The position numbers were made by a program, and so were the translations under genes. DNA of 64,000 nt from Spirochaetia bacterium (GTDB lineage: Bacteria; Spirochaetota; Spirochaetia; WTKD01; G963693115), in the NCBI GenBank assembly GCA_965226065.1, contig OZ245332.1, forward strand, positions 1,316,774 through 1,380,773. Reading direction: 5' to 3'. Below the pieces are notes generated by a model. That model searched no databases. It was given only the letters and a program-made list of their open reading frames with translations, and was not told the DNA's origin. Positions 1 through 64,000 of the stretch are shown here, piece by piece. Every line of letters starts with the position of its first letter. The stretch's first letter is position 1.

Positions 1-398
1 TTGCAAGCGGTGTACAAGTTGTATATGCCATACATCCGGTAGCAGGACGCATGCCAGGACACATGAATGTTTTGCTTGCAGAAGCACAAGTACCATACGA
101 AAAACTTTTGGAGTTAGAGCCTGCGAATGAGCAATTTCCTTCGACTGATGTCGTGCTTGTTATTGGTGCAAACGATGTGGTAAACCCCGCTGCACAAGAT
201 AGTCCAGGAAGCCCTATTTACGGTATGCCCATTTTGGACGTAAAACTTGCAAAGACAGTTGTTGTGTTTAAGCGAAGTATGCGTGCAGGTTATGCGGGCG
301 TAGAAAATCCGCTGTTTTTTAAGGAGAACACACGCATGCTTTTTGGTGATGCGAAAGATAGTTTGACAAAATTAAAAACGGAGATTACCAGCATATAG
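1..398 (+). CDS. pntB: NAD(P) transhydrogenase subunit beta, 3' part (runs off window start)
   Basis: Frame is open from the window start: ...[23 protein letters not shown]...[11 protein letters not shown]...PIYGMPIL...KRSM...[10 protein letters not shown], all PntB domain III motifs. Confidence 0.97.
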
Positions 399-422
399 CA
401 TGCTAATTATCTAAGAACAAAA

Positions 423-465
423 TCATAAAAAAAGGATGTGAAATTTTCACATCCTTTTTTTATGA
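423..465. terminator. Bidirectional intrinsic terminator between convergent pntB and aspA
   Basis: Perfect 21-bp inverted repeat tcataaaaaaaggatgtgaaa / tttcacatcctttttttatga, with A7/T7 tracts in the arms giving U-tails on both strands. Confidence 0.85.
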
Positions 466-537
466 CTAATTTTTGTTATGATAACTTACGAGTGAGCAAA
501 ATATGTGGTTTTGCCTTACTAAATTTATTTAGTGAAT

Positions 538-1959
538 TTATTCTTTAGAATGTTTGCTTGTCATACGAGAACTTAACATTTTTTCAGGCAGTAGTAATTG
601 TTCTATCTCTTCGTCTGAAAATAATTTTTTCTCTTTTACAAGATCAAAGATGCTTTTTTGTGTTTGGAGGGCTTCTTTCGCAAGGCTTGAAGTGGTTTCA
701 TAGCCTAAAATAGGGGCAAGCGCAGTAATAATGCCTATACTATTCATGACCATGTCACGGCAGTGTTTTTTATTAGCCGTGATGCCGTTTATACAATTAT
801 TGGTTAAAATTTTCATGCCTTTTTCCAGCATTCTCCCCGATTCAAAGATGCTTTGGGTGATTATGGGCATCATTGCGTTTAATTGTAGTTGTCCCGCTTC
901 AGCTGCCATAGTCACGCACAAGTCGTTGCCTATAACTTTGAAGGAAACTTGATTCAGCAATTCGGGAATTACAGGATTGACTTTTCCGGGCATAATGGAA
1001 GAACCCGGTTGCATCGGAGGCAGGTTTATTTCGTTAAGACCACAGCGCGGACCAGAAGAAAGAAGACGCAAATCATTGCAGATTACCGAGAGTTTTACTG
1101 CGAGACGCTTAAGCGCAGAAGAATATATAATGTACGAGCCTGTATCGTGTGTTGCTTCTATGAGATTGCTTGAGAGCTTTATGTATTCTCCGCTCATTTC
1201 GCGCAAATACTTTATGCATAGCTTTGCGTATTCGGGTTCTGAGTTTATGCCTGTGCCAATTGCCGTGGCTCCTATGTTTACTTCTAAAAACAAACTTGCC
1301 ATTTGCAATAGTCGTTCTACTTCTTCTTCAAGGGTCACTGCATATGATTCGAATTCTTGCCCAAGTGTCATTGGTACTGCGTCTTGGAGTTGCGTACGCC
1401 CCATTTTGATGATGTTTTTAAATTCCACACCTTTTTTTCTAAAAGCTGCTATTAACGTTGTTAAGTCTTGTATCAATTTTTTGTTATGTCTAAAAATGGC
1501 AATGCGCAATGCCGTGGGATAGGTGTCATTGGTTGACTGTGAAAGGTTTACGTGATTGTTAGGGTGACAATGTTGATACTCACCTTTTTGGTAACCCATT
1601 ATTTCAAGTGCTCTGTTTGCAATGACTTCGTTTGCATTCATGTTTGTTGAGGTGCCAGCACCACCTTGCACCATATCTACAATAAATTGATCATGGAAAG
1701 AGCCATCAATAATTTCTTCGCAGGCTTTTGCAATAGCATCAAATATATTTTTATCGAGCAAGCCTAAATCGTAATTTGCACGCGAAGCTGAATACTTTAC
1801 CATGGCAAATGATGATATAAAAACAGGATATCGTTTTAGCTGTACGCCGCTCATATTCTTGAAATTTTCATGAGCACGAAGTGTTTGTATACCAAAGTAG
1901 TTTTTATCTGAAACTTGTCTTTCTCCAAGCAAGTCATGTTCTATACGATTTTTATTCAT
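538..1959 (-). CDS. aspA: Aspartate ammonia-lyase
   Basis: RIEHDLLG, YFGIQTLRA, QGGAGTSTNMNANEVIAN, KMGRTQLQDAVP and the SSIMPGKVNPV signature. Confidence 0.96.
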   Translation of the reverse strand: MNKNRIEHDLLGERQVSDKNYFGIQTLRAHENFKNMSGVQLKRYPVFISSFAMVKYSASRANYDLGLLDKNIFDAIAKACEEIIDGSFHDQFIVDMVQGGAGTSTNMNANEVIANRALEIMGYQKGEYQHCHPNNHVNLSQSTNDTYPTALRIAIFRHNKKLIQDLTTLIAAFRKKGVEFKNIIKMGRTQLQDAVPMTLGQEFESYAVTLEEEVERLLQMASLFLEVNIGATAIGTGINSEPEYAKLCIKYLREMSGEYIKLSSNLIEATHDTGSYIIYSSALKRLAVKLSVICNDLRLLSSGPRCGLNEINLPPMQPGSSIMPGKVNPVIPELLNQVSFKVIGNDLCVTMAAEAGQLQLNAMMPIITQSIFESGRMLEKGMKILTNNCINGITANKKHCRDMVMNSIGIITALAPILGYETTSSLAKEALQTQKSIFDLVKEKKLFSDEEIEQLLLPEKMLSSRMTSKHSKE

Positions 1960-2255
1960 TGTTTACCACATTTACAAGATGTATTTTTCCGTTGTTCATA
2001 CTGTACCTTATCCTTACATACTATCGTAACTCGCTATGTGATTACAATAAAGAACCGCTTTATAGAAGGGACTTATACACATCATTTTTTCATGCTTCAT
2101 CAATGTAGAATTGACGATATCACATAAAAATTTAAGTATAATCTTATTATATTAGTGTATCACGTTGATTGATGAAATGTGTTTTGATTATAGGTATTCG
2201 TCTTTGTGAACAGGAGAAAGGCCTTTAAAGTGCATTTATTTTATTCTTAGAATTT

Positions 2256-2876
2256 ATGCTGGAAAAAGCGTGTAAAAAATTTAGAATGGAAAAAAAATTC
2301 TTCAAAGAACTTATTCGAAAATTGATGCATATGTCATTTGTTGCATGTGCATTTTTCATAACTCATTTTTCAAATGCTATTAGAGGAATTGAAGTCGTAC
2401 TAATAGCGATAGGAGTTTTTTATTACGTATTGGAACAATTGCGTTTGCAAAAGAAAAGAATTCCTTTTTTTTCGTATATTGAGAATATTGTCTTGCGTGA
2501 GAGTGAAAAAAATCAGTTTGCATATGCGCCGCTTACACTTTTAATAGGCATTGTACTTGTGATGGAATTTTACACACTCAATGTTGCTGCAGCTTCTATT
2601 ATTGCAGTTACCATAGGAGATGCGATGGCAGCGATTATGGGTACTTTGTTTTCAAATTCTCCACGATTGGCATGGAACAAAAAGAAAACATATGTAGGAA
2701 CCGTAACAAATGCCGTATGTGTGTTATTGGTATGCGTGTTTTTTTTCAAGTCGTGGAAAATTAGTGTCATAACAAGCATTTCATCGGCTTTAGTAGAAAG
2801 TCTTGATTTAGAACATGTCGATAATCTTATTATTCCCTTGTTTGTTGGTGTGTCGTTATATTTAACCGTTGTATAA
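2256..2876 (+). CDS. Diacylglycerol/polyprenol (dolichol/phytol) kinase family membrane protein
   Basis: RKLMHM, GDAMAAIMG, KKTYVG and DNLIIPL motifs in a multi-TM protein. Confidence 0.8.
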   Translation: MLEKACKKFRMEKKFFKELIRKLMHMSFVACAFFITHFSNAIRGIEVVLIAIGVFYYVLEQLRLQKKRIPFFSYIENIVLRESEKNQFAYAPLTLLIGIVLVMEFYTLNVAAASIIAVTIGDAMAAIMGTLFSNSPRLAWNKKKTYVGTVTNAVCVLLVCVFFFKSWKISVITSISSALVESLDLEHVDNLIIPLFVGVSLYLTVV

Positions 2877-2892
2877 AAGAATGTGAGTTATT

Positions 2893-3663
2893 TTATAATT
2901 TGTAGATAAGGTAGCGCTTGATATTCAATATAGAGTTACCTATAAGAATACCGCTAAGGAAAACATTAAAAACTTTTGAATTTGAAAAGAGAAGTAATTG
3001 CGTTGCAACGATGAATATCATCATTATAAAAAATTCAAAAAAGGCTATTCTTTTTTTGATGTGCAGTTGCATGTAATAAAAAAAATATAAAATCAGTATT
3101 ATTGAATACAAAATTACCGCTGAAAAAATAAAAATGTATTCACCACCTACATATAAGCTTAGAGATGATGCATTGGTATAAATAATAGGTGCGGCTATGC
3201 TTATTTTAAATGCAAAAGCAAGTGAAAACAAAAACAGCAATATTGAGTAAGGCATGTTTCGCACATGCATGCATACGATGGAAAAGAACCAAAATAACCC
3301 CATCGCAATGTAAAATCCGCTATAAATTTTTATGGATGTATGAGCTGTTGATGCTTTTTCTAGCATACCGTAGTAAAAATGTGTTCGTATTATAATAAGA
3401 GGAATGCTGCTTATCAGTGCAGCAATGAAAAAAAATTGATGTAAATTCATCATGTGTGTACGTAACACAAATAGTATGAGTAATGTGCTTATAAGTAATA
3501 CAAGTGCTAAGAACATACATAAATCATGCATTAAATCATTGTTTATTTGAAAGTGGACTAATAGCTCTTCTTCATCTATTAAATACAGAAAAAACCATAC
3601 TAATACAAGCATGATACAGGCTGTGTAGATTAGTAAAATTATTTTTCGTGCCGATGTTCCCAT
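2893..3663 (-). CDS. Hypothetical polytopic membrane protein
   Basis: 256-aa ORF with about 7 hydrophobic segments; no family motif recognised. Confidence 0.6.
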   Translation of the reverse strand: MGTSARKIILLIYTACIMLVLVWFFLYLIDEEELLVHFQINNDLMHDLCMFLALVLLISTLLILFVLRTHMMNLHQFFFIAALISSIPLIIIRTHFYYGMLEKASTAHTSIKIYSGFYIAMGLFWFFSIVCMHVRNMPYSILLFLFSLAFAFKISIAAPIIYTNASSLSLYVGGEYIFIFSAVILYSIILILYFFYYMQLHIKKRIAFFEFFIMMIFIVATQLLLFSNSKVFNVFLSGILIGNSILNIKRYLIYKL

Positions 3664-3741
3664 GTACAGTAATTATACAATTAAATGCTTTATGAACCTT
3701 CGTAAACATCCGAAAAGGGAGTATGTAGAGGTTTATAAAAG

Positions 3742-4446
3742 GTGAAACAGTACTTTTTCATAATAACTTTTCTCATTTCTGTAATTGTACAGGTGCATTC
3801 TGGTGAAGTTGCACGCTATAGAATAGTGGGAATATCAAGTGATTCTCAGTATTTAGCGTTTGTAGAATATGGGATAACTCAAGAAAATCAAATGTTTACG
3901 AACATGTCGATAGTGGATATTCCACAAAATGCATTTATCGCGAATGGCATTCGACAAAATGTATACGATGTTACGTTGCAGATAGATCAAGATGGCATCA
4001 ATGCCTTGCTAAAAACCGTAGTTACAAATAGCATGCTTCTTAAGCAATATAATGTAGATTTACTAAATTCTGGAAAACTTATATATATATTACTTAATGG
4101 AGATGTAACATCTAACTCCATATTTTTTACTGATTACGATACTGATATCAGCTATTCTGCGACATTGTCACAGAATATAAAAACAAGCGAAAACGGAAAT
4201 GCGAAAGTAACAGGTGCGTTTAACATAACAGCGACTGTTATACACAACGATGAAACTACTAGCCTTAGCATAGGATCTCCTGGACACTATAGAGCAGATG
4301 TAAAAAATTATCGTATACGGGCAGTGTATACAACACACGATAATACATCTCTTATATTTGTCATAGAAAAGCACATGGTTTCTCAAGTGTCAAAAAATGA
4401 TACGGATATTTACTACATGGTAGAAACTGCAAGATGGCGTAAATAA
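3742..4446 (+). CDS. DUF2259-like secreted protein (spirochete type)
   Basis: GTG start, signal peptide, then GEVARYRIVGISSDSQYLAFVEYG...IVDIPQNAF; recognised by eye. Confidence 0.7.
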   Translation: MKQYFFIITFLISVIVQVHSGEVARYRIVGISSDSQYLAFVEYGITQENQMFTNMSIVDIPQNAFIANGIRQNVYDVTLQIDQDGINALLKTVVTNSMLLKQYNVDLLNSGKLIYILLNGDVTSNSIFFTDYDTDISYSATLSQNIKTSENGNAKVTGAFNITATVIHNDETTSLSIGSPGHYRADVKNYRIRAVYTTHDNTSLIFVIEKHMVSQVSKNDTDIYYMVETARWRK

Positions 4447-4583
4447 CAATAGACATACATGAATATGATGTGTGCAATGATGCACAGGTGCTGCGTATAG
4501 AGTCTCTTTGTTTATTGACAACACAATCGTGTTTTGATATTATTCATATGATGCAAAAATTACTTAGCGGAGTAAATAGACGT

Positions 4584-5504
4584 ATGTCTCGTAAGTGCTT
4601 ATTCGCAGCAATTATTTTGATTTTTCATTTGCCATTACTAGGATTACTGCTTATATCAGCAGAATGTTCTCCTACGAACACTAGAGCAAAAAAAGCTCAG
4701 GAAAACGCACCAGAGACAGAAGAAACCACAAACGGTACAAAAGAAGCACCAGAGATAGAAGCTGCAGAATTCATAGCACAGGAGTACAAAAGCAAAGGCG
4801 ATGTTTATTTCAGAGCAAACGACTATCGCAAGGCAATAGAAAGTTATACAGAGGCTATTGCCTTGTTTACAGACAATAATGAGAAAGCGCGTTTATATGA
4901 AAAAATGACTAGGCTTTATATCATGTGCGTGCTTCGTAAACAGTGCCCGCCGAATTATAAAGCAAAAATAATAGAAGTCTTAGAAAAGGCTCTTAATTTG
5001 TATACAAAGAATGAAGATAAGGCAAAAACATACAAAAAAATAGGAGTACATTATCATTACAGTCTCAAAAATTATGAGAAGGCAATAGAAAGTTATACAA
5101 AGGCTATTGCCTTGCACACAGACAATAAACAGAAAACCAATGATTATATTGCATTAGCTGAAATAACAAGTAAGTTAAGAAACTACCATAAGGCAATAGA
5201 ACATTATACAGAAGCCATAAAGTACAATGAAGCTAAAAAAGCACTCATATACCAATACATAGGCACTGTTTATAGAGATGGCTTAAAAGACTACCGTAAA
5301 GCAATAGAATATTATACAAAGGTTATTGCTTTGTTTAAAGAGGAAGATATCGTAAGGCTTTCATCGGGTTATAAAGATAGAGCTAAAGCTTATTTATTGC
5401 TTGGAAATAAAGAGGAAGCAGCACAAGATACAGAACGTGCAGAAATAACGGAACGAGAAGTAAGTACACTTTTCAAAAAATTGTACTATCCTAAAAAAAC
5501 TTAA
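4584..5504 (+). CDS. Secreted or membrane-anchored TPR protein
   Basis: ATG at 4584 after ggag; hydrophobic N-terminus; repeated KAIESYTEAIALF-type TPR units. The ORF track starts at 4470. Confidence 0.8.
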   Translation: MSRKCLFAAIILIFHLPLLGLLLISAECSPTNTRAKKAQENAPETEETTNGTKEAPEIEAAEFIAQEYKSKGDVYFRANDYRKAIESYTEAIALFTDNNEKARLYEKMTRLYIMCVLRKQCPPNYKAKIIEVLEKALNLYTKNEDKAKTYKKIGVHYHYSLKNYEKAIESYTKAIALHTDNKQKTNDYIALAEITSKLRNYHKAIEHYTEAIKYNEAKKALIYQYIGTVYRDGLKDYRKAIEYYTKVIALFKEEDIVRLSSGYKDRAKAYLLLGNKEEAAQDTERAEITEREVSTLFKKLYYPKKT

Positions 5505-5551
5505 AATTATAAATCTCGCTAAGGTGTACTGATAAAACATTTTCTGTACGC

Positions 5552-5714
5552 TTTGAAAAAAAATCATTTTAAATACTTATTTAGAAGTACGCGCAAGAAT
5601 CATACGCATAGTAGAAAAACACTTACACTAGCACGGTGAAGATTTATAGCTCTCTTTATCCTTACAAAAAAGTAAGGCGTAAACGAGATATAGCTGCGGT
5701 AAAATTTTCATATA
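5552..5714 (+). repeat. 163-bp leader, copy 1 (upstream of 5716 gene)
   Basis: Direct repeat of 7002-7164 with 4 substitutions by eye; contains a bulged hairpin around ccttac-aaaaaa-gtaagg. Confidence 0.95.
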
Positions 5715-5715
5715 C

Positions 5716-6978
5716 ATGAAAAGAGCAGAAGAATTTAAGCAAATAAAAGAAGAATTTGAAAACATAAAAGCAGAGCTTAATGACAAAATTGAAAAATGTA
5801 ATACTGTCATTGAATTTGCAAATCAAATACAAGATCTTACTACTAAAAAAAATGCAATAGATGAATTTTTTAACAGCATTCATGAAGGTAATAACGGACA
5901 AGAATCTTTAAATATGCAGGTAGATAATGTATATGAAAAAATACAAGAATTCAATGAAAAGATTGAAGAGTCTACTAATAAGCAAGATGAATTAAATCAG
6001 TATTACATAGAAATATTTGGAGCATTAAACGAAGAAACACAAACAAGAGAAGATGGTTTTCAGCAGGAAGTAGAAACATTACAATTGCAGATACAAAAAG
6101 TAGAGAAATTTTTTGAAAATATTGATGATTTAGAACAACGCAAAAATAACACATATAACACAATACAAGAACTCAATGAAAAGATTGAAGAGTCTACTAA
6201 TAAACAAGATGAACTAAATAAGTATTACATAAGAATATTTGGATCATTAAACGAAAGAACACGAACAAGAGAAGGTGGGCTAAAGCAAGAAATAGAGATG
6301 CGCCGAGAGGGACTTGATACATATAAGAAAGAACAAGAAGATGTAATAAAAACATTGAAAAAAAAGATTCACAGATTAATGTCGAGTGCTGTGAGTGTTG
6401 GGCTTGCGAAGTCCTTTGCTGATGAAAAGAAAAAATTTAAGGAAGAAGTAGAAAAACATAGTAAATACTTTACATGGTGTATTGCTAGTTTAGTTTTACT
6501 TGGTGTAGGTAAATTTTTGTATGATGTTTTTTGGAACAAAACTATTGATGTTTTTACAATTAGTAATGTTTTGGTTTCTTTTTTGTCAACATTGCCTTTG
6601 TTTGCACCATTACTATGGTTAGCATATTCTTTTGCAAAAAGACGGAATGCATACGCCATGCTTTATCAAGAATACATGCATAAAGAAGCCTTTGCTAACT
6701 CATATAGTAGTTATAAACAACAAATAGAAGACTTACAAGATAACGATACAACATTACTCAATGAGTTATTAGAAAAAGCAATAAGAATTATTGCGAGAAA
6801 CCCAACGCATGTACTAACAAAAAAACATTCATCAGACTTGCCTATTGAAGAAATAGCGGTACTTATAAAAGCTTGCAAAGGTAATACAGAAGCGATTGCG
6901 AATGTTATAGATAATTTTCTAACACCAAAGCATAATAAGAACGAAGAAGATGAATCAAGTGACAATAATACTTCTTAA
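5716..6978 (+). CDS. Coiled-coil protein with two C-terminal TM helices, unknown function
   Basis: E/K/N/Q-rich helical N-terminus, two hydrophobic segments, then QEYMHKEAFANSYSSYKQQIE; has an internal duplication. Confidence 0.75.
   Translation: MKRAEEFKQIKEEFENIKAELNDKIEKCNTVIEFANQIQDLTTKKNAIDEFFNSIHEGNNGQESLNMQVDNVYEKIQEFNEKIEESTNKQDELNQYYIEIFGALNEETQTREDGFQQEVETLQLQIQKVEKFFENIDDLEQRKNNTYNTIQELNEKIEESTNKQDELNKYYIRIFGSLNERTRTREGGLKQEIEMRREGLDTYKKEQEDVIKTLKKKIHRLMSSAVSVGLAKSFADEKKKFKEEVEKHSKYFTWCIASLVLLGVGKFLYDVFWNKTIDVFTISNVLVSFLSTLPLFAPLLWLAYSFAKRRNAYAMLYQEYMHKEAFANSYSSYKQQIEDLQDNDTTLLNELLEKAIRIIARNPTHVLTKKHSSDLPIEEIAVLIKACKGNTEAIANVIDNFLTPKHNKNEEDESSDNNTS
5940..6279 (+). repeat. In-frame internal duplication (about 118 bp; 5940-6057 and 6162-6279)
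   Basis: IQEFNEKIEESTNKQDELNQYYIEIFGALNEETQTRE versus IQELNEKIEESTNKQDELNKYYIRIFGSLNERTRTRE, offset 222 bp. Confidence 0.9.
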
Positions 6979-7001
6979 AGCACAACTACATCAGTGAGGC
7001 A

Positions 7002-7164
7002 TTTGAAAAAAAATCATTTTAGATACTTATTTAGAAATACGCGCAAGAATCATACGCATAGTAGAAAAACACTTACACTAGTACGGTGAAGATTTATAGC
7101 TCTCTTTATCCTTACAAAAAAGTAAGGCGTAAATGAGATATAGCTGCGGTAAAATTTTCATATA
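7002..7164 (+). repeat. 163-bp leader, copy 2 (upstream of TPR-DUF2971 gene)
   Basis: Direct repeat of 5552-5714 at offset 1450; ends at the ATG of the 7164 ORF. Confidence 0.95.
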
Positions 7165-10058
7165 TGAGAAAAGACTATACCGCGATTATTGAAGATCCAA
7201 ATGTATCAGATAAAGATAAAGCAAGGGCGTATGAGAGCAGAGCCGATATGTACTGGCAACAAGAGAAGTATGAGGAAGCGATAGAAGACTATACTGCGAT
7301 TATTGAAGATCCAAATGTATCAGATAAAGATAAAGCAAGGGCGTATGAGAGCAGAGCCGATACGTACTGGCAACAAGAGAAGTATGAGGAAGCGGTAGCA
7401 GACTATACTGTGATTATTGAAGATCCAAATGTATCAGATAAAGATAAAGCAAGGGCGTATATGGATAGAGCTGATACATACTGTCGACAAAAGAAGTATG
7501 AGGAAGCGGTAGCAGACTATGGGCAGGCGATTGAGTTATTTATCGGTGCTATAGATAAAGCATGGTCGTATTTGCGCAGAGGCGATGCGTACTTTGAGCA
7601 AGAGAAGTATGACTTAGCAATAGCAGATTATACGGAGGCGATTGGGTTATTTAGAAATCGTAAAGGGAAAGTATGGCCGTATTTGCGCAGAGGCGATGCG
7701 TACCGTGAGCAAGGGAAGCATGACTTAGCAATAGAAGACTATACCGCGATTATTGAAGATCCAAATGTATCAGATAGAGATAAAGCAAGAGCGTATGAGT
7801 ACAGAGCCGATACGTACCGTAAGCAAAAGAAGTATGAGGAAGCGATAGCAGACTATACCGCGATTATTGAAAATCCAAATGTATCAGATAAAGATAAAGC
7901 AAGGGCGTATGAGAGCAGAGCCGATACGTACCGTAAGCAAAAGAAGTATGAGGAAGCGGTAGCAGACTATGGGCAGGCGATTGAGTTATTTATCGGTGCT
8001 ATAGATAAAGCATGGCCGTATTTGTACAGAGGCGATGCGTACCGTGAGCAAGAGAAGTATGACTTAGCAATAGCAGATTATACGGAGGCGATTGGGTTAT
8101 TTAGAAATCGTAAAGATAAAGCATGGCCGTATTTGTGCAGAGGCGATGCGTACCGTGAGCAAGAGAAGTATGACTTAGCAATAGCGGATTATACGGAGGC
8201 GATTGGGTTATTTAGAAATCATAAAGATAAAGCATGGCCGTATTTGTACAGAGGCGATGCGTACCGTGAGCAAGAGAAGTATGACTTAGCAATAGCAGAT
8301 TATACGGAGGCGATTGGGTTATTTAGAAATCGTAAAGATAAAGCATGGCCGTATTTGTACAGAGGCGATGCGTACCGTGAGCAAGAGAAGTATGACTTAG
8401 CAATAGCAGATTATACGGAGGCGATTGGGTTATTTAGAAATCGTAAAGGGAAAGTATGGCCGTATTTGCGCAGAGGCGATGCGTACCGTGAGCAAGGGAA
8501 GCATGACTTAGCAATAGAAGACTATACCGCGATTATTGAAGATCCAAATGTATCAAATAAAGATAAAGCAAGGGCGTATGAGAGCAGAGCCGATACGTAC
8601 TGGCAACAAGAGAAGTATGAGGAAGCGGTAGCAGACTATACTGCGATTATTGAAGATCCAAATGTATCAGATAAAGATAAAGCAAGGGCGTATGAGAGCA
8701 GAGCCGATACGTACTGTCGACAAAAGAAGTATGAGGAAGCGGTAGCAGACTATGGGCAGGCGATTGAGTTATTTATCGGTGCTATAGATAAAGCATGGTC
8801 GTATTTACGCAGAGGCGATGCGTACTTTGAGCAAGAGAAGTATGACTTAGCGATAGCGGATTTTGACGAAGCAATAAAATTAAACCCTTATAATGCGTTA
8901 ATTCACTTCGTTAAGGGTATTTCTTTTCTTAAAAATAGAAAGCATGAGGACGCTATTACTTGTCTTCATGCTGCTTTACAGCATGGTATATTTAATGAAG
9001 ATGTAGAAATATATAGTCAAGAAATACTTGGAGAAGGTGACGACGAACTTTCTGAAAATATATTTAAAGTCTTTCAAAACGTGGTGAAGATATTAAACAG
9101 GTTAAAGGTAACAGAAGATTCTAAGGACAAGGTAGAATATCTTTCGCATACTACCAAATTATCTGTTTTTACCCAGCTTCTACCTGTACATGAGCACGAC
9201 AAAAAACTAGGTGCATTTCGCATGTACCACATTGCCTATGCTAATGACCCCACCGAAGGCACGGTGTTGTTTGACAGATTAGGCATCTCGCCCGACAAAA
9301 GAGAAAGGACGGATATTCCATATATACTGATTGCAAGCTTTTGTGGCGGTAAAGACCCACAAGCATTAGATAGCTTACCCATATGGAACATGTACGGCGA
9401 TGAAGCTAAGGGCGTAGCCATGCTCTTTAACATAAACGACATAGCTTCTCGTGAACAAGGGCATGTTACATCCCTTTCGTTTAAGGATAAGTATATTGAT
9501 GGCGAAAATAAAAGAAAAGTTGTTACAGAAGAAGAACGAGGCAAGGGGAAAACAGAACCTTTGCAGATATTATACGAAGTACACTATGTAAACAATCAAG
9601 AAGAGACAAGGGATACTCAAGAAAACAATGAAAAGAATAAGAATATAGATAAGATAATAGGCGAAATAAAAAAAGAGCTTGAAATAATAGAAAACCTAAA
9701 ACCATTACAAGCAAAGAAAATATACAACAAAATCCTAGATTTATTAAGTGGTTTGCGTTATCTCATAAAAGACAGAACCTACGCGTACGAAAACGAATAT
9801 CGCTTAGTGTGCTTTGCAAGTGAAAAAAACATATCAGAGGTATTAAAAATTGAAGAAGATGCACCAGAAGAGCGCTTTCCTCGCATCTATGTAGAAACAA
9901 AAATACTGAAAAATCTGTGCGGAGTAATGACTGCTCCTAAAGTTAAGGAAGAGCAAGCCTTAAGCATACAGTATCTTTTGTATCGGTATAAAAAGAATGA
10001 AGAGCTCTCAAAACTTGAAGAATTTCCCGTGTATAAAAGTAGAATTCCCTATCGCTAA
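7164..10058 (+). CDS. Modular TPR-array protein with C-terminal DUF2971-like domain
   Basis: 15 near-identical 37/38-aa TPR units. The C-terminal domain has AYANDPTEG, IASFC, LPIWNMYGDEAKGVAMLF and KDRTYAYENEYRLV, typical of DUF2971. Confidence 0.85.
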   Translation: MRKDYTAIIEDPNVSDKDKARAYESRADMYWQQEKYEEAIEDYTAIIEDPNVSDKDKARAYESRADTYWQQEKYEEAVADYTVIIEDPNVSDKDKARAYMDRADTYCRQKKYEEAVADYGQAIELFIGAIDKAWSYLRRGDAYFEQEKYDLAIADYTEAIGLFRNRKGKVWPYLRRGDAYREQGKHDLAIEDYTAIIEDPNVSDRDKARAYEYRADTYRKQKKYEEAIADYTAIIENPNVSDKDKARAYESRADTYRKQKKYEEAVADYGQAIELFIGAIDKAWPYLYRGDAYREQEKYDLAIADYTEAIGLFRNRKDKAWPYLCRGDAYREQEKYDLAIADYTEAIGLFRNHKDKAWPYLYRGDAYREQEKYDLAIADYTEAIGLFRNRKDKAWPYLYRGDAYREQEKYDLAIADYTEAIGLFRNRKGKVWPYLRRGDAYREQGKHDLAIEDYTAIIEDPNVSNKDKARAYESRADTYWQQEKYEEAVADYTAIIEDPNVSDKDKARAYESRADTYCRQKKYEEAVADYGQAIELFIGAIDKAWSYLRRGDAYFEQEKYDLAIADFDEAIKLNPYNALIHFVKGISFLKNRKHEDAITCLHAALQHGIFNEDVEIYSQEILGEGDDELSENIFKVFQNVVKILNRLKVTEDSKDKVEYLSHTTKLSVFTQLLPVHEHDKKLGAFRMYHIAYANDPTEGTVLFDRLGISPDKRERTDIPYILIASFCGGKDPQALDSLPIWNMYGDEAKGVAMLFNINDIASREQGHVTSLSFKDKYIDGENKRKVVTEEERGKGKTEPLQILYEVHYVNNQEETRDTQENNEKNKNIDKIIGEIKKELEIIENLKPLQAKKIYNKILDLLSGLRYLIKDRTYAYENEYRLVCFASEKNISEVLKIEEDAPEERFPRIYVETKILKNLCGVMTAPKVKEEQALSIQYLLYRYKKNEELSKLEEFPVYKSRIPYR
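7173..8858 (+). repeat. Coding tandem array of 114-bp (A) and 111-bp (B, C) units, order AAABCAABCCCCAAB
   Basis: 7x114 + 8x111 = 1686 bp, matching the span exactly. Confidence 0.95.
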
Positions 10059-10293
10059 GCTTAAGCTTTTATAGAAATTATCCCCCATGAATGGGAAACA
10101 CAGCTTGCTCCATGCATAGCTAGCTACGAGTATGCCATGATACAATACATGGTATAGATTTAGTCTTGAACACTTAACCCCTAGTGCAGAAAATTAGTGA
10201 AGGAACTTCGATTATGTTATCAAAGATGGAGATACAGTATTTCTTAAAGAGACAAAAGCACAACGGCAGTGCTGAGGAAAAGATGGGGGATTT

Positions 10294-12252
10294 ATGAATA
10301 TCACAAAAATACAAGACATATTGCATGAGCTTTTGAAGCAAGATGCGAGACTTTGGAATGAAGCTGAGCTTAATTACACGCGTCTTTTTGATTTACTAGA
10401 GAAGAATGACCCTGTGATTATAGCGCTTCTTTTAAAAGATGCTGATGTTAAAGAGAAATTCTTTATACAGGTGGAAAACGTTTTTGTTTTTAAGTCCGAT
10501 GAGTTTCGCTTTTTTGTAGAAGAAAACAAAATAGATAATTCTTACACGAGGTATAAGAATCGCATTGGCTTAACGAGTAGCAAGCGATTTATCAAAGACA
10601 CACACGATGTTGTCTTAGACTTTCCATACAAGGACTGCGTGCTAGAAGGTGGGCAGAGTAGGGACGAAGGCACGGATGCGTACTTTGCGCAAGGCAAAGA
10701 TAGAGCATACGAACAGAAGAAAGCAAAGCGGAAAGAAATATTTTACAACTCGGTATTAGCGCACGATGAGATTGACAGACTTTTTGATGCAAAAGCCTTG
10801 ACGAATTGGAAACGATATCGCAAAGACGGCATGCACGATGCTAGCGATATTGAAAGAGAGCAGGGCACGATACAAGAAAACCTGATACTCAAAGGCAATA
10901 ACCTCATAGCGTTGCACAGCCTTAAGCGACAATTTGCAGGCAAGGTGAAGTTGATATACATAGATCCGCCGTATAATACGGGCAATGACAGTTTCAATTA
11001 CAACGACAAATTTAATCATAGTACGTGGTTAGTGTTTATGAAAAACCGATTAGAAGCAGCGAGGCAGTTGCTACGAGATGATGGGGTGATATTTGTACAG
11101 TGCGATGACAACGAACAAGCGTACTTAAAGATACTGATGGACGAAGTCTTTGGACGGGAAAATTTCTTAAATGATATTATATGGAACTCTACAAAGTCGG
11201 TAACAAATACAGCAATAATATCTGTTGCACATACTCATACATTAGTTTACTTCAAGAGGAAAGATTACTATATAAAGTATAGAAATGAATTTAGATTAAA
11301 AGAAACTGGAGAGGGATTTTCTAATCCAGATAACGATCCTAGGGGAGAATGGAAGGCAGACCCTTTTCAGGTGGGAGGTTGGAGACCTAATCAACAATAC
11401 GATATAATAAATCCAAATACAAAAGTTACTTATAAACCAAATGAAGGTTGTAGCTGGAAAAATGACTTTAATAAGTTTCAAGAACTCTTAAAAGATAATA
11501 GAATTATCTTTGGGACAGATGGAAAGTCAGCTCCTCAAAGAAAAAGATTTTTATCTGAAGCATTAGAAAGAGGTAAAGTTTCTACAACAATTTGGAATGA
11601 CTTAGAAACGACCACTAACGGAACACAACATTTAAAAAGATTATTTAATAAAACTATATTTTCTAATCCCAAACCCGAAGGGCTGTTACAAAGAATTATC
11701 GAGATGGCCACCCAGCCCGGAGATATTGTTCTGGACTACCATTTGGGCAGCGGCACTACCGCAGCGGTAGCACACAAGATGGGTAGGCAATACATCGGCA
11801 TAGAACAAATGGACTACATAGAAGACATAGCGGTAGCGCGTTTGTGCAAAGTCATAGAAGGCGAACAAGGCGGAATAAGCAAGGCGATGCAGTGGAAGGG
11901 TGGAGGTTCTTTCCTCTATTGCGAGCTTGCCCCATGGAACGAGCAGGCAAAAAAGCGAATTGCTGCGTGTGAGTCTTTAGAAGCGCTAGAGACTTTTTTT
12001 AATGAAATGTACGAACGATACTTTCTAAATTACAACGTGAAAATAAAAGAGTTTAAAGACAACGTGCTAGGTGAAAAGCAGTTTAGAGCCTTAAGCCTTG
12101 AGGAACACAAACGCATTTTTTGTGCCATGCTTGATAACAACCAGATGTACGTACCTGTAAGCGAAATGGCAGATGCGAAGTATGACATTAGTGAGACAGA
12201 CCAAGAAATGACGAAAAGGTTTTATGGTGAGGAATTGGTTTTAAATTTATGA
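10294..12252 (+). CDS. mod: Type III R-M methyltransferase (Mod), copy 1
   Basis: ENLILKGNNL, IYIDPPYN, central TRD, DYHLGSGTT, GIEQMDY and GGGSF (beta-class N6-adenine MTase). Confidence 0.93.
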   Translation: MNITKIQDILHELLKQDARLWNEAELNYTRLFDLLEKNDPVIIALLLKDADVKEKFFIQVENVFVFKSDEFRFFVEENKIDNSYTRYKNRIGLTSSKRFIKDTHDVVLDFPYKDCVLEGGQSRDEGTDAYFAQGKDRAYEQKKAKRKEIFYNSVLAHDEIDRLFDAKALTNWKRYRKDGMHDASDIEREQGTIQENLILKGNNLIALHSLKRQFAGKVKLIYIDPPYNTGNDSFNYNDKFNHSTWLVFMKNRLEAARQLLRDDGVIFVQCDDNEQAYLKILMDEVFGRENFLNDIIWNSTKSVTNTAIISVAHTHTLVYFKRKDYYIKYRNEFRLKETGEGFSNPDNDPRGEWKADPFQVGGWRPNQQYDIINPNTKVTYKPNEGCSWKNDFNKFQELLKDNRIIFGTDGKSAPQRKRFLSEALERGKVSTTIWNDLETTTNGTQHLKRLFNKTIFSNPKPEGLLQRIIEMATQPGDIVLDYHLGSGTTAAVAHKMGRQYIGIEQMDYIEDIAVARLCKVIEGEQGGISKAMQWKGGGSFLYCELAPWNEQAKKRIAACESLEALETFFNEMYERYFLNYNVKIKEFKDNVLGEKQFRALSLEEHKRIFCAMLDNNQMYVPVSEMADAKYDISETDQEMTKRFYGEELVLNL

Positions 12253-14201
12253 ATATCAAAAAAATACAAGACATATTGCATGAGCTTTTGAAGCAAGATG
12301 CGAGACTTTGGAATGAAGCTGAGCTTGATTACACGCGTCTTTTTGATTTGCTAGAGAAGAATGACCCTGTGATTATAGCGCTTCTTTTAAAAGATGCTGA
12401 TGTTAAAGAGAAATTCTTTATACAGGTGGAAAACATTTTTGTTTTTAAGCCCGATGAGTTTCGCTTTTTTGTAGAAGAAAACAAAATAGATAATTCTTAC
12501 ACGAGGTATAAGAATCGCATTGGCTTAACGAGTGGCAAGCGATTTATCAAAGACACACACGATGTTGTCTTAGACTTTCCATACAAGGACTGCGTGCTAG
12601 AAGGTGGGCAGAGTAGGGACGAAGGCACGGATGCATACTTTGCGCAAGGCAAAGATAGAGCATACGAACAGAAGACAGCAAAGCGGAAAGAAATATTTTA
12701 CAACTCGGTATTAGCGCACGATGAGATTGACAGACTTTTTGATGCAAAAGCCTTGACGAATTGGAAACGATACCGCAAAGATGGCATGCACGATGCTAGC
12801 GATATTGAAAAAGATGCACAGGGCACGATAAAAGAAAACCTGATACTCAAAGGCAATAACCTCATAGCGTTGCACAGCCTTAAGCGACAATTTGCAGGCA
12901 AGGTGAAGTTGATATACATAGATCCGCCGTATAATACGGGCACAAAAGAGTTTTGTTACAATAATAAATTTCATCACAGTACGTGGTTAGTGTTTATGAA
13001 GAACCGATTAGAAGCAGCGAAGCAATTGCTTAGATTCAATGGCGTAATCTTTGTCAGCATTGATGATAAGGAACACGCGTACCTAAAGGTACTGATGGAT
13101 GAAGTATTCGGACGAGAAAATTTTGTCGGTGACTTAATTAGAAAAACAAAATCTACATCTAACATTATGAAGACAAATTTTAATTTTCAACACGAGAATA
13201 CCTTAATCTATGCAAAAGATATGGAGCATGTATATCTAAGTGGTGGTGAGAAAGATTTTCAGAATTATAGTAATCCCGATAATGATATAAATGGAGAATG
13301 GGTAGGAGCAGATCCAAGTGCAGCACGCATAACAAAGAAAGACCAATATCCTATTAAAAATCCTTATACAGGCAAAGTCGATTATCCACCTTCGGGGACA
13401 AGTTGGAAATTTCCTCAATATAGGTATGAAGAATACGTAAAAAGTGGACGGATAAAGCATAAGAAAATACATAAAGAAAATGAACGTGGCTTTATTTATA
13501 AACGATATAAGAAAGATGTAATAAAGCGAGAGTATGAGCTAAGTTCACTATTATGCACTGATACTGTTTACATGAATCAAGCAGCAACAAAAGAAAATAT
13601 CAAAATATTTGCTGATAAAACATTTGACTTTGCAAAGCCTGAAATATTTCTTAAAGTAGTAATTGAATCTTGTACCCAACCCGGCGATATAGTCTTAGAC
13701 TATCATCTTGGTTCTGGCACTACCGCAGCGGTGGCACACAAGATGGGTAGGCAATACATCGGCATAGAACAAATGGACTACATAGAAGACATAGCGGTAG
13801 CGCGTTTGCGCAAAGTCATAGAAGGCGAACAAGGCGGAATAAGCAAGGCAATGCAGTGGAAGGGTGGAGGTTCTTTCCTCTATTGCGAGCTTGCCCCATG
13901 GAACGAGCAGGCAAAAAAGCGAATTGCTGCGTGTGAGTCTTTAGAAGCGCTAGAGACTTTCTTTAATGAAATGTACGAACGATACTTTCTAAACTACAAC
14001 GTGAAAATAAAAGAGTTTAAAGACAATGTGCTAGGTGAAAAAGAATTTAGAGCCTTAAGCCTTGAGGAACACAAACGCATTTTTTGTGCCATGCTTGATA
14101 ATAACCAAATGTACGTACCTGTAAGCGAAATGGCAGATGCGAAGTATGACATTAGTGAGACGGACCAAGAAATGACGAAAAGGTTTTATGGTAAGGAATA
14201 A
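12249..14201 (+). CDS. mod: Type III R-M methyltransferase (Mod), copy 2 with a different TRD
   Basis: Same motifs as copy 1; near-identical flanks and a strongly diverged central region; ATGA overlap with copy 1. Confidence 0.93.
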   Translation: MNIKKIQDILHELLKQDARLWNEAELDYTRLFDLLEKNDPVIIALLLKDADVKEKFFIQVENIFVFKPDEFRFFVEENKIDNSYTRYKNRIGLTSGKRFIKDTHDVVLDFPYKDCVLEGGQSRDEGTDAYFAQGKDRAYEQKTAKRKEIFYNSVLAHDEIDRLFDAKALTNWKRYRKDGMHDASDIEKDAQGTIKENLILKGNNLIALHSLKRQFAGKVKLIYIDPPYNTGTKEFCYNNKFHHSTWLVFMKNRLEAAKQLLRFNGVIFVSIDDKEHAYLKVLMDEVFGRENFVGDLIRKTKSTSNIMKTNFNFQHENTLIYAKDMEHVYLSGGEKDFQNYSNPDNDINGEWVGADPSAARITKKDQYPIKNPYTGKVDYPPSGTSWKFPQYRYEEYVKSGRIKHKKIHKENERGFIYKRYKKDVIKREYELSSLLCTDTVYMNQAATKENIKIFADKTFDFAKPEIFLKVVIESCTQPGDIVLDYHLGSGTTAAVAHKMGRQYIGIEQMDYIEDIAVARLRKVIEGEQGGISKAMQWKGGGSFLYCELAPWNEQAKKRIAACESLEALETFFNEMYERYFLNYNVKIKEFKDNVLGEKEFRALSLEEHKRIFCAMLDNNQMYVPVSEMADAKYDISETDQEMTKRFYGKE

Positions 14202-14338
14202 TGACTAACAGAAGATACTTCATATACCAAGGATATAGATATTATAAAACGAGCTATTGAACATTTAAGAAGCAAAATGCCTCAAAGTAATTTTACATAC
14301 AGCAGGGTACATACACACAATAAAAGTCAGCGTCTTTA

Positions 14339-14368
14339 TTGACAGTGTATAACACAATACATTACGAT
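14339..14368 (+). promoter_or_regulatory. Putative sigma70 promoter of tnaA
   Basis: TTGACA-N18-TACGAT; AAGGAG RBS at 14403-14408 before the GTG at 14416. Confidence 0.55.
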
Positions 14369-14415
14369 CGTACCGTTTGATGCATGAATGATCAAGTAAT
14401 AAAAAGGAGCAGCCT

Positions 14416-15807
14416 GTGAGTGTTCAATATGTACCTGAGCCGTTTAGGATTAAATCAATAGAGCCTGTGAAATGCCTTACTCGGGAAGAACGAGAAAAAA
14501 AAATAAAGGATGCACAATATAATTTATTTAATCTTAGTTCTAAAGATGTATATATAGATCTTTTAACGGACAGTGGGACGGGAGCCATGAGTCAAGAACA
14601 ATGGGCTGGTCTTATGAAGGGCGATGAGGCATATGCGGGCTCTAAAAGTCATCAAAAGCTTGTAGAAACAGCACAGGATATTTTTGGCTATGAATATATT
14701 CAGCCAGTCCATCAGGGGCGAGCCGCAGAAAAAATCCTTTTTTCTCTCGTGATAGACAAGGGGCAATATTCTCTTTCTAATGCACATTTTGATACCACAC
14801 GGGCTCATGTACAACTATCTGGTGCAAAAATCGTTGATTGTGGTATTCCCGAAGCAAAAGATCTGATGACGGAATTTCCCTTTAAGGGAAATATGGATTG
14901 TGAAAAACTAGAAGCAATGATTGCGGAATATGGAGCTGATGCTATTGGAATTGTTATTATGACTGTTACCAATAACTTGGTTGGAGGTCAGCCAGTATCA
15001 ATGCAGAACATTCGTAGAACCTCAGAAATTTGTAGAAAACACGGTATTATGCTTTGCATTGATGCTGCGCGCTATGCAGAAAACGCTTTTTTTATTAAAA
15101 AAAGAGAAAAAGGCTATGCTGATAAATCCATTAAAGAAATAGTGAGAGAAATGTTTAGTTATTCTGATATGTTTACAATGAGTGCTAAAAAAGATGCCAT
15201 TGTTAATATAGGGGGCTTAGTTGGTATAAAATCGGACAAGCATTTGGAACAAGAAGTTAAAAACAGCACAATTATCTATGAAGGGTTTGTTGGTTATGGA
15301 GGACTTTCAGGTCGAGATATTGAGTGTTTATCTATTGGACTAATTGAAGGACTAGACGAAGATTATTTAGCATATCGCATTGGACAAGCAGAGTATTTGG
15401 GGGCGAAACTTCGTGAACAAGGTATTCATTGTCAATTTCCCACAGGAGGACATGGGGTATATGTAGATGCACAGGCCTTGCTCCCTCATATCCCCTATAA
15501 TCAATTTCCCGGACAGGCATTTGCAATTGAACTGTACAAGGAAGCGGGTATTCGAACAGTGGATGTGGGATCGTTTCTATTAGGTAACGACAGCAATACG
15601 GGTAAGCAGTTGCAATCGATGTTTGAATTTACCCGATTGTGCATACCACGTCGTGTATATACACAGTCACATCTTGATATTGTAGTAGATGCTATGGTGG
15701 CAATTCAAAAAAGATCGAACGAGGTCTCGGGATATAAAACTATATGGGAACCCCCTATCCTCAGACATTTTCAAGCACAATTATTACCCATACGAGAGAC
15801 TACATAA
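14416..15807 (+). CDS. tnaA: Tryptophanase
   Basis: [30 protein letters not shown] and MSAKKD (PLP lysine). HFDTTR carries Asp, as in tryptophanase; tyrosine phenol-lyase has FTTTR. Confidence 0.88.
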
Positions 15808-15855
15808 TAAGGATTGAAACTGAAAATAAAAGAAGCTACGATAAGGAGGTAGAAA

Positions 15856-17214
15856 ATGTCTCAAGATGATTTGAAAGAACAATCTGCTACAGATGCTTCG
15901 CAAGTAGTACGTGATGGTTTTAGTTCTAAATCAGGCTTTATCACTGCTTGTATTGGATCTGCAGTAGGTATGGGGAATATATGGTTATTTTCATATCGTG
16001 TAGGTCAATTTGGTGGGGCTGCATTTCTTATCCCATATTTTTTCTTTGTGATAGTGATTGGACTTTCCGGTGTTATTGGAGAAATGTCCTTTGGTCGTGC
16101 TATGAAAGCAGGGCCACTGGGTGCTTTTACGAAAGCTATTCAAATGCGAGGAAAAAGTGGAGGTAGTATTTTAGGAATGATACCTGTAATAGGTTCGCTG
16201 GGTATTGCCACAGGTTATGCTGTTGTTGTAGGATGGCTTCTAAAATTTACCGTAGGTGCATTTGATGGCGGGGTTTTATCATCTAAAGATAGCGGTGCAT
16301 ATTTCGGTGCCATAGTTGGACCTTTTGGTAGTGTTGGTTGGCATGTAATAATTTTAGTCTTGGTATTTCTTATCATGGTATTGGGAATATCAAAAGGTAT
16401 TGAGATAGCAAATAAAATTATGATGCCTTTGTTTTTTGTGTTATTTATTGGGTTGGCAATATATGTGGTTACATTACCTGGTGCAATAGAAGGGTATAAA
16501 TATTTATTTATACCAAAATGGAACTTATTAGCGGATCTAAAAACATGGATCTATGCTTTGGGGCAGGCATTTTTTTCTTTATCATTAGCGGGTTCGGGAA
16601 CACTTGTATATGGAAGTTATTTAAAAAAATCTGAAGATGTTGTATCGTGTGCAAAGCATGTTGCCTTTTTTGATACCCTTGCTTCGCTCTTGGCGGCAAT
16701 TGTGATTATTCCAGCAGTATTTGCATTTGGCTTAAATCCTGGTGCTGGACCTCCTTTGATGTTTATTACCATGCCAAGTGTGTTTAAGCTAATGTTTGGA
16801 GGGCAGTTAGTTGCAATTATATTTTTCGTAGCGGTACTATTTGCAGGCACTACTTCTCTAATGAATTTACTTGAAACTCCCATTGAAGCATTACAGCAAA
16901 AATTTAAGATTTCAAGAGTTTTATCAGCTACTACCGTTATAGGAATTGCACTTGTAATTGGGGTGATGATTGAGAATGCTGAAATATTGGGAAGGTGGAT
17001 GGATCTTATGTCTCTTTATATTGTACCTCTTGGGGCCTTGCTTGCGGGCATTATGTTTTTTTGGGTTTGTGGATCGAAATTTGTAAAAGAACAAGTACAG
17101 ATGGGGCGAGACAAGCCGCTTGGATCTTGGTTTGTATTATTATCCAAGTATGTATTTTGTGGACTTACCCTTCTGGTGCTTATTTTAAGTATTGTCTTGG
17201 AAGGCGGAATATAA
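15856..17214 (+). CDS. NSS (SNF) family sodium-dependent amino acid transporter, TnaT-like
   Basis: GSAVGMGNIWLF, GQFGGAAFLIPY, ALGQAFFSLS and GPPLMFITMP motifs; lies directly after tnaA. Confidence 0.9.
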   Translation: MSQDDLKEQSATDASQVVRDGFSSKSGFITACIGSAVGMGNIWLFSYRVGQFGGAAFLIPYFFFVIVIGLSGVIGEMSFGRAMKAGPLGAFTKAIQMRGKSGGSILGMIPVIGSLGIATGYAVVVGWLLKFTVGAFDGGVLSSKDSGAYFGAIVGPFGSVGWHVIILVLVFLIMVLGISKGIEIANKIMMPLFFVLFIGLAIYVVTLPGAIEGYKYLFIPKWNLLADLKTWIYALGQAFFSLSLAGSGTLVYGSYLKKSEDVVSCAKHVAFFDTLASLLAAIVIIPAVFAFGLNPGAGPPLMFITMPSVFKLMFGGQLVAIIFFVAVLFAGTTSLMNLLETPIEALQQKFKISRVLSATTVIGIALVIGVMIENAEILGRWMDLMSLYIVPLGALLAGIMFFWVCGSKFVKEQVQMGRDKPLGSWFVLLSKYVFCGLTLLVLILSIVLEGGI

Positions 17215-17492
17215 ACTTTATCTTGCGTAGGAGCATGTTTTTTTAGATTTATAACAGACGCTTGCCGACATAAAAGCCGATCTTGACTACCGCCTTGACA
17301 CAAAAGATAAGCAAAGCGTTTTATACATAAAACCGTACACTTGTAATCCATATATACATAAACACATTATGCTTTTCCACTAAGAAACTCTAGAGAATGT
17401 TTGCATGAATATTTGGTATATAAAGTTAAGATACATAATCGCATGTATTTATCTAAAACACGCTTTCCATACACACGGTACAATAAAAACTA

Positions 17493-17651
17493 ATGAGCCT
17501 CACATGCGAAATACTACAAGCATTACTAGCATGTAATAGCGCCTACCTTACCCAAGATGGTGACTTAAATACGACCAAACTTTACAAGCTAGCACAAGAA
17601 TGCAATCGCAATTTGCTGGAATTGTTATGGGCAGAAAAAATTATTGGATAA
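17493..17651 (+). pseudogene. 5' remnant of a third type III mod gene (52 aa)
   Basis: MSLTCEILQALLACNSAYLTQDGDLNTTKLYKLAQECNRNLLELL aligns with the N-terminus of Mod copies 1/2 (DILHELLKQDARLWNEAELNYTRLFDLLEKNDPVIIALL). Not in the ORF track. Confidence 0.7.
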
Positions 17652-17670
17652 AGAGAGTTTGATTTTTTTT

Positions 17671-18654
17671 ATGAATAAACCTAGTAAAGAAACTAAATTT
17701 AAAACGGTTATTGAGAAAAATACATTCTATTTTTATAACAGGATGTTTGAAGAAAAATATGAAGGATATTTAAATTCTCTAAAAGAAACTTTAGTGATTC
17801 TAAAATATAAAATAGAGACCGATGGATTAAGCAAAGAATTATTTGAAAATCTACTTAGGGAAAAAGAACATGGTTTGAGAGCGTTATTAGCATTAACCGG
17901 TCTTTCTAATGAAACATTAAAAAGGCTAACAACCATAATTCGCATTAAAAATGATAATGAACTAGATAAATTGGTTTATAAAGATAAATGGTATAAAGAT
18001 GAAGATATAGAAAACTTAAAAGAATGGAGCGATTCTAAGATTGATAAGTTAATAAAATCTAATAAATATTTTAGGAAAGGCATTATCAATATATTTTTTG
18101 AAGGTTCAACCGTACCTTTTTTAGCTGAAACCATGCCTTTGTTTGAGTTAAAGAAACTAAGTATTTCTAAATTAATATTTGAAATACCTGAAATGATAGA
18201 TACTCTTATAAGGTATAAAGAAAAAGGCAGTTATTCTAGTAAAAAAGAAAATAACCCAGAAATATTGTTAGAAAGTTTACTTGATAATTTACATATTACT
18301 TTTGAAAAGGGTGATTTAAATGAACTTATAAGTAATTTTCCTGAAAGCAAAAGAACGATGGATTTTATTATCCCCAGTAAACAAAATCCACTTATTATTA
18401 TAGAAAGCTCTTTCTTAGCAACTACTTCTTCTGGGCAAGGTGATAAATCAAAAACGGAAATTTCAATTGATAGTCTTATAAAAGCATACTACCCAAACGC
18501 AAAATTCATTGGCTTTGTCGATGGAGTTGGTTGGTATGTTCGGAAAGAAGATTTACGAAGAATGGTTTCTGCTTATGAAGATGTATTTACATTTCATGCA
18601 GAAGAATTAAAAAGATTTAAGAAATTGCTTATTGAGGTTTTTTCTGGAAAATAA
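17671..18654 (+). CDS. Type II restriction endonuclease, DpnII-family-like PD-(D/E)xK
   Basis: MDFIIP...IIIESSFLATTSSGQGDK and FIGFVDGVGW; adjacent to an MTase. ATG at 17671 (ORF track uses TTG 17644). Confidence 0.7.
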   Translation: MNKPSKETKFKTVIEKNTFYFYNRMFEEKYEGYLNSLKETLVILKYKIETDGLSKELFENLLREKEHGLRALLALTGLSNETLKRLTTIIRIKNDNELDKLVYKDKWYKDEDIENLKEWSDSKIDKLIKSNKYFRKGIINIFFEGSTVPFLAETMPLFELKKLSISKLIFEIPEMIDTLIRYKEKGSYSSKKENNPEILLESLLDNLHITFEKGDLNELISNFPESKRTMDFIIPSKQNPLIIIESSFLATTSSGQGDKSKTEISIDSLIKAYYPNAKFIGFVDGVGWYVRKEDLRRMVSAYEDVFTFHAEELKRFKKLLIEVFSGK

Positions 18655-18659
18655 TTTTT

Positions 18660-19589
18660 ATGTTAGAAAGTTATTTGAACAAAATTATTCAAGGGGACTG
18701 TTTACAATTATTAAAAGGCATTCCAAATAATTCTATAGATATTACATTTGCAGACCCACCTTTTAATTTAAAGAAGAAATATAATGGATATAAAGATAGT
18801 TTAGAATTTATAGAATATATTAATTGGTGTGAAGAATGGATAAAAGAAATGATTAGAATAACCAAACCTACGGGTTCTATCTTTTTACATAATATACCTA
18901 AATGGTTAACTTTTTATGTTGGTATACTGAACAAATACGCTTATTTCAAGCATTGGATCGCATGGAACGCTCCGAGTTCTCCTATGGGCAAAAGTTTACA
19001 ACCAAATCATTATGGCATTTTGTTCTATACCAAAGAAAGTAACAACACAAAGATTTATGAATTGAGAATGCCACATGAAAGGGATAGAAAAACCACATTT
19101 CTAAGAAAAGATTACGGCGGCAAGAAAGGGGGATTGCATCCGTTTGGCCCTTTGCTTTCCGATGTATGGTCGGATATACATAGAATCAAACATACCAAAT
19201 ATAGAAATGCCCATCCTTGCCAACTACCAGTTCATTTATTAGAAAGGATAATATTATTGACAACAGACCAACATGATATAGTTTTAGACCCTTTTATTGG
19301 CACTGGTACAACAGCGGTAGCAGCCAAAAAGTTAAATAGAAAGTTTATTGGTTTTGACTTAGTTCAAGAATATATAAAAGTAGCTCAAGAAAATTTAGCT
19401 GCGGTACAACCAAATTCAAAGATTGATGATGTATGGGTAAGTTTCTATTTAGACGAGGTGAAAACCATAAGAGATAAAGACTGGGATATACTATCAAAAG
19501 ATTTTGAAATACCAAGTAACGTAAAAGAAATTGACTTTAAAAAGATCAAACTTAAAAGTGTTTTCCAAAACTCTAGGAAATGTTTCTAG
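18660..19589 (+). CDS. Beta-class N4/N6 DNA methyltransferase of the type II system
   Basis: IIQGDCL, FADPPFN, HPCQLP and DPFIGTGTT. Confidence 0.9.
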   Translation: MLESYLNKIIQGDCLQLLKGIPNNSIDITFADPPFNLKKKYNGYKDSLEFIEYINWCEEWIKEMIRITKPTGSIFLHNIPKWLTFYVGILNKYAYFKHWIAWNAPSSPMGKSLQPNHYGILFYTKESNNTKIYELRMPHERDRKTTFLRKDYGGKKGGLHPFGPLLSDVWSDIHRIKHTKYRNAHPCQLPVHLLERIILLTTDQHDIVLDPFIGTGTTAVAAKKLNRKFIGFDLVQEYIKVAQENLAAVQPNSKIDDVWVSFYLDEVKTIRDKDWDILSKDFEIPSNVKEIDFKKIKLKSVFQNSRKCF

Positions 19590-19629
19590 AAACTCTTAGT
19601 ATGTCCGACATGAATCTTATCTTTTTGCC

Positions 19630-19740
19630 ATGCTTGATAACAACCAAATGTACGTGCCTGTAATCGAGATTACAGATACGAACTATAATATAAAGAAAGA
19701 AGACCAAGCGATGACGAAAGAGTTTCATGGGGGTAAATAA
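19630..19740 (+). pseudogene. 3' remnant of a third type III mod gene (36 aa)
   Basis: MLDNNQMYVPVIEITDTNYNIKKEDQAMTKEFHGGK* versus the Mod C-terminus MLDNNQMYVPVSEMADAKYDISETDQEMTKRFYGKE*; DNA similarity is obvious. Confidence 0.9.
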
Positions 19741-19862
19741 AGAAAATATATAATATTGATTGACTTTATGGAAAGGCAATCGTGTATCGCCGCAGTAATA
19801 GAAAAACATTTTTGTTACATAGACAGTGACCTATTTACAAAACATTGAAAGAGATCGTATGA

Positions 19863-21161
19863 ATGATAATTATGAGTGAAGAAATACCTTTTATACCATA
19901 TGAAGAAGTTCTAAAAAGGTTAGAGAACACAAACGATGAGAATAATTTATTATTAGGCAATGGTTTTAATACTAGCTTAGGAGTAGGTACGAGCTATGAA
20001 GATATTTTTGAAAAGATGAAAGAAGAGTATATAGGATATAAAAAATTAGAAGAAAAATTCAAAGAGAAAAAACAAGATATTGAAGAATTAATAGGAGTAT
20101 TAACTGAAAGTATTTCTGATAATAAAGAATTTCTTTCTTCATATATAAATAACAAAGTCAAATTAGACTTTATGAAAGCAGCAAATATTATTATACAAAG
20201 CAAAATTAAGAATATATATAATAACAAAAATGAAGGAATATACATTTTGTTTAGTAAATTTATGAATTATTTCACTCTTAACTATGACCCATTTTTATAC
20301 TTATTATTGATGAAGTTTAAATTACCTCTAATTGAAACTATAAAAGAAAATAATTCACAGATGAATACATTAGGATTTATAGAAACTATAAATAGTCAGT
20401 ATGCTTCTTTGACAGAAAATCAACAAAAGTTATGCGAAATTATAAAAAAAGCACGAGATGAGGGTAAAATAACAGTTAGTGTAAATGAAAGAACTGCTGA
20501 CGTTTCACTAAAAAATACTACTAAGACAAAGTTCCTAAGTGCTATGAAAGATTTTCTTAAGAATAATGACTTTCCTTATAAAAACAAAGATATTGATAAA
20601 GTTATCAATCATATTTTGGTAGAAGAACAAAATGAGAAAGAACAAAAACAACTAAGAATAATAGATGGCTTTATATCTAATAAAGAAAAAGAATGTGTAT
20701 ATCGTAGTTTAGAGAGTCAAAATGTGTTCTTTTTACATGGTGCATTTCATATAAAAATAGCAAAAGATAAAACATATAAAATAACACAGACATCAGAAAA
20801 AGCTTTGTATACAAAAATTGAAGAAGCTATTAATAAAGAAGAAAAAATTATTTGTGTTTTTAAAGATAACAACAAACTAGATGAAATTAATAAGAATGAC
20901 TATTTGAAGACAGGATATAACTATTTGAAGACAGGATATGAAAAGCTTTCTACACTTCGAGGTTCTCTTGTGATTATAGGTTGTTCTCTATCTGAAAACG
21001 ATGAACATATTTTTAAGCAAATTGAAGCGAGTGCTATAGATACTATATACATATCAAGCATGGCTGATAAAGAGAAACAGGATCTTATAAGACAAGATTA
21101 TGAGAAGGCAAAAAAATACTTTACAAAAGAAGTAGTTCTTTTTGCTCCAATGAGTATTTAA
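19863..21161 (+). CDS. DUF4917-like SIR2-fold protein
   Basis: LLLGNGF, FTLNYD, FLHGAFH and IIGCSLSENDEHI; contains a 21-bp in-frame duplication at 20900-20939 (YLKTGYN/YLKTGYE). Confidence 0.75.
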   Translation: MIIMSEEIPFIPYEEVLKRLENTNDENNLLLGNGFNTSLGVGTSYEDIFEKMKEEYIGYKKLEEKFKEKKQDIEELIGVLTESISDNKEFLSSYINNKVKLDFMKAANIIIQSKIKNIYNNKNEGIYILFSKFMNYFTLNYDPFLYLLLMKFKLPLIETIKENNSQMNTLGFIETINSQYASLTENQQKLCEIIKKARDEGKITVSVNERTADVSLKNTTKTKFLSAMKDFLKNNDFPYKNKDIDKVINHILVEEQNEKEQKQLRIIDGFISNKEKECVYRSLESQNVFFLHGAFHIKIAKDKTYKITQTSEKALYTKIEEAINKEEKIICVFKDNNKLDEINKNDYLKTGYNYLKTGYEKLSTLRGSLVIIGCSLSENDEHIFKQIEASAIDTIYISSMADKEKQDLIRQDYEKAKKYFTKEVVLFAPMSI

Positions 21162-21193
21162 TATAAGAAAACAAAAGAACCACAAGTTATACG

Positions 21194-23886
21194 ATGAAAG
21201 AATACAGCATACCCATAATCAATGTTGCCGAACAGGCATGGGAATATGGCATTAACAAAGTCGAAATTCCTGCATATATTACAAGCAATTTGAAGCATGA
21301 TTTCTACGAGTGGCAAAGTGAGGCATAGTAAAATTTCTCACACAGCAACGCATCAAAGAAAAAGAGAATTCACATGCACCGCATCTTATGTTTACGATGG
21401 CAACAGGTTCGGGTAAAACGCTCATCATGGCAGCTACCATGTTGTATTATTACAAGCAAGGTTACAGGCACTTTTTGTTTTTTGTAAATCGAAACAATAT
21501 TGTAGCTAAAACTGAAAATAATTTTATTAATGTAGAGCATCCGAAATATCTTTTTACCGAAAAAATTGTCATCAATGATTCAACAATTGCTATGACACAA
21601 GTAGAGACTTTTAGCGATGCTCCACAAGGTATAGAAATAAAATTTACGAGTATTCAAAAACTCTACAATGATATTCACATTGAAAAAGAAAACCTTACAA
21701 CATTAAATGATTTACACAATAAAGACATTATCATGCTCGCCGATGAAGCTCATCACTTAAATACTGATACGAAAGCTGGAGCATCAGAACTGTTTTTAGA
21801 AGAGATACACGAAAGAACAAGCGCAACAGAAGTAGAAAGAAAAGGCTGGGAACACACGGTTATAGATCTTATTTTACATAAGAACAACACAGACAAGCGC
21901 AATAAAAATGTGTTGCTTGAATTTACTGCAACCATCCCTAATACTGAAAGCGTTGCTAAAAAATATCAAGATAAAATAATATACAAGTTTGGATTAAAAG
22001 ATTTCTTAGCTAAGGGATACACAAAAGAAATTAATCTTATTTCTTCTACCCTTGATAAAAAAGAAAGAGTTCTGCAAGCGTTGCTTTTTCAATGGTATCG
22101 ACACAAAATAGCGTTGAAATATAACATTGCCAATTTCAAACCCGTGATACTTTTTAGAAGTAAAACCATTGCTGAGTCGCAAGAGGATTACAAAGACTTC
22201 TTACAATGGATAGATGATCTTTCACGCAATGATTTTAATTTTCTTGACACTATTGCAAATAAAATTTATGAAGCGCAGCAACCAACACTTTTTGAAATGG
22301 GAAAATCGCGTACTAAAAAGGTCTTAGAGTTTGTTAAGAACGAAAACATTCGTATTGTAGACATAATAAATTGGATACAAGACAGCTATCAGGAAAGAAA
22401 CACTATTATTACGAATTCGAAAAACAATAAAACAAAGAAAGAAAAAACAGACGCTACTACAGAAACATTGCTTAATAATTTGGAAGATGTTAATAATCAC
22501 ATACGAGCAATTTTTACCGTAGAGAGACTTACCGAAGGTTGGGATGTATTGAATCTCTTTGATATTGTGCGACTGTACAAGGGGCAAAATGCAGGAGGCG
22601 GTACGAAAAAAACACCAGAGGCGACTATCAAAGAGAAACAACTTATAGGGCGTGGTGTGCGCTATTTTCCCTTTTCGCACGATGAGACAGTAAAGAATAA
22701 AAGAAAGTTTGATAGCAACCTCGACCATGAGTTACGAGTATTAGAAGAACTATATTATTACACCCATGATGAAAATTCACGCTATATTTCTCATTTGAAG
22801 GCAGAGCTAAAAAAAGACGGGTATATAACAGACGATAAAATCGTACAGACCTTTGCGCTTAAAGAGAAATTTAAGAATAGCTTGTATTATGAAACAACGA
22901 AACTATGGTATAACACACAAGTAGATAATCCTAATAGAAAAAAGAAACCATTAGATGAAATATTAAAAAATATGTCCATCACGTACGCATTAACAGGTTT
23001 TGAATTGCATGAAGAAAAAGGGATTGGGGATGACAAAGATAAAGAAACACATATAAATGGAAGTCCATCAAAAACTATACCAGTACCATGCAAAGATATT
23101 GAAAGACATATTTTCTTAAAGGCGGTGCATATCAAAGCAAAGCAAGAAAGATCTTTCTTTCAGTTTGAACAGCTAGAACAAGAATTAGATATTCATAGTA
23201 TTGATGAATTGCAAACGAATATATTAGCGGATAGTGAAATTCACTTTATTGTAGAGAAAGAAATGTCTTATGACAAGGTACCGAATAGAGAAAAATTAGA
23301 GGCAGTAAAACAGCTTTTAGATATGTTTTCTACAGAATGTAAAAAATATAGTATTCCAAAAATTGGTAGTGAATTTAAGGCAGGTAGTTTTTCACAGTTT
23401 TTTTCCACGCCTAAAACAAAAATCATAAACGAAAACCATAGAGATGATGCCATCGCAGAGCATAACTGGTATGTATTAAATAGCTTTGTTGGTACAAGCG
23501 AAGAAAAAGAGCTTGTTAATTTTATTAAAAACAGCGTTGGAAATTTACAAGAAAAGTATCAGGATATATATTTTCTAAAGAACGAAGAAATATATAAAAT
23601 ATACGACTTTGAACAAGGCAGAGGTTTTCAACCCGATTTTCTTTTGTTTTTGAAAGATAAAGAACAATTAGGCTTGTATTATCAAATATTTATTGAACCG
23701 AAAGGAGGGCATTTGTTGGGACATGATGAGTGGAAAGAAAATTTCTTAAAACGAATAGCAGCAGACTATGGAGATGCTCGCATATTACGTGCAGAGCATT
23801 TTTCCTACAAGCTCATAGGATTACCCTTTTTTAGCACTGGCGATAATGCGAATTTTGAACAAGAGTATAAGAAACTTTATTCGTAA
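21194..23886 (+). pseudogene. res: Type III R-M restriction subunit (Res) with a frameshift at about 21325
   Basis: Frame from 21194 gives ...EIPAYITSNLKHDFYEWQSEA*; the other frame continues IVKFL...MATGSGKT, DEAHH, EGWD, QLIGRGVR, PDF...EPKG. One base is missing (gca-ata-gta read as gca-tag-ta). Confidence 0.85.
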
Positions 23887-23947
23887 AGACTATTAAGATA
23901 CCTACTTTTGTGTACAGAAACGCTGTACGCATATGATAGTATAGAGC
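23871..23947 (+). repeat. 77-bp direct repeat, copy 1 (res 3' end plus downstream leader)
   Basis: Matches 26847-26923 at 75 of 77 positions. Confidence 0.95.
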
Positions 23948-23985
23948 CTATCTTCCTTATAATAAGCAGAGAGAGGAATTTTAAT

Positions 23986-25047
23986 ATGGCAAAAAAAATT
24001 GAAGCAATTGATTTATTTTGTGGGATAGGTGGACTTACCTATGGATTACAACAAGCTAATATTAAAGTTTTGGCGGGACTAGACAATGATGCTTCTTGTA
24101 AAGAAGCCTATGAAAAAAATAATCATTGTCAATTCATTGAAGCAGATGTAACAAAATATGATTTTGAAAAGATGAAAAACATATATTCCAATGATAGTAT
24201 TAAAATTTTAGTTGGATGTGCCCCCTGTCAACTTTTCTCATCTCACGCATTTAAAATAAAAAATAAAGAAGATGATACTAGATGGAACTTATTAAACTAT
24301 TTTTTAAAGGCACTTAGAATCGTTGAACCTCACGTTATTTCAATGGAAAATGTTAGAGGTATATTAAAAACTAGAGTTTTTGAAACATTTATCAAAAAAA
24401 TTGAAAATCTTGGATATAAATTTGATTATAAAGTAGTTTATTGTCCTGATTATGGCATACCTCAAAATAGAAGTAGGCTTGTTTTGCTCGGTTCAAAATT
24501 GGGAGAAATACAGATTATAGATAAAAAGTACAAACGAGAAAATTATGTAACTGTAGGTGATGTTATTAGGAATCTACCAAAACTAGAATTGGGAAAAATC
24601 GATAAAAAAGATACTATGCATAGATGTAAGAATTTATCACCATTAAATATAAAGAGAATACAACAATCCTTACCTCGCGGTACATGGAAAGACTGGGATA
24701 GAGATTTATTACCAAATTGTTATAAAAAGAGAAGTGGACAAACCTATACTTCTGTGTATGGAAGAATGAGTTGGGATACTGTTGCTCCAACAATTACTAC
24801 ACAATTTTTTAATTATGGTTCTGGTCGATTTGGTCATCCAGAACAAAATAGAGGGCTTTCACTTCGAGAGGGAGCGTTAATACAAACATTTCCTATAGAT
24901 TATTATTTTGGAGAAATTATTTCAATGACAACAATTGGTAGACATATAGGTAATGCTGTACCACCAAAGTTAGGAGCCGTTATAGGTGAAATTATTCAAA
25001 ACCATATAAAATATCACTATGGAAAAGGAAAAACATACTCAAACTGA
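23986..25047 (+). CDS. C5-cytosine DNA methyltransferase
   Basis: DLFCGIGG, GCAPCQ, MENV, QNRSR, LSLREGALIQTFP and IGNAVPP; ATG at 23986 after gagagga. Confidence 0.95.
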   Translation: MAKKIEAIDLFCGIGGLTYGLQQANIKVLAGLDNDASCKEAYEKNNHCQFIEADVTKYDFEKMKNIYSNDSIKILVGCAPCQLFSSHAFKIKNKEDDTRWNLLNYFLKALRIVEPHVISMENVRGILKTRVFETFIKKIENLGYKFDYKVVYCPDYGIPQNRSRLVLLGSKLGEIQIIDKKYKRENYVTVGDVIRNLPKLELGKIDKKDTMHRCKNLSPLNIKRIQQSLPRGTWKDWDRDLLPNCYKKRSGQTYTSVYGRMSWDTVAPTITTQFFNYGSGRFGHPEQNRGLSLREGALIQTFPIDYYFGEIISMTTIGRHIGNAVPPKLGAVIGEIIQNHIKYHYGKGKTYSN

Positions 25048-26668
25048 CTTCCATTTTAATATCTCACTCAGTGTGTTAAATCATCTAGGAAGAAATCTAT
25101 ATAGAAATTTTATAACTGTTCTTGGAGAAGCTATATCAAATTCATGGGATGCCGATGCAGAAAATGTTTGGATTGATATTGATAGAGACAAGCAGTCTTT
25201 TTCTATTAAAGATGATGGTATAGGAATGTCAAATGATGATTTTCAGAATAAATTTTTAAAGATAGGGTACTCAAAAAGAAAAGATGGTACTCAATCAACT
25301 AAAGAAGGCCGTCCTTTTATCGGACGAAAAGGTATAGGGAAATTAGCTCTTCTATCTTGTTCACAAAAAATAAGTATTGTTTCAAAACAAGAAGATGCTT
25401 ATACAGGTGGTGTTATTGACAATACAGAGTTAGATAAAGCAATTGAAGATGACTTAGAGTCACGCGAATATTCGCTTGGAAAAATAGACCAAGAAACATA
25501 CCAAAAACAAATACATAGCAGCAGTGGAACTATTATTTCTTTTGAAAATTTAAATGATGGAATAAGAAATACTTTAGAGACTTTGGAAAAAACTATTGCA
25601 TTGTATTTTAGATTCTCTTTATTAGATGAGAATTTTAAAATTCATTTTAATGGAAAAGAAATTACTGTAGACAACTTAGAAGACCTTACATCAAAAACAG
25701 AATTTTTATGGATACTCAATAAGCACAAAGACCCTCTTATGGATAAATTTTCTCAAAAAAAAGAAGTAAAAAAAATGAATCCAACTACTTCTATAAAAGG
25801 GTTTATTGCATCAGTAGAAAAACCTAGCGATTTAACAATATACGGTATGAAAGAACGTGTTAGCATTGATTTATTTGTCAATGGTAGATTAAGAGAACGA
25901 GATATATTAAAACATGTTCCTAAATCTCGCATTGTAGAAAATTATCTTTATGGGCAAATTCATTTTGATGAATTAGAAAATCAGGATAAAGATATTTTTG
26001 CCACCAATCGCGAAGGTATTCTTGCTGATGATCCAAAATACCAAGAATTTTTAGAACAATTTAAGAAAGAGTTTCTAAATCCTATTATAGATCAATGGGA
26101 TAGATTTAGATTGAAACACCGCCAAGATGGAGATCCAGAGAATAAGAGTATGTCGAAAGAAGAAAGGAAGGCTGACGAACTACTTAATATAGAATCTAAA
26201 GAATATAAAGGTGAATTTGTTAATCATAACATAGAAGAATTGCGTAATGATGGTAGATATAATATTGCATCTTATACACAATGCTTTTTAGCTGAAAATT
26301 TATTAAGAAAATTTATAGAAAAACATAATTTGTTAGAAAATATTCCTAAGAAGATACAAGAAAATATTAAAAAATATAAAAGGATTGAAGATGAAAACAA
26401 ACAAAAAGGTAACATAAGTATCCCAATACGTGTTGATAATAATATGTCCTATTTATCAATGGATGAATTAGCATATATTATAGATCAAAAAAATGATATG
26501 GCAAAATCTTCCCTCAATTGGGATGCTAAAAAGTATAAACCTATACGAGATGCTATTGCTCATACTGCATGGTTAACTAAAGAGGCAAAAGACGAATTCA
26601 AAACTATTTATGACAATATCAAAGGTAGAGTAGACAAATTATCGGAAGAGAACAACAACAAGAAATAA
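25019..26668 (+). CDS. GHKL/MORC-like ATPase with a putative C-terminal Swt1-like HEPN domain
   Basis: EAISNSWDA, DDGIGM and GRKGIGKLA (GHKL); C-terminal ENLLRKFI...YLSMDEL..II...RDAIAH (R-x4-H). Confidence 0.8.
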   Translation: MEKEKHTQTDFHFNISLSVLNHLGRNLYRNFITVLGEAISNSWDADAENVWIDIDRDKQSFSIKDDGIGMSNDDFQNKFLKIGYSKRKDGTQSTKEGRPFIGRKGIGKLALLSCSQKISIVSKQEDAYTGGVIDNTELDKAIEDDLESREYSLGKIDQETYQKQIHSSSGTIISFENLNDGIRNTLETLEKTIALYFRFSLLDENFKIHFNGKEITVDNLEDLTSKTEFLWILNKHKDPLMDKFSQKKEVKKMNPTTSIKGFIASVEKPSDLTIYGMKERVSIDLFVNGRLRERDILKHVPKSRIVENYLYGQIHFDELENQDKDIFATNREGILADDPKYQEFLEQFKKEFLNPIIDQWDRFRLKHRQDGDPENKSMSKEERKADELLNIESKEYKGEFVNHNIEELRNDGRYNIASYTQCFLAENLLRKFIEKHNLLENIPKKIQENIKKYKRIEDENKQKGNISIPIRVDNNMSYLSMDELAYIIDQKNDMAKSSLNWDAKKYKPIRDAIAHTAWLTKEAKDEFKTIYDNIKGRVDKLSEENNNKK

Positions 26669-26670
26669 AC

Positions 26671-26862
26671 ATGTCACAGCATAATAAAATACATCTCTAC
26701 CTACAATCAATGTGCGCGGAAAAGGCATTTGAATATGGCACGGCATTAGCAAAACTGAAAATAATTTTCTTAACGCAGAGCATCCGAAATATTTTTTTAC
26801 CGAAAAAATTGTCATCAATGATGCAACGCTTGCCATCACACCAGTAGAAACTTTATTCGTAA
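26671..26862 (+). pseudogene. Collapsed remnant of a second res gene
   Basis: Three fused pieces: AEKAFEYG (res AEQAWEYG), AKTENNFLNAEHPKYFFTEKIVINDATLAITPVET (res AKTENNFINVEHPKYLFTEKIVINDSTIAMTQVET), and the last codons of res. Confidence 0.9.
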
Positions 26863-26923
26863 AGACTATTAAAACACCTACTTTTGTGTACAGAAACGCT
26901 GTACGCATATGATAGTATAGAGC
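26847..26923 (+). repeat. 77-bp direct repeat, copy 2 (leader of the sugar-binding lipoprotein gene)
   Basis: Matches 23871-23947 at offset 2976. Confidence 0.95.
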
Positions 26924-26924
26924 T

Positions 26925-27884
26925 ATGAAAAAAAGTGCATTATTTTTTGTCATGGTAGGAGTAATTTTTGTATCGTCTTGTGTAAGTGTTTCACATTCTT
27001 TCGCACCTACAATTGCGTTTTCAATACATGCAGAAAATGCAGCAACAGGGGCAATAACGCGTGAGTTAAAGGCACAAGTAGCAAAGGGTGCTATTAAAAA
27101 CATAGTAGTAGCCAGTGCTGAAGAAAACACAGGCGTGCAACTTTCAAAGATTGCTTCTTTTGTAAACACAAAATCTGTTGATGTGCTTCTCATACAAGTT
27201 TCAGATGAACTAGCTATGCAAAATGTGTATGAAATCATTCAATCTGCACACAGCAGCATTCCGATTATTTTTCTCGCTTCTGATGAATCGATATTTGAAA
27301 AAGCACCTATCGCTGTACGCAGTCATGCGAAAATCGGCTGCATTGTCATGTTTGGTCTCAAAGCGGGAGAAGTGCAAGGGCAATTTGTCAATGCGTTTTT
27401 ACGCGGAAGGGGAAAAGTCGGACTGCTCGTTGACAAAATTGGCAGTGCATCTCAAATATACAGAACGCGTGGCTTTGAAATAGGCATACAAAACACCGAT
27501 GTAATTATAACGCATCAAGAAGCTGCCAATTCAAAAAGCATAGCAGCACTGAAGATTGTGAAAAAGTGGATGCAAAATGAAACGGGTATCTTAGACGCCG
27601 TTGTTACAAATGACTCCAGCATGGCACTCGGTGCTGCACTTGCCTTAGAAGAACAAGGGCTTGAAGAACGCGTGCTTGTAATCGGAGGCGATATGTCAGA
27701 CGATGTTTTTACTGCGGTGAAAGCAGGCAATGTAACAATGACACTTGCACTTAATGTATCAGAGGTAGTGCGCGAAACTTTACACATGGTAGAACAGATG
27801 ACGAATGAGAAATTATTTGACAAAACAGTTGAAGTCGCACCGCTTGCCATAACCGCTAAAAATGTTGATATGTTTTTACGATAA
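26925..27884 (+). CDS. Sugar ABC transporter substrate-binding lipoprotein (RbsB/LacI-type fold), orphan
   Basis: Signal peptide with SSC lipobox; AVVTNDSSMALGA and VIGGD motifs; no permease or ATPase genes nearby. Confidence 0.75.
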   Translation: MKKSALFFVMVGVIFVSSCVSVSHSFAPTIAFSIHAENAATGAITRELKAQVAKGAIKNIVVASAEENTGVQLSKIASFVNTKSVDVLLIQVSDELAMQNVYEIIQSAHSSIPIIFLASDESIFEKAPIAVRSHAKIGCIVMFGLKAGEVQGQFVNAFLRGRGKVGLLVDKIGSASQIYRTRGFEIGIQNTDVIITHQEAANSKSIAALKIVKKWMQNETGILDAVVTNDSSMALGAALALEEQGLEERVLVIGGDMSDDVFTAVKAGNVTMTLALNVSEVVRETLHMVEQMTNEKLFDKTVEVAPLAITAKNVDMFLR

Positions 27885-27920
27885 GCTCATAGGTATATGC
27901 ACTTTGTAAGTGTAAATACG

Positions 27921-28280
27921 CTATTTTCGTTTAAAGAAAACTTTAGGCGATGTAGTGCTTTCAAGTTTTCCTCCATTCTCAAGAACTCTTAAGTTCCACA
28001 TTTTCCCAATATATACACGTAATATGATAAAGTTTTCTGAGTCTAAGAGTGTTCCCCAAAAGAATGTACCTGAAGGTATTGTATAAGAAGGGAGTGCAAA
28101 ATCCGATTTCAATCTTCCAAAAACTGAATTGTCATGAGCTTGTCGTTTTAAATGAAATACAATTTTTTGATTTTCTACGACTCCTTCAAAAGTACCATCT
28201 ATAATGACAGTTGATGCGGTACATGAGAAGAGTATGATGAGACTGACAAGCGTAAGTAGGAATAAGTGATATTTTTTCAT
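27921..28280 (-). CDS. Hypothetical lipoprotein
   Basis: MKK + hydrophobic stretch + LFSC lipobox. Confidence 0.7.
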   Translation of the reverse strand: MKKYHLFLLTLVSLIILFSCTASTVIIDGTFEGVVENQKIVFHLKRQAHDNSVFGRLKSDFALPSYTIPSGTFFWGTLLDSENFIILRVYIGKMWNLRVLENGGKLESTTSPKVFFKRK

Positions 28281-28404
28281 TATGAAAAAATTATATCACA
28301 TGACATATTGACAGTTCATTACATTCTAGTTAAGTACATGAATTTTTGCGGATCTTATGCATAAGAAGGCTAGTATCATGCGTTTGTTTTTTTGAAATTG
28401 AAGT

Positions 28405-29706
28405 TTAGGGACGTATTCTATTTCTATCTCGTGGAAATAGAGAAGCAAGCTTGACATTGCTTAATCCGAGAATTTTTTGCGTCAAACGCTCTAATCCTAT
28501 CGCCCAACCTCCATGAGGCGGACAACCATAAGCAAAAATAGACAGATAATCTTCTAAACTTTCCACAGATAGATGACACTTTTTAGCACTCTCACATAAA
28601 TCGGTGTAATTGTGAATGCGAAGTCCTCCCGTAGAAATTTCTACTCCTGCGTACAAGAGGTCAAAGCCCTTTGTTTTTTGTCCATCTGTTTGTTCATCGG
28701 GCATGGTGTAAAAAGGCCGTTTACTACGTGGAAACCCTGCAACAAATACCGCATGTATGCCGTGATTTTTTTCTGCCCACTCGCACAGTATGCGTTCTGC
28801 CTTTGGGTCTATGCTTAAGATTCGTTCTCCACTTTCTTTTGCAGCGAGTTTCTTCGCCTCATCGTAATGTAAAATAGGAATGTTTTCTAATACTTCAGGC
28901 TTTGCTACTGTCGCATTCCACAAGCTAATTTGATGCATATATTTTGAGAGAAGCAAGTCATTAAGCTGCTGTAAAAATCCACGTTGCAGTTTTATCAGCG
29001 CTTCTATGTCTTCAATAAATGCCATTTCTATATCTAGTGAAACATATTCGTTTAAGTGTCTATTAGTCTCATGTTTTTCTGCGCGATATACCTGCCCAAT
29101 CTCAAATACGCGCTCAAGTCCGCTTGCCATACCTGCTTGCTTATAAAACTGCGGTGATTGTGCGAGAAATACCGTATTGTCAAAGTAATCGACTTCAAAA
29201 AGCCCTGTCCCGCCTTCGGTACCACTGCTAATGATCTTACTTGTTTTAAGTTCGGTGAAACCCTGCGTGCGCATGTACTGAGCAAAACATTCTAGTATTG
29301 CCGACTGCACTTCAAAAATTGCGCGCATCTTCGGTATGCGTAAAGATGCAATACGATTATTTAAAAGCGCATCTATGCCCACTTTATCTATAGGGGAGTG
29401 TATGGCAAGCGGAAGTTCGACTTGAGGTTTTGAGAGCACCCGTATTTCTGGAGAATGCATTTCAGCGCCGTATGGTGCTTTGTCGCTTTTGCAGATAAGT
29501 CCGGTAATTGAAACCACGCATTCGGCATTAAGGTTTTTGTATATTTCATCAGTTTGTTCGCAGACAACTTGTACAATGCCGCTTCTATCGCGTAGTAACA
29601 CAAATGCGATGCCGCCAAGTTCTCGTATGCGATGCACCCATCCACAAAGGGTAATACGCGAATTTATGTGCTGGGCTATATCTTTGGTTAGAATTCTCTC
29701 TTGCAT
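28405..29706 (-). CDS. aspS: Aspartyl-tRNA synthetase, short archaeal-type (probably non-discriminating)
   Basis: OB fold (GWVHRIR...LRDRSG), LAQSPQFYKQ, YRAEKHETNRHLNEYVSLD, GCPPHGGWAIGLER and FPRD; 433 aa with no GAD insertion. Confidence 0.88.
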   Translation of the reverse strand: MQERILTKDIAQHINSRITLCGWVHRIRELGGIAFVLLRDRSGIVQVVCEQTDEIYKNLNAECVVSITGLICKSDKAPYGAEMHSPEIRVLSKPQVELPLAIHSPIDKVGIDALLNNRIASLRIPKMRAIFEVQSAILECFAQYMRTQGFTELKTSKIISSGTEGGTGLFEVDYFDNTVFLAQSPQFYKQAGMASGLERVFEIGQVYRAEKHETNRHLNEYVSLDIEMAFIEDIEALIKLQRGFLQQLNDLLLSKYMHQISLWNATVAKPEVLENIPILHYDEAKKLAAKESGERILSIDPKAERILCEWAEKNHGIHAVFVAGFPRSKRPFYTMPDEQTDGQKTKGFDLLYAGVEISTGGLRIHNYTDLCESAKKCHLSVESLEDYLSIFAYGCPPHGGWAIGLERLTQKILGLSNVKLASLFPRDRNRIRP

Positions 29707-29712
29707 GGTTTT

Positions 29713-30399
29713 TCAAAAATATAAAAAATTACTACTAAAACATGGAGCATGGATTATAAATGCGTTTGCTTTGTTTGATATCGTGTATGTACTTGATTGT
29801 TTCAAGTTTTTTTTATTCAAATACGCGCCTATAAAAAATGCTACAAGCCACCCTGCAATAGTTAATAAATATGGTAATGTTACAAACATCTGATGAATAA
29901 TATTTCATCGTTCAAAGGCTTCTTCAAGAAACGATGGAGGATATGAAGCAGCACCATCTAAATTTACAACAAATTCTTCTCCCGAATTTGGTTCTTCTGT
30001 CATTGCTTTTTCTCGAGGACCTGGATATGCAGAGAAATCGCTTGCTACCTTCATTTCGACTTTTTTACTCACATTATTATACTTCGACATTTTTTAACAA
30101 TCTGTTGAGAATATTTTTCATCTAAATTCGATGTTGGCTCATCAAAAATAATTATTTTAGGCTGTATTTCTAAAATCTAAAATAACCTTTTTTTTAGAAG
30201 AAAAGATAGAATTATCAAAGCGCTTTAAAAGCTCATTTGCATTTTCTTTGCTATAAAGATCTACTATTTTAGGTGCTTTAATTATTCTTGTATTATCTTT
30301 ATCTGATGAATGTGTTGATTGATTATTCCATCCAAATGCTCCTGTTTTATTTCGTTTCTTCTTGGTATCAGTTTTCTGTGGTTGTCCACTACGTTTCAT
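29713..30399 (-). pseudogene. Mosaic scar: STAS-like N-terminus, ABC Walker B fragment, deleted DUF4325-like gene, TM-protein start
   Basis: IKAPKIVDLY...VILDF (30157-30399); PKIIIFDEPTSNLD (30069-30176); DFSAYPGPR..SGEEF|VVNLDG..SFLEEAF (29905-30090); MFVTLPYLLTIAGWLVAFFIG (29713-29889). Confidence 0.6.
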
Positions 30400-30450
30400 G
30401 TTTTGTTATCTATCGTATTACGATGTTGTAAGTTATATTTCCAATGATAT

Positions 30451-32115
30451 ATGAAAGATTTAAATTTAATCTTTAAAGTTTTTTCATACAATGGAACTAT
30501 GGTTTGTCTTTCGCTTACTACTCCTACGCTTGCGCAAATGACTAGTGATATTGATGCGTACCACTCATATATAGACCTTCTTGAACTACGCGCGGATTTA
30601 CTAAACGCTGCCTCTGTACTTGAAGATAAAGACGGCGATGTGCGATACTTTGCAGATGCTTGCATTGCATGGATACACGGTGAAAAAAAACGCCATGCGC
30701 TTCCGTGTATTTTTACTTTGCGCAGCGAGTCTGATGGCGGACTTTGCAAGGCAGCTTGTGAACAAAAGCGGCGCGAAGTACTGCAGTACATTGTTGCTTC
30801 ACAGGCATTTGACTATGTAGATGTTGAAGCTGAACACCCATCGTTTTGTCAGCAAATGTATGAACAAACGAAAAACAGCGATACCATGAAGCTCATAGTT
30901 TCAAAACATTATTTTGATTATAGATGCGCATTTTATGAAAACAATGACGCACGGCATAGTGATGATTTTATTGATTGTGCGCGCATGCCGTGGCTACGTG
31001 AAATGAAAATGCTTATTTGCACCTATCCCCATGCAATTGTAAAACATGCGCTTACTTGCACTACCTCATCGCAGCTCTGTGCATTATTTGAAGCTGCAAA
31101 AGATCTTCATCACATGCAAGGTCAGTATGTACTCGCTGCGATGGGTGACTTTGGTAGACCAGCGCGCATACTTAGCGTGCGTATAGGATCTCTTTGGACT
31201 TATGCGTCATTGCAAGGAACAAAGCAAGCGGCGATGGGACATTTTGATCCAAAAGAATTGTGCGAAATCTATTCGTATAAAAAAATTACCAAGGAGACAC
31301 GCGTCTTTGCCGTTGTCGGAAACCCTGTGATGCATTCAAAATCGCCAACATTTCACAACGCGCGCTTTAAAGAAAAAAAACTCAACGCGGTGTATATTCA
31401 CTTGCCATTGGATAATGTAAAAATTCTACCTACCCTTATAAAGAACATGAACATATACGGACTTTCGGTTACCATACCGCACAAGACATCGGTTCTATCG
31501 CAGCTTGATGAAACAGATGCGCTGGTGCAAGGCACGAGATCTTGCAACACCATTGTGGTACACGATACGCTAGTAGAGGAATTTTTACGTAAAAAAACGC
31601 ATGGATACAACACAGACATTCAAGGTTTTTTAACACCGCTTACAACGCGACTTGTACGCTTACACATGCGATTGTGCGACATGAAATGCACGGTATTAGG
31701 AAGTGGAGGCACGGCGCAATCTATATCTCACGCATTATTACGCGAAGGTGCATGTGTGCTTATTGTCAATAGAACGCTTGAAAAAGCGAAAGAACTTGCG
31801 CGCTTTTTAAGCACATGCTATGATACTGAAGTGTTGCATAGCTCAATTACAGATTATCGTGCTATTGCTGCGCACGATTCACTTATCGTACAAACTACCA
31901 GCGTTGGCATGAATGCAGCATCTAAAACGCCGCTTGCTAATTATCGCTTTAGTGGTAAAGAAATTGCATATGACATTGTCTACACACCTTCGCGTACAAA
32001 ATTTTTGCAGGATGCAGAAGCATCAGGATGTCTTACTATTTCTGGAAAAGAAATGTTTATTTCTCAAGCAGAGGCGCAATCAGAGTTTTTTTGTAAGGCT
32101 GCACATCCGTATTAA
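30451..32115 (+). CDS. aroDE: Bifunctional type I 3-dehydroquinate dehydratase / shikimate dehydrogenase
   Basis: LELRAD, IVSKH and AMGDFG (DHQase); GNPVMHSKSP, SVTIPHK, NTD, GSGG and DIVY (SDH). Confidence 0.9.
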   Translation: MKDLNLIFKVFSYNGTMVCLSLTTPTLAQMTSDIDAYHSYIDLLELRADLLNAASVLEDKDGDVRYFADACIAWIHGEKKRHALPCIFTLRSESDGGLCKAACEQKRREVLQYIVASQAFDYVDVEAEHPSFCQQMYEQTKNSDTMKLIVSKHYFDYRCAFYENNDARHSDDFIDCARMPWLREMKMLICTYPHAIVKHALTCTTSSQLCALFEAAKDLHHMQGQYVLAAMGDFGRPARILSVRIGSLWTYASLQGTKQAAMGHFDPKELCEIYSYKKITKETRVFAVVGNPVMHSKSPTFHNARFKEKKLNAVYIHLPLDNVKILPTLIKNMNIYGLSVTIPHKTSVLSQLDETDALVQGTRSCNTIVVHDTLVEEFLRKKTHGYNTDIQGFLTPLTTRLVRLHMRLCDMKCTVLGSGGTAQSISHALLREGACVLIVNRTLEKAKELARFLSTCYDTEVLHSSITDYRAIAAHDSLIVQTTSVGMNAASKTPLANYRFSGKEIAYDIVYTPSRTKFLQDAEASGCLTISGKEMFISQAEAQSEFFCKAAHPY

Positions 32116-32166
32116 GTGCATTTATTGTACTATTTTTATAAACAACATTATTTACATTGAGGTTAT

Positions 32167-32865
32167 ATGAACGATATTTTACAAACCATAAAACAAAAGG
32201 CAACGATATATTTTGTAAGGCACGCAGAGTCTAAGCACAATGCACAGGGATTGATAGCGGGACGTATGGAAACGCCACTTACAGAGCAAGGCATAGCACA
32301 AGCTGAAAATACCGCTGCGTATCTTGTAAAAAGTGTATCTGCAGTGAGTGTCGTTTTGCATTCGCCCATAGGACGCGCAAAGCATACCGCGCAAATTATT
32401 TACGATGCATATAAAAAGGATGTTGTCAAGACTATTGTTTTTGAAGAATGTGTAGATCTTATAGAAATAGATGTGGGCATTTTTCAAGATAAATGCATGC
32501 GTGAAATACAAGAAGAATACCCACAGCATTATGCGCGTTTTATGCAAAAAAGCTGGGAGGCAGTTCCAGACGCCGAGCGTATTTCATCGCTTATTGCGCG
32601 CACGCGCAGCGTATGGAAAATGATAGCTGACTTTATTAGTGCAGGCCATATGAATATTGTGTTAGTTTCGCATGGCGGATTTATGCAATGGTTGTTTAAA
32701 ACATCGTTTGGTTTTTCAGGTGATCATGTTAACGAATGGGCGCCGATAGTAAAAGTATCAAACTGTGGCGTATTTTGCTTGGTAATCAAGCCACTGCAGA
32801 TTAGCGAACGTCAGGCCCAAAGTGGGCACGCACAATGGGCTTTTGTAAACCATGTTGTTTCTTAA
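32167..32865 (+). CDS. Histidine phosphatase family protein
   Basis: FVRHAES, LTEQGIAQA and LVSHGG. Confidence 0.9.
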   Translation: MNDILQTIKQKATIYFVRHAESKHNAQGLIAGRMETPLTEQGIAQAENTAAYLVKSVSAVSVVLHSPIGRAKHTAQIIYDAYKKDVVKTIVFEECVDLIEIDVGIFQDKCMREIQEEYPQHYARFMQKSWEAVPDAERISSLIARTRSVWKMIADFISAGHMNIVLVSHGGFMQWLFKTSFGFSGDHVNEWAPIVKVSNCGVFCLVIKPLQISERQAQSGHAQWAFVNHVVS

Positions 32866-32917
32866 GTACTTTAAACAGACGATGAATATGAGTGTGAAAA
32901 AAGGATATTATAGCAAT

Positions 32918-34324
32918 ATGAGAAAGCTTTGTTTTATATGGATAGTATGGTGTATAGGTTTAGTTTCTAATGTTTTTGCAGAAGAAAGGGAAGGACACGC
33001 AGTAGCACAGAGTTTCGTAGAACGCAGTGTAGCGAAGAAACGATTTTTACGAGACATGTCGATGGTATACGACTATGTAGTAAAGAATTACTACAAAGAG
33101 CCGGATTTAGAGCAAATGTTATTTGGGTCACTAGCGGGAATGATGGGGAATTTAGGAGATGCGTACTCGACATTTATAACGCCGGAAGAAGCGAAGGAAT
33201 ATAGCGAAGAGATAGCAGGTGAATTTGGGGGACTAGGGATACGAATAGATGTAGGAACGGACAAAGAGAGTGGGATATCGTACATAAAAGTAATAACGCC
33301 GATAGGCAACACACCGGCGGAGCGTTTAGGGATTTTACCGGGAGATTTAATAACGAGAGTAGACGAGACAAGCTTGGCAGGATATACGACACGAGAAGCG
33401 GTAAAGATAATGAGGGGGAAGCCGGGAACAAAGGTAGAACTGACAATAAAGCGAGGAGAGAAAACATTTACCTTGAAGATAGAGCGAGCAGTGATAAACA
33501 ACATTAATTTAGAATACGAGCATATAGATGAAGAGATAGTGTATATGAAGATAAGCAGTTTTACGCAAGACTTACCGCAAGATTTTGCAGATGCGATGAA
33601 AGAGATAAACAAGAGGGAATACAAGACGATACTAGTAGATTTACGAAATAATCCGGGAGGCTCGTTAAGTTCGGTAGTGGATATAGCAGATGCGTTTTTA
33701 GAGTCGGGGTTGGTAGTAGGAACGAAGGCGCGAGATTCTCGGAAGAATACGCAGTACAATTCGACAGATGCATTGTTAGTTCCGAAGGAGAAGCAGGTAG
33801 TAGTGATAGTAAACGAAGGGTCAGCATCGGCATCGGAGATACTATCGGGAGCAATAAAAGATAGAAAGCGAGGGACGGTAGTAGGGAGTAGGACATTTGG
33901 GAAGGGGTTAGTGCAATCGGTAAATGCGTTTGAGTCGGGGTTTATCAGTATAACGACATCGCAGTATTATACGCCGAATGGAACGTTTATAGATGAGAAA
34001 GGAATAGAACCGGATAGAGAGATAGAGCCTAGTCATTCTGTAGATGAGATGACAGGAGCAGAGCTGCAAGACTTACAAAAGATGATAGAAGAGAACTTGG
34101 CGTTAAAGTTTGTGGAAACGCATGAGGAATTAAGCGATGAAGCGATGTTTGAGAGGTTTAGCAAAGAGCTTGAAGTGCAGGGGCTTAGCATTGATACGTT
34201 TTTTATAAAACGTAGTCTACACTTTGCACGCAATCGGAACAAGAACACGATAGAAGTTTTTAACCTAGAGTTTGATTCAGTGCTACGCAGCACCGTAGAG
34301 ATGATACGCAATCGTATGCTTTAA
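32918..34324 (+). CDS. ctpA: S41 family carboxy-terminal processing protease
   Basis: Signal peptide from ATG 32918, PDZ domain, DLRNNPGG, NEGSASASE and GSRTFGKG. Confidence 0.93.
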   Translation: MRKLCFIWIVWCIGLVSNVFAEEREGHAVAQSFVERSVAKKRFLRDMSMVYDYVVKNYYKEPDLEQMLFGSLAGMMGNLGDAYSTFITPEEAKEYSEEIAGEFGGLGIRIDVGTDKESGISYIKVITPIGNTPAERLGILPGDLITRVDETSLAGYTTREAVKIMRGKPGTKVELTIKRGEKTFTLKIERAVINNINLEYEHIDEEIVYMKISSFTQDLPQDFADAMKEINKREYKTILVDLRNNPGGSLSSVVDIADAFLESGLVVGTKARDSRKNTQYNSTDALLVPKEKQVVVIVNEGSASASEILSGAIKDRKRGTVVGSRTFGKGLVQSVNAFESGFISITTSQYYTPNGTFIDEKGIEPDREIEPSHSVDEMTGAELQDLQKMIEENLALKFVETHEELSDEAMFERFSKELEVQGLSIDTFFIKRSLHFARNRNKNTIEVFNLEFDSVLRSTVEMIRNRML

Positions 34325-34337
34325 GGAAAGGCATTAG

Positions 34338-35633
34338 TTAATGATTTCGAATAATCTTTAACGCAGGAATAGATCGGATTTTGCGTGCAGGTAGATAGCT
34401 TGCGCCTATGGAGAATACTATTGCAAGCAGTGCAATAGGTAGTAAATCCCACCAATATATGTGAAATGGTATATGGGTAAGATAGTACTGTGCGTTTAAT
34501 AGATGTACCGTATCGGTTTTTCCGAATATGTAGCGCACTGCATTTATCGCTGCATCTGCCCATGAGATAAGAGTGTTTGACATTGCGTTAATTGCGATAC
34601 CACCTGCTATGCCTAAAGACGCACTTATTATTCCGCTTGTAAGTCCGTATAAAAAAATTTGTTGCTCCAATTTTTTAGGCGGGGATCCTAAAGCTTTGAG
34701 TATTGCAATATCAGTTTGTAAGTCTATAATACGCATGCTCATAGTCGATGAAAGTGTTATCGCAGCGAGTATGACTGCAACAATCATAACAGCGCTTAAT
34801 ATATATTTTGTTTCAACAAATAATGTGTAGCGTTGTATATCTCTTTCATACCATGAAAAAACTATTCCGTAATTTGCAAGCGACTTTTTTAGTGTAGAGA
34901 GAAAGGCATCGCTTTTACGAGTTGTATGAGCTGCTCGTTTTATTAAAGGATTAGATATACTAAATGGGTCATCTATTTTTAGCTTTAAAGAAGTATTCTG
35001 ATCTATCGCTGCAAACAATGTTTTTGCGCGCGCGAATGGTACAAATGCCCAAGCTCTATCTAGTTCTTCATACCCTACACTCACTATGCCGCTAACGATA
35101 AAGCGCGTTATTTTTGGTAAAGCTGATGGCGTATTTGATCGAGTGGTAAGTAACAAAATAGCATCGCCTACACGTGCCGAAATTTTTTCCGCTGCTGCTT
35201 TTCCAAGTAGGATACTTTTTTCATTTTCAAATGCTAGACGACCTTCTTCAATTTGCACATATTTTTTAAAACCAGATTCTTCAAAAAAAGACGCCTCTAC
35301 TCCTCTTATAGTAATACCACTGCGCTGCGTGCCATGGCGTAATATACCGCCGCCGCTTATTTCTGCAAATATATTTTGTATTTCTGAAAAATTCTCAAGT
35401 ATTGTCTTCGCTTCTTTTATGCGTTTTGTATTTTCTTGCGATGACGGCATTAAAAGCATGATGTGTCCGCTACTTGTTTCTATAATGCGATTAGAAATTT
35501 CTTCCACCATGCTTTTTGTAACCTGTTGTACTAGCACGAGTGGAATGAGCGATATAGTGATTATGCTTATTTGTAAAACGATAAATGATCGTTTACTACG
35601 CAGTAATGTTGAAAAAAAAGAATACGTCATCAT
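34338..35633 (-). CDS. LolC/E (FtsX/MacB-like) ABC permease
   Basis: MacB-like periplasmic domain; IAILKALG and SYLPARK in the C-terminal TM part. Confidence 0.85.
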   Translation of the reverse strand: MMTYSFFSTLLRSKRSFIVLQISIITISLIPLVLVQQVTKSMVEEISNRIIETSSGHIMLLMPSSQENTKRIKEAKTILENFSEIQNIFAEISGGGILRHGTQRSGITIRGVEASFFEESGFKKYVQIEEGRLAFENEKSILLGKAAAEKISARVGDAILLLTTRSNTPSALPKITRFIVSGIVSVGYEELDRAWAFVPFARAKTLFAAIDQNTSLKLKIDDPFSISNPLIKRAAHTTRKSDAFLSTLKKSLANYGIVFSWYERDIQRYTLFVETKYILSAVMIVAVILAAITLSSTMSMRIIDLQTDIAILKALGSPPKKLEQQIFLYGLTSGIISASLGIAGGIAINAMSNTLISWADAAINAVRYIFGKTDTVHLLNAQYYLTHIPFHIYWWDLLPIALLAIVFSIGASYLPARKIRSIPALKIIRNH

Positions 35634-35653
35634 TTCATGCGGGCTTTAAGTAT

Positions 35654-36361
35654 TTAGATATTCAATTTCTTTTGAAACTCGACAGCTCCATCTTTCAAAT
35701 GTATATGCGAGTGTGCTATGGAGAGAAATGACCTGTCGTGTGTTGCGACTATGAGTGTTGCGTTTTCTTCGTCTACCAATGCACAGAGCATGGTGCGAAT
35801 GTGTTTAGAATTTCGAGTATCAAGAGCACCCGTCGGTTCGTCTGCGAGTATAAGACATGGCGAGTGTACAATCGCGCGCGCAATGGCAACACGTTGACAT
35901 TCTCCGCCTGAAAGTCGAATAGGTCTGTGATCGGTTCTTTTTTCAAGCCCTACTCGAACAAGCATGTGCCGAGCTTTTTCTTTTGCGTGTTTTTTTGAAT
36001 ATCCGTTCATAAGCAAAGGTAGCATTACGTTTCCTAGTGCGGTAAAGTCCTGTAACAAATAATGATGCTGAAATACAAAGCCGATGCGAGAAAGTCGAAA
36101 TACCGCGCGTTCTTGTTCCGAAAGCTTTGATATTTCTGCCTCATCAATACATATACTACCGCTATCGCACACATCAAGCCCTGATATGATACTTAACAAA
36201 GTTGTTTTACCGCTGCCGCTTTCTCCGCTTATGACTGTGTGCGTTTGTTTATAAATGTTCAGCGATATATTTTTAAGTGCTTCTATGGGTTCTGTATGCT
36301 TTTTATGGTAGCATTTGTGCAACGAAGCAACACTGACAAGTGCTTGTGATATTTTATTCAT
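35654..36361 (-). CDS. lolD: LolD-like ABC ATPase
   Basis: GESGSGKTT, IGFVFQHHYLL, LSGGECQRVAIARA and LADEPTGALD. Confidence 0.85.
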   Translation of the reverse strand: MNKISQALVSVASLHKCYHKKHTEPIEALKNISLNIYKQTHTVISGESGSGKTTLLSIISGLDVCDSGSICIDEAEISKLSEQERAVFRLSRIGFVFQHHYLLQDFTALGNVMLPLLMNGYSKKHAKEKARHMLVRVGLEKRTDHRPIRLSGGECQRVAIARAIVHSPCLILADEPTGALDTRNSKHIRTMLCALVDEENATLIVATHDRSFLSIAHSHIHLKDGAVEFQKKLNI

Positions 36362-37679
36362 AGTGTAATACTTGCATGGGTGTTATTTTTGTAACCTGTC
36401 GTACTGCAAAATATGCGCTTATCATAATAATTATGCCTGTACATAGTATAATCGCAGCAACTTCGTGAGTATGCAAAAACCCTATGCGTATTTCTTTCAG
36501 TGGCATTATCACGTTCGCATTGTTTTGTAGCATATCCAATATTTTCGGATATGCGAAAAAGATGCCCAGACCGAAGAGTAATCCTAACACTATCCCTAAT
36601 AATCCTATACACATGCTTTCGACTAAAAACCACATGCGTATGTTTTGTGGTGTTGCGCCCATGGTGCGTAGAGACACAATGTCGTCGCGTTTTGTATTTA
36701 TGCGTCTGCGCAAGGTAAAACGAAAATGCAGTGCAATGACTGCAAAGATGATGGCTGCAAGCAGTGCTAAAAGCGTTTTTTCGGTTTTCAGTGCAAAGTA
36801 AAAAGAGTGGTTATTCTCTTGCCATGAGCGTACATTGCGTAATATGCTTTGCACGCCTTGCATGGTATGTGCCGTGTTTTTCATGCGTAAGCCAAAGCGC
36901 AGCCCTGTGAGTTTTTTCTCTTTTATGTTTTGTTTTGTACTGGAACTTGTAGCTGCCATACTTTGTGCATAATCAAAAAGCGATATAAAAGCCCATGTTC
37001 TATCGTAGTTACTAGCAGTGTAAAAAATATTTGATACTATCAATGTCAGCGTGTTTGGCTTAAAGCCTAAACCTGCTCCGGGGAGGGTAAGTCGTATTAC
37101 ATCGCCGCGATATACCTCAAGTTGTGATGCAAGTGCCCAACCGAGCTGTATGCTTCCGTGCTCTATAAAACCGTTTGTGCTTGTAGCATGTGCCGTAGTT
37201 TTTTGCATTACAGATACAAATGTCATATCCTTTTGCGCTGCATTGCTGTCTATCGCGCGTACATGCGCAACCAAAGACCCTTTGTCTGTGCTTATGAGCG
37301 CAAACTCATCAATAAAGGGTACGACGGTGTTTATTCCTTTTATATTTTGTATTTTTTCAGTCTGTGTTTTGATTTGTGAAAGTGAGAGTGGCTGTGCGGA
37401 TACCCCGCTGTATTCGTATGATTCTATGCTTATTAAGTTTTTGATGAGCACATCTTGTAATCCATTCATAACACCGATGACTACTGTTACGCTTAAGACG
37501 CCTGCGGCAATGCTTATTGCTGAGAGAATAAGCGATATATTATTTTTTCGCTTTGCAAACAAGCTTTGTATTATAAGATGAGCTATCCACATGCTACGGT
37601 AATATTTTTTCGTATTCTTTGCGAGATCCCACATAACGTATTTCAAGCACGGGTTTTCCTTTGTGAAATTGCGTTTCAA
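36354..37679 (-). CDS. LolC/E ABC permease
   Basis: GVLSVTVVIGVMNGLQ and IVSLRTMGAT. Confidence 0.85.
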   Translation of the reverse strand: MKRNFTKENPCLKYVMWDLAKNTKKYYRSMWIAHLIIQSLFAKRKNNISLILSAISIAAGVLSVTVVIGVMNGLQDVLIKNLISIESYEYSGVSAQPLSLSQIKTQTEKIQNIKGINTVVPFIDEFALISTDKGSLVAHVRAIDSNAAQKDMTFVSVMQKTTAHATSTNGFIEHGSIQLGWALASQLEVYRGDVIRLTLPGAGLGFKPNTLTLIVSNIFYTASNYDRTWAFISLFDYAQSMAATSSSTKQNIKEKKLTGLRFGLRMKNTAHTMQGVQSILRNVRSWQENNHSFYFALKTEKTLLALLAAIIFAVIALHFRFTLRRRINTKRDDIVSLRTMGATPQNIRMWFLVESMCIGLLGIVLGLLFGLGIFFAYPKILDMLQNNANVIMPLKEIRIGFLHTHEVAAIILCTGIIIMISAYFAVRQVTKITPMQVLHYE

Positions 37680-38871
37680 TTCTCACATCTTGTTCTGCGT
37701 ATTTTATTTCCTTAGTAAGCACAAAGTCTACATACTCGCGCTTTTTTACTAATGTTCCGCTCTTGTCAAAAAAAGACTCACTGTTCTTTTCGTGGAGAAA
37801 CTTTGCGTTTTTTTCTGCCGTGCTTGTTTCATTGCTGTGGTATTCATACTGTACGGTTGACGTGATAGTTTCGGTTTCTTTGTTATCTTTTGTTTTGTTT
37901 TTTTCGTAGAGAACGGTTTTTTGTTTTTTTGCATTTTTATATGTAGAGAGATATCGCGATTGCGCTGTTATTTCTTCTTCTGATTCTATGTTGTTGTTTT
38001 TGTCAAAGCGATACATTATTTTGTATTCAAGTGTTCCTTCGCTGTTATAGCGTGCAGATTCTTTGAGTAGGCCTGTACGCGTATATTTTTTGTAGGATAT
38101 AGATTTATCTGCATTTTGATGAAACTCTTCTTCCAGCCCCCCATCACTAAAATAGTACACAAAACGAACAAGAGAATCATCGCGGTATTTTCTCGTTAGC
38201 GTACGTAGTGCACCCTTACTTGTATATTGATAAGATTCTGAAAATGATACTTGTTCACCTTCATAGCGAACAAGTGAATCTAAAGCACCGTTTGCACGAA
38301 AAATGTGTATTTCTACAAAAAGTGATTTTCCTGTATTTCGTTCTGCGTATGTAGGTATTCGGGTTTTAATTTCTTCTTTCTCTTTTGTTGTTTTTTGTTT
38401 CTCTTCCGAAAGAGATGTCTCTTCGTTTTCTTTTTGTATTTGTGTTGTGGCATACTTAGTATGCAATGGTATGTAGGGCACAAACATAATGTCGTAGATA
38501 CGATAGCCTACACCACGAGTTTCTTTTAAAAAGATGCGTCCTTTTGTATCATTTACCGTTTTTTCTAAATAGGGCTTATCATCTTCAAAGCGACGCACGT
38601 ACACATTTATTTGGCCTAGTGGTATGCGCGAAGCTACTTGTTGAGGATTTGCAAACCACGTAATGTTTGTCGCAGGTTTACGTGGTGCTTCCTTGTAGCG
38701 CGATGCATATTCGTTTGGAGTTAACGCCACTTCGTTTTTTTGTTCAAGTGGTACTTCTTCAGGTTTTGTATTTTTTTCAGGAACACCTTCAGTGTGAGGT
38801 GGAACATATATTTGCGCTTTTATAGCAACGCTGAGAAACACAAAAAGAGCAATCATGAGCAAAAAATGCAT
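37594..38871 (-). CDS. Hypothetical secreted protein
   Basis: Probable start at ATG 38871 (MHFLLMIALFVFLSVAIKAQ signal peptide); the longer ORF call overlaps ftsY. Confidence 0.65.
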   Translation of the reverse strand: MHFLLMIALFVFLSVAIKAQIYVPPHTEGVPEKNTKPEEVPLEQKNEVALTPNEYASRYKEAPRKPATNITWFANPQQVASRIPLGQINVYVRRFEDDKPYLEKTVNDTKGRIFLKETRGVGYRIYDIMFVPYIPLHTKYATTQIQKENEETSLSEEKQKTTKEKEEIKTRIPTYAERNTGKSLFVEIHIFRANGALDSLVRYEGEQVSFSESYQYTSKGALRTLTRKYRDDSLVRFVYYFSDGGLEEEFHQNADKSISYKKYTRTGLLKESARYNSEGTLEYKIMYRFDKNNNIESEEEITAQSRYLSTYKNAKKQKTVLYEKNKTKDNKETETITSTVQYEYHSNETSTAEKNAKFLHEKNSESFFDKSGTLVKKREYVDFVLTKEIKYAEQDVRIETQFHKGKPVLEIRYVGSRKEYEKILP

Positions 38872-38905
38872 TGACCTACTAGTAAAAATACTGATATGCC
38901 GTTTT

Positions 38906-39778
38906 TTATTCCGATAAAAAATCACGAAGAAAATACTCCTTATCAAAGGTATGCAGGTCGCTGTAGTTCTCTCCAGTACCGATGAACGCACAGGGTATGG
39001 CGCATTCTTGCGATATGCTGATGATGACACCGCCTCTTGTGCTTCCATCGTATTTTGAAAGAATAAATGTGTCTAGAGGAATTGCTTCTGCAAAGTCTTT
39101 TACTTGAGTTACGGTATTAAGCCCGCTATTTCCGTCTATGATGATGAAGGATATGATGTTTTCTTTAGGGACTTGTTTTTGCACAATGCGGTGTATTTTC
39201 TCTAGTTGTGCGATGAGATCTTTTCGGGTATTCATGCGTCCTGCCGTATCTATCAGTACATACTTTTGAAGAGAGCTTCGTGCATGTGAGACCGCATCAT
39301 ACGCAACGGCGGCGGGGTCTGCTCCATCGTGTTGTTTTATGCATTTCACGCCAAGAGAAGTTGCATGTTTTTCTAGTTGTGATATAGCCGCAGCTCGAAA
39401 AGTATCGCCTGCTGCAAGGGATATAGCTTGTGGAGCTATCTTATTCTGATGCATGAGATAGTAGGCAAATTTTGCGATACTTGTGGTTTTTCCAACGCCG
39501 TTTACTCCTGCAAATAAACAAACGGTAGGATCTTGCCCAGCGCTCTGGGAAGGAAGTTCGTAAGGGTCTAAGATTAAAGCGCGTAGTATGTCAGTAAGCG
39601 TTGAAATGATTTTTGCACTATTGCTTGAAATACCTAATCGTGCTTCTAAGCGTGCAATCGTCTTAAAACACAAGGTAGGAGTAAGCCCTGATTCTAGAAG
39701 TATGTCTTCAAGTTGCGCTATATTTATAGAAGCTTCTTTGTTTCTAAAAAGCTTACCTATGGTACGTAATAATTTCAT
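38906..39778 (-). CDS. ftsY: SRP receptor FtsY (NG domain only)
   Basis: GVNGVGKTTSIAK, DTFRAAA, DTAGR and KYDGSTRGG. Confidence 0.95.
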   Translation of the reverse strand: MKLLRTIGKLFRNKEASINIAQLEDILLESGLTPTLCFKTIARLEARLGISSNSAKIISTLTDILRALILDPYELPSQSAGQDPTVCLFAGVNGVGKTTSIAKFAYYLMHQNKIAPQAISLAAGDTFRAAAISQLEKHATSLGVKCIKQHDGADPAAVAYDAVSHARSSLQKYVLIDTAGRMNTRKDLIAQLEKIHRIVQKQVPKENIISFIIIDGNSGLNTVTQVKDFAEAIPLDTFILSKYDGSTRGGVIISISQECAIPCAFIGTGENYSDLHTFDKEYFLRDFLSE

Positions 39779-39850
39779 GTATTCTCCGTTTTACATTTGA
39801 ACCCGTGCGAAGTTTGCACTTATGGCAGTGATACAATATTGTTATTTTAC

Positions 39851-41368
39851 CTATCTATCGTGATATGCACTTGCGGTACGTAAGTAAAGAATGAGTTCTA
39901 CAAATGCATAAATAGCCAATGATCCTGCTAAAGCAGCGGTTCCTATATATGAATAAAAATAATCCTGACGTCGTTTATTTGATTTTACAAAAGATTTTCG
40001 TGAGACTTGTCTGCTATTAGAAATTGCTATCAGAGCTGTATTTTCGCTTGTATATAATCCATTAAGCACGATGGGGGGAATAAGCGATGCTCCAAAAATT
40101 GCAAACGCAGTATAAAAGCGGTTTCGTCTTTTTTTTAATTGAACTTTAAGCGGCACGGCATAGCTAGGCTTAAGTTTTATCGATATGCTTGCAGGTGCAA
40201 CGCTGTTAATAGTAAGTCGAGTATCTTCATGCTCTGAAAGTCGTAACTCAACTTGATCTGCAGTATTACCTACAGGGCGCGAAATTACCGTAGGAGTATT
40301 ACCCACCCATTGCGAATTGACATATACGCGCGCATCAGGTGGTGTTGATAAGAGCGTTACCGTATTTTCTGAATTTGTATTGAATAACACACTACGTACT
40401 GCTTTATCACCGGGTTTTAAATCGACAATGAGGCTACGCTGTTCTCCTTGAAAATTTACAATTATGGAATGACTACCTTCTGCTATGACATCTAAGTTTG
40501 CAGAACCAAAGCCAACTACATCGCCATCTACTAGTATAGGCGCGTCTTTTGCCCTTGTAAGCCATGTTGATTCTTCAGAGTCTACTTTTACTTCAATATG
40601 TAACGACGCTGAAAGCGCGCCAAGTAGATGCGTGTTTATAGCTTTTTGTAACGCATCTTGTATCAAGGGTATCTTTTCTTCGTGTAGTATTGTACGCATA
40701 ACGAGTTGTTTTTGTTTTACAATTGCGTTGTAGCTATAAATTTTTATGATGATGTATCCATCTTGAAGTTCATCAATGGTAAAATACAATACAAATTCTG
40801 CAGCAAATTCATCTGCAAGCGCTTGGAAATCTTGTACTTTTTTTATCGATAGGTATTTAGATTGTTCAATGAATTTTATCGGCAAAGAAGATTCGAGAGG
40901 TATATGTTCTACTTTTAATTTTTCTACGGTCTTTATTTTTTTCTTCAATGTATTGATTGTTTTCTGATTTTCAAAATGCTCAAGCCATGTTTCTTTTTTA
41001 TTGTCTAAAAGATGCTTCTCTTCTTGTTTTACAATTTCGTCTTTTAGTTGTTTTTCAAGCGATGCAATGGCTTTCACGCGCAATTGTTCTTTTATATGTA
41101 TCATTTCTTCAGCATTTATGACACGCTTTGGCACTGTTCTTACTGCATCGTCTAAAAGAGAATTAAGAAACAAAGCGGTTTTACGCACTACGCTGCTCAT
41201 GGCGTCAAAGTTATCAGACTGTATACCTACAGCAGCAACATTCCATGCGGAGAGAAATTTATTTTCCCTACTAGGTTTTTCTTGCTCGGGTTGTGCAAAT
41301 GCAAACGCATGTACAAAAATGCACATTGTGTAAACGAGAAGCGAGCGTACGAGGCATGTATTATTCAT
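39851..41368 (-). CDS. PEGA-domain secreted protein
   Basis: Signal peptide; LSTPPDARVYVNSQWVGNTP (PEGA); C-terminal TM segments. Confidence 0.8.
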   Translation of the reverse strand: MNNTCLVRSLLVYTMCIFVHAFAFAQPEQEKPSRENKFLSAWNVAAVGIQSDNFDAMSSVVRKTALFLNSLLDDAVRTVPKRVINAEEMIHIKEQLRVKAIASLEKQLKDEIVKQEEKHLLDNKKETWLEHFENQKTINTLKKKIKTVEKLKVEHIPLESSLPIKFIEQSKYLSIKKVQDFQALADEFAAEFVLYFTIDELQDGYIIIKIYSYNAIVKQKQLVMRTILHEEKIPLIQDALQKAINTHLLGALSASLHIEVKVDSEESTWLTRAKDAPILVDGDVVGFGSANLDVIAEGSHSIIVNFQGEQRSLIVDLKPGDKAVRSVLFNTNSENTVTLLSTPPDARVYVNSQWVGNTPTVISRPVGNTADQVELRLSEHEDTRLTINSVAPASISIKLKPSYAVPLKVQLKKRRNRFYTAFAIFGASLIPPIVLNGLYTSENTALIAISNSRQVSRKSFVKSNKRRQDYFYSYIGTAALAGSLAIYAFVELILYLRTASAYHDR

Positions 41369-42471
41369 ATGCGTTGTCTTGAAGATATGCAGTGATAAAC
41401 ACATCTATTTCACCATTCATTACCGCTTGCACATTACCGATTTCTGTGTTTGTTCTGTGGTCTTTTACGAGAGAGTAGGGGTGAAACACGTAAGATCGAA
41501 TTTGATTACCCCATGCTATGTCTTTTTTTTGATGCATGGTTTTTTCTCGCTCTGCTTTTTGCTGTTGCTGAAAGTGGTCGTGAAGGCGACTTTTTAAAAT
41601 TTTTAATGCAGTATTTTTATTTTTGTGTTGAGAGCGTTCGTTTTGACATTGCACTACAATGCCCGTCGATATATGCGTAATTCGCACCGCAGAATCAGTT
41701 TTGTTTACATGTTGTCCACCTGCTCCGCTTGCACGATAGGTGTCTATGCGTATTTCATCTGTAGTAAGTTCAACTTCTGTTTCGTCTTCAATAATAGGAG
41801 AAGCGTGTACAGAGGCAAATGTCGTATGTCTACGCCCGCTGCTATCAAAAGGCGATATTCGTACAAGTCTGTGAATACCTGTTTCCGCATGCAAGTAGCC
41901 GTAGGCGTATGAGCCGCGGACTTCCACGATTGCGGATTTTACACCCCCTTCGGCGTATTGAATGTCTAGCGTGTTCGTGCTAAAGCCTTTGCGCTCACAC
42001 CAGCGCATGTAAAGTCGAATAAGCATTTGCACCCAATCGCAAGATTCAGTACCACCTGCACCTGTGTGAATGGTAAGAAATGCGTTACTTTTATCGTAGA
42101 CTCCGTTTAGAAGTGCCTTTGTTTTAAGCTCTGCAAAGGCGCCTTGCGTCTTTTGGTATTCGGTAGACAATTGCTCAAGCGTTGTTTTTTGCTCTTCTTC
42201 ATTAGCTTCTTTTAGCAACTCGTAAAGCACTACCATGTCTTCAGCAGATTGCTTGACAGCGTGCCAATTTTCGAGAAGCTTTTTTTTCTCATTTAATGCA
42301 TAGAACGTTTGCTCAGCCTTTTGGCGGTCGTTCCAAAAATGTTCTTCTTGTGTTTTTTTTTCAAGTGCATCTATTTCTCGGCTCATTTTTTCCGAGTCAA
42401 AGACGCCTCCAGTTTTCTAGCACCTCTTTTTGAAGCGATGCTAAAAGCTCAGGATTTTCAATTATATTCAT
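41361..42471 (-). CDS. prfB: Peptide chain release factor 2 with programmed +1 frameshift
   Basis: 24-codon first frame ends TGG AGG CGT CTT TGA C; second frame has the SPF and GGQ motifs. Confidence 0.96.
42396..42410 (-). promoter_or_regulatory. RF2 +1 frameshift site (internal SD GGAGG + CTT TGA C)
   Basis: Minus strand reads GGAGG CGT CTT TGA C. Confidence 0.95.
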
Positions 42472-42628
42472 ACTGTAAAGTATATCATGGCTATCTTTTT
42501 CTTATGTCTTATGTTATGGGTATTGTTCTAGAAAAGAAGTACATTTTCATGCATTATTTACAAATAATGTAAATAAAAAAGTTATATACTTGTTATAGTA
42601 TCTTGTTTATAATATAACGATTATTGAA

Positions 42629-43435
42629 ATGAAGAAAGAAACTATTATTCAATTGCATGAGAAGATAAAAAAAGTATCTCCATTGGTGCATAACATTACA
42701 AATTACGTTGCAATGAATATTACGGCAAATGCACTTCTTGCGATAGGAGCATCTCCTGTTATGGCACATGCTCAGGCAGAAGTATCAGACATTGTTTCTA
42801 TTGCTTCTGCGTTAGTTATTAACATAGGCACACTAAGCGATGATTCGATTTCGAGTATGTTTCTCGCTGCTAAAACAGCGAAGGAACAGTGCAAGCCATT
42901 TGTCTTAGATCCCGTAGGATCGGGTGCTTCATCGTATAGAACTAAAACCTGTAATGCTCTTATGAAAGAAAGCAGCCCAAGTGTTATACGAGGGAATGCT
43001 TCAGAGATTATGAGCTTATGCGAATACGACATTGAAACAAAAGGTGTTGATAGTGCTGTTAAAAGCCATCGCGCTATAGACGCTGCAAAGAAACTCGTGC
43101 AACAAAGCGATGCTACTGTCGTGGTAAGTGGTGAAATTGATTATGTGGTTTCTCATAATACGATAAGTGAAATACGAAACGGCGATGTGCTTATGAGGCG
43201 TGTTACAGGCATAGGTTGTACTGCTACTGCACTTATCGGTGCTTTTGTGGCAGTGGAGCAACATATGCATACTGCATCAGTAGCAGCAATGGCACTTATG
43301 GGTATTGCGGGAGAAATCGCTGCTACCGTTGCAAACGCTCCGGGAAGTTTTCACACTGCTTTCATAGATGCGTTATATGAAATAAATGCTGATGATATTT
43401 CAAGTAAAATTTCTGTGAACACACATGACTATTGA
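42629..43435 (+). CDS. thiM: Hydroxyethylthiazole kinase
   Basis: PLVHNITNYV, ANALLAIGASPVMA, LDPVG, RGNASEI and GIGC. Confidence 0.95.
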   Translation: MKKETIIQLHEKIKKVSPLVHNITNYVAMNITANALLAIGASPVMAHAQAEVSDIVSIASALVINIGTLSDDSISSMFLAAKTAKEQCKPFVLDPVGSGASSYRTKTCNALMKESSPSVIRGNASEIMSLCEYDIETKGVDSAVKSHRAIDAAKKLVQQSDATVVVSGEIDYVVSHNTISEIRNGDVLMRRVTGIGCTATALIGAFVAVEQHMHTASVAAMALMGIAGEIAATVANAPGSFHTAFIDALYEINADDISSKISVNTHDY

Positions 43436-44069
43436 TTATTCGCTTATGTTTGTTACCGATGATCGTATTACCGATGAGATATTATTTCTCAATGTTTTAC
43501 GAGATTCACTTGAAGGTGGCGTATCTATAGTGCAATTACGAGAAAAAAAAACGAGTACGCGTTATATGTATAGACGCGCACGTGTAGCACAAACGCTTTG
43601 TCGTAAATATGAGGTGCCATTTATTGTCAACGATAGGGTAGACATTGCATTAAGCGTTGATGCGGATGGGGTACACGTAGGACAAACTGATATGCCATTG
43701 CACGTCGTGCGAAAGCTTTTAGGGCGTGATAAAATAATAGGGCTTTCGATAAGCAGCGAACGCGAAGTTGTTCTTTCTACAATAGGCGAGGAGGTAGATT
43801 ATTTGGGAGTAGGCCCTGTGTTTGCGACCGACACAAAAATTGAAAATTTAGCACAACCATTGGGGATTAAAAATTTAACTTCAATACGTATGCTTACAAG
43901 CAAACCTTTAGTAGCCATTGGTGGTATTAGCATTGCGAATGCTCAGGCGGTTTTAGGTACAGGGGTGGAAGGTATTGCGGTTGTTTCAGAAATTTCGCAA
44001 GCGGAAAATCCGCTACAAAATAGCAAAACATTACGGAGGATTGTATGGAAAGCTGGTATGAGAAAATGA
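43425..44069 (+). CDS. thiE: Thiamine-phosphate synthase
   Basis: VQLREK, NDRVDIA, GVHVGQTD, TDTK and AIGGI. Confidence 0.95.
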   Translation: MTIDYSLMFVTDDRITDEILFLNVLRDSLEGGVSIVQLREKKTSTRYMYRRARVAQTLCRKYEVPFIVNDRVDIALSVDADGVHVGQTDMPLHVVRKLLGRDKIIGLSISSEREVVLSTIGEEVDYLGVGPVFATDTKIENLAQPLGIKNLTSIRMLTSKPLVAIGGISIANAQAVLGTGVEGIAVVSEISQAENPLQNSKTLRRIVWKAGMRK

Positions 44070-44692
44070 GATTGAAAACAGATTATATTATCAAAGCTAT
44101 TTTTCAGCATGATTTTATCAAAAAGTTGCTCACGGGCAAATTAGATGCGAGCACCTTTATTTTTTATGTGCAACAAGATGTCTTATATCTTTCAGAATAT
44201 CGCCGCGTGCTCGCTATCTTAGGTGCTCGCTTACATCAAACTGATCATTCGCAGTTTTTCATTGATTCTGCGAATAAAGTAATTTCTACCGAGAGTGAAG
44301 TTCATGATAAATTCTTGCAAGGAATAGGGACAGCATTTCATTCTCCGACTTGTGAATTATACATAAGCTATTTGAGTAGAATAGTTAATACACAATCAGT
44401 GGAAGTGGGGATGGCTGCGGTGTTGCCGTGCTTTACTATTTATCGAGAAGTAGGTAATTACATATTCAAAAATCAAGAATCAGGCAAAAATCCATATCAA
44501 GATTGGATAGACACCTATAATAGCGAGTCATTTTCGGTGACTACGGATACCGCTATAGAAATTTGTAATTCATATGCGCATATTACAAATAATGCAACGC
44601 AGCTTGCTATGGAAAAAGCGTTTCTCATGTCTTCAAAATTAGAATGGATGTTTTGGGACAGTGCATATCAAAAAGAGCAGTGGAAAATATGA
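44066..44692 (+). CDS. tenA: TenA (thiaminase II / aminopyrimidine aminohydrolase), copy 1
   Basis: YVQQDVLYL, AAVLPCFTIY (catalytic Cys), YQDWIDTY and EWMFWD. Confidence 0.92.
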   Translation: MRLKTDYIIKAIFQHDFIKKLLTGKLDASTFIFYVQQDVLYLSEYRRVLAILGARLHQTDHSQFFIDSANKVISTESEVHDKFLQGIGTAFHSPTCELYISYLSRIVNTQSVEVGMAAVLPCFTIYREVGNYIFKNQESGKNPYQDWIDTYNSESFSVTTDTAIEICNSYAHITNNATQLAMEKAFLMSSKLEWMFWDSAYQKEQWKI

Positions 44693-44799
44693 TGCAAAAG
44701 TATAATGTTGTTTTGAAAATTACAAAAAGCGATAGTGGACACTCCGCTACAAAATAGTGAAACATTACTGAGGATTGTATGGAAAATTGGTATGGAAAA

Positions 44800-45426
44800 A
44801 TGAGATCGAAAACAGATTATATTATTCAAGCTATTTGTCGGCATACTTTTATCAAAAAACTGCTCACGGGTAAATTAGATGCGAGCACCTTTATTTTTTT
44901 TGTGCAACAAGATGTCTTATATCTCTCAGAATATCGTCGCGTGTTTGCTCTCTTAGGTGCTCGCTTGCCTCAAACTGATCATTCGCAGTTTTTCATTGAT
45001 TCTGCGAATAAGGTAGTTTCTACCGAGAATGAAGCTCATGAAAAATTCTTGCAAGGAATAGAGCCAGCGTTGCATTCTCCAACTTGTGAATTATACATAA
45101 GCTATTTGAGCAGAGTAGTTAATACACAATCAGTGGAAGTAGGGATGGCTGCGGTGTTGCCGTACTTGACTGCTTGTCGAGAAGTAGGTAATTACATAGT
45201 AAAAAATCAAAAATCAGGCAAGAATCCATATCAAGATTGGATAGATACCTATAATAGCGAGTCATTTTCGGTGACTACGGATACCGCTATAGAAATTTGT
45301 AATTCATATGCGCATATTACAAATAATGCAACGCAGTTTGCTATGGAAAAAGCGTTTCTTATGTCTTCAAAATTAGAATGGATGTTTTGGGACAGTGCGT
45401 ATCAAAAAGAACAGTGGAAAATATAA
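44800..45426 (+). CDS. tenA: TenA copy 2 with altered active site
   Basis: Paralog of copy 1 with AAVLPYLTAC in place of AAVLPCFTIY. Confidence 0.9.
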   Translation: MRSKTDYIIQAICRHTFIKKLLTGKLDASTFIFFVQQDVLYLSEYRRVFALLGARLPQTDHSQFFIDSANKVVSTENEAHEKFLQGIEPALHSPTCELYISYLSRVVNTQSVEVGMAAVLPYLTACREVGNYIVKNQKSGKNPYQDWIDTYNSESFSVTTDTAIEICNSYAHITNNATQFAMEKAFLMSSKLEWMFWDSAYQKEQWKI

Positions 45427-46232
45427 TGCAAAAGTATAATGTTGTTTTGACAATTGCAGGAAGCGATTCGGGTGCTTGTGCAGGTATTCAAGCAGACATA
45501 AAGAGTATTGGTGCTAATGGTGCTTTTGCAAGTACTGCTATCACTGCGATTACCGCACAAAATACGGTAGGAGTACAGCACATATTTCCAATACCTGTAG
45601 AGCATATTATTCATCAAATTTATTCTGTATTGAGCGATATCAATGTACATGTCGTAAAGATAGGTATGCTTCATTCTGTCGAAGTCATAAAAGCAGTGCA
45701 AAATATTTTACAAAAATACCGTACTATTCCCATAGTGCTTGATCCTGTTATAGTTGCTACTTCGGGAGATACGCTTATCAGCGATGATGCAATTCATACC
45801 TTAAAAAGTTTTTTACCCGATGCTACGCTTATTACGCCTAATATTCCTGAAGCGCAGATATTACTCAATGGTGTTGCGATTGATGAACACAATATATCCG
45901 ACTCTGCACATCAGCTTGGTACAATGTATAACACTTCTGTGTTATTAAAGGGAGGGCATTTAAAAACAAAGAATATCGTGCGTGATGTTTTGTATCTGCA
46001 CGCAGAAAATAAGCATGTACTGTTTGAAAACGATTATATAGATACTAAAAACACACACGGTACAGGATGCACACTCTCTTCGGCTATTGCGGCACATATG
46101 GCGTGTGGTAAAAATATAGCGCAGGCAACAGCCTCTGCACGAGAGTATCTCTCTTGTGCGATAAAGTCTGGGGTTCATATGCAACTTGGCAAGGGCTGTG
46201 GTCCCGTACAGCACTTTTGTCTTAAGCCTTAG
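45426..46232 (+). CDS. thiD: HMP/HMP-phosphate kinase
   Basis: IAGSDSGACAGIQAD, VKIGML, LDPV, TPNIPEA and THGTGCTLSSAIA. Confidence 0.95.
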   Translation: MQKYNVVLTIAGSDSGACAGIQADIKSIGANGAFASTAITAITAQNTVGVQHIFPIPVEHIIHQIYSVLSDINVHVVKIGMLHSVEVIKAVQNILQKYRTIPIVLDPVIVATSGDTLISDDAIHTLKSFLPDATLITPNIPEAQILLNGVAIDEHNISDSAHQLGTMYNTSVLLKGGHLKTKNIVRDVLYLHAENKHVLFENDYIDTKNTHGTGCTLSSAIAAHMACGKNIAQATASAREYLSCAIKSGVHMQLGKGCGPVQHFCLKP

Positions 46233-46295
46233 ATAAGAACTCTGTTTTTGTTCTATTGATTTAGTTACCTTATTTCAATAATTTTCTGTAATCGT

Positions 46296-46332
46296 AGTCA
46301 GTGTATACCCACTACGATACAGGTATAAGTTA
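46296..46332. terminator. Hairpin between convergent thiD and the ABM gene
   Basis: ctgtaatcgtagt ... actacgatacag stem with one bulge; U-tract is weak. Confidence 0.4.
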
Positions 46333-46977
46333 TTTGTTAAGGTTTATTGCTAATACTTTATACTGTTTTGTCTTCGCTAGCACACCATCATCCCAGCCAC
46401 CAACAAGCAAGTCCTGTGCTTTTTTGTGAATGAGTCCTGCAACCTTACCATTAAGATGTGCTTCAACTCCAGATTGATCTGCAAAAAAATCAATAACGCC
46501 AAATTGATTATCGGTAAATTGCATACCATACCAAAAAGCTGTTTTCGGTTCTGTAGCCTTTATAACCTCTGCTCCATCGCTGAGAATTTTAGCAAAGTCC
46601 GCTTCTCTTTGAGTTTTAGCGTGAACGATGGTAATAACTGAAATATTCATTTCATCGGGATTATCAGAGGTCTTGCTTGATAAAATACGTGGATTTTTAA
46701 TATTAGACACTACTCCATTATCCCACCCGTCTTTTATGAGATTCTCGGCATTTTGTTTTACTAACGATGCTACCTGTCCCTTGAAATGAGCTTTTCTTCC
46801 TGCATCATCGGCGAATGTATCGAAAATAACCATTTCATCTTCATTTTGTAATGCCGCCCATAGTAATGTTAATGGTTCAGTTTTTGCTACTAATTGAGCA
46901 CTTGTACTCAAAAATTGTACTAATTCTTGTTGTTTACCTTCTTTTGCGTGAATATTTATATAACTTGCTTCTTTCAT
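46330..46977 (-). CDS. Tandem ABM-like (putative quinol monooxygenase) two-domain protein
   Basis: Two similar halves: TEPLTLLW..IFDTFAD..GRKAHFKGQVA and TEPKTAFW..VIDFFAD..GVEAHLNGKVA. Confidence 0.75.
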   Translation of the reverse strand: MKEASYINIHAKEGKQQELVQFLSTSAQLVAKTEPLTLLWAALQNEDEMVIFDTFADDAGRKAHFKGQVASLVKQNAENLIKDGWDNGVVSNIKNPRILSSKTSDNPDEMNISVITIVHAKTQREADFAKILSDGAEVIKATEPKTAFWYGMQFTDNQFGVIDFFADQSGVEAHLNGKVAGLIHKKAQDLLVGGWDDGVLAKTKQYKVLAINLNK

Positions 46978-47302
46978 ATGTATCTCCTTACGATTACTGA
47001 AAAATTAAGTTTAATTTTTATTTAATATAAATTAAATTATATAGTATTTTTTGTAACTTTTATTATATTTTCAATCCAATGCTGCTTTTTTAGTACTGAT
47101 GAGTTATTGGAGGTAACGCAAAGACTGCGTAGTCAGATTACAAGAATTTGCAGTGCAATTGAATGTAGCGTATAGAATTTACAAATGTATTTACATCGAG
47201 CAGGAGTTCACGGTTGCATAGATTTTATACATGCTACTGACATATTCATAACGGAGTTCGTATTTGATATAAAATGTTTATGTGTAGAGAAAGTAATCTA
47301 GT

Positions 47303-47962
47303 ATGATAAATAATAATATGTTAAAAAAGCATGCACTTATAAAAAGTATTTTAGACATAGGTATTGTCGCAATAATACGCGCTGAATCTGTTGAGAGTGC
47401 TGAAAAAGCGGTAGAAGCTTGTATAGAAGGCGGACTTTCCGCAGTAGAACTTACGTTTACTGTTAGTGGAGCACCTCGACTTATAGAAAAATTGCATAGT
47501 CGAATACGTCATTCATGCGTGTTAGGAGCAGGTACCGTGCTTGATTCTGAAACGGCTCGTATTGCCATACTCTCGGGTGCTTCGTACATTGTGAGCCCCA
47601 ATTTTGATGTAAGCACCGCTTTATTGTGCAATCGATATGCAGTACCATACATGGCTGGTTGTTATACGCCCACCGAGGCAGTACGCGCTATGGAATACGG
47701 CGTGGAAATTATAAAACTGTTTCCCAGTAGTTTGCATAGTCCAAATATTATAAAAGCCTTTACAGCTCCATTGCCACAGGCAAACATAATGCCCACAGGT
47801 GGCGTGAATTTGTCAAATGCGAAACAATGGATAGCAGCTGGGGCAGTCGCTCTCGGTGTAGGAGGTGATTTGACATCGGGTGTAAAAACAGGCGATTTTG
47901 CATTGGTGAAAGAAAAAGCTCTCGCGTATAAAAAAGCAGTAAAGGAAGCACGAGAAAAATGA
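47303..47962 (+). CDS. eda: KDPG/KHG aldolase
   Basis: VELTF, GAGTVLD, YIVSP, TPTE, KLFP and PTGGV. Confidence 0.93.
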   Translation: MINNNMLKKHALIKSILDIGIVAIIRAESVESAEKAVEACIEGGLSAVELTFTVSGAPRLIEKLHSRIRHSCVLGAGTVLDSETARIAILSGASYIVSPNFDVSTALLCNRYAVPYMAGCYTPTEAVRAMEYGVEIIKLFPSSLHSPNIIKAFTAPLPQANIMPTGGVNLSNAKQWIAAGAVALGVGGDLTSGVKTGDFALVKEKALAYKKAVKEAREK

Positions 47963-48981
47963 AAAAAGTAATTACCTTTGGCGAAATAATGCTAAGACTC
48001 TCACCACCTGCCTATGAGCGCATGGCATTTGCACGATGCTTTGAGGCATGCTACGCAGGAGGAGAGGCAAATGTAGCGGTATCGCTTGCTAATTATGGGC
48101 TTGAAGCATCGTTTGTAAGCAAGGTTCCTGCACACGAAATTGGAGATGCCGTACTGCGTGTGCTACGAGAAGTGGGAGTGAACACCGAGTACGTAGTGCG
48201 CGGCGGAGACAGATTGGGAGTTTATTACTTGGAGCACGGCGCGAGCGTACGGGCATCTAAAGTTCTCTATGATAGAGCGCACTCTGCCATCGCGTATGCT
48301 ACAGAAGATGATTTTGATTTTCCGCGTATATTCAAAGATGCGCAGTGGTTTCATGTATCGGGCATAAGCCCTGCGCTTTCTAAAAATTGTGCAAAGCTTA
48401 CTGAATGCGCTTTGAAAACGGCAAAGGCAATGGGACTTACAACCTCGTTTGATTTGAACTACCGCAAAAAATTATGGAAACCCGAGCAAGCGCAACAGAC
48501 ATGTATACCCTTAATGGAACATGTCGATATATGCATTGGCAATGAAGAAGATGTAGAAAAAGTGCTCGGATTTAAGACTAAAGGAACTGATGTCACATCG
48601 GGAGTCTTGGATATTGAAGGATATAAAAAAACCTTTGAAGTATTACAAAATAAATTTTCTTTTACGCATATTGCGACAACGCTGCGAGAAAGCATATCAG
48701 CAAGCGACAATGGATGGTCTGCGCTTTTGTACGACGGCAGTTTTTTTTACGAATCAAAGAAATACAAACTACACATTGTAGATAGAGTAGGTGGTGGAGA
48801 TTCCTTTAGTGGTGGAATTATCTATGGATTACTGACAAAGCAGAGCAAGCAAGAAGCAATTGACTTTGCCGTCGCTGCAAGTGCCTTAAAACACACGATA
48901 CATGGTGATTTTAATCAAGTTTCAGTTACCGAAGTAGAATCCCTCGCTGCAGGAGATGCAAGCGGACGGGTTGTTCGTTAA
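47959..48981 (+). CDS. kdgK: 2-keto-3-deoxygluconate kinase (PfkB family)
   Basis: FGEIMLRL, GGEANVA, FDLNYRKKLW and DRVGGGDSF. Confidence 0.9.
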   Translation: MKKVITFGEIMLRLSPPAYERMAFARCFEACYAGGEANVAVSLANYGLEASFVSKVPAHEIGDAVLRVLREVGVNTEYVVRGGDRLGVYYLEHGASVRASKVLYDRAHSAIAYATEDDFDFPRIFKDAQWFHVSGISPALSKNCAKLTECALKTAKAMGLTTSFDLNYRKKLWKPEQAQQTCIPLMEHVDICIGNEEDVEKVLGFKTKGTDVTSGVLDIEGYKKTFEVLQNKFSFTHIATTLRESISASDNGWSALLYDGSFFYESKKYKLHIVDRVGGGDSFSGGIIYGLLTKQSKQEAIDFAVAASALKHTIHGDFNQVSVTEVESLAAGDASGRVVR

Positions 48982-49020
48982 TAAAAAATCTGAAAACATG
49001 TAAATTTCTCAATATTTTTT

Positions 49021-49971
49021 ATGATTGTATCAAAGTCTGAATATGTAATAATAAAATATGTGAAGAGAGAACAAAACAATGAATTATATAAAAAAAGAAA
49101 TGTCTTAGATAAGGGTTTTGTGCGCTTAGTTGATTATATGGGATCAGATGCGCGCATTGTGCAATCTGCACGGGTCTCTTATGGAGAGGGTACAAAAACT
49201 TTTCGAGAAGATAAATCACTTATACGATATCTTTTACGAAATGCACATACCTCACCCTTTGAACAAGTAGTCTTTACGTTTCATGTGAAAATGCCTATTT
49301 TTGTTGCACGACAATGGGCGCGTCATCGCACCGCGCGGCTTAATGAAATATCTGCACGTTATAGCGAGATGAAAAATGAATTTTATGTGCCTGATTCTGA
49401 AGATGTTAATTTTCAGAGCAAGGAAAACAAACAAAATCGAGATATGTCAGATACGCACATTTCAAGAGATTTGCAAAAAGAAGTGTGCGAGGTGTTTGTG
49501 CGTGGGCAGGCTCAAAGCTATGAGGACTACCATGCCCTACTTGAGAAAAACATTGCACGAGAAATTGCACGTATTGCATTACCGACTTCGTTGTATACAG
49601 AAATGTATTGGCAAATAGATTTACACAATCTTTTTCATTTTTTGAAATTGCGTATGGACGCACATGCACAAAAAGAAATTCAATCTTATGCTACGGTTCT
49701 TTTCGCAGTGGCAAAAGAAATATGTCCTTTAGCTTGTGAAGCTTTTGAAGATTATGTACTCGGTAAAGTAGAATTTTACGCCTTTGAACTTGAGGCACTT
49801 GGTCGTATGTTACAGATAAAAAATGCGCAACCTGCCTTAGATGTAAATGCAATGGAAACAATAGCAGAAGCATCGGGTATTACCAATACAAAAGAGCGGA
49901 CACGTTTTGTGCAAAAAATTTCTGCAATACAATCTGCAATACAAGCAGAGATACAAGAGAACACTTCATAA
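49021..49971 (+). CDS. thyX: FAD-dependent thymidylate synthase
   Basis: IVQSARVSY, HTSPFE, RHRTARLNEISARY and EIAR; exact start uncertain. Confidence 0.95.
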   Translation: MIVSKSEYVIIKYVKREQNNELYKKRNVLDKGFVRLVDYMGSDARIVQSARVSYGEGTKTFREDKSLIRYLLRNAHTSPFEQVVFTFHVKMPIFVARQWARHRTARLNEISARYSEMKNEFYVPDSEDVNFQSKENKQNRDMSDTHISRDLQKEVCEVFVRGQAQSYEDYHALLEKNIAREIARIALPTSLYTEMYWQIDLHNLFHFLKLRMDAHAQKEIQSYATVLFAVAKEICPLACEAFEDYVLGKVEFYAFELEALGRMLQIKNAQPALDVNAMETIAEASGITNTKERTRFVQKISAIQSAIQAEIQENTS

Positions 49972-49979
49972 TATAACGA

Positions 49980-50417
49980 ATGTATAAGCGTTCTTGGTTT
50001 TCTTTCACGGCGCAGATTATTCGTACTGCAATGCGCACGACTCGCATGGGTGATTGGTGCATTGTAGTGTTCTCGCTCGCTTGCGTATTTCTCTTGGGAG
50101 TTTTTGCATGGCGAGGTAGTTCTTCAGCACGCAAAAAACCATATGTAGAAATTACCACTTCTAAAGGTACATTTTTATATCAGCTTGAACAACAGCGCAG
50201 TATTAGCATTGACGGACCACTTGGTAAGACTGTTGTGGTAATTGATAAAAAAGTAGATGTAATACAATCGCCGGGTCGTAGACAAATATGTGTGAATGCA
50301 AAACCTATTTTTCAGCATGGACAGTGGCTTGCCTGTCTTCCTAATAGGGTATTTTTACGAATATATGGAAATCCATCAAAGACGCAAGAAAGCGCGGTAG
50401 ATGGTTTGAGTTTCTGA
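49980..50417 (+). CDS. NusG domain II-containing protein
   Basis: One TM segment, then GPLGKT..SP..ICV..G..LACLPNRV. Confidence 0.8.
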   Translation: MYKRSWFSFTAQIIRTAMRTTRMGDWCIVVFSLACVFLLGVFAWRGSSSARKKPYVEITTSKGTFLYQLEQQRSISIDGPLGKTVVVIDKKVDVIQSPGRRQICVNAKPIFQHGQWLACLPNRVFLRIYGNPSKTQESAVDGLSF

Positions 50418-50501
50418 ATAGAAAATATGTAAAGAATAGAGTAAAATATTACAGAAGAAAATAAAAATGAAACATGAATAATTGGAACTAAAGGAGGTAC
50501 T

Positions 50502-50894
50502 ATGAATAAAATTATAATGTTGCTTATTGTGCTGTTTTTATTAGGTACGCATGCACATGCGCAATTTAGTAGCACGCCTGTATCTACAACTGTTGAATCT
50601 ACTAAATCCATATGGGAGGGGTCTGCGGTGGTTCTTGAAGGATATTTGATAGAACAACTTGAAGATACCATCTACCTTTTTCAAGATTCTACTGGTCGCA
50701 TTAAGGTTAACATTGAATATTCAGATTTCGAATCCTTGTCGTTTGATGATGAAACAAAGGTAAAACTTCAAGGAAAAGTAGATGTTTTATGGCCATCAAA
50801 ATTTAGACAGATAAATGTAGATTATGTAGAAATCATAACTGAAAAAGCTGATGATATTACCATGGATGCGGAGAAAAAAAAGGATTGTATTTAA
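50502..50894 (+). CDS. YgiW/YdeI (BOF) OB-fold periplasmic protein
   Basis: Signal peptide; VVLEGYLIEQL...YLFQDSTGRIKVNI. Confidence 0.85.
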   Translation: MNKIIMLLIVLFLLGTHAHAQFSSTPVSTTVESTKSIWEGSAVVLEGYLIEQLEDTIYLFQDSTGRIKVNIEYSDFESLSFDDETKVKLQGKVDVLWPSKFRQINVDYVEIITEKADDITMDAEKKKDCI

Positions 50895-50980
50895 ATGACT
50901 GACAGAGTTGTATATGATTCATCTTATTGTTTTTAAGTTTTTTCATCAAAATTTTTCGGAGCGAACTATATAATAACGGC

Positions 50981-52294
50981 ATGAAAGTACACGCAGTATC
51001 TGAAATACGGAAAAGACAAAACCAATTTCAAAAGACAACTTTTACGCAACAATTAGCGAAAAATGTAGCATTATTGTCACAAACCGTAGCCGAGTTACGA
51101 AACAATGTTTTGCGAGAGGTAACTGAGAATCCTGCGCTTGAAATAAAAAATGATCCAAACTACGAAAGTATTGAAACAATACAACGTGAGAAATATTTAG
51201 GAAATGATGCCAATAAACGATTTCAATTGATAGAAAGTCGTCTCGTTAGCCCTACAACACTTCATGATTATTTGCTTCAACAATTGCACTTAGAAATTGA
51301 TGATGAACGAGAACGTGCAATAGGAGCGAAGATTATTGAGAACCTTGATGAATACGGGTTTTACAGCAGTGCTCCACAAGAAATATGTAGTGATATACCA
51401 GATGTTACAAAAGAAGCGGTAGACAAGATTACGCACATTATTCAAGGATGCGATCCTATAGGTTGTGCAACTGCAGGTGTTATGGATTCGCTTGACATAC
51501 AAGTTGAGCATTTAGAGATATCAGAACCACATAAGGCATTACTGCATGAATGTATATCTCTTATAGCTGATAGTGCAAAAGATACTACTATTGGCAAGCA
51601 ATTATCTCGCTATCTCGCTCAAGATGAAATAAAGCATTATTTTCACCAAATAACGCCTTATCCGGGGCTTGCATATAATCCACATTTCACTTCAAAATCA
51701 GAAAGATACATAATACCCGATGGAGTCATTGTAATTTTAGATGACGGTTCAGTGCAGGTGCGAATAAACAATGATATCATTCCCATTATTGATATAAAAC
51801 AAGATGTGCAAGAAATAGCAAACGGCGAAGATAAAACCATTGCAGATTTTGCGAATCAGTGTATACAAGATGCACAATTATTTATGACAGGATTGAAGTA
51901 TCGACACTATTCATTGGAAAAAGTTGTTACTTTTATTGCTCATACACAGCTTGATTTTTTTACGGAAAAACAGGCATATTTACATCCTCTGACGCGTAAG
52001 ACAATAGCATCAGCATTAGATTTCAATGAATCGACTATTTCACGAATTGTAACAGATAAGTACATTCAAACTCCTCGCGGTATTTTCGAAATAAAACATT
52101 TTTTATCTCATAGTCTTGGATCAGCTAATACGAGTGTAGATGAAATTGAAAAAGCTATACAAAAGATCATAAGTCAATTTCCCGAAAAGCGTCCTAGTGA
52201 CGAAAAGATAGCGGAGATTTTAGCATTACAAGGTATAAAGATAGCGCGTCGTACTGTTGCAAAATATCGAAAAGAGTCTGAGGGGCTTGTGTGA
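50981..52294 (+). CDS. rpoN: RNA polymerase sigma-54 factor
   Basis: NPALE, LDEYG, ESTISR, SDEKIAEIL and the RpoN box ARRTVAKYR. Confidence 0.93.
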   Translation: MKVHAVSEIRKRQNQFQKTTFTQQLAKNVALLSQTVAELRNNVLREVTENPALEIKNDPNYESIETIQREKYLGNDANKRFQLIESRLVSPTTLHDYLLQQLHLEIDDERERAIGAKIIENLDEYGFYSSAPQEICSDIPDVTKEAVDKITHIIQGCDPIGCATAGVMDSLDIQVEHLEISEPHKALLHECISLIADSAKDTTIGKQLSRYLAQDEIKHYFHQITPYPGLAYNPHFTSKSERYIIPDGVIVILDDGSVQVRINNDIIPIIDIKQDVQEIANGEDKTIADFANQCIQDAQLFMTGLKYRHYSLEKVVTFIAHTQLDFFTEKQAYLHPLTRKTIASALDFNESTISRIVTDKYIQTPRGIFEIKHFLSHSLGSANTSVDEIEKAIQKIISQFPEKRPSDEKIAEILALQGIKIARRTVAKYRKESEGLV

Positions 52295-53232
52295 ATGTAA
52301 AAAAGACCATCAGCGTTCTTGATTTTATCATAAGTTCTGAGAAACACAATATTCTGCTGCATGTTGAGTGTGTTGCGGGACGTAAAGGACTGAGAAATCA
52401 ATTGACAAATGCGCTTAATAGACCCGGTCTTGCGTTAAATGGAGTGTTCTCTCAGTTTGGAGAGGACAGAGCACATTTATTTGGACTTGGAGAAGTGCAA
52501 TTTTTATATGATTTAGAAAAAGAAAAAAAGATTACCAAAATACTAGAAAATTTTTTTTCGCACAATGTAAGTTGTTGTATTATTTCCCACGTTTCTCCCG
52601 AGCATAAACCACCACAAATTTTTGTAGATTTTTGTGAACGATATAATTGCCCTTTGCTTTACACAACTCTTTCAACCTATGATTTTAGTGTCCGCCTTTA
52701 TCGCGTATTAAACCGATGCTTTGCACCTACAGAATTAATGCACGGCGTGTTTATGGACATACGCGATCTCGGTGTATTGATAACAGGGAAAAGTGGAATT
52801 GGAAAAAGTGAAAATGCCTTAGGTATATTAGAACGTGGCTTTAACAAGCTTATTGCTGATGATGTAGTACTCTTAGAACGCATAGACGAATCTACGATTG
52901 TTGGGCGCTCACCAGATACTTCTCATTACAAGCATCATTTAGAAATACGTGGCGTAGGCATTATTAACTTGCCGCAAATGTTTGGTATCACTGCTATGCT
53001 TAAAAGCAAAACATTGAATATGATAATCAATATGGAAGAATGGAATCACGAGTATGAATTGAATATTGAGAGACTTGAGCAAGAACAATTTACTAGTGTA
53101 ATGGGGGTAGAAATACCCTATGTTTCTATACCGGTGAAAATTGGGCGAAACATTCCGCTGCTGATAGAAACAGCGGTGATAAAACAACGATTAAAATTCA
53201 TGGGATATCATGAAGAAGATCCTTTTGTATAA
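52291..53232 (+). CDS. hprK: HPr kinase/phosphorylase
   Basis: NRPGLAL, HGVFMD, GKSGIGKSE, LIADD and LEIRGVGII. Confidence 0.95.
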   Translation: MNVKKTISVLDFIISSEKHNILLHVECVAGRKGLRNQLTNALNRPGLALNGVFSQFGEDRAHLFGLGEVQFLYDLEKEKKITKILENFFSHNVSCCIISHVSPEHKPPQIFVDFCERYNCPLLYTTLSTYDFSVRLYRVLNRCFAPTELMHGVFMDIRDLGVLITGKSGIGKSENALGILERGFNKLIADDVVLLERIDESTIVGRSPDTSHYKHHLEIRGVGIINLPQMFGITAMLKSKTLNMIINMEEWNHEYELNIERLEQEQFTSVMGVEIPYVSIPVKIGRNIPLLIETAVIKQRLKFMGYHEEDPFV

Positions 53233-53246
53233 TACAATAAATAAAA

Positions 53247-53516
53247 ATGGCAGAAACTCACGTAACGATACAAAATAAAGCAGGGTTACATGCGCGTCCT
53301 TCTTCAATGATAGTAAAGATTGCTTCAAAATATATGTGTGAAATTTACATAGGTACAAAAAATAATATGGTAAATGCAAAGTCTATTATGGGTGTAATGA
53401 CCCTCGGTGCGGGATATGGTACTGATATTGTAGTGCGCGCAGAAGGCGATAATGAAGAAAACGCAATTCAAGAAATAAAGTTGCTTTTTGACAATAAATT
53501 TACCAGTTCTGATTAA
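53247..53516 (+). CDS. ptsH: Phosphocarrier protein HPr
   Basis: GLHARP (His15) and NAKSIMGVM (Ser46). Confidence 0.95.
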   Translation: MAETHVTIQNKAGLHARPSSMIVKIASKYMCEIYIGTKNNMVNAKSIMGVMTLGAGYGTDIVVRAEGDNEENAIQEIKLLFDNKFTSSD

Positions 53517-53542
53517 AGAGCAGTGTCATAAAATAATGTTTT

Positions 53543-54595
53543 ATGAATAATATATGGTTTCTTGGTGGATCTGAGCTTGGACAGCAAGAAAAAGAGTATC
53601 AAAAAATACGTGCACATGTTACTGCATGTATACAAAAACAGGAAGCAGACGCACAAATTTATAATGCGACATTTTTTATAGGCGAAGATGACGAAGTTCT
53701 TATTGATGAGATACTTTCCTCATCTTTGTTTATGCGTTATAAAGTGATTACCGTGCAAGGCATACATAAAGCATCTGCTGCCGCTTCTGTAAAAATTGCA
53801 CAAGCCTGCACTAATGCCTCTGAGGAGATATACCTCATTTTACGCGGCGATGGACATAAACTACACATTTCGCTTGAGCGCATTATTCCCAAGTCGCACA
53901 CAAAAATATTTTGGAAACTCTCGGATTCTGATTATTCGCACTATGTTTTTGAAAAAGCACGAGATATGAATATCAACTTGCACCCCGATGCGGTAGATCT
54001 TATTGTATACTTAGCAGGAGAACACACATATGAGCTAGATATGATACTTATGTCTATCGCTCAGCATGTTGCGAAAGAAAACGAAGGTGAAAAAATATCA
54101 TCACATGTACAGACACAAGAATCGTATTCTCCGTCACTTCAAAAAAAAGCAATTGTAAAAAAAGAATCAATAGAAAAATGGATTACCCATTATAAATCTG
54201 AAAGTGTTTTTTCGCTTTTTTCCATGCTTGCATTGCATCGTTATGAGGATGCTACTGACATACTCTCGACGCTTATTCAGGCACAAGAAAATCCAGTATC
54301 AATTGTAGCGGGAATTGTTTATCAGATAAAAAATGCTCTTCGTATACAAGAGCAGTGTGTCAATGGTATGACAGTAAAAAATGCCTGCACTATGCTTAAG
54401 ATACGCGGCGGGTACACGGTGTACAATCAGTACAAAAGTTTTATTACTACCCTTTCGCTTTCTGAATTACAAGACATGCTTTGTATCTGTAGTACTACGG
54501 ACGCTGCACTTCGCGATAGTGCAAGTGCCCGCTATCAGCAGCTTTTAGTAAGCAAGATGCTCTACGATATTATTACTATTATGCAAAAAAGATGA
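53543..54595 (+). CDS. holA: DNA polymerase III delta subunit
   Basis: N-terminal WFLGGSELG, SSSLF..YKVITV, and C-terminal helical collar; divergent. Confidence 0.7.
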   Translation: MNNIWFLGGSELGQQEKEYQKIRAHVTACIQKQEADAQIYNATFFIGEDDEVLIDEILSSSLFMRYKVITVQGIHKASAAASVKIAQACTNASEEIYLILRGDGHKLHISLERIIPKSHTKIFWKLSDSDYSHYVFEKARDMNINLHPDAVDLIVYLAGEHTYELDMILMSIAQHVAKENEGEKISSHVQTQESYSPSLQKKAIVKKESIEKWITHYKSESVFSLFSMLALHRYEDATDILSTLIQAQENPVSIVAGIVYQIKNALRIQEQCVNGMTVKNACTMLKIRGGYTVYNQYKSFITTLSLSELQDMLCICSTTDAALRDSASARYQQLLVSKMLYDIITIMQKR

Positions 54596-54799
54596 AGGAG
54601 GACGATGGCACTTTTAGATGGTATTTCACGCAACAATGCGTTTTTTATCATTTCTTTGAGGAAATGGATGAATCATGAGCGAACTTACATATAAAAGTGT
54701 TTGACTGGAGAAATACCCTCAAAGTATCAATGTCGCTACAGGTAGATGGTATAATGATGAAAAGGCATTGTGTGCAGTTAAAAAAATTCAAGAAAAAGA

Positions 54800-55429
54800 G
54801 TGATGTTAAGAATGTGGAGTAAAATTTTCAATGAACCTTATCGCAATAAAATAAGACAAGTATTGCCTACGTTGTTTAATATGGTAGAATTAGAAAATAA
54901 GCGCGGTAAAAAATTGGGCATGGAAGTAGGAAATGCACGAGAGCGCGTGATAATCGCATTGTTTATGTATGTATACGGTAAAGATAACGTAGGGTTTCCA
55001 CCTACTACTTCTCATGAAGTAGATGCAATTGTTAATGAACATCCGATATCAATTAAGACACGCTTGTATAACACAGAACATAATTACTCAGGTGTAAAAG
55101 CGTGTTGGACTGTGGACTGGGAAAAAGTACAGCAGTTTGTAAATGAATATATCCCGCGCAGTGATTTATTGTTTATAAATGTTGTGTGGGGTAAAAAAGG
55201 TGGATTTTATATCGTACCTCAACACATGCAAAAAGGTATTGAGTTTTACTTTAAAATGCCAAAACAAGGTACGAACTTTAGAGGTGTAGAATTATCACAG
55301 AAAGTATTACAAGCCTTCTTAGAACATGGTGATACACAAAAAATAGAAATTCAATGGAAGCGAGACTCATCATTGTTAGGTGAACGAGCTCTTTATTTAA
55401 GATGGGTGGATTTATGGGACACACTGTAA
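54800..55429 (+). CDS. ThaI-family type II restriction endonuclease
   Basis: LPTLFNMVELENKRG.KLGMEVGNARERVIIAL, EVDAIV...PISIKT and WTVD; recognised by eye. Confidence 0.8.
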   Translation: MMLRMWSKIFNEPYRNKIRQVLPTLFNMVELENKRGKKLGMEVGNARERVIIALFMYVYGKDNVGFPPTTSHEVDAIVNEHPISIKTRLYNTEHNYSGVKACWTVDWEKVQQFVNEYIPRSDLLFINVVWGKKGGFYIVPQHMQKGIEFYFKMPKQGTNFRGVELSQKVLQAFLEHGDTQKIEIQWKRDSSLLGERALYLRWVDLWDTL

Positions 55430-56301
55430 CAACATCATTTGGTTCTACAAAACGAGAAGGGCACGACTCATCTTCCTTTTATTCACGAAAATTATATAGT
55501 TCGATACCGAAGCCGAAGCAGAAAGGAACGTCCACAGAAAATGAATTATCAGAGACAAACCTTATATACTGTGCCGATAGCAGAAACATGAAAGAGCTAC
55601 CTGATAATTCTGTTCATTTAATGATAACGTCTCCTCCTTATAACGTGGGTAAAGATTATGAAGAAGACTTGTCACTTCATGAGTACAAAGACTTGCTATA
55701 TAAAGTTATGCAGGAGACATACAGAGTATTGGTAGAAGGTGGTAGAGTTTGTATCAATATTGCGAATGTAGGTAGATCTCCTTATATTCCTTTACATTTA
55801 TATGTTATAAATATAGCGCAAGAGTTAGGATTTTTTATGCGCGGTGAAATTATATGGGATAAAGGAGCAAGTGCAGGAAGTTCATGTGCGTGGGGTAGCT
55901 GGAAGTCAGCAAGCAATCCAACGATACGAGATGTACATGAATACATATTGGTTTTTTGTAAAGAAATGTTTAATCGCCACCCTATACGACAAAATACCGT
56001 AGGAAGAGATGATTTTATAGAATGCACAAAAAGCGTATGGCGTATGCAGACGACGAGTGCTAAACGTCTAAAGCACGCAGCGCCTTTCCCTGTAGAGTTG
56101 CCTTATAGGTTAATTAATCTTTATTCGTACCAAAACGATATTATATTAGATCCATTTATGGGTAGTGGGACAACCGCAGAAGCAGCAATAAAAACAGAAA
56201 GAAGATACATAGGATATGAAATCAATAAAGAATATGTGAACTTTGCTCGTCAAAGGGTGAGAGAAATGTCCCTAGTCGATAAAGTAATTAATAATCTCTG
56301 A
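55402..56301 (+). CDS. Beta-class DNA methyltransferase (SPPY, probably N4-cytosine)
   Basis: ITSPPYN, HAAPFP and DPFMGSGTT. Confidence 0.92.
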   Translation: MGGFMGHTVTTSFGSTKREGHDSSSFYSRKLYSSIPKPKQKGTSTENELSETNLIYCADSRNMKELPDNSVHLMITSPPYNVGKDYEEDLSLHEYKDLLYKVMQETYRVLVEGGRVCINIANVGRSPYIPLHLYVINIAQELGFFMRGEIIWDKGASAGSSCAWGSWKSASNPTIRDVHEYILVFCKEMFNRHPIRQNTVGRDDFIECTKSVWRMQTTSAKRLKHAAPFPVELPYRLINLYSYQNDIILDPFMGSGTTAEAAIKTERRYIGYEINKEYVNFARQRVREMSLVDKVINNL

Positions 56302-56383
56302 TTCTTCTTTACCGTGAAGATTTTAGAAAATCCCTTAAGACATGTATTTATAGAAACGTAAGAATTATACCTTAGGGTCAAGA

Positions 56384-56959
56384 TTATCGTTCAAGAGCAA
56401 AGCCACATAATTGTCGCAAGTGATTACGCACCTTTTTCACTGCGGGGTCAAAGTGATTTTGCAGTTCTTTCCGTTGCTCTTGCGCTGCTTGCAAGACACG
56501 TGCTTGCAGTGTTTGCTGCTGTGCAGGGTTACCTGATGCTTGCTGGGTAATTTGTGCAAGCTGCGTTTGCATCTGTTGTGCAAACTTTGCGTGTTCTTCT
56601 AAGTACTGCTGACACACGCTGTGAAATTGCTTTATAAGCTGTTCTACCATGGCAGGGTTAGGTGAAAGTGACATAGCGATGGTTTTTATGGTATCTATGC
56701 GTGACATTGTAGAGTCATTTGAGGGAAGTGCAATTTGTAAAAGCAATGCTTCGCCTAAACCATTGCGTACGTATTCTCTATCTTGTTCAGCATATGCCGT
56801 GAGTTCTTGCTCTATGTCTATCTGCGGGTTTTCTAGCACGCGGGCACAAAGCAATTTTCCTTTGTCAATATGTTCCTTTCGTTGTAGCGACTTCTTATCA
56901 GGCGCTACGTCTTTGAAACGCTCCATAGCTTTTTCAAAAGATGATTTAATTTCTGACAT
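56384..56959 (-). CDS. DUF6657-like spirochete hypothetical protein
   Basis: MSEIKSSFEKAMER N-terminus; recognised by eye. Confidence 0.65.
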   Translation of the reverse strand: MSEIKSSFEKAMERFKDVAPDKKSLQRKEHIDKGKLLCARVLENPQIDIEQELTAYAEQDREYVRNGLGEALLLQIALPSNDSTMSRIDTIKTIAMSLSPNPAMVEQLIKQFHSVCQQYLEEHAKFAQQMQTQLAQITQQASGNPAQQQTLQARVLQAAQEQRKELQNHFDPAVKKVRNHLRQLCGFALER

Positions 56960-57052
56960 GTGCTTATTATATCAAATGCAATGTATTCATAAGACATTTT
57001 CGTGGTACAAATGAGTACTAGTTTTTGTCACGGTTCTTTGTATTACTTATTT

Positions 57053-57075
57053 CTCTACGCTTGGTAAGCGTAGAG
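57053..57075. other. Perfect 10-bp hairpin ctctacgctt-ggt-aagcgtagag
   Basis: Seen directly; no U-tract on either strand, so role is unclear. Confidence 0.5.
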
Positions 57076-57180
57076 GGTAACTTACGCTCTGCTATCAGAT
57101 TATCTTTAAACGCATCTTATGTTTTTAAGTTAAGAAAAAAGGAAGCGTATAAAGCGATTCCTTTATGTATAATCTGTATG

Positions 57181-57467
57181 TTATCTATACTCTAGTTTAC
57201 GAATGATATGATTTAAATAATCAGTGATGTAGAGCGTGTTATCAGAAGTAATGGCTATTCCCGATGGACTATTAAATCGCGCTAATTTACCCCTGCCATC
57301 CTTAGAGCCTCTTGTGCTGCTACCTGCAAGAGTCGTAATTCATCATACTTTGTCTACCTTTTGTGTGTTGCTTGAGGGTTTAGATTTTTTCTCTGATTTT
57401 GGACTATCGCAGGCTGCTATAAAAAAGGTTATAAGAGCTATATAATATAGGTTTTTTGATGTATCAT
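57181..57467 (-). pseudogene. Degraded NHL-repeat lipoprotein
   Basis: AAGGAG RBS, ATG at 57467, frameshift in an AT run, FFIAAC lipobox, TGA TGA, then ITTLAGS..DG.G..ARFNSPSGIAIT..LYITDYLNHIIRK. Confidence 0.75.
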
Positions 57468-57590
57468 AGATAACTCCTTAATTATGTAAATGTTTCTATA
57501 AGCTCAAAGCTTAATAAATAATAGACACTTTTAATATATTTTCAAGCGCTTTTTGCTTGATAGTTTCTCGTCCTCCTACAAAAAATTACT

Positions 57591-58754
57591 ATAATAAAAA
57601 GTATACATCTTACAAACTTTAAAGTTTTTAAAGAACTTCATGTAGAAAACATTCCCGATATGGCTATATTTATTGGTGCAAATGGTACGGGAAAGTCTAC
57701 TTTGTTTGGTGTTTTTAATTTTTTACACGATGCAGTTAGATACAATGTCACGCAAGCCTTAGCGTTAAGAGGTGGTTTTAAAGAGCTTATAAGCCGTGGA
57801 TGTAGTGAGAAAGATTCAATTGTAATTGAACTTACGCTTCTTGCGAAGATAGAGAAAAAAGAGAGGCTTCTTACCTATCGTTTTGAGATAAAAAGTAATA
57901 AAATTACAATAATAGAAAAACTCACTTATACACCGGACGATGCTAAAGAAGAAATACTTCTTCAATGTACAAATGGTAAGGGATGGGCAACAGCTTGTGA
58001 ATTTAAAGAAAAACCGGTCAAGAAAGAAAGACATATTGAATCTGATGGCTTAATGATAGGGGTCTTGGGATACTTTAAGGTATTTCAGTCAGCTGCAGCG
58101 TTTAGAAATTTTATTATACAATTCCATCTTTCAAATTTTCACATATCCCAAGCACAAGTTATTCAAAATGCAGGATATGCGGAATACTTGTCTGCCACAA
58201 GAGAGCAGTTATCATTGATTGCACGCGTTATGCTTGAGAAATATCCCGATATTTTTGAAGAAGTTCTTGAAAAGATGAAAAGTTGTGTTCCTGGCATAAC
58301 AGATGTCAAAGCAGAAATTACGGTTGATGGACGCACCGTGCTGCGTTTTTCTGATGCTGCATTTATAGATCCTTTTCTTGCAAAAAATGTTTCTGACGGA
58401 ACAATAAAAGTGTTTGCTTGTTTGATAATGCTCTATAATCCTAAGAAATATTCGTTGCTTTGTATTGAAGAGCCGGAAAATCAACTGTATCCAAGTTTGC
58501 TCAATAGCTTGCTTGAAGAATTTAGACTGTATGCTAAGCGTAAATCTGGTAGTCAAGTTTTTATGAGCTCGCATTCTCCACATTTACTTACTGCAGCAAG
58601 GTTTGAAGAAGTATATTGGCTTGTAAAAGAAAAAGGCTTTACCATTATCAAAAGAGCAAAAAATGATGAGAAAGTTTACGCTCACCTCAATGCAGGAGAT
58701 ACGCTTGGAGAGTTGTGGACACAAAATTACTTGGATGGAGCAAATCCAAAGTAG
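57591..58754 (+). CDS. ABC/AAA_21-type ATPase
   Basis: IKSIHLTNFKVFK (from 57591, no ATG), GANGTGKS, VSDGT, IEEPEN and SSHSP; first ATG is 57660. Confidence 0.85.
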   Translation: MIKSIHLTNFKVFKELHVENIPDMAIFIGANGTGKSTLFGVFNFLHDAVRYNVTQALALRGGFKELISRGCSEKDSIVIELTLLAKIEKKERLLTYRFEIKSNKITIIEKLTYTPDDAKEEILLQCTNGKGWATACEFKEKPVKKERHIESDGLMIGVLGYFKVFQSAAAFRNFIIQFHLSNFHISQAQVIQNAGYAEYLSATREQLSLIARVMLEKYPDIFEEVLEKMKSCVPGITDVKAEITVDGRTVLRFSDAAFIDPFLAKNVSDGTIKVFACLIMLYNPKKYSLLCIEEPENQLYPSLLNSLLEEFRLYAKRKSGSQVFMSSHSPHLLTAARFEEVYWLVKEKGFTIIKRAKNDEKVYAHLNAGDTLGELWTQNYLDGANPK

Positions 58755-58765
58755 ATACAAATGTT

Positions 58766-59404
58766 ATGGGCGATATTTTAGAAGTACTTGTTGAAGAGGA
58801 ATCTATGCAAGTTTTTTTAGAGATATTCTTGCCTACCATACTTCCTAAAAAATTTGTTCTTAATACAAATTGTTATATTCGTCCACATAATGGGAAAGCG
58901 AATTTGAGAAAATCAATTCCTAGAAAAGTAGATGCATATAGAGCTTATAAAAACAAGCGTGTGCATCTTTTAATACTTCACGATCAGGACTCAAATGATT
59001 GTAAAAAATTGAAAAAAACACTGAAAGATCTTGTGGAAAAAAATAAGAGCGATACTCAAAACTTGCAATACAAGATTATCATTGTGTGTAGAGAACTCGA
59101 AAATTGGTATTTTGGTGACTTAGATGCGTTAAAAAAAGTAACAGGTTTTACTACGGACAAGCTAAAAAACAAAAGTAGATTTAGAAATGTAGAAAGTAGA
59201 TTTAGAAATGTAGAAAGTAGATTTAGAAATGTAGATCAGATTCATGTGCCTGGAGATACAGAATTACAGAAACTTGTGCAGCAGTATGGTAAATCAAATC
59301 TTGCGAAGAAAATGGCTAAGTATTTATGTAAAGACAAAAATAAATCTCAAAGTTTCCAAAACCTTATAAAGGGTCTTGAAACACTCACAAATGCCACAAA
59401 GTGA
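58766..59404 (+). CDS. DUF4276-family (TOPRIM-like) protein
   Basis: VLVEEESM..FL, HNGK, LHDQDSND, RELENWYFGD and KSQSF; recognised by eye. Confidence 0.8.
   Translation: MGDILEVLVEEESMQVFLEIFLPTILPKKFVLNTNCYIRPHNGKANLRKSIPRKVDAYRAYKNKRVHLLILHDQDSNDCKKLKKTLKDLVEKNKSDTQNLQYKIIIVCRELENWYFGDLDALKKVTGFTTDKLKNKSRFRNVESRFRNVESRFRNVDQIHVPGDTELQKLVQQYGKSNLAKKMAKYLCKDKNKSQSFQNLIKGLETLTNATK
59172..59234 (+). repeat. 21-bp tandem repeat x3, in frame (SRFRNVE)
   Basis: aaagtagatttagaaatgtag x3. Confidence 0.95.
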
Positions 59405-59503
59405 AATTTCTTTTAGACGAATAATGTTGATGTATCAGTTCTTTGTATAAATATGCTTGGGTAATTAATATAATACGTTAATGTTATATAATATAAATTA
59501 GGC

Positions 59504-60571
59504 ATGAGTAATCTAATTAAGGATATTACACGCGAATCGTGGCTTTTAAATACATTTCCTGAATGGGGTACATGGCTTAATGAAGAAATAGAAGCAGAAG
59601 AGATAAAAAAAAATACCTTTGCTTTGTGGTGGCTTGGGTGCATGGGATTATGGCTTAAAACTGATGATGACACGCATTTGTGTATGGACTTGTGGTGCAA
59701 AACAGGTAAGCAAACCAAGCAAGAAAAGCTCATGAAAAAGCAGCATCAGCACCAGCGCATGATAGGTTGTGTAAATCTGCAGCCTAATTTACGAAATTCG
59801 CCCTGTGTTATAGATCCATTTGCAATTAAAAACCTTCATGCACTGCTTGCGACCCATGATCACAGTGACCACATAGACCCCAATGTCGCGGCAGCTGTTA
59901 TACAAAATTGTGATGATAGTGTTCCTTTTATTGGACCTGAGTCCTGTGTTGCTTTGTGGACACAGTGGGGAGTACCAGAATCTCGATGCAAAACTGTCGT
60001 TCCTGGAGATCTTGTAAAAATACGAGATGTAGAAATTGTCGTTTTAGAATCTTTTGATAGAACAGAACTTGTAACTAGCAGCTCGCCACAGCGGTTGAAA
60101 GGCACTATGCCCATGGACATGAACCGTAAGGCAGTGAACTATCTTATAAAAACTTCTGGTGGTAATCTTTACCATGCAGGCGATTCTCACTATTCAAATT
60201 ATTTTGCCAAGCATGGAAATGATCATAGCATCGACGTCGCTGTTGGCGCGTATGGAGAGAATCCTCGAGGTATGACAGACAAACTTACTTCTGTCGATAT
60301 TTTACGCATGGCAGAGTCTTTGAATGCAAAAGTTGTCATTCCATTGCATCATGATATCTGGACAAATTTTCAAGCCGATACGCGGGAAATTTTGATGTTG
60401 TGGGAGCTAAAGCAACGTAGATTACGCTACACCTTTATGCCATTTATTTGGCAAGTAGGTGGTAAGTTTATCTACCCGCGCGATAAAGATATTATTGAGT
60501 TTCAGCATAGAAGAGGTTTTGAAGATGCCTTTGCAATAGAACCTGATTTACCATTTCCTTCTATGCTTTAG
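59504..60571 (+). CDS. ulaG: L-ascorbate-6-phosphate lactonase
   Basis: [38 protein letters not shown] and PLHHDIW. Confidence 0.95.
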
Positions 60572-60607
60572 CGTGTATGAAAATTAATTTTTAAAGAGGA
60601 GGATGCG

Positions 60608-61951
60608 ATGAGAGAAATACTAGATTTTTTCATCAATGATTTTTTACGACAAGCTCCACTTGTCTTGGCTTTGGTAACCGCTATTGGTTATATTGCCATG
60701 AAACGTTCATTTTCAGATGTTATCACGGGTGCAATAAAAACTGCAGTCGGTTTTAGGATTTTACAAGTTGGTGCGGGAAATTTAGTTGGTACCTTTCGTC
60801 CCATTCTCTTTCAGATTAGTGAGCGTTTTGGAATACAAGGCGTTATTTTAGATCCTTACGCGGGCTGGCCTGCAGCGCAAACTGCCTTAAGCGAAGGTGT
60901 GAACATTCAAGGGCAAACCTACGATGCGGTAGCGTGGATAGGTTATGTAATGATTTTAGGCCTCTTTTTGAATATTCTTCTTGTTATGTTTAGAAAAATA
61001 ACGGGAGTGAGAACAGTATTTCTTACAGGGCATATTATGGTGCAGCAGTCTGCTATGGCAGTGTGGTTCACGTATTATATTTTCAGATTTTCTACCGTGC
61101 TTCCAACTATTTTAGTTGCAACATTTTTCATCGGTTGTTACTGGGCGATTATGTCAAACGCAACATTTAAGTACACGCAAAAACTTACGAACAATGCCGG
61201 TTTTGCCGTAGGACATCAGCAAATGCTCGGTGTATGGATTGCTGGAAAATTTTCAAAATATCTAGGAAATCCGGAAGATACGGTTGATAATATTAAATTG
61301 CCAAAGTTTCTCCACTTTTTTAAGGATAATGTTGCCGCATCGGCGGTCATTATGACTATTTTCTTCGGACCGCTTATGCTCTTGCTTGGACCTGAAGGAA
61401 TTCAAGCTATAAAGCCAGGACAGAATTGGATTATAACACTTGTGTATACATGCCTTGCATTCCCTGTAAATATTGCCATTTTGCAAGTCGGTGTTAAGAT
61501 GTTTGTAGCGGAGCTTACTACATCGTTTGAAGGCATTCGCGAAAAACTCATTCCCGGATCTGCTATTGCTATTGATTGTGCGGCAACATACGGATTTGCA
61601 TCCGAAGCTATTTTATTTGGATTCGTCTTTGGTGCATTAGGGCAAATTCTCGGTGTTGTAGCTTTGTTGGCGTTTTCATCGCCTATACTTATTATTCCCG
61701 GTTTTGTCCCCTTGTTTTTTGATAACGCTACTATCGGAGTTTTTGCAAACAAGTTTGGTGGGTGGCGTGCAACTGTTATTTTGTGTTTTTCATCAGGACT
61801 TTTGCAAGTTCTCGGCGGTGCTGTCGCAGCTTCGTGGTCGGGGCTTGCGAAATACGGAGGCTGGGGAGGCAACTTTGATCTTGATACTTTGTGGGTAGGC
61901 GTTATGGGTATTTTTAAGCTTATCGCAAGTTTATTTGGATTTGGCGCTTAA
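60608..61951 (+). CDS. ulaA: PTS ascorbate transporter IIC
   Basis: IKTAVGF, FLTGHI, GHQQ, AIDCAA and PLFF.NA. Confidence 0.92.
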   Translation: MREILDFFINDFLRQAPLVLALVTAIGYIAMKRSFSDVITGAIKTAVGFRILQVGAGNLVGTFRPILFQISERFGIQGVILDPYAGWPAAQTALSEGVNIQGQTYDAVAWIGYVMILGLFLNILLVMFRKITGVRTVFLTGHIMVQQSAMAVWFTYYIFRFSTVLPTILVATFFIGCYWAIMSNATFKYTQKLTNNAGFAVGHQQMLGVWIAGKFSKYLGNPEDTVDNIKLPKFLHFFKDNVAASAVIMTIFFGPLMLLLGPEGIQAIKPGQNWIITLVYTCLAFPVNIAILQVGVKMFVAELTTSFEGIREKLIPGSAIAIDCAATYGFASEAILFGFVFGALGQILGVVALLAFSSPILIIPGFVPLFFDNATIGVFANKFGGWRATVILCFSSGLLQVLGGAVAASWSGLAKYGGWGGNFDLDTLWVGVMGIFKLIASLFGFGA

Positions 61952-61998
61952 TATGAAAACACGCTGTAATAACAAAAAAATATAAAAGGAGAACGCTA

Positions 61999-62310
61999 AT
62001 GACTATTGTATGTGTATGTGGAAGTGGCATGGGAACGAGTTTTGTCATTAAAAATAAAGTTTCACAATTTCTGAAACAACATGACATAGAAGCTACGGTG
62101 GAAAGCGGTTCTATTAGTTCGCTTGGTACCAGTTTGCAAAGTTGTGATATCGTGTTGTGTCAACAATACTTAGGAGACAAACTGGAAGGAAAAGTAAACA
62201 AAGATAAGCAAGTAGTACTTTTAATTAAAAACTTAATGGATGCTAATGAGTACGGTCCAATGATTTTAGAAGCTTCTGAAGCTATAAAGAAACATCATGA
62301 TGGTGCATGA
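61999..62310 (+). CDS. ulaB: PTS ascorbate transporter IIB
   Basis: CVCGSGMGTS motif; operon context. Confidence 0.9.
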   Translation: MTIVCVCGSGMGTSFVIKNKVSQFLKQHDIEATVESGSISSLGTSLQSCDIVLCQQYLGDKLEGKVNKDKQVVLLIKNLMDANEYGPMILEASEAIKKHHDGA

Positions 62311-62767
62311 ATTTATTGTTTCTCAAAACACATATGTGCTTAACGCAGAAGCTGAAAATTGGCAAGAGGCGGTAAAAATTGGTACGAATATTTTAGAGCA
62401 AAAAGGTTTTATAAAACCTACGTATTATGAAGATATTGTGCGTCAGCATAAAGAGATTGGACCTTATTACGTTATTGCGCCCGGCATAGCCATGCCTCAT
62501 AGCAATCCTGAAAAAGGTGTTATAAAAACATGCTGGTCGCTTGTAACCTTAGGTACACCGATTGATTTTGGCAGTGAAGGAAATGACCCCATAGATATTA
62601 TTCTTACCCTTGCGTCAGTTGATACGAAAGAGCATAACGAACAAAGCATTGTACAAGTTGTAGAAATATTTGATACTCCACCACTTGTTGAAGCTATACG
62701 AAATGCACAAAATGTTGAAGAACTAGTGCGTGGGTTTCAATTGTATTACAAAGTACCGGTAGAATAA
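62297..62767 (+). CDS. ulaC: PTS ascorbate transporter IIA
   Basis: WQEAV, GPYYVIAPGIAMPH and GNDPIDI. Confidence 0.9.
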   Translation: MMVHEFIVSQNTYVLNAEAENWQEAVKIGTNILEQKGFIKPTYYEDIVRQHKEIGPYYVIAPGIAMPHSNPEKGVIKTCWSLVTLGTPIDFGSEGNDPIDIILTLASVDTKEHNEQSIVQVVEIFDTPPLVEAIRNAQNVEELVRGFQLYYKVPVE

Positions 62768-62796
62768 ATAAAATACCTATAACATAAGGAAGTCAT

Positions 62797-63459
62797 ATGA
62801 ATAATCCATTATTACAAGTTGCGCTTGATGTACAAACGTCAAATGAAGCAATAACGATAACAGAGAAAATAATTCCATCTATCAATGTAGTAGAAGCAGG
62901 TACTATTTTGTGCATTTCTGAAGGGCTTACCGCTGTTTCAAAACTTCGTGCTGCATTTCCACAACACATAATTTTAGCTGATATAAAAATGGCAGATGCA
63001 GGGTCGACGCTTGCAAAAATGTGTGCAGAACATGGAGCAGATTGGGTTACGGTTATTTGTTGCGCACCCATTGCAACCATTGAAAAGGCTTTGCAAACAA
63101 TGAAAGATCTTCGTGCAGAAAAAGGCGATGTGCAAATTGAACTGTATGGTAATTGGACTTGGGATGAAGCTATAACATGGAAAAGCGCAGGCGTCACGCA
63201 GCTTGTGTATCACCGCGGAAGAGACGCAGCGGCAGCAGGGCAAGCATGGACGGAAGTTGACGTATCTAAAATAAAAAAATTGTGTGATATGGGCTTTGAG
63301 GTTTCGGTTACTGGCGGTATAGAAGTTTCGGATGTACATTTTTTTCAAGGGCTTGCTATAAAAGCTTTTATTGCAGGCAGAAGCCTTACTACATCTTCCA
63401 ATCCCTTACAAGCGGCACAGCTTTTACGTACCGAAATAGATAAATACTGGAAACCTTAA
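62797..63459 (+). CDS. ulaD: 3-keto-L-gulonate-6-phosphate decarboxylase
   Basis: LQVALD, EAGTILC, LADIKMADAG, QIELYG, YHRGRD and FIAGR. Confidence 0.95.
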   Translation: MNNPLLQVALDVQTSNEAITITEKIIPSINVVEAGTILCISEGLTAVSKLRAAFPQHIILADIKMADAGSTLAKMCAEHGADWVTVICCAPIATIEKALQTMKDLRAEKGDVQIELYGNWTWDEAITWKSAGVTQLVYHRGRDAAAAGQAWTEVDVSKIKKLCDMGFEVSVTGGIEVSDVHFFQGLAIKAFIAGRSLTTSSNPLQAAQLLRTEIDKYWKP

Positions 63460-63484
63460 CGCTGTAGCGCAGCTAAATATTTGC

Positions 63485-64000
63485 ATGAGTGAAAAACTGT
63501 ATCAACTTCCCCTCGGTCTTTATGAAAAAGCATTACCACCTTTAAAAAATTGGCATACACTTTTAGAAGAAGTAAAAACACTTGGCTTTGTTTTTATGGA
63601 AATGTCTATAGACGAATCCGATGCACGTCTTAAGCGACTGTACTGGCAAAAGCGTGAAATAACACAAGTTATAAACGCAGGCAAAAGCGTTGGCATACGC
63701 ATACCCAGCATATGTTTAAGTTGTCATCGGGCTACTCCATTTGGCAGCGTTCGCAAAACAGTGCGCGTACAAGCACTCAATAGAATGAAACGTGCTATCA
63801 CGCTTGCAGATGCCTTAGGTGTGCGGGTTATTCAACTTGCAGGCTATGACGTGTACTACGAAAAGGCACATGCAAAATCGCTTGAATATTTTTTAGAAGG
63901 CTTGCAAAAATCTGTAGACTATGCGGCGCAGGCACAGGTTATGCTTGGTATGGAAATAATGGATACTCAGTTTATGAATAGTATTTCAAAATTTTTGTCG
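63485..64000 (+). CDS. ulaE: L-ribulose-5-phosphate 3-epimerase, 5' part (runs off window end)
   Basis: ATG at 63485: MSEKLYQLPLGLYEKALP...EMSIDESD.RL.RL...CLSCHR..P.GS...IQLAGYDVYYE...MEIMDT; missing from the ORF track. Confidence 0.93.
   Translation, partial: MSEKLYQLPLGLYEKALPPLKNWHTLLEEVKTLGFVFMEMSIDESDARLKRLYWQKREITQVINAGKSVGIRIPSICLSCHRATPFGSVRKTVRVQALNRMKRAITLADALGVRVIQLAGYDVYYEKAHAKSLEYFLEGLQKSVDYAAQAQVMLGMEIMDTQFMNSISKFLS

Follow-up and report, generated by a model that had tools for sequence, protein, structure and literature searches.

A rapidly evolving tandem tenA duplicate with a reciprocal Cys/Tyr exchange in its catalytic helix in a spirochaetal thiamine salvage operon

The analysed stretch of DNA (the window) comprises 64,000 nucleotides of a Spirochaetia bacterium (contig OZ245332.1) and contains a thiM-thiE-tenA-tenA-thiD salvage operon (Table 1). 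A direct tandem repeat of 734 bp lies inside this operon. The duplication had been proposed from the letters alone and was borne out by a repeat search, by the alignment of the two units, which is ungapped over their whole length, and by the open reading frames and their Pfam matches. Each unit carries one intact tenA gene for a protein of 215 amino acids. The two proteins are identical at 189 of 215 positions (88%) without any gap, and 50 of the 648 coding nucleotides differ (92% DNA identity). PF03070 (TENA_THI-4) matched both, with E-values of 1.7e-30 for copy 1 (106.8 bits) and 5.8e-30 for copy 2 (105.1 bits) at a gathering cut-off of 22. Relatives of this organism have a single tenA in the gene order thiM-thiE-tenA-thiD, and the 25-nt overlap of thiE with tenA was found to be identical in one of them (L004). 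At the duplication junction, the ATG of a chimeric mini-ORF overlaps the tenA-1 stop codon. tenA-2 is probably co-transcribed and translationally coupled with tenA-1.

Table 1. Features of the thiamine salvage operon and of the duplication (positions in the window)
Feature	Position	Strand	Basis
thiM (start of the salvage operon), hydroxyethylthiazole kinase	42629..43435	+	Pfam PF02110 HK, E 2.9e-82
thiE, thiamine-phosphate synthase	43425..44069	+	Pfam PF02581 TMP-TENI, E 2e-62; final 25 nt overlap the tenA-1 start
Duplication unit 1, 734 bp: thiE 3′ end, tenA-1, thiD remnant (first ~16 codons)	44009..44742	+	repeat spacing of 734; ungapped alignment
tenA-1, ancestral-type TenA_C thiaminase II, 215 aa	44045..44692	+	PF03070; LPCFTIY family consensus; ω 0.10
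Catalytic helix of copy 1, C129-F-T-I-Y133, with nucleophile Cys and pyrimidine-stacking Tyr	44429..44443	+	alignment to B. subtilis Cys135...Tyr139
Chimeric mini-ORF of 21 codons at the duplication junction, joining remnants of thiD (5′ end) and thiE (3′ end)	44692..44757	+	translation MQKYNVVLKITKSDSGHSATK*
Duplication unit 2, 734 bp: RBS-bearing thiE 3′ remnant, tenA-2, real thiD start	44743..45476	+	repeat spacing and alignment
tenA-2, derived paralogue, 215 aa, ORF intact	44779..45426	+	PF03070; GAGG 6 nt upstream of ATG
Corresponding helix of copy 2, Y129-L-T-A-C133, altered by the reciprocal exchange of Cys and Tyr and by F130L and I132A	45163..45177	+	copy alignment; homologue comparison
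thiD, HMP / HMP-P kinase	45426..46232	+	Pfam PF08543, E 3.8e-82; ATG overlaps the tenA-2 stop codon (TAATG)

The genome that hosts the tenA pair is small and deletion-prone. No thiC was found in its 1.85 Mb; therefore, the organism depends on the salvage of pyrimidines. A search upstream of thiM for a TPP riboswitch returned none, neither with the gathering score as threshold nor with the cut-off relaxed to E<=1. The only TPP riboswitch of the genome precedes two duplicated and diverged ThiY-type pyrimidine-binding proteins that have both been kept (ω 0.18), which suggests that more than one pyrimidine is imported.

The two TenA proteins differ at the catalytic helix, where copy 1 reads LPCFTIY and copy 2 LPYLTAC, with four replacements between identical flanks. 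These result from five nucleotide changes, every one of them nonsynonymous. Alignment to TenA of Bacillus subtilis placed C129 at the nucleophile Cys135 and Y133 at Tyr139, the pyrimidine-stacking tyrosine at i+4; the latter was described to stack on the pyrimidine in the Pyrococcus furiosus enzyme (PMC5623701). In copy 2, Cys129 and Tyr133 have thus traded places one helical turn apart, while the aspartate of QQD (Asp45) and the glutamate of EWMFWD (Glu200) are present in both copies, all of which agrees with the sequence-only reading. Its assignment of the LPC cysteine as the TenA_C nucleophile is likewise backed by the C135A exchange, which abolishes activity of the B. subtilis protein (PMC5623701). 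The remaining pocket residues of copy 2 were also found to be kept (Tyr48, Tyr106, Tyr158 and Phe203). The four replaced positions are 98-100% invariant in 118 homologues, and LPCFTIY of copy 1 matches the family consensus (118/118 homologues). LPYLTAC was unique to copy 2 in comparison with these 118 homologues and with 80 genome loci; among 5.8 billion proteins searched, the motif came back only from the tenA-2 copies of two strains (see below), and metagenome contigs scanned for an exact 28-nt sequence gave no match. The clustering of the changes is within chance expectation (P=0.30 for five differences within 13 nt and P=0.11 for four replacements within five residues) and was discarded as evidence for selection. 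What is unusual is which positions changed, namely, four near-invariant sites. For a neutral pair of C-to-Y and Y-to-C changes at precisely this pair of positions, we roughly estimate a probability of ~1e-3, without any discount for the post hoc choice. Mutation templated by a quasi-palindrome was considered as an origin of the patch and was not supported; the predicted hairpin of copy 2 is stronger (-5.1 versus -2.5 kcal/mol), but its z-score is just -1.1.

The source organism is uncultured, and the arrangement could in principle have arisen from two strain alleles stitched in tandem or from a motif patch that originated at a different locus. A strain with ~0.4% divergence, represented by an independent 1.8-Mb ENA contig, carries this duplication as well, together with the LPYLTAC motif. 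The two assemblies share the junction and the 734-bp period, each with its own strain-specific SNPs, and the thiD 5′ and thiE 3′ remnants are recognisable at the junction. A genome search for a third TenA gene found none, and no second genome site lay within two mismatches of the 16-nt core or within three of the 29-nt patch, which also led us to reject gene conversion or a templated patch from elsewhere. The recovery of duplication and motif in a second assembly therefore argues against an assembly artefact, which we regard as extremely improbable.

Copy 2 is predicted to adopt the all-helical, haem-oxygenase-like TenA fold. Its AF2 model reached a pLDDT of 92.9 and a pTM of 0.90, and Foldseek comparison with B. 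subtilis TenA chains gave TM-scores of 0.90-0.92. With respect to the TenA_C class, the equivalents of Asp44 and Glu205 are found in both copies, whereas the counterpart of B. subtilis Cys135 is found in copy 1 (Cys129) and is replaced by Tyr129 in copy 2. By descent, copy 2 falls within the TenA_C clade: copies 1 and 2 are tandem sisters, and the proteins closest to them bear thiaminase II annotations and carry LPC without exception. Absence of the canonical cysteine is a feature that copy 2 shares with TenA_E proteins, to which it had been likened from the letters alone. This analogy does not hold: copy 2 has Tyr129-Leu130 in place of the glutamate that in TenA_E lies at or next to the cysteine position, and it is a recent TenA_C duplicate. 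Because the defining glutamate is absent, copy 2 is not a TenA_E protein, and convergence on that class was rejected (PMC5635689). Nor does copy 2 display the disrupted frame of a pseudogene; the 215-codon ORF has a start, a stop and a ribosome binding site in both strains and is free of stops and indels.

Changes were polarized by means of two outgroup relatives (L004 and L007), which assigned 16 derived replacements to copy 2 and 3 to copy 1; thus, copy 2 is the derived copy. In a maximum likelihood (ML) branch model, copy 2 had an ω of 0.75, compared to 0.10 for both the background and copy 1 (likelihood ratio test [LRT], 17.9; p=2e-5), and ω=1 was not rejected for copy 2 (p=0.66). Branch-site tests for positive selection were null with either choice of foreground (LRT, 0.16-0.52; p=0.47-0.69), and positive selection on copy 2 was discarded as an explanation. 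The codon-level analysis confirmed an acceleration of copy 2 and gave no signal of adaptive change. Polymorphism between the strains amounted to three nonsynonymous and two synonymous differences in copy 2, compared to none and three, respectively, in copy 1. The sequence-only reading had seen neofunctionalisation caught early. Given the null tests, an ω that does not differ significantly from 1 and the polymorphism pattern, relaxed constraint on a catalytically crippled copy explains the data at least equally well; neofunctionalisation is not demonstrated, and its probability is no higher than that of a catalytically disabled duplicate under relaxed selection. A new function of copy 2 is possible.

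Constraint may not be uniform along copy 2. A joint ML model yielded an ω of 1.05 for codons 1-145 and of 0.16 for codons 146-215 (heterogeneity, p=0.0016) and rejected a uniform ω=1 (p=0.006); the split into two parts was chosen post hoc. Simple counts gave a permutation-corrected P of 0.16 for the regional constraint, which is not significant. Recent gene conversion is an unlikely cause of the similarity of the 3′ third, as it contains 5 synonymous differences in ~42 sites, compared to ~15.5 in 86 sites elsewhere. The intact ORF is weak evidence, since 15-20% survival is expected under neutral substitution. Some evidence, namely, the intact ORF, the seemingly constrained last 70 codons and the kept pocket, hints at a residual function of tenA-2.

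As the best explanation, we tentatively propose that copy 2 is a duplicate under relaxed constraint and without canonical activity, which either drifts toward loss or is kept only in a non-catalytic role. The segment from the 3′ end of thiE through tenA to the 5′ end of thiD would have been duplicated in tandem after the split from the nearest known relatives. Copy 1 would have stayed a working aminopyrimidine aminohydrolase (thiaminase II) that supplies HMP to ThiD and ThiE, and the redundant copy 2 has lost the nucleophile (C129Y) and the stacking tyrosine (Y133C), with changes of the neighboring residues Phe130 and Ile132. Thereafter, copy 2 has evolved under strongly relaxed constraint, at least across the first 145 codons. 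We infer that translational coupling in the operon keeps its protein in production and that the TenA fold is preserved; by analogy with the C135A variant of B. subtilis, the standard Cys129-dependent reaction is probably gone. Near-unconstrained evolution together with the swapped catalytic cysteine likewise suggests that copy 2 has probably ceased to act as a normal enzyme. Several observations sit less easily with a disabled duplicate. The codons behind the post hoc split look constrained, the ORF is clean in two strains within an ungapped unit, and no other pocket residue has been replaced. The swap is reciprocal and its four changes are roughly volume-compensating, which appears too tidy for drift. 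Moreover, tandem repeats are usually removed quickly by recombination, yet the tenA copies have persisted to a dS of ~0.18 in a small, deletion-prone genome.

Alternatively, copy 2 may be an active enzyme with a relocated nucleophile, a reading that we consider unlikely. Cys133 would then be positioned over the pyrimidine face and Tyr129 would take over the stacking, with the smaller Leu130 and Ala132 making room, and the pocket would accept another thiamine-derived pyrimidine or the same one in a different orientation. Consistent with this, the exchange lies on the pocket-facing side of a single helix (i, i+4) with compensating changes alongside, every other pocket residue is retained, the ORF is intact in two strains, the C-terminal third with Tyr158, Glu200 and Phe203 appears constrained, and the model folds confidently as TenA. 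The two ThiY-type proteins that the same lineage duplicated and kept would fit more than one imported pyrimidine. That copy 2 is a working enzyme whose cysteine migrated by one turn and that provides a second pyrimidine-processing activity, possibly matched to the second ThiY-type protein, seems to us quite unlikely. Relocation of the nucleophile is opposed by the null tests for positive selection, by an ω of ~1 in the region to which the altered helix belongs, by replacements that still accumulate as polymorphisms and by the lack of any other such TenA among the 118 homologues and 80 loci. We consider it improbable as well that copy 2 is kept as a non-catalytic protein with a TenA fold that binds or buffers pyrimidines, or that modulates copy 1 as a partner in mixed oligomers. 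Non-enzymatic members of the TenA family do exist, such as LysR2 (PMC12817078), and copy 2 has kept the binding residues beyond the swapped pair, is seemingly constrained only in its C-terminal helices and is co-transcribed and probably coupled in translation with copy 1. A non-catalytic binding subunit had been the alternative offered by the sequence-only reading, and the seeming constraint on the C-terminal third lends it slight support. However, loss of the stacking tyrosine should weaken pyrimidine binding, and the evidence for constraint hangs on the post hoc division of the gene.

[quoted passage not shown] A migrated cysteine would constitute a very young and still traceable migration of a catalytic residue after gene duplication. 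Only ~23 replacements separate the two states, and every intermediate could therefore be rebuilt and assayed. If copy 2 is inactive, the locus would be an ordinary but clean case of asymmetric decay after tandem duplication and a warning for annotation pipelines, which would assign the thiaminase II label despite the missing nucleophile.

Among known systems, the pair is most readily compared to TenA of B. subtilis (TenA_C; PDB 1YAF/1YAK/2QCX; EC 3.5.99.2). Both copies belong to the same Pfam family, the copy 2 model reached a TM-score of 0.92, and equivalents of Asp44, Tyr47, Tyr112, Tyr163, Glu205 and Phe208 are present in both; Cys135 and Tyr139 have equivalents in copy 1, whereas copy 2 has Tyr and Cys in their places. 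The location among thiM, thiE and thiD is typical. TenA_E proteins such as Arabidopsis At3g16990 and P. furiosus PF1337 resemble copy 2 in the absence of the canonical cysteine and in serving thiamine-pyrimidine salvage (Zallot et al. 2014, as cited in PMC10277260 and PMC5635689). TenA_E is a separate old clade with a conserved glutamate at or next to the cysteine position (Glu128-129 in P. furiosus), unlike the young TenA_C offshoot described here. Several tenA genes per genome have been reported, for example, in Thalassospira and Pelagomonas, where a dosage effect was suggested and the advantage was stated as unknown (PMC10470507); the copies described here are instead young, arranged in tandem and strongly asymmetric in their evolution, and one of them has an altered catalytic helix. 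LysR2 (PDB 9WDG; PMC12817078) and the "Treg" subgroup (PMC5623701) share with copy 2 a TenA fold that lacks the catalytic cysteine. These proteins are distant from the tenA pair (E 3e-7 to copy 1), and the "Treg" subgroup lacks both Cys135 and Glu205 (PMC5623701), whereas copy 2 retains Glu200 and the rest of the pocket.

The tandem tenA pair and its Cys/Tyr swap were both confirmed. ORF calling and Pfam searches placed thiM, thiE, tenA-1 (copy 1), tenA-2 (copy 2), and thiD on one strand, closely packed. The sequence-only reading had described a 734-bp tandem duplication within this operon, and repeat search and ungapped alignment bore this out: the unit at 44009-44742 is repeated head to tail at 44743-45476 with zero indels. 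The junction 3′ of the tenA-1 stop codon comprises the first ~16 codons of thiD, followed by ~12 codons from the 3′ end of thiE that carry the tenA ribosome-binding site. These remnants therefore point to a simple tandem duplication from the 3′ end of thiE through tenA to the 5′ end of thiD. The resulting mini-ORF has an ATG that overlaps the stop codon of tenA-1 and terminates 21 nt upstream of the tenA-2 ATG; it could hand ribosomes on to tenA-2. Promoter-like and credible terminator-like sites were sought between the tenA copies, and none were found. tenA-2 has GAGG six bases 5′ of its ATG, and tenA-1 has GGAGG there. Just 3′ of thiD, a minus-strand ORF of 215 aa (46330-46977) appears to contain two tandem copies of a small, ~100-aa domain; no Pfam hits are on record for it in the annotation of the sister strain. 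Both tenA genes, the identical junction, and LPYLTAC were also present in an independent ENA contig of 1.8 Mb, which comes from a strain with ~0.4% divergence.

Features of the thi operon and of the TPP riboswitch operon outside the window
Feature	Position	Strand	Details
thiM	42629-43435	+	
thiE	43425-44069	+	
tenA-1	44045-44692	+	
Chimeric mini-ORF (thiD 5′ remnant joined to thiE 3′ remnant)	44692-44757	+	21 codons; translation, alignment
tenA-2	44779-45426	+	
thiD	45426-46232	+	
TPP riboswitch operon	genome C1:792425-795488 (locus L097 3927-6897)	-	riboswitch 69.5 bits

The two TenA proteins are identical at 189 of 215 positions, and the catalytic helix reads LPCFTIY in copy 1 and LPYLTAC in copy 2. 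Five nucleotide changes, all five nonsynonymous, produced C129Y, F130L, I132A, and Y133C in copy 2; protein and codon alignments thus upheld the earlier claim of a Cys/Tyr exchange at i and i+4 through four replacements. Alignment with Bacillus subtilis TenA equated C129 with Cys135 and Y133 with Tyr139. B. subtilis Cys135 is the catalytic nucleophile, and activity is abolished by C135A; in the Pyrococcus furiosus enzyme, the i+4 Tyr and an aromatic residue corresponding to B. subtilis Tyr47 flank the pyrimidine ring on its two faces (PMC5623701). Judging by the conserved i/i+4 spacing, P. furiosus Tyr132 probably corresponds to Y133. Two pocket residues have therefore traded places in copy 2. 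The remaining pocket residues (Asp45, Tyr48, Tyr106, Tyr158, Glu200, and Phe203) are the same in both copies, including the Asp and Glu that had been read as retained. Side-chain volume would be roughly balanced across the four changes, as the bulk gained in C129Y is offset by smaller side chains in F130L, I132A, and Y133C. We estimate a neutral probability of ~1e-3, before post hoc discounting, for reciprocal C-to-Y and Y-to-C changes at precisely this pair of positions. Spatial clustering of the four replacements was not significant.

A search of 5.8 billion proteins returned 118 homologs besides the two copies. LPCF.[IV]Y was present in all 118 and in 80 of 80 related genome loci, none of which contained a tandem tenA; the anticipated search for LPYLTAC elsewhere found no instance in either set beyond the two strains. 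Differences between the copies were polarized with the two nearest relatives, a same-genus MAG (69% identity; thiM-thiE-tenA-thiD with a single tenA) and a Logan contig (76% identity), which assigned 16 derived replacements to copy 2 and 3 to copy 1 and left 7 ambiguous. Copy 2 deviates at eight family positions with at least 95% conservation (Y41F, L56F, I80V, V86A, and the four-residue cluster), and copy 1 alone deviates at none of these. Whole-genome search revealed no third TenA gene; copying of the LPYLTAC patch from an ectopic donor was rejected, since the genome holds no possible donor.

Pairwise dN/dS between the copies was 0.32, with a dS of 0.18. A codon-model likelihood analysis of six sequences (two copies from each of two strains and two outgroups) gave branch ω values of 0.10 for the background, 0.10 for copy 1, and 0.75 for copy 2. 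Copy 2 evolved faster than the background (LRT 17.9, p=2e-5), and in the same six-sequence branch model its ω did not differ from 1 (p=0.66). Branch-site tests on these sequences detected no positive selection (ω2 1.4-2.2, LRT 0.16-0.52, p=0.47-0.69). Copy 2 is accelerated with no positive selection detected, and the proposal of neofunctionalization caught early was not borne out as it was stated. Nonsynonymous-to-synonymous polymorphism between the two strains was 3:2 in copy 2 and 0:3 in copy 1. An intact ORF is expected to survive 29-35 neutral substitutions 15-20% of the time, so intactness by itself is weak evidence of function.

We tentatively favor, at a little below even probability, the reading of copy 2 as a duplicate disabled in catalysis and evolving under relaxed selection. 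Other results hint at residual function. Replacements were concentrated in codons 1-145 (25 of 26), and synonymous differences were evenly spread. Joint modeling of codons 1-145 and 146-215, with branch lengths shared, gave copy 2 ω values of 1.05 and 0.16, respectively; the second part includes Tyr158, Glu200, and Phe203. With this split, which was picked post hoc, the two-part model supported heterogeneity (p=0.0016) and rejected uniform neutrality (p=0.006); a simple count test of the same split was only suggestive (Fisher p=0.028, 0.16 after permutation correction). Because the C-terminal third shows this hint of constraint, two further readings stay alive: copy 2 as an enzyme with a relocated nucleophile, which we consider unlikely, and copy 2 as a non-catalytic binding protein or oligomer partner, to which we give the same low probability. 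The AF2 model of copy 2 had a pLDDT of 92.9 and a TM-score of 0.92 on B. subtilis TenA. Tandem repeats are normally lost fast, and despite this the tenA repeat has persisted to a dS of 0.18 in a spirochete genome of 1.85 Mb.

The whole genome contained no ThiC and one weak partial match to ThiG (51 positions), and it encodes thiamine pyrophosphokinase besides ThiM, ThiD, ThiE, and TenA. This gene set therefore indicates dependence on salvaged pyrimidine, and the organism appears to be auxotrophic for thiamine precursors and to live on salvage. No TPP riboswitch was detected in the 240-bp thiM leader (42387-42628), whether the gathering score or E≤1 served as the cutoff. The sole TPP riboswitch of the genome heads an operon for a ThiX-like permease and a tandem pair of ThiY/NMT1-type binding lipoproteins; these two lipoproteins are 77% identical (dS 0.87, ω 0.18) and clearly both maintained. 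Over the first 52 codons the pair are nearly identical, suggesting that gene conversion homogenized the signal peptide and linker. Only one close ThiY is present in the same-genus relative; thus, two pyrimidine-salvage steps were duplicated in this lineage. TenA occurred in 3 of 41 related spirochete genomes, and beyond the two near relatives it was closest (~50% identity) to thiaminase II of marine Bacteroidota and Campylobacterota (loci L008-L087, the related loci compared). This distribution suggests that tenA, or the whole operon, may have been acquired horizontally.

Membership in TenA_E requires a Glu at or next to the canonical Cys position (PMC5635689); copy 2 has none there, and its assignment to that clade was ruled out. 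Copy 1 is an ordinary TenA_C, and copy 2 is a paralog derived from TenA_C that has lost the defining Cys.
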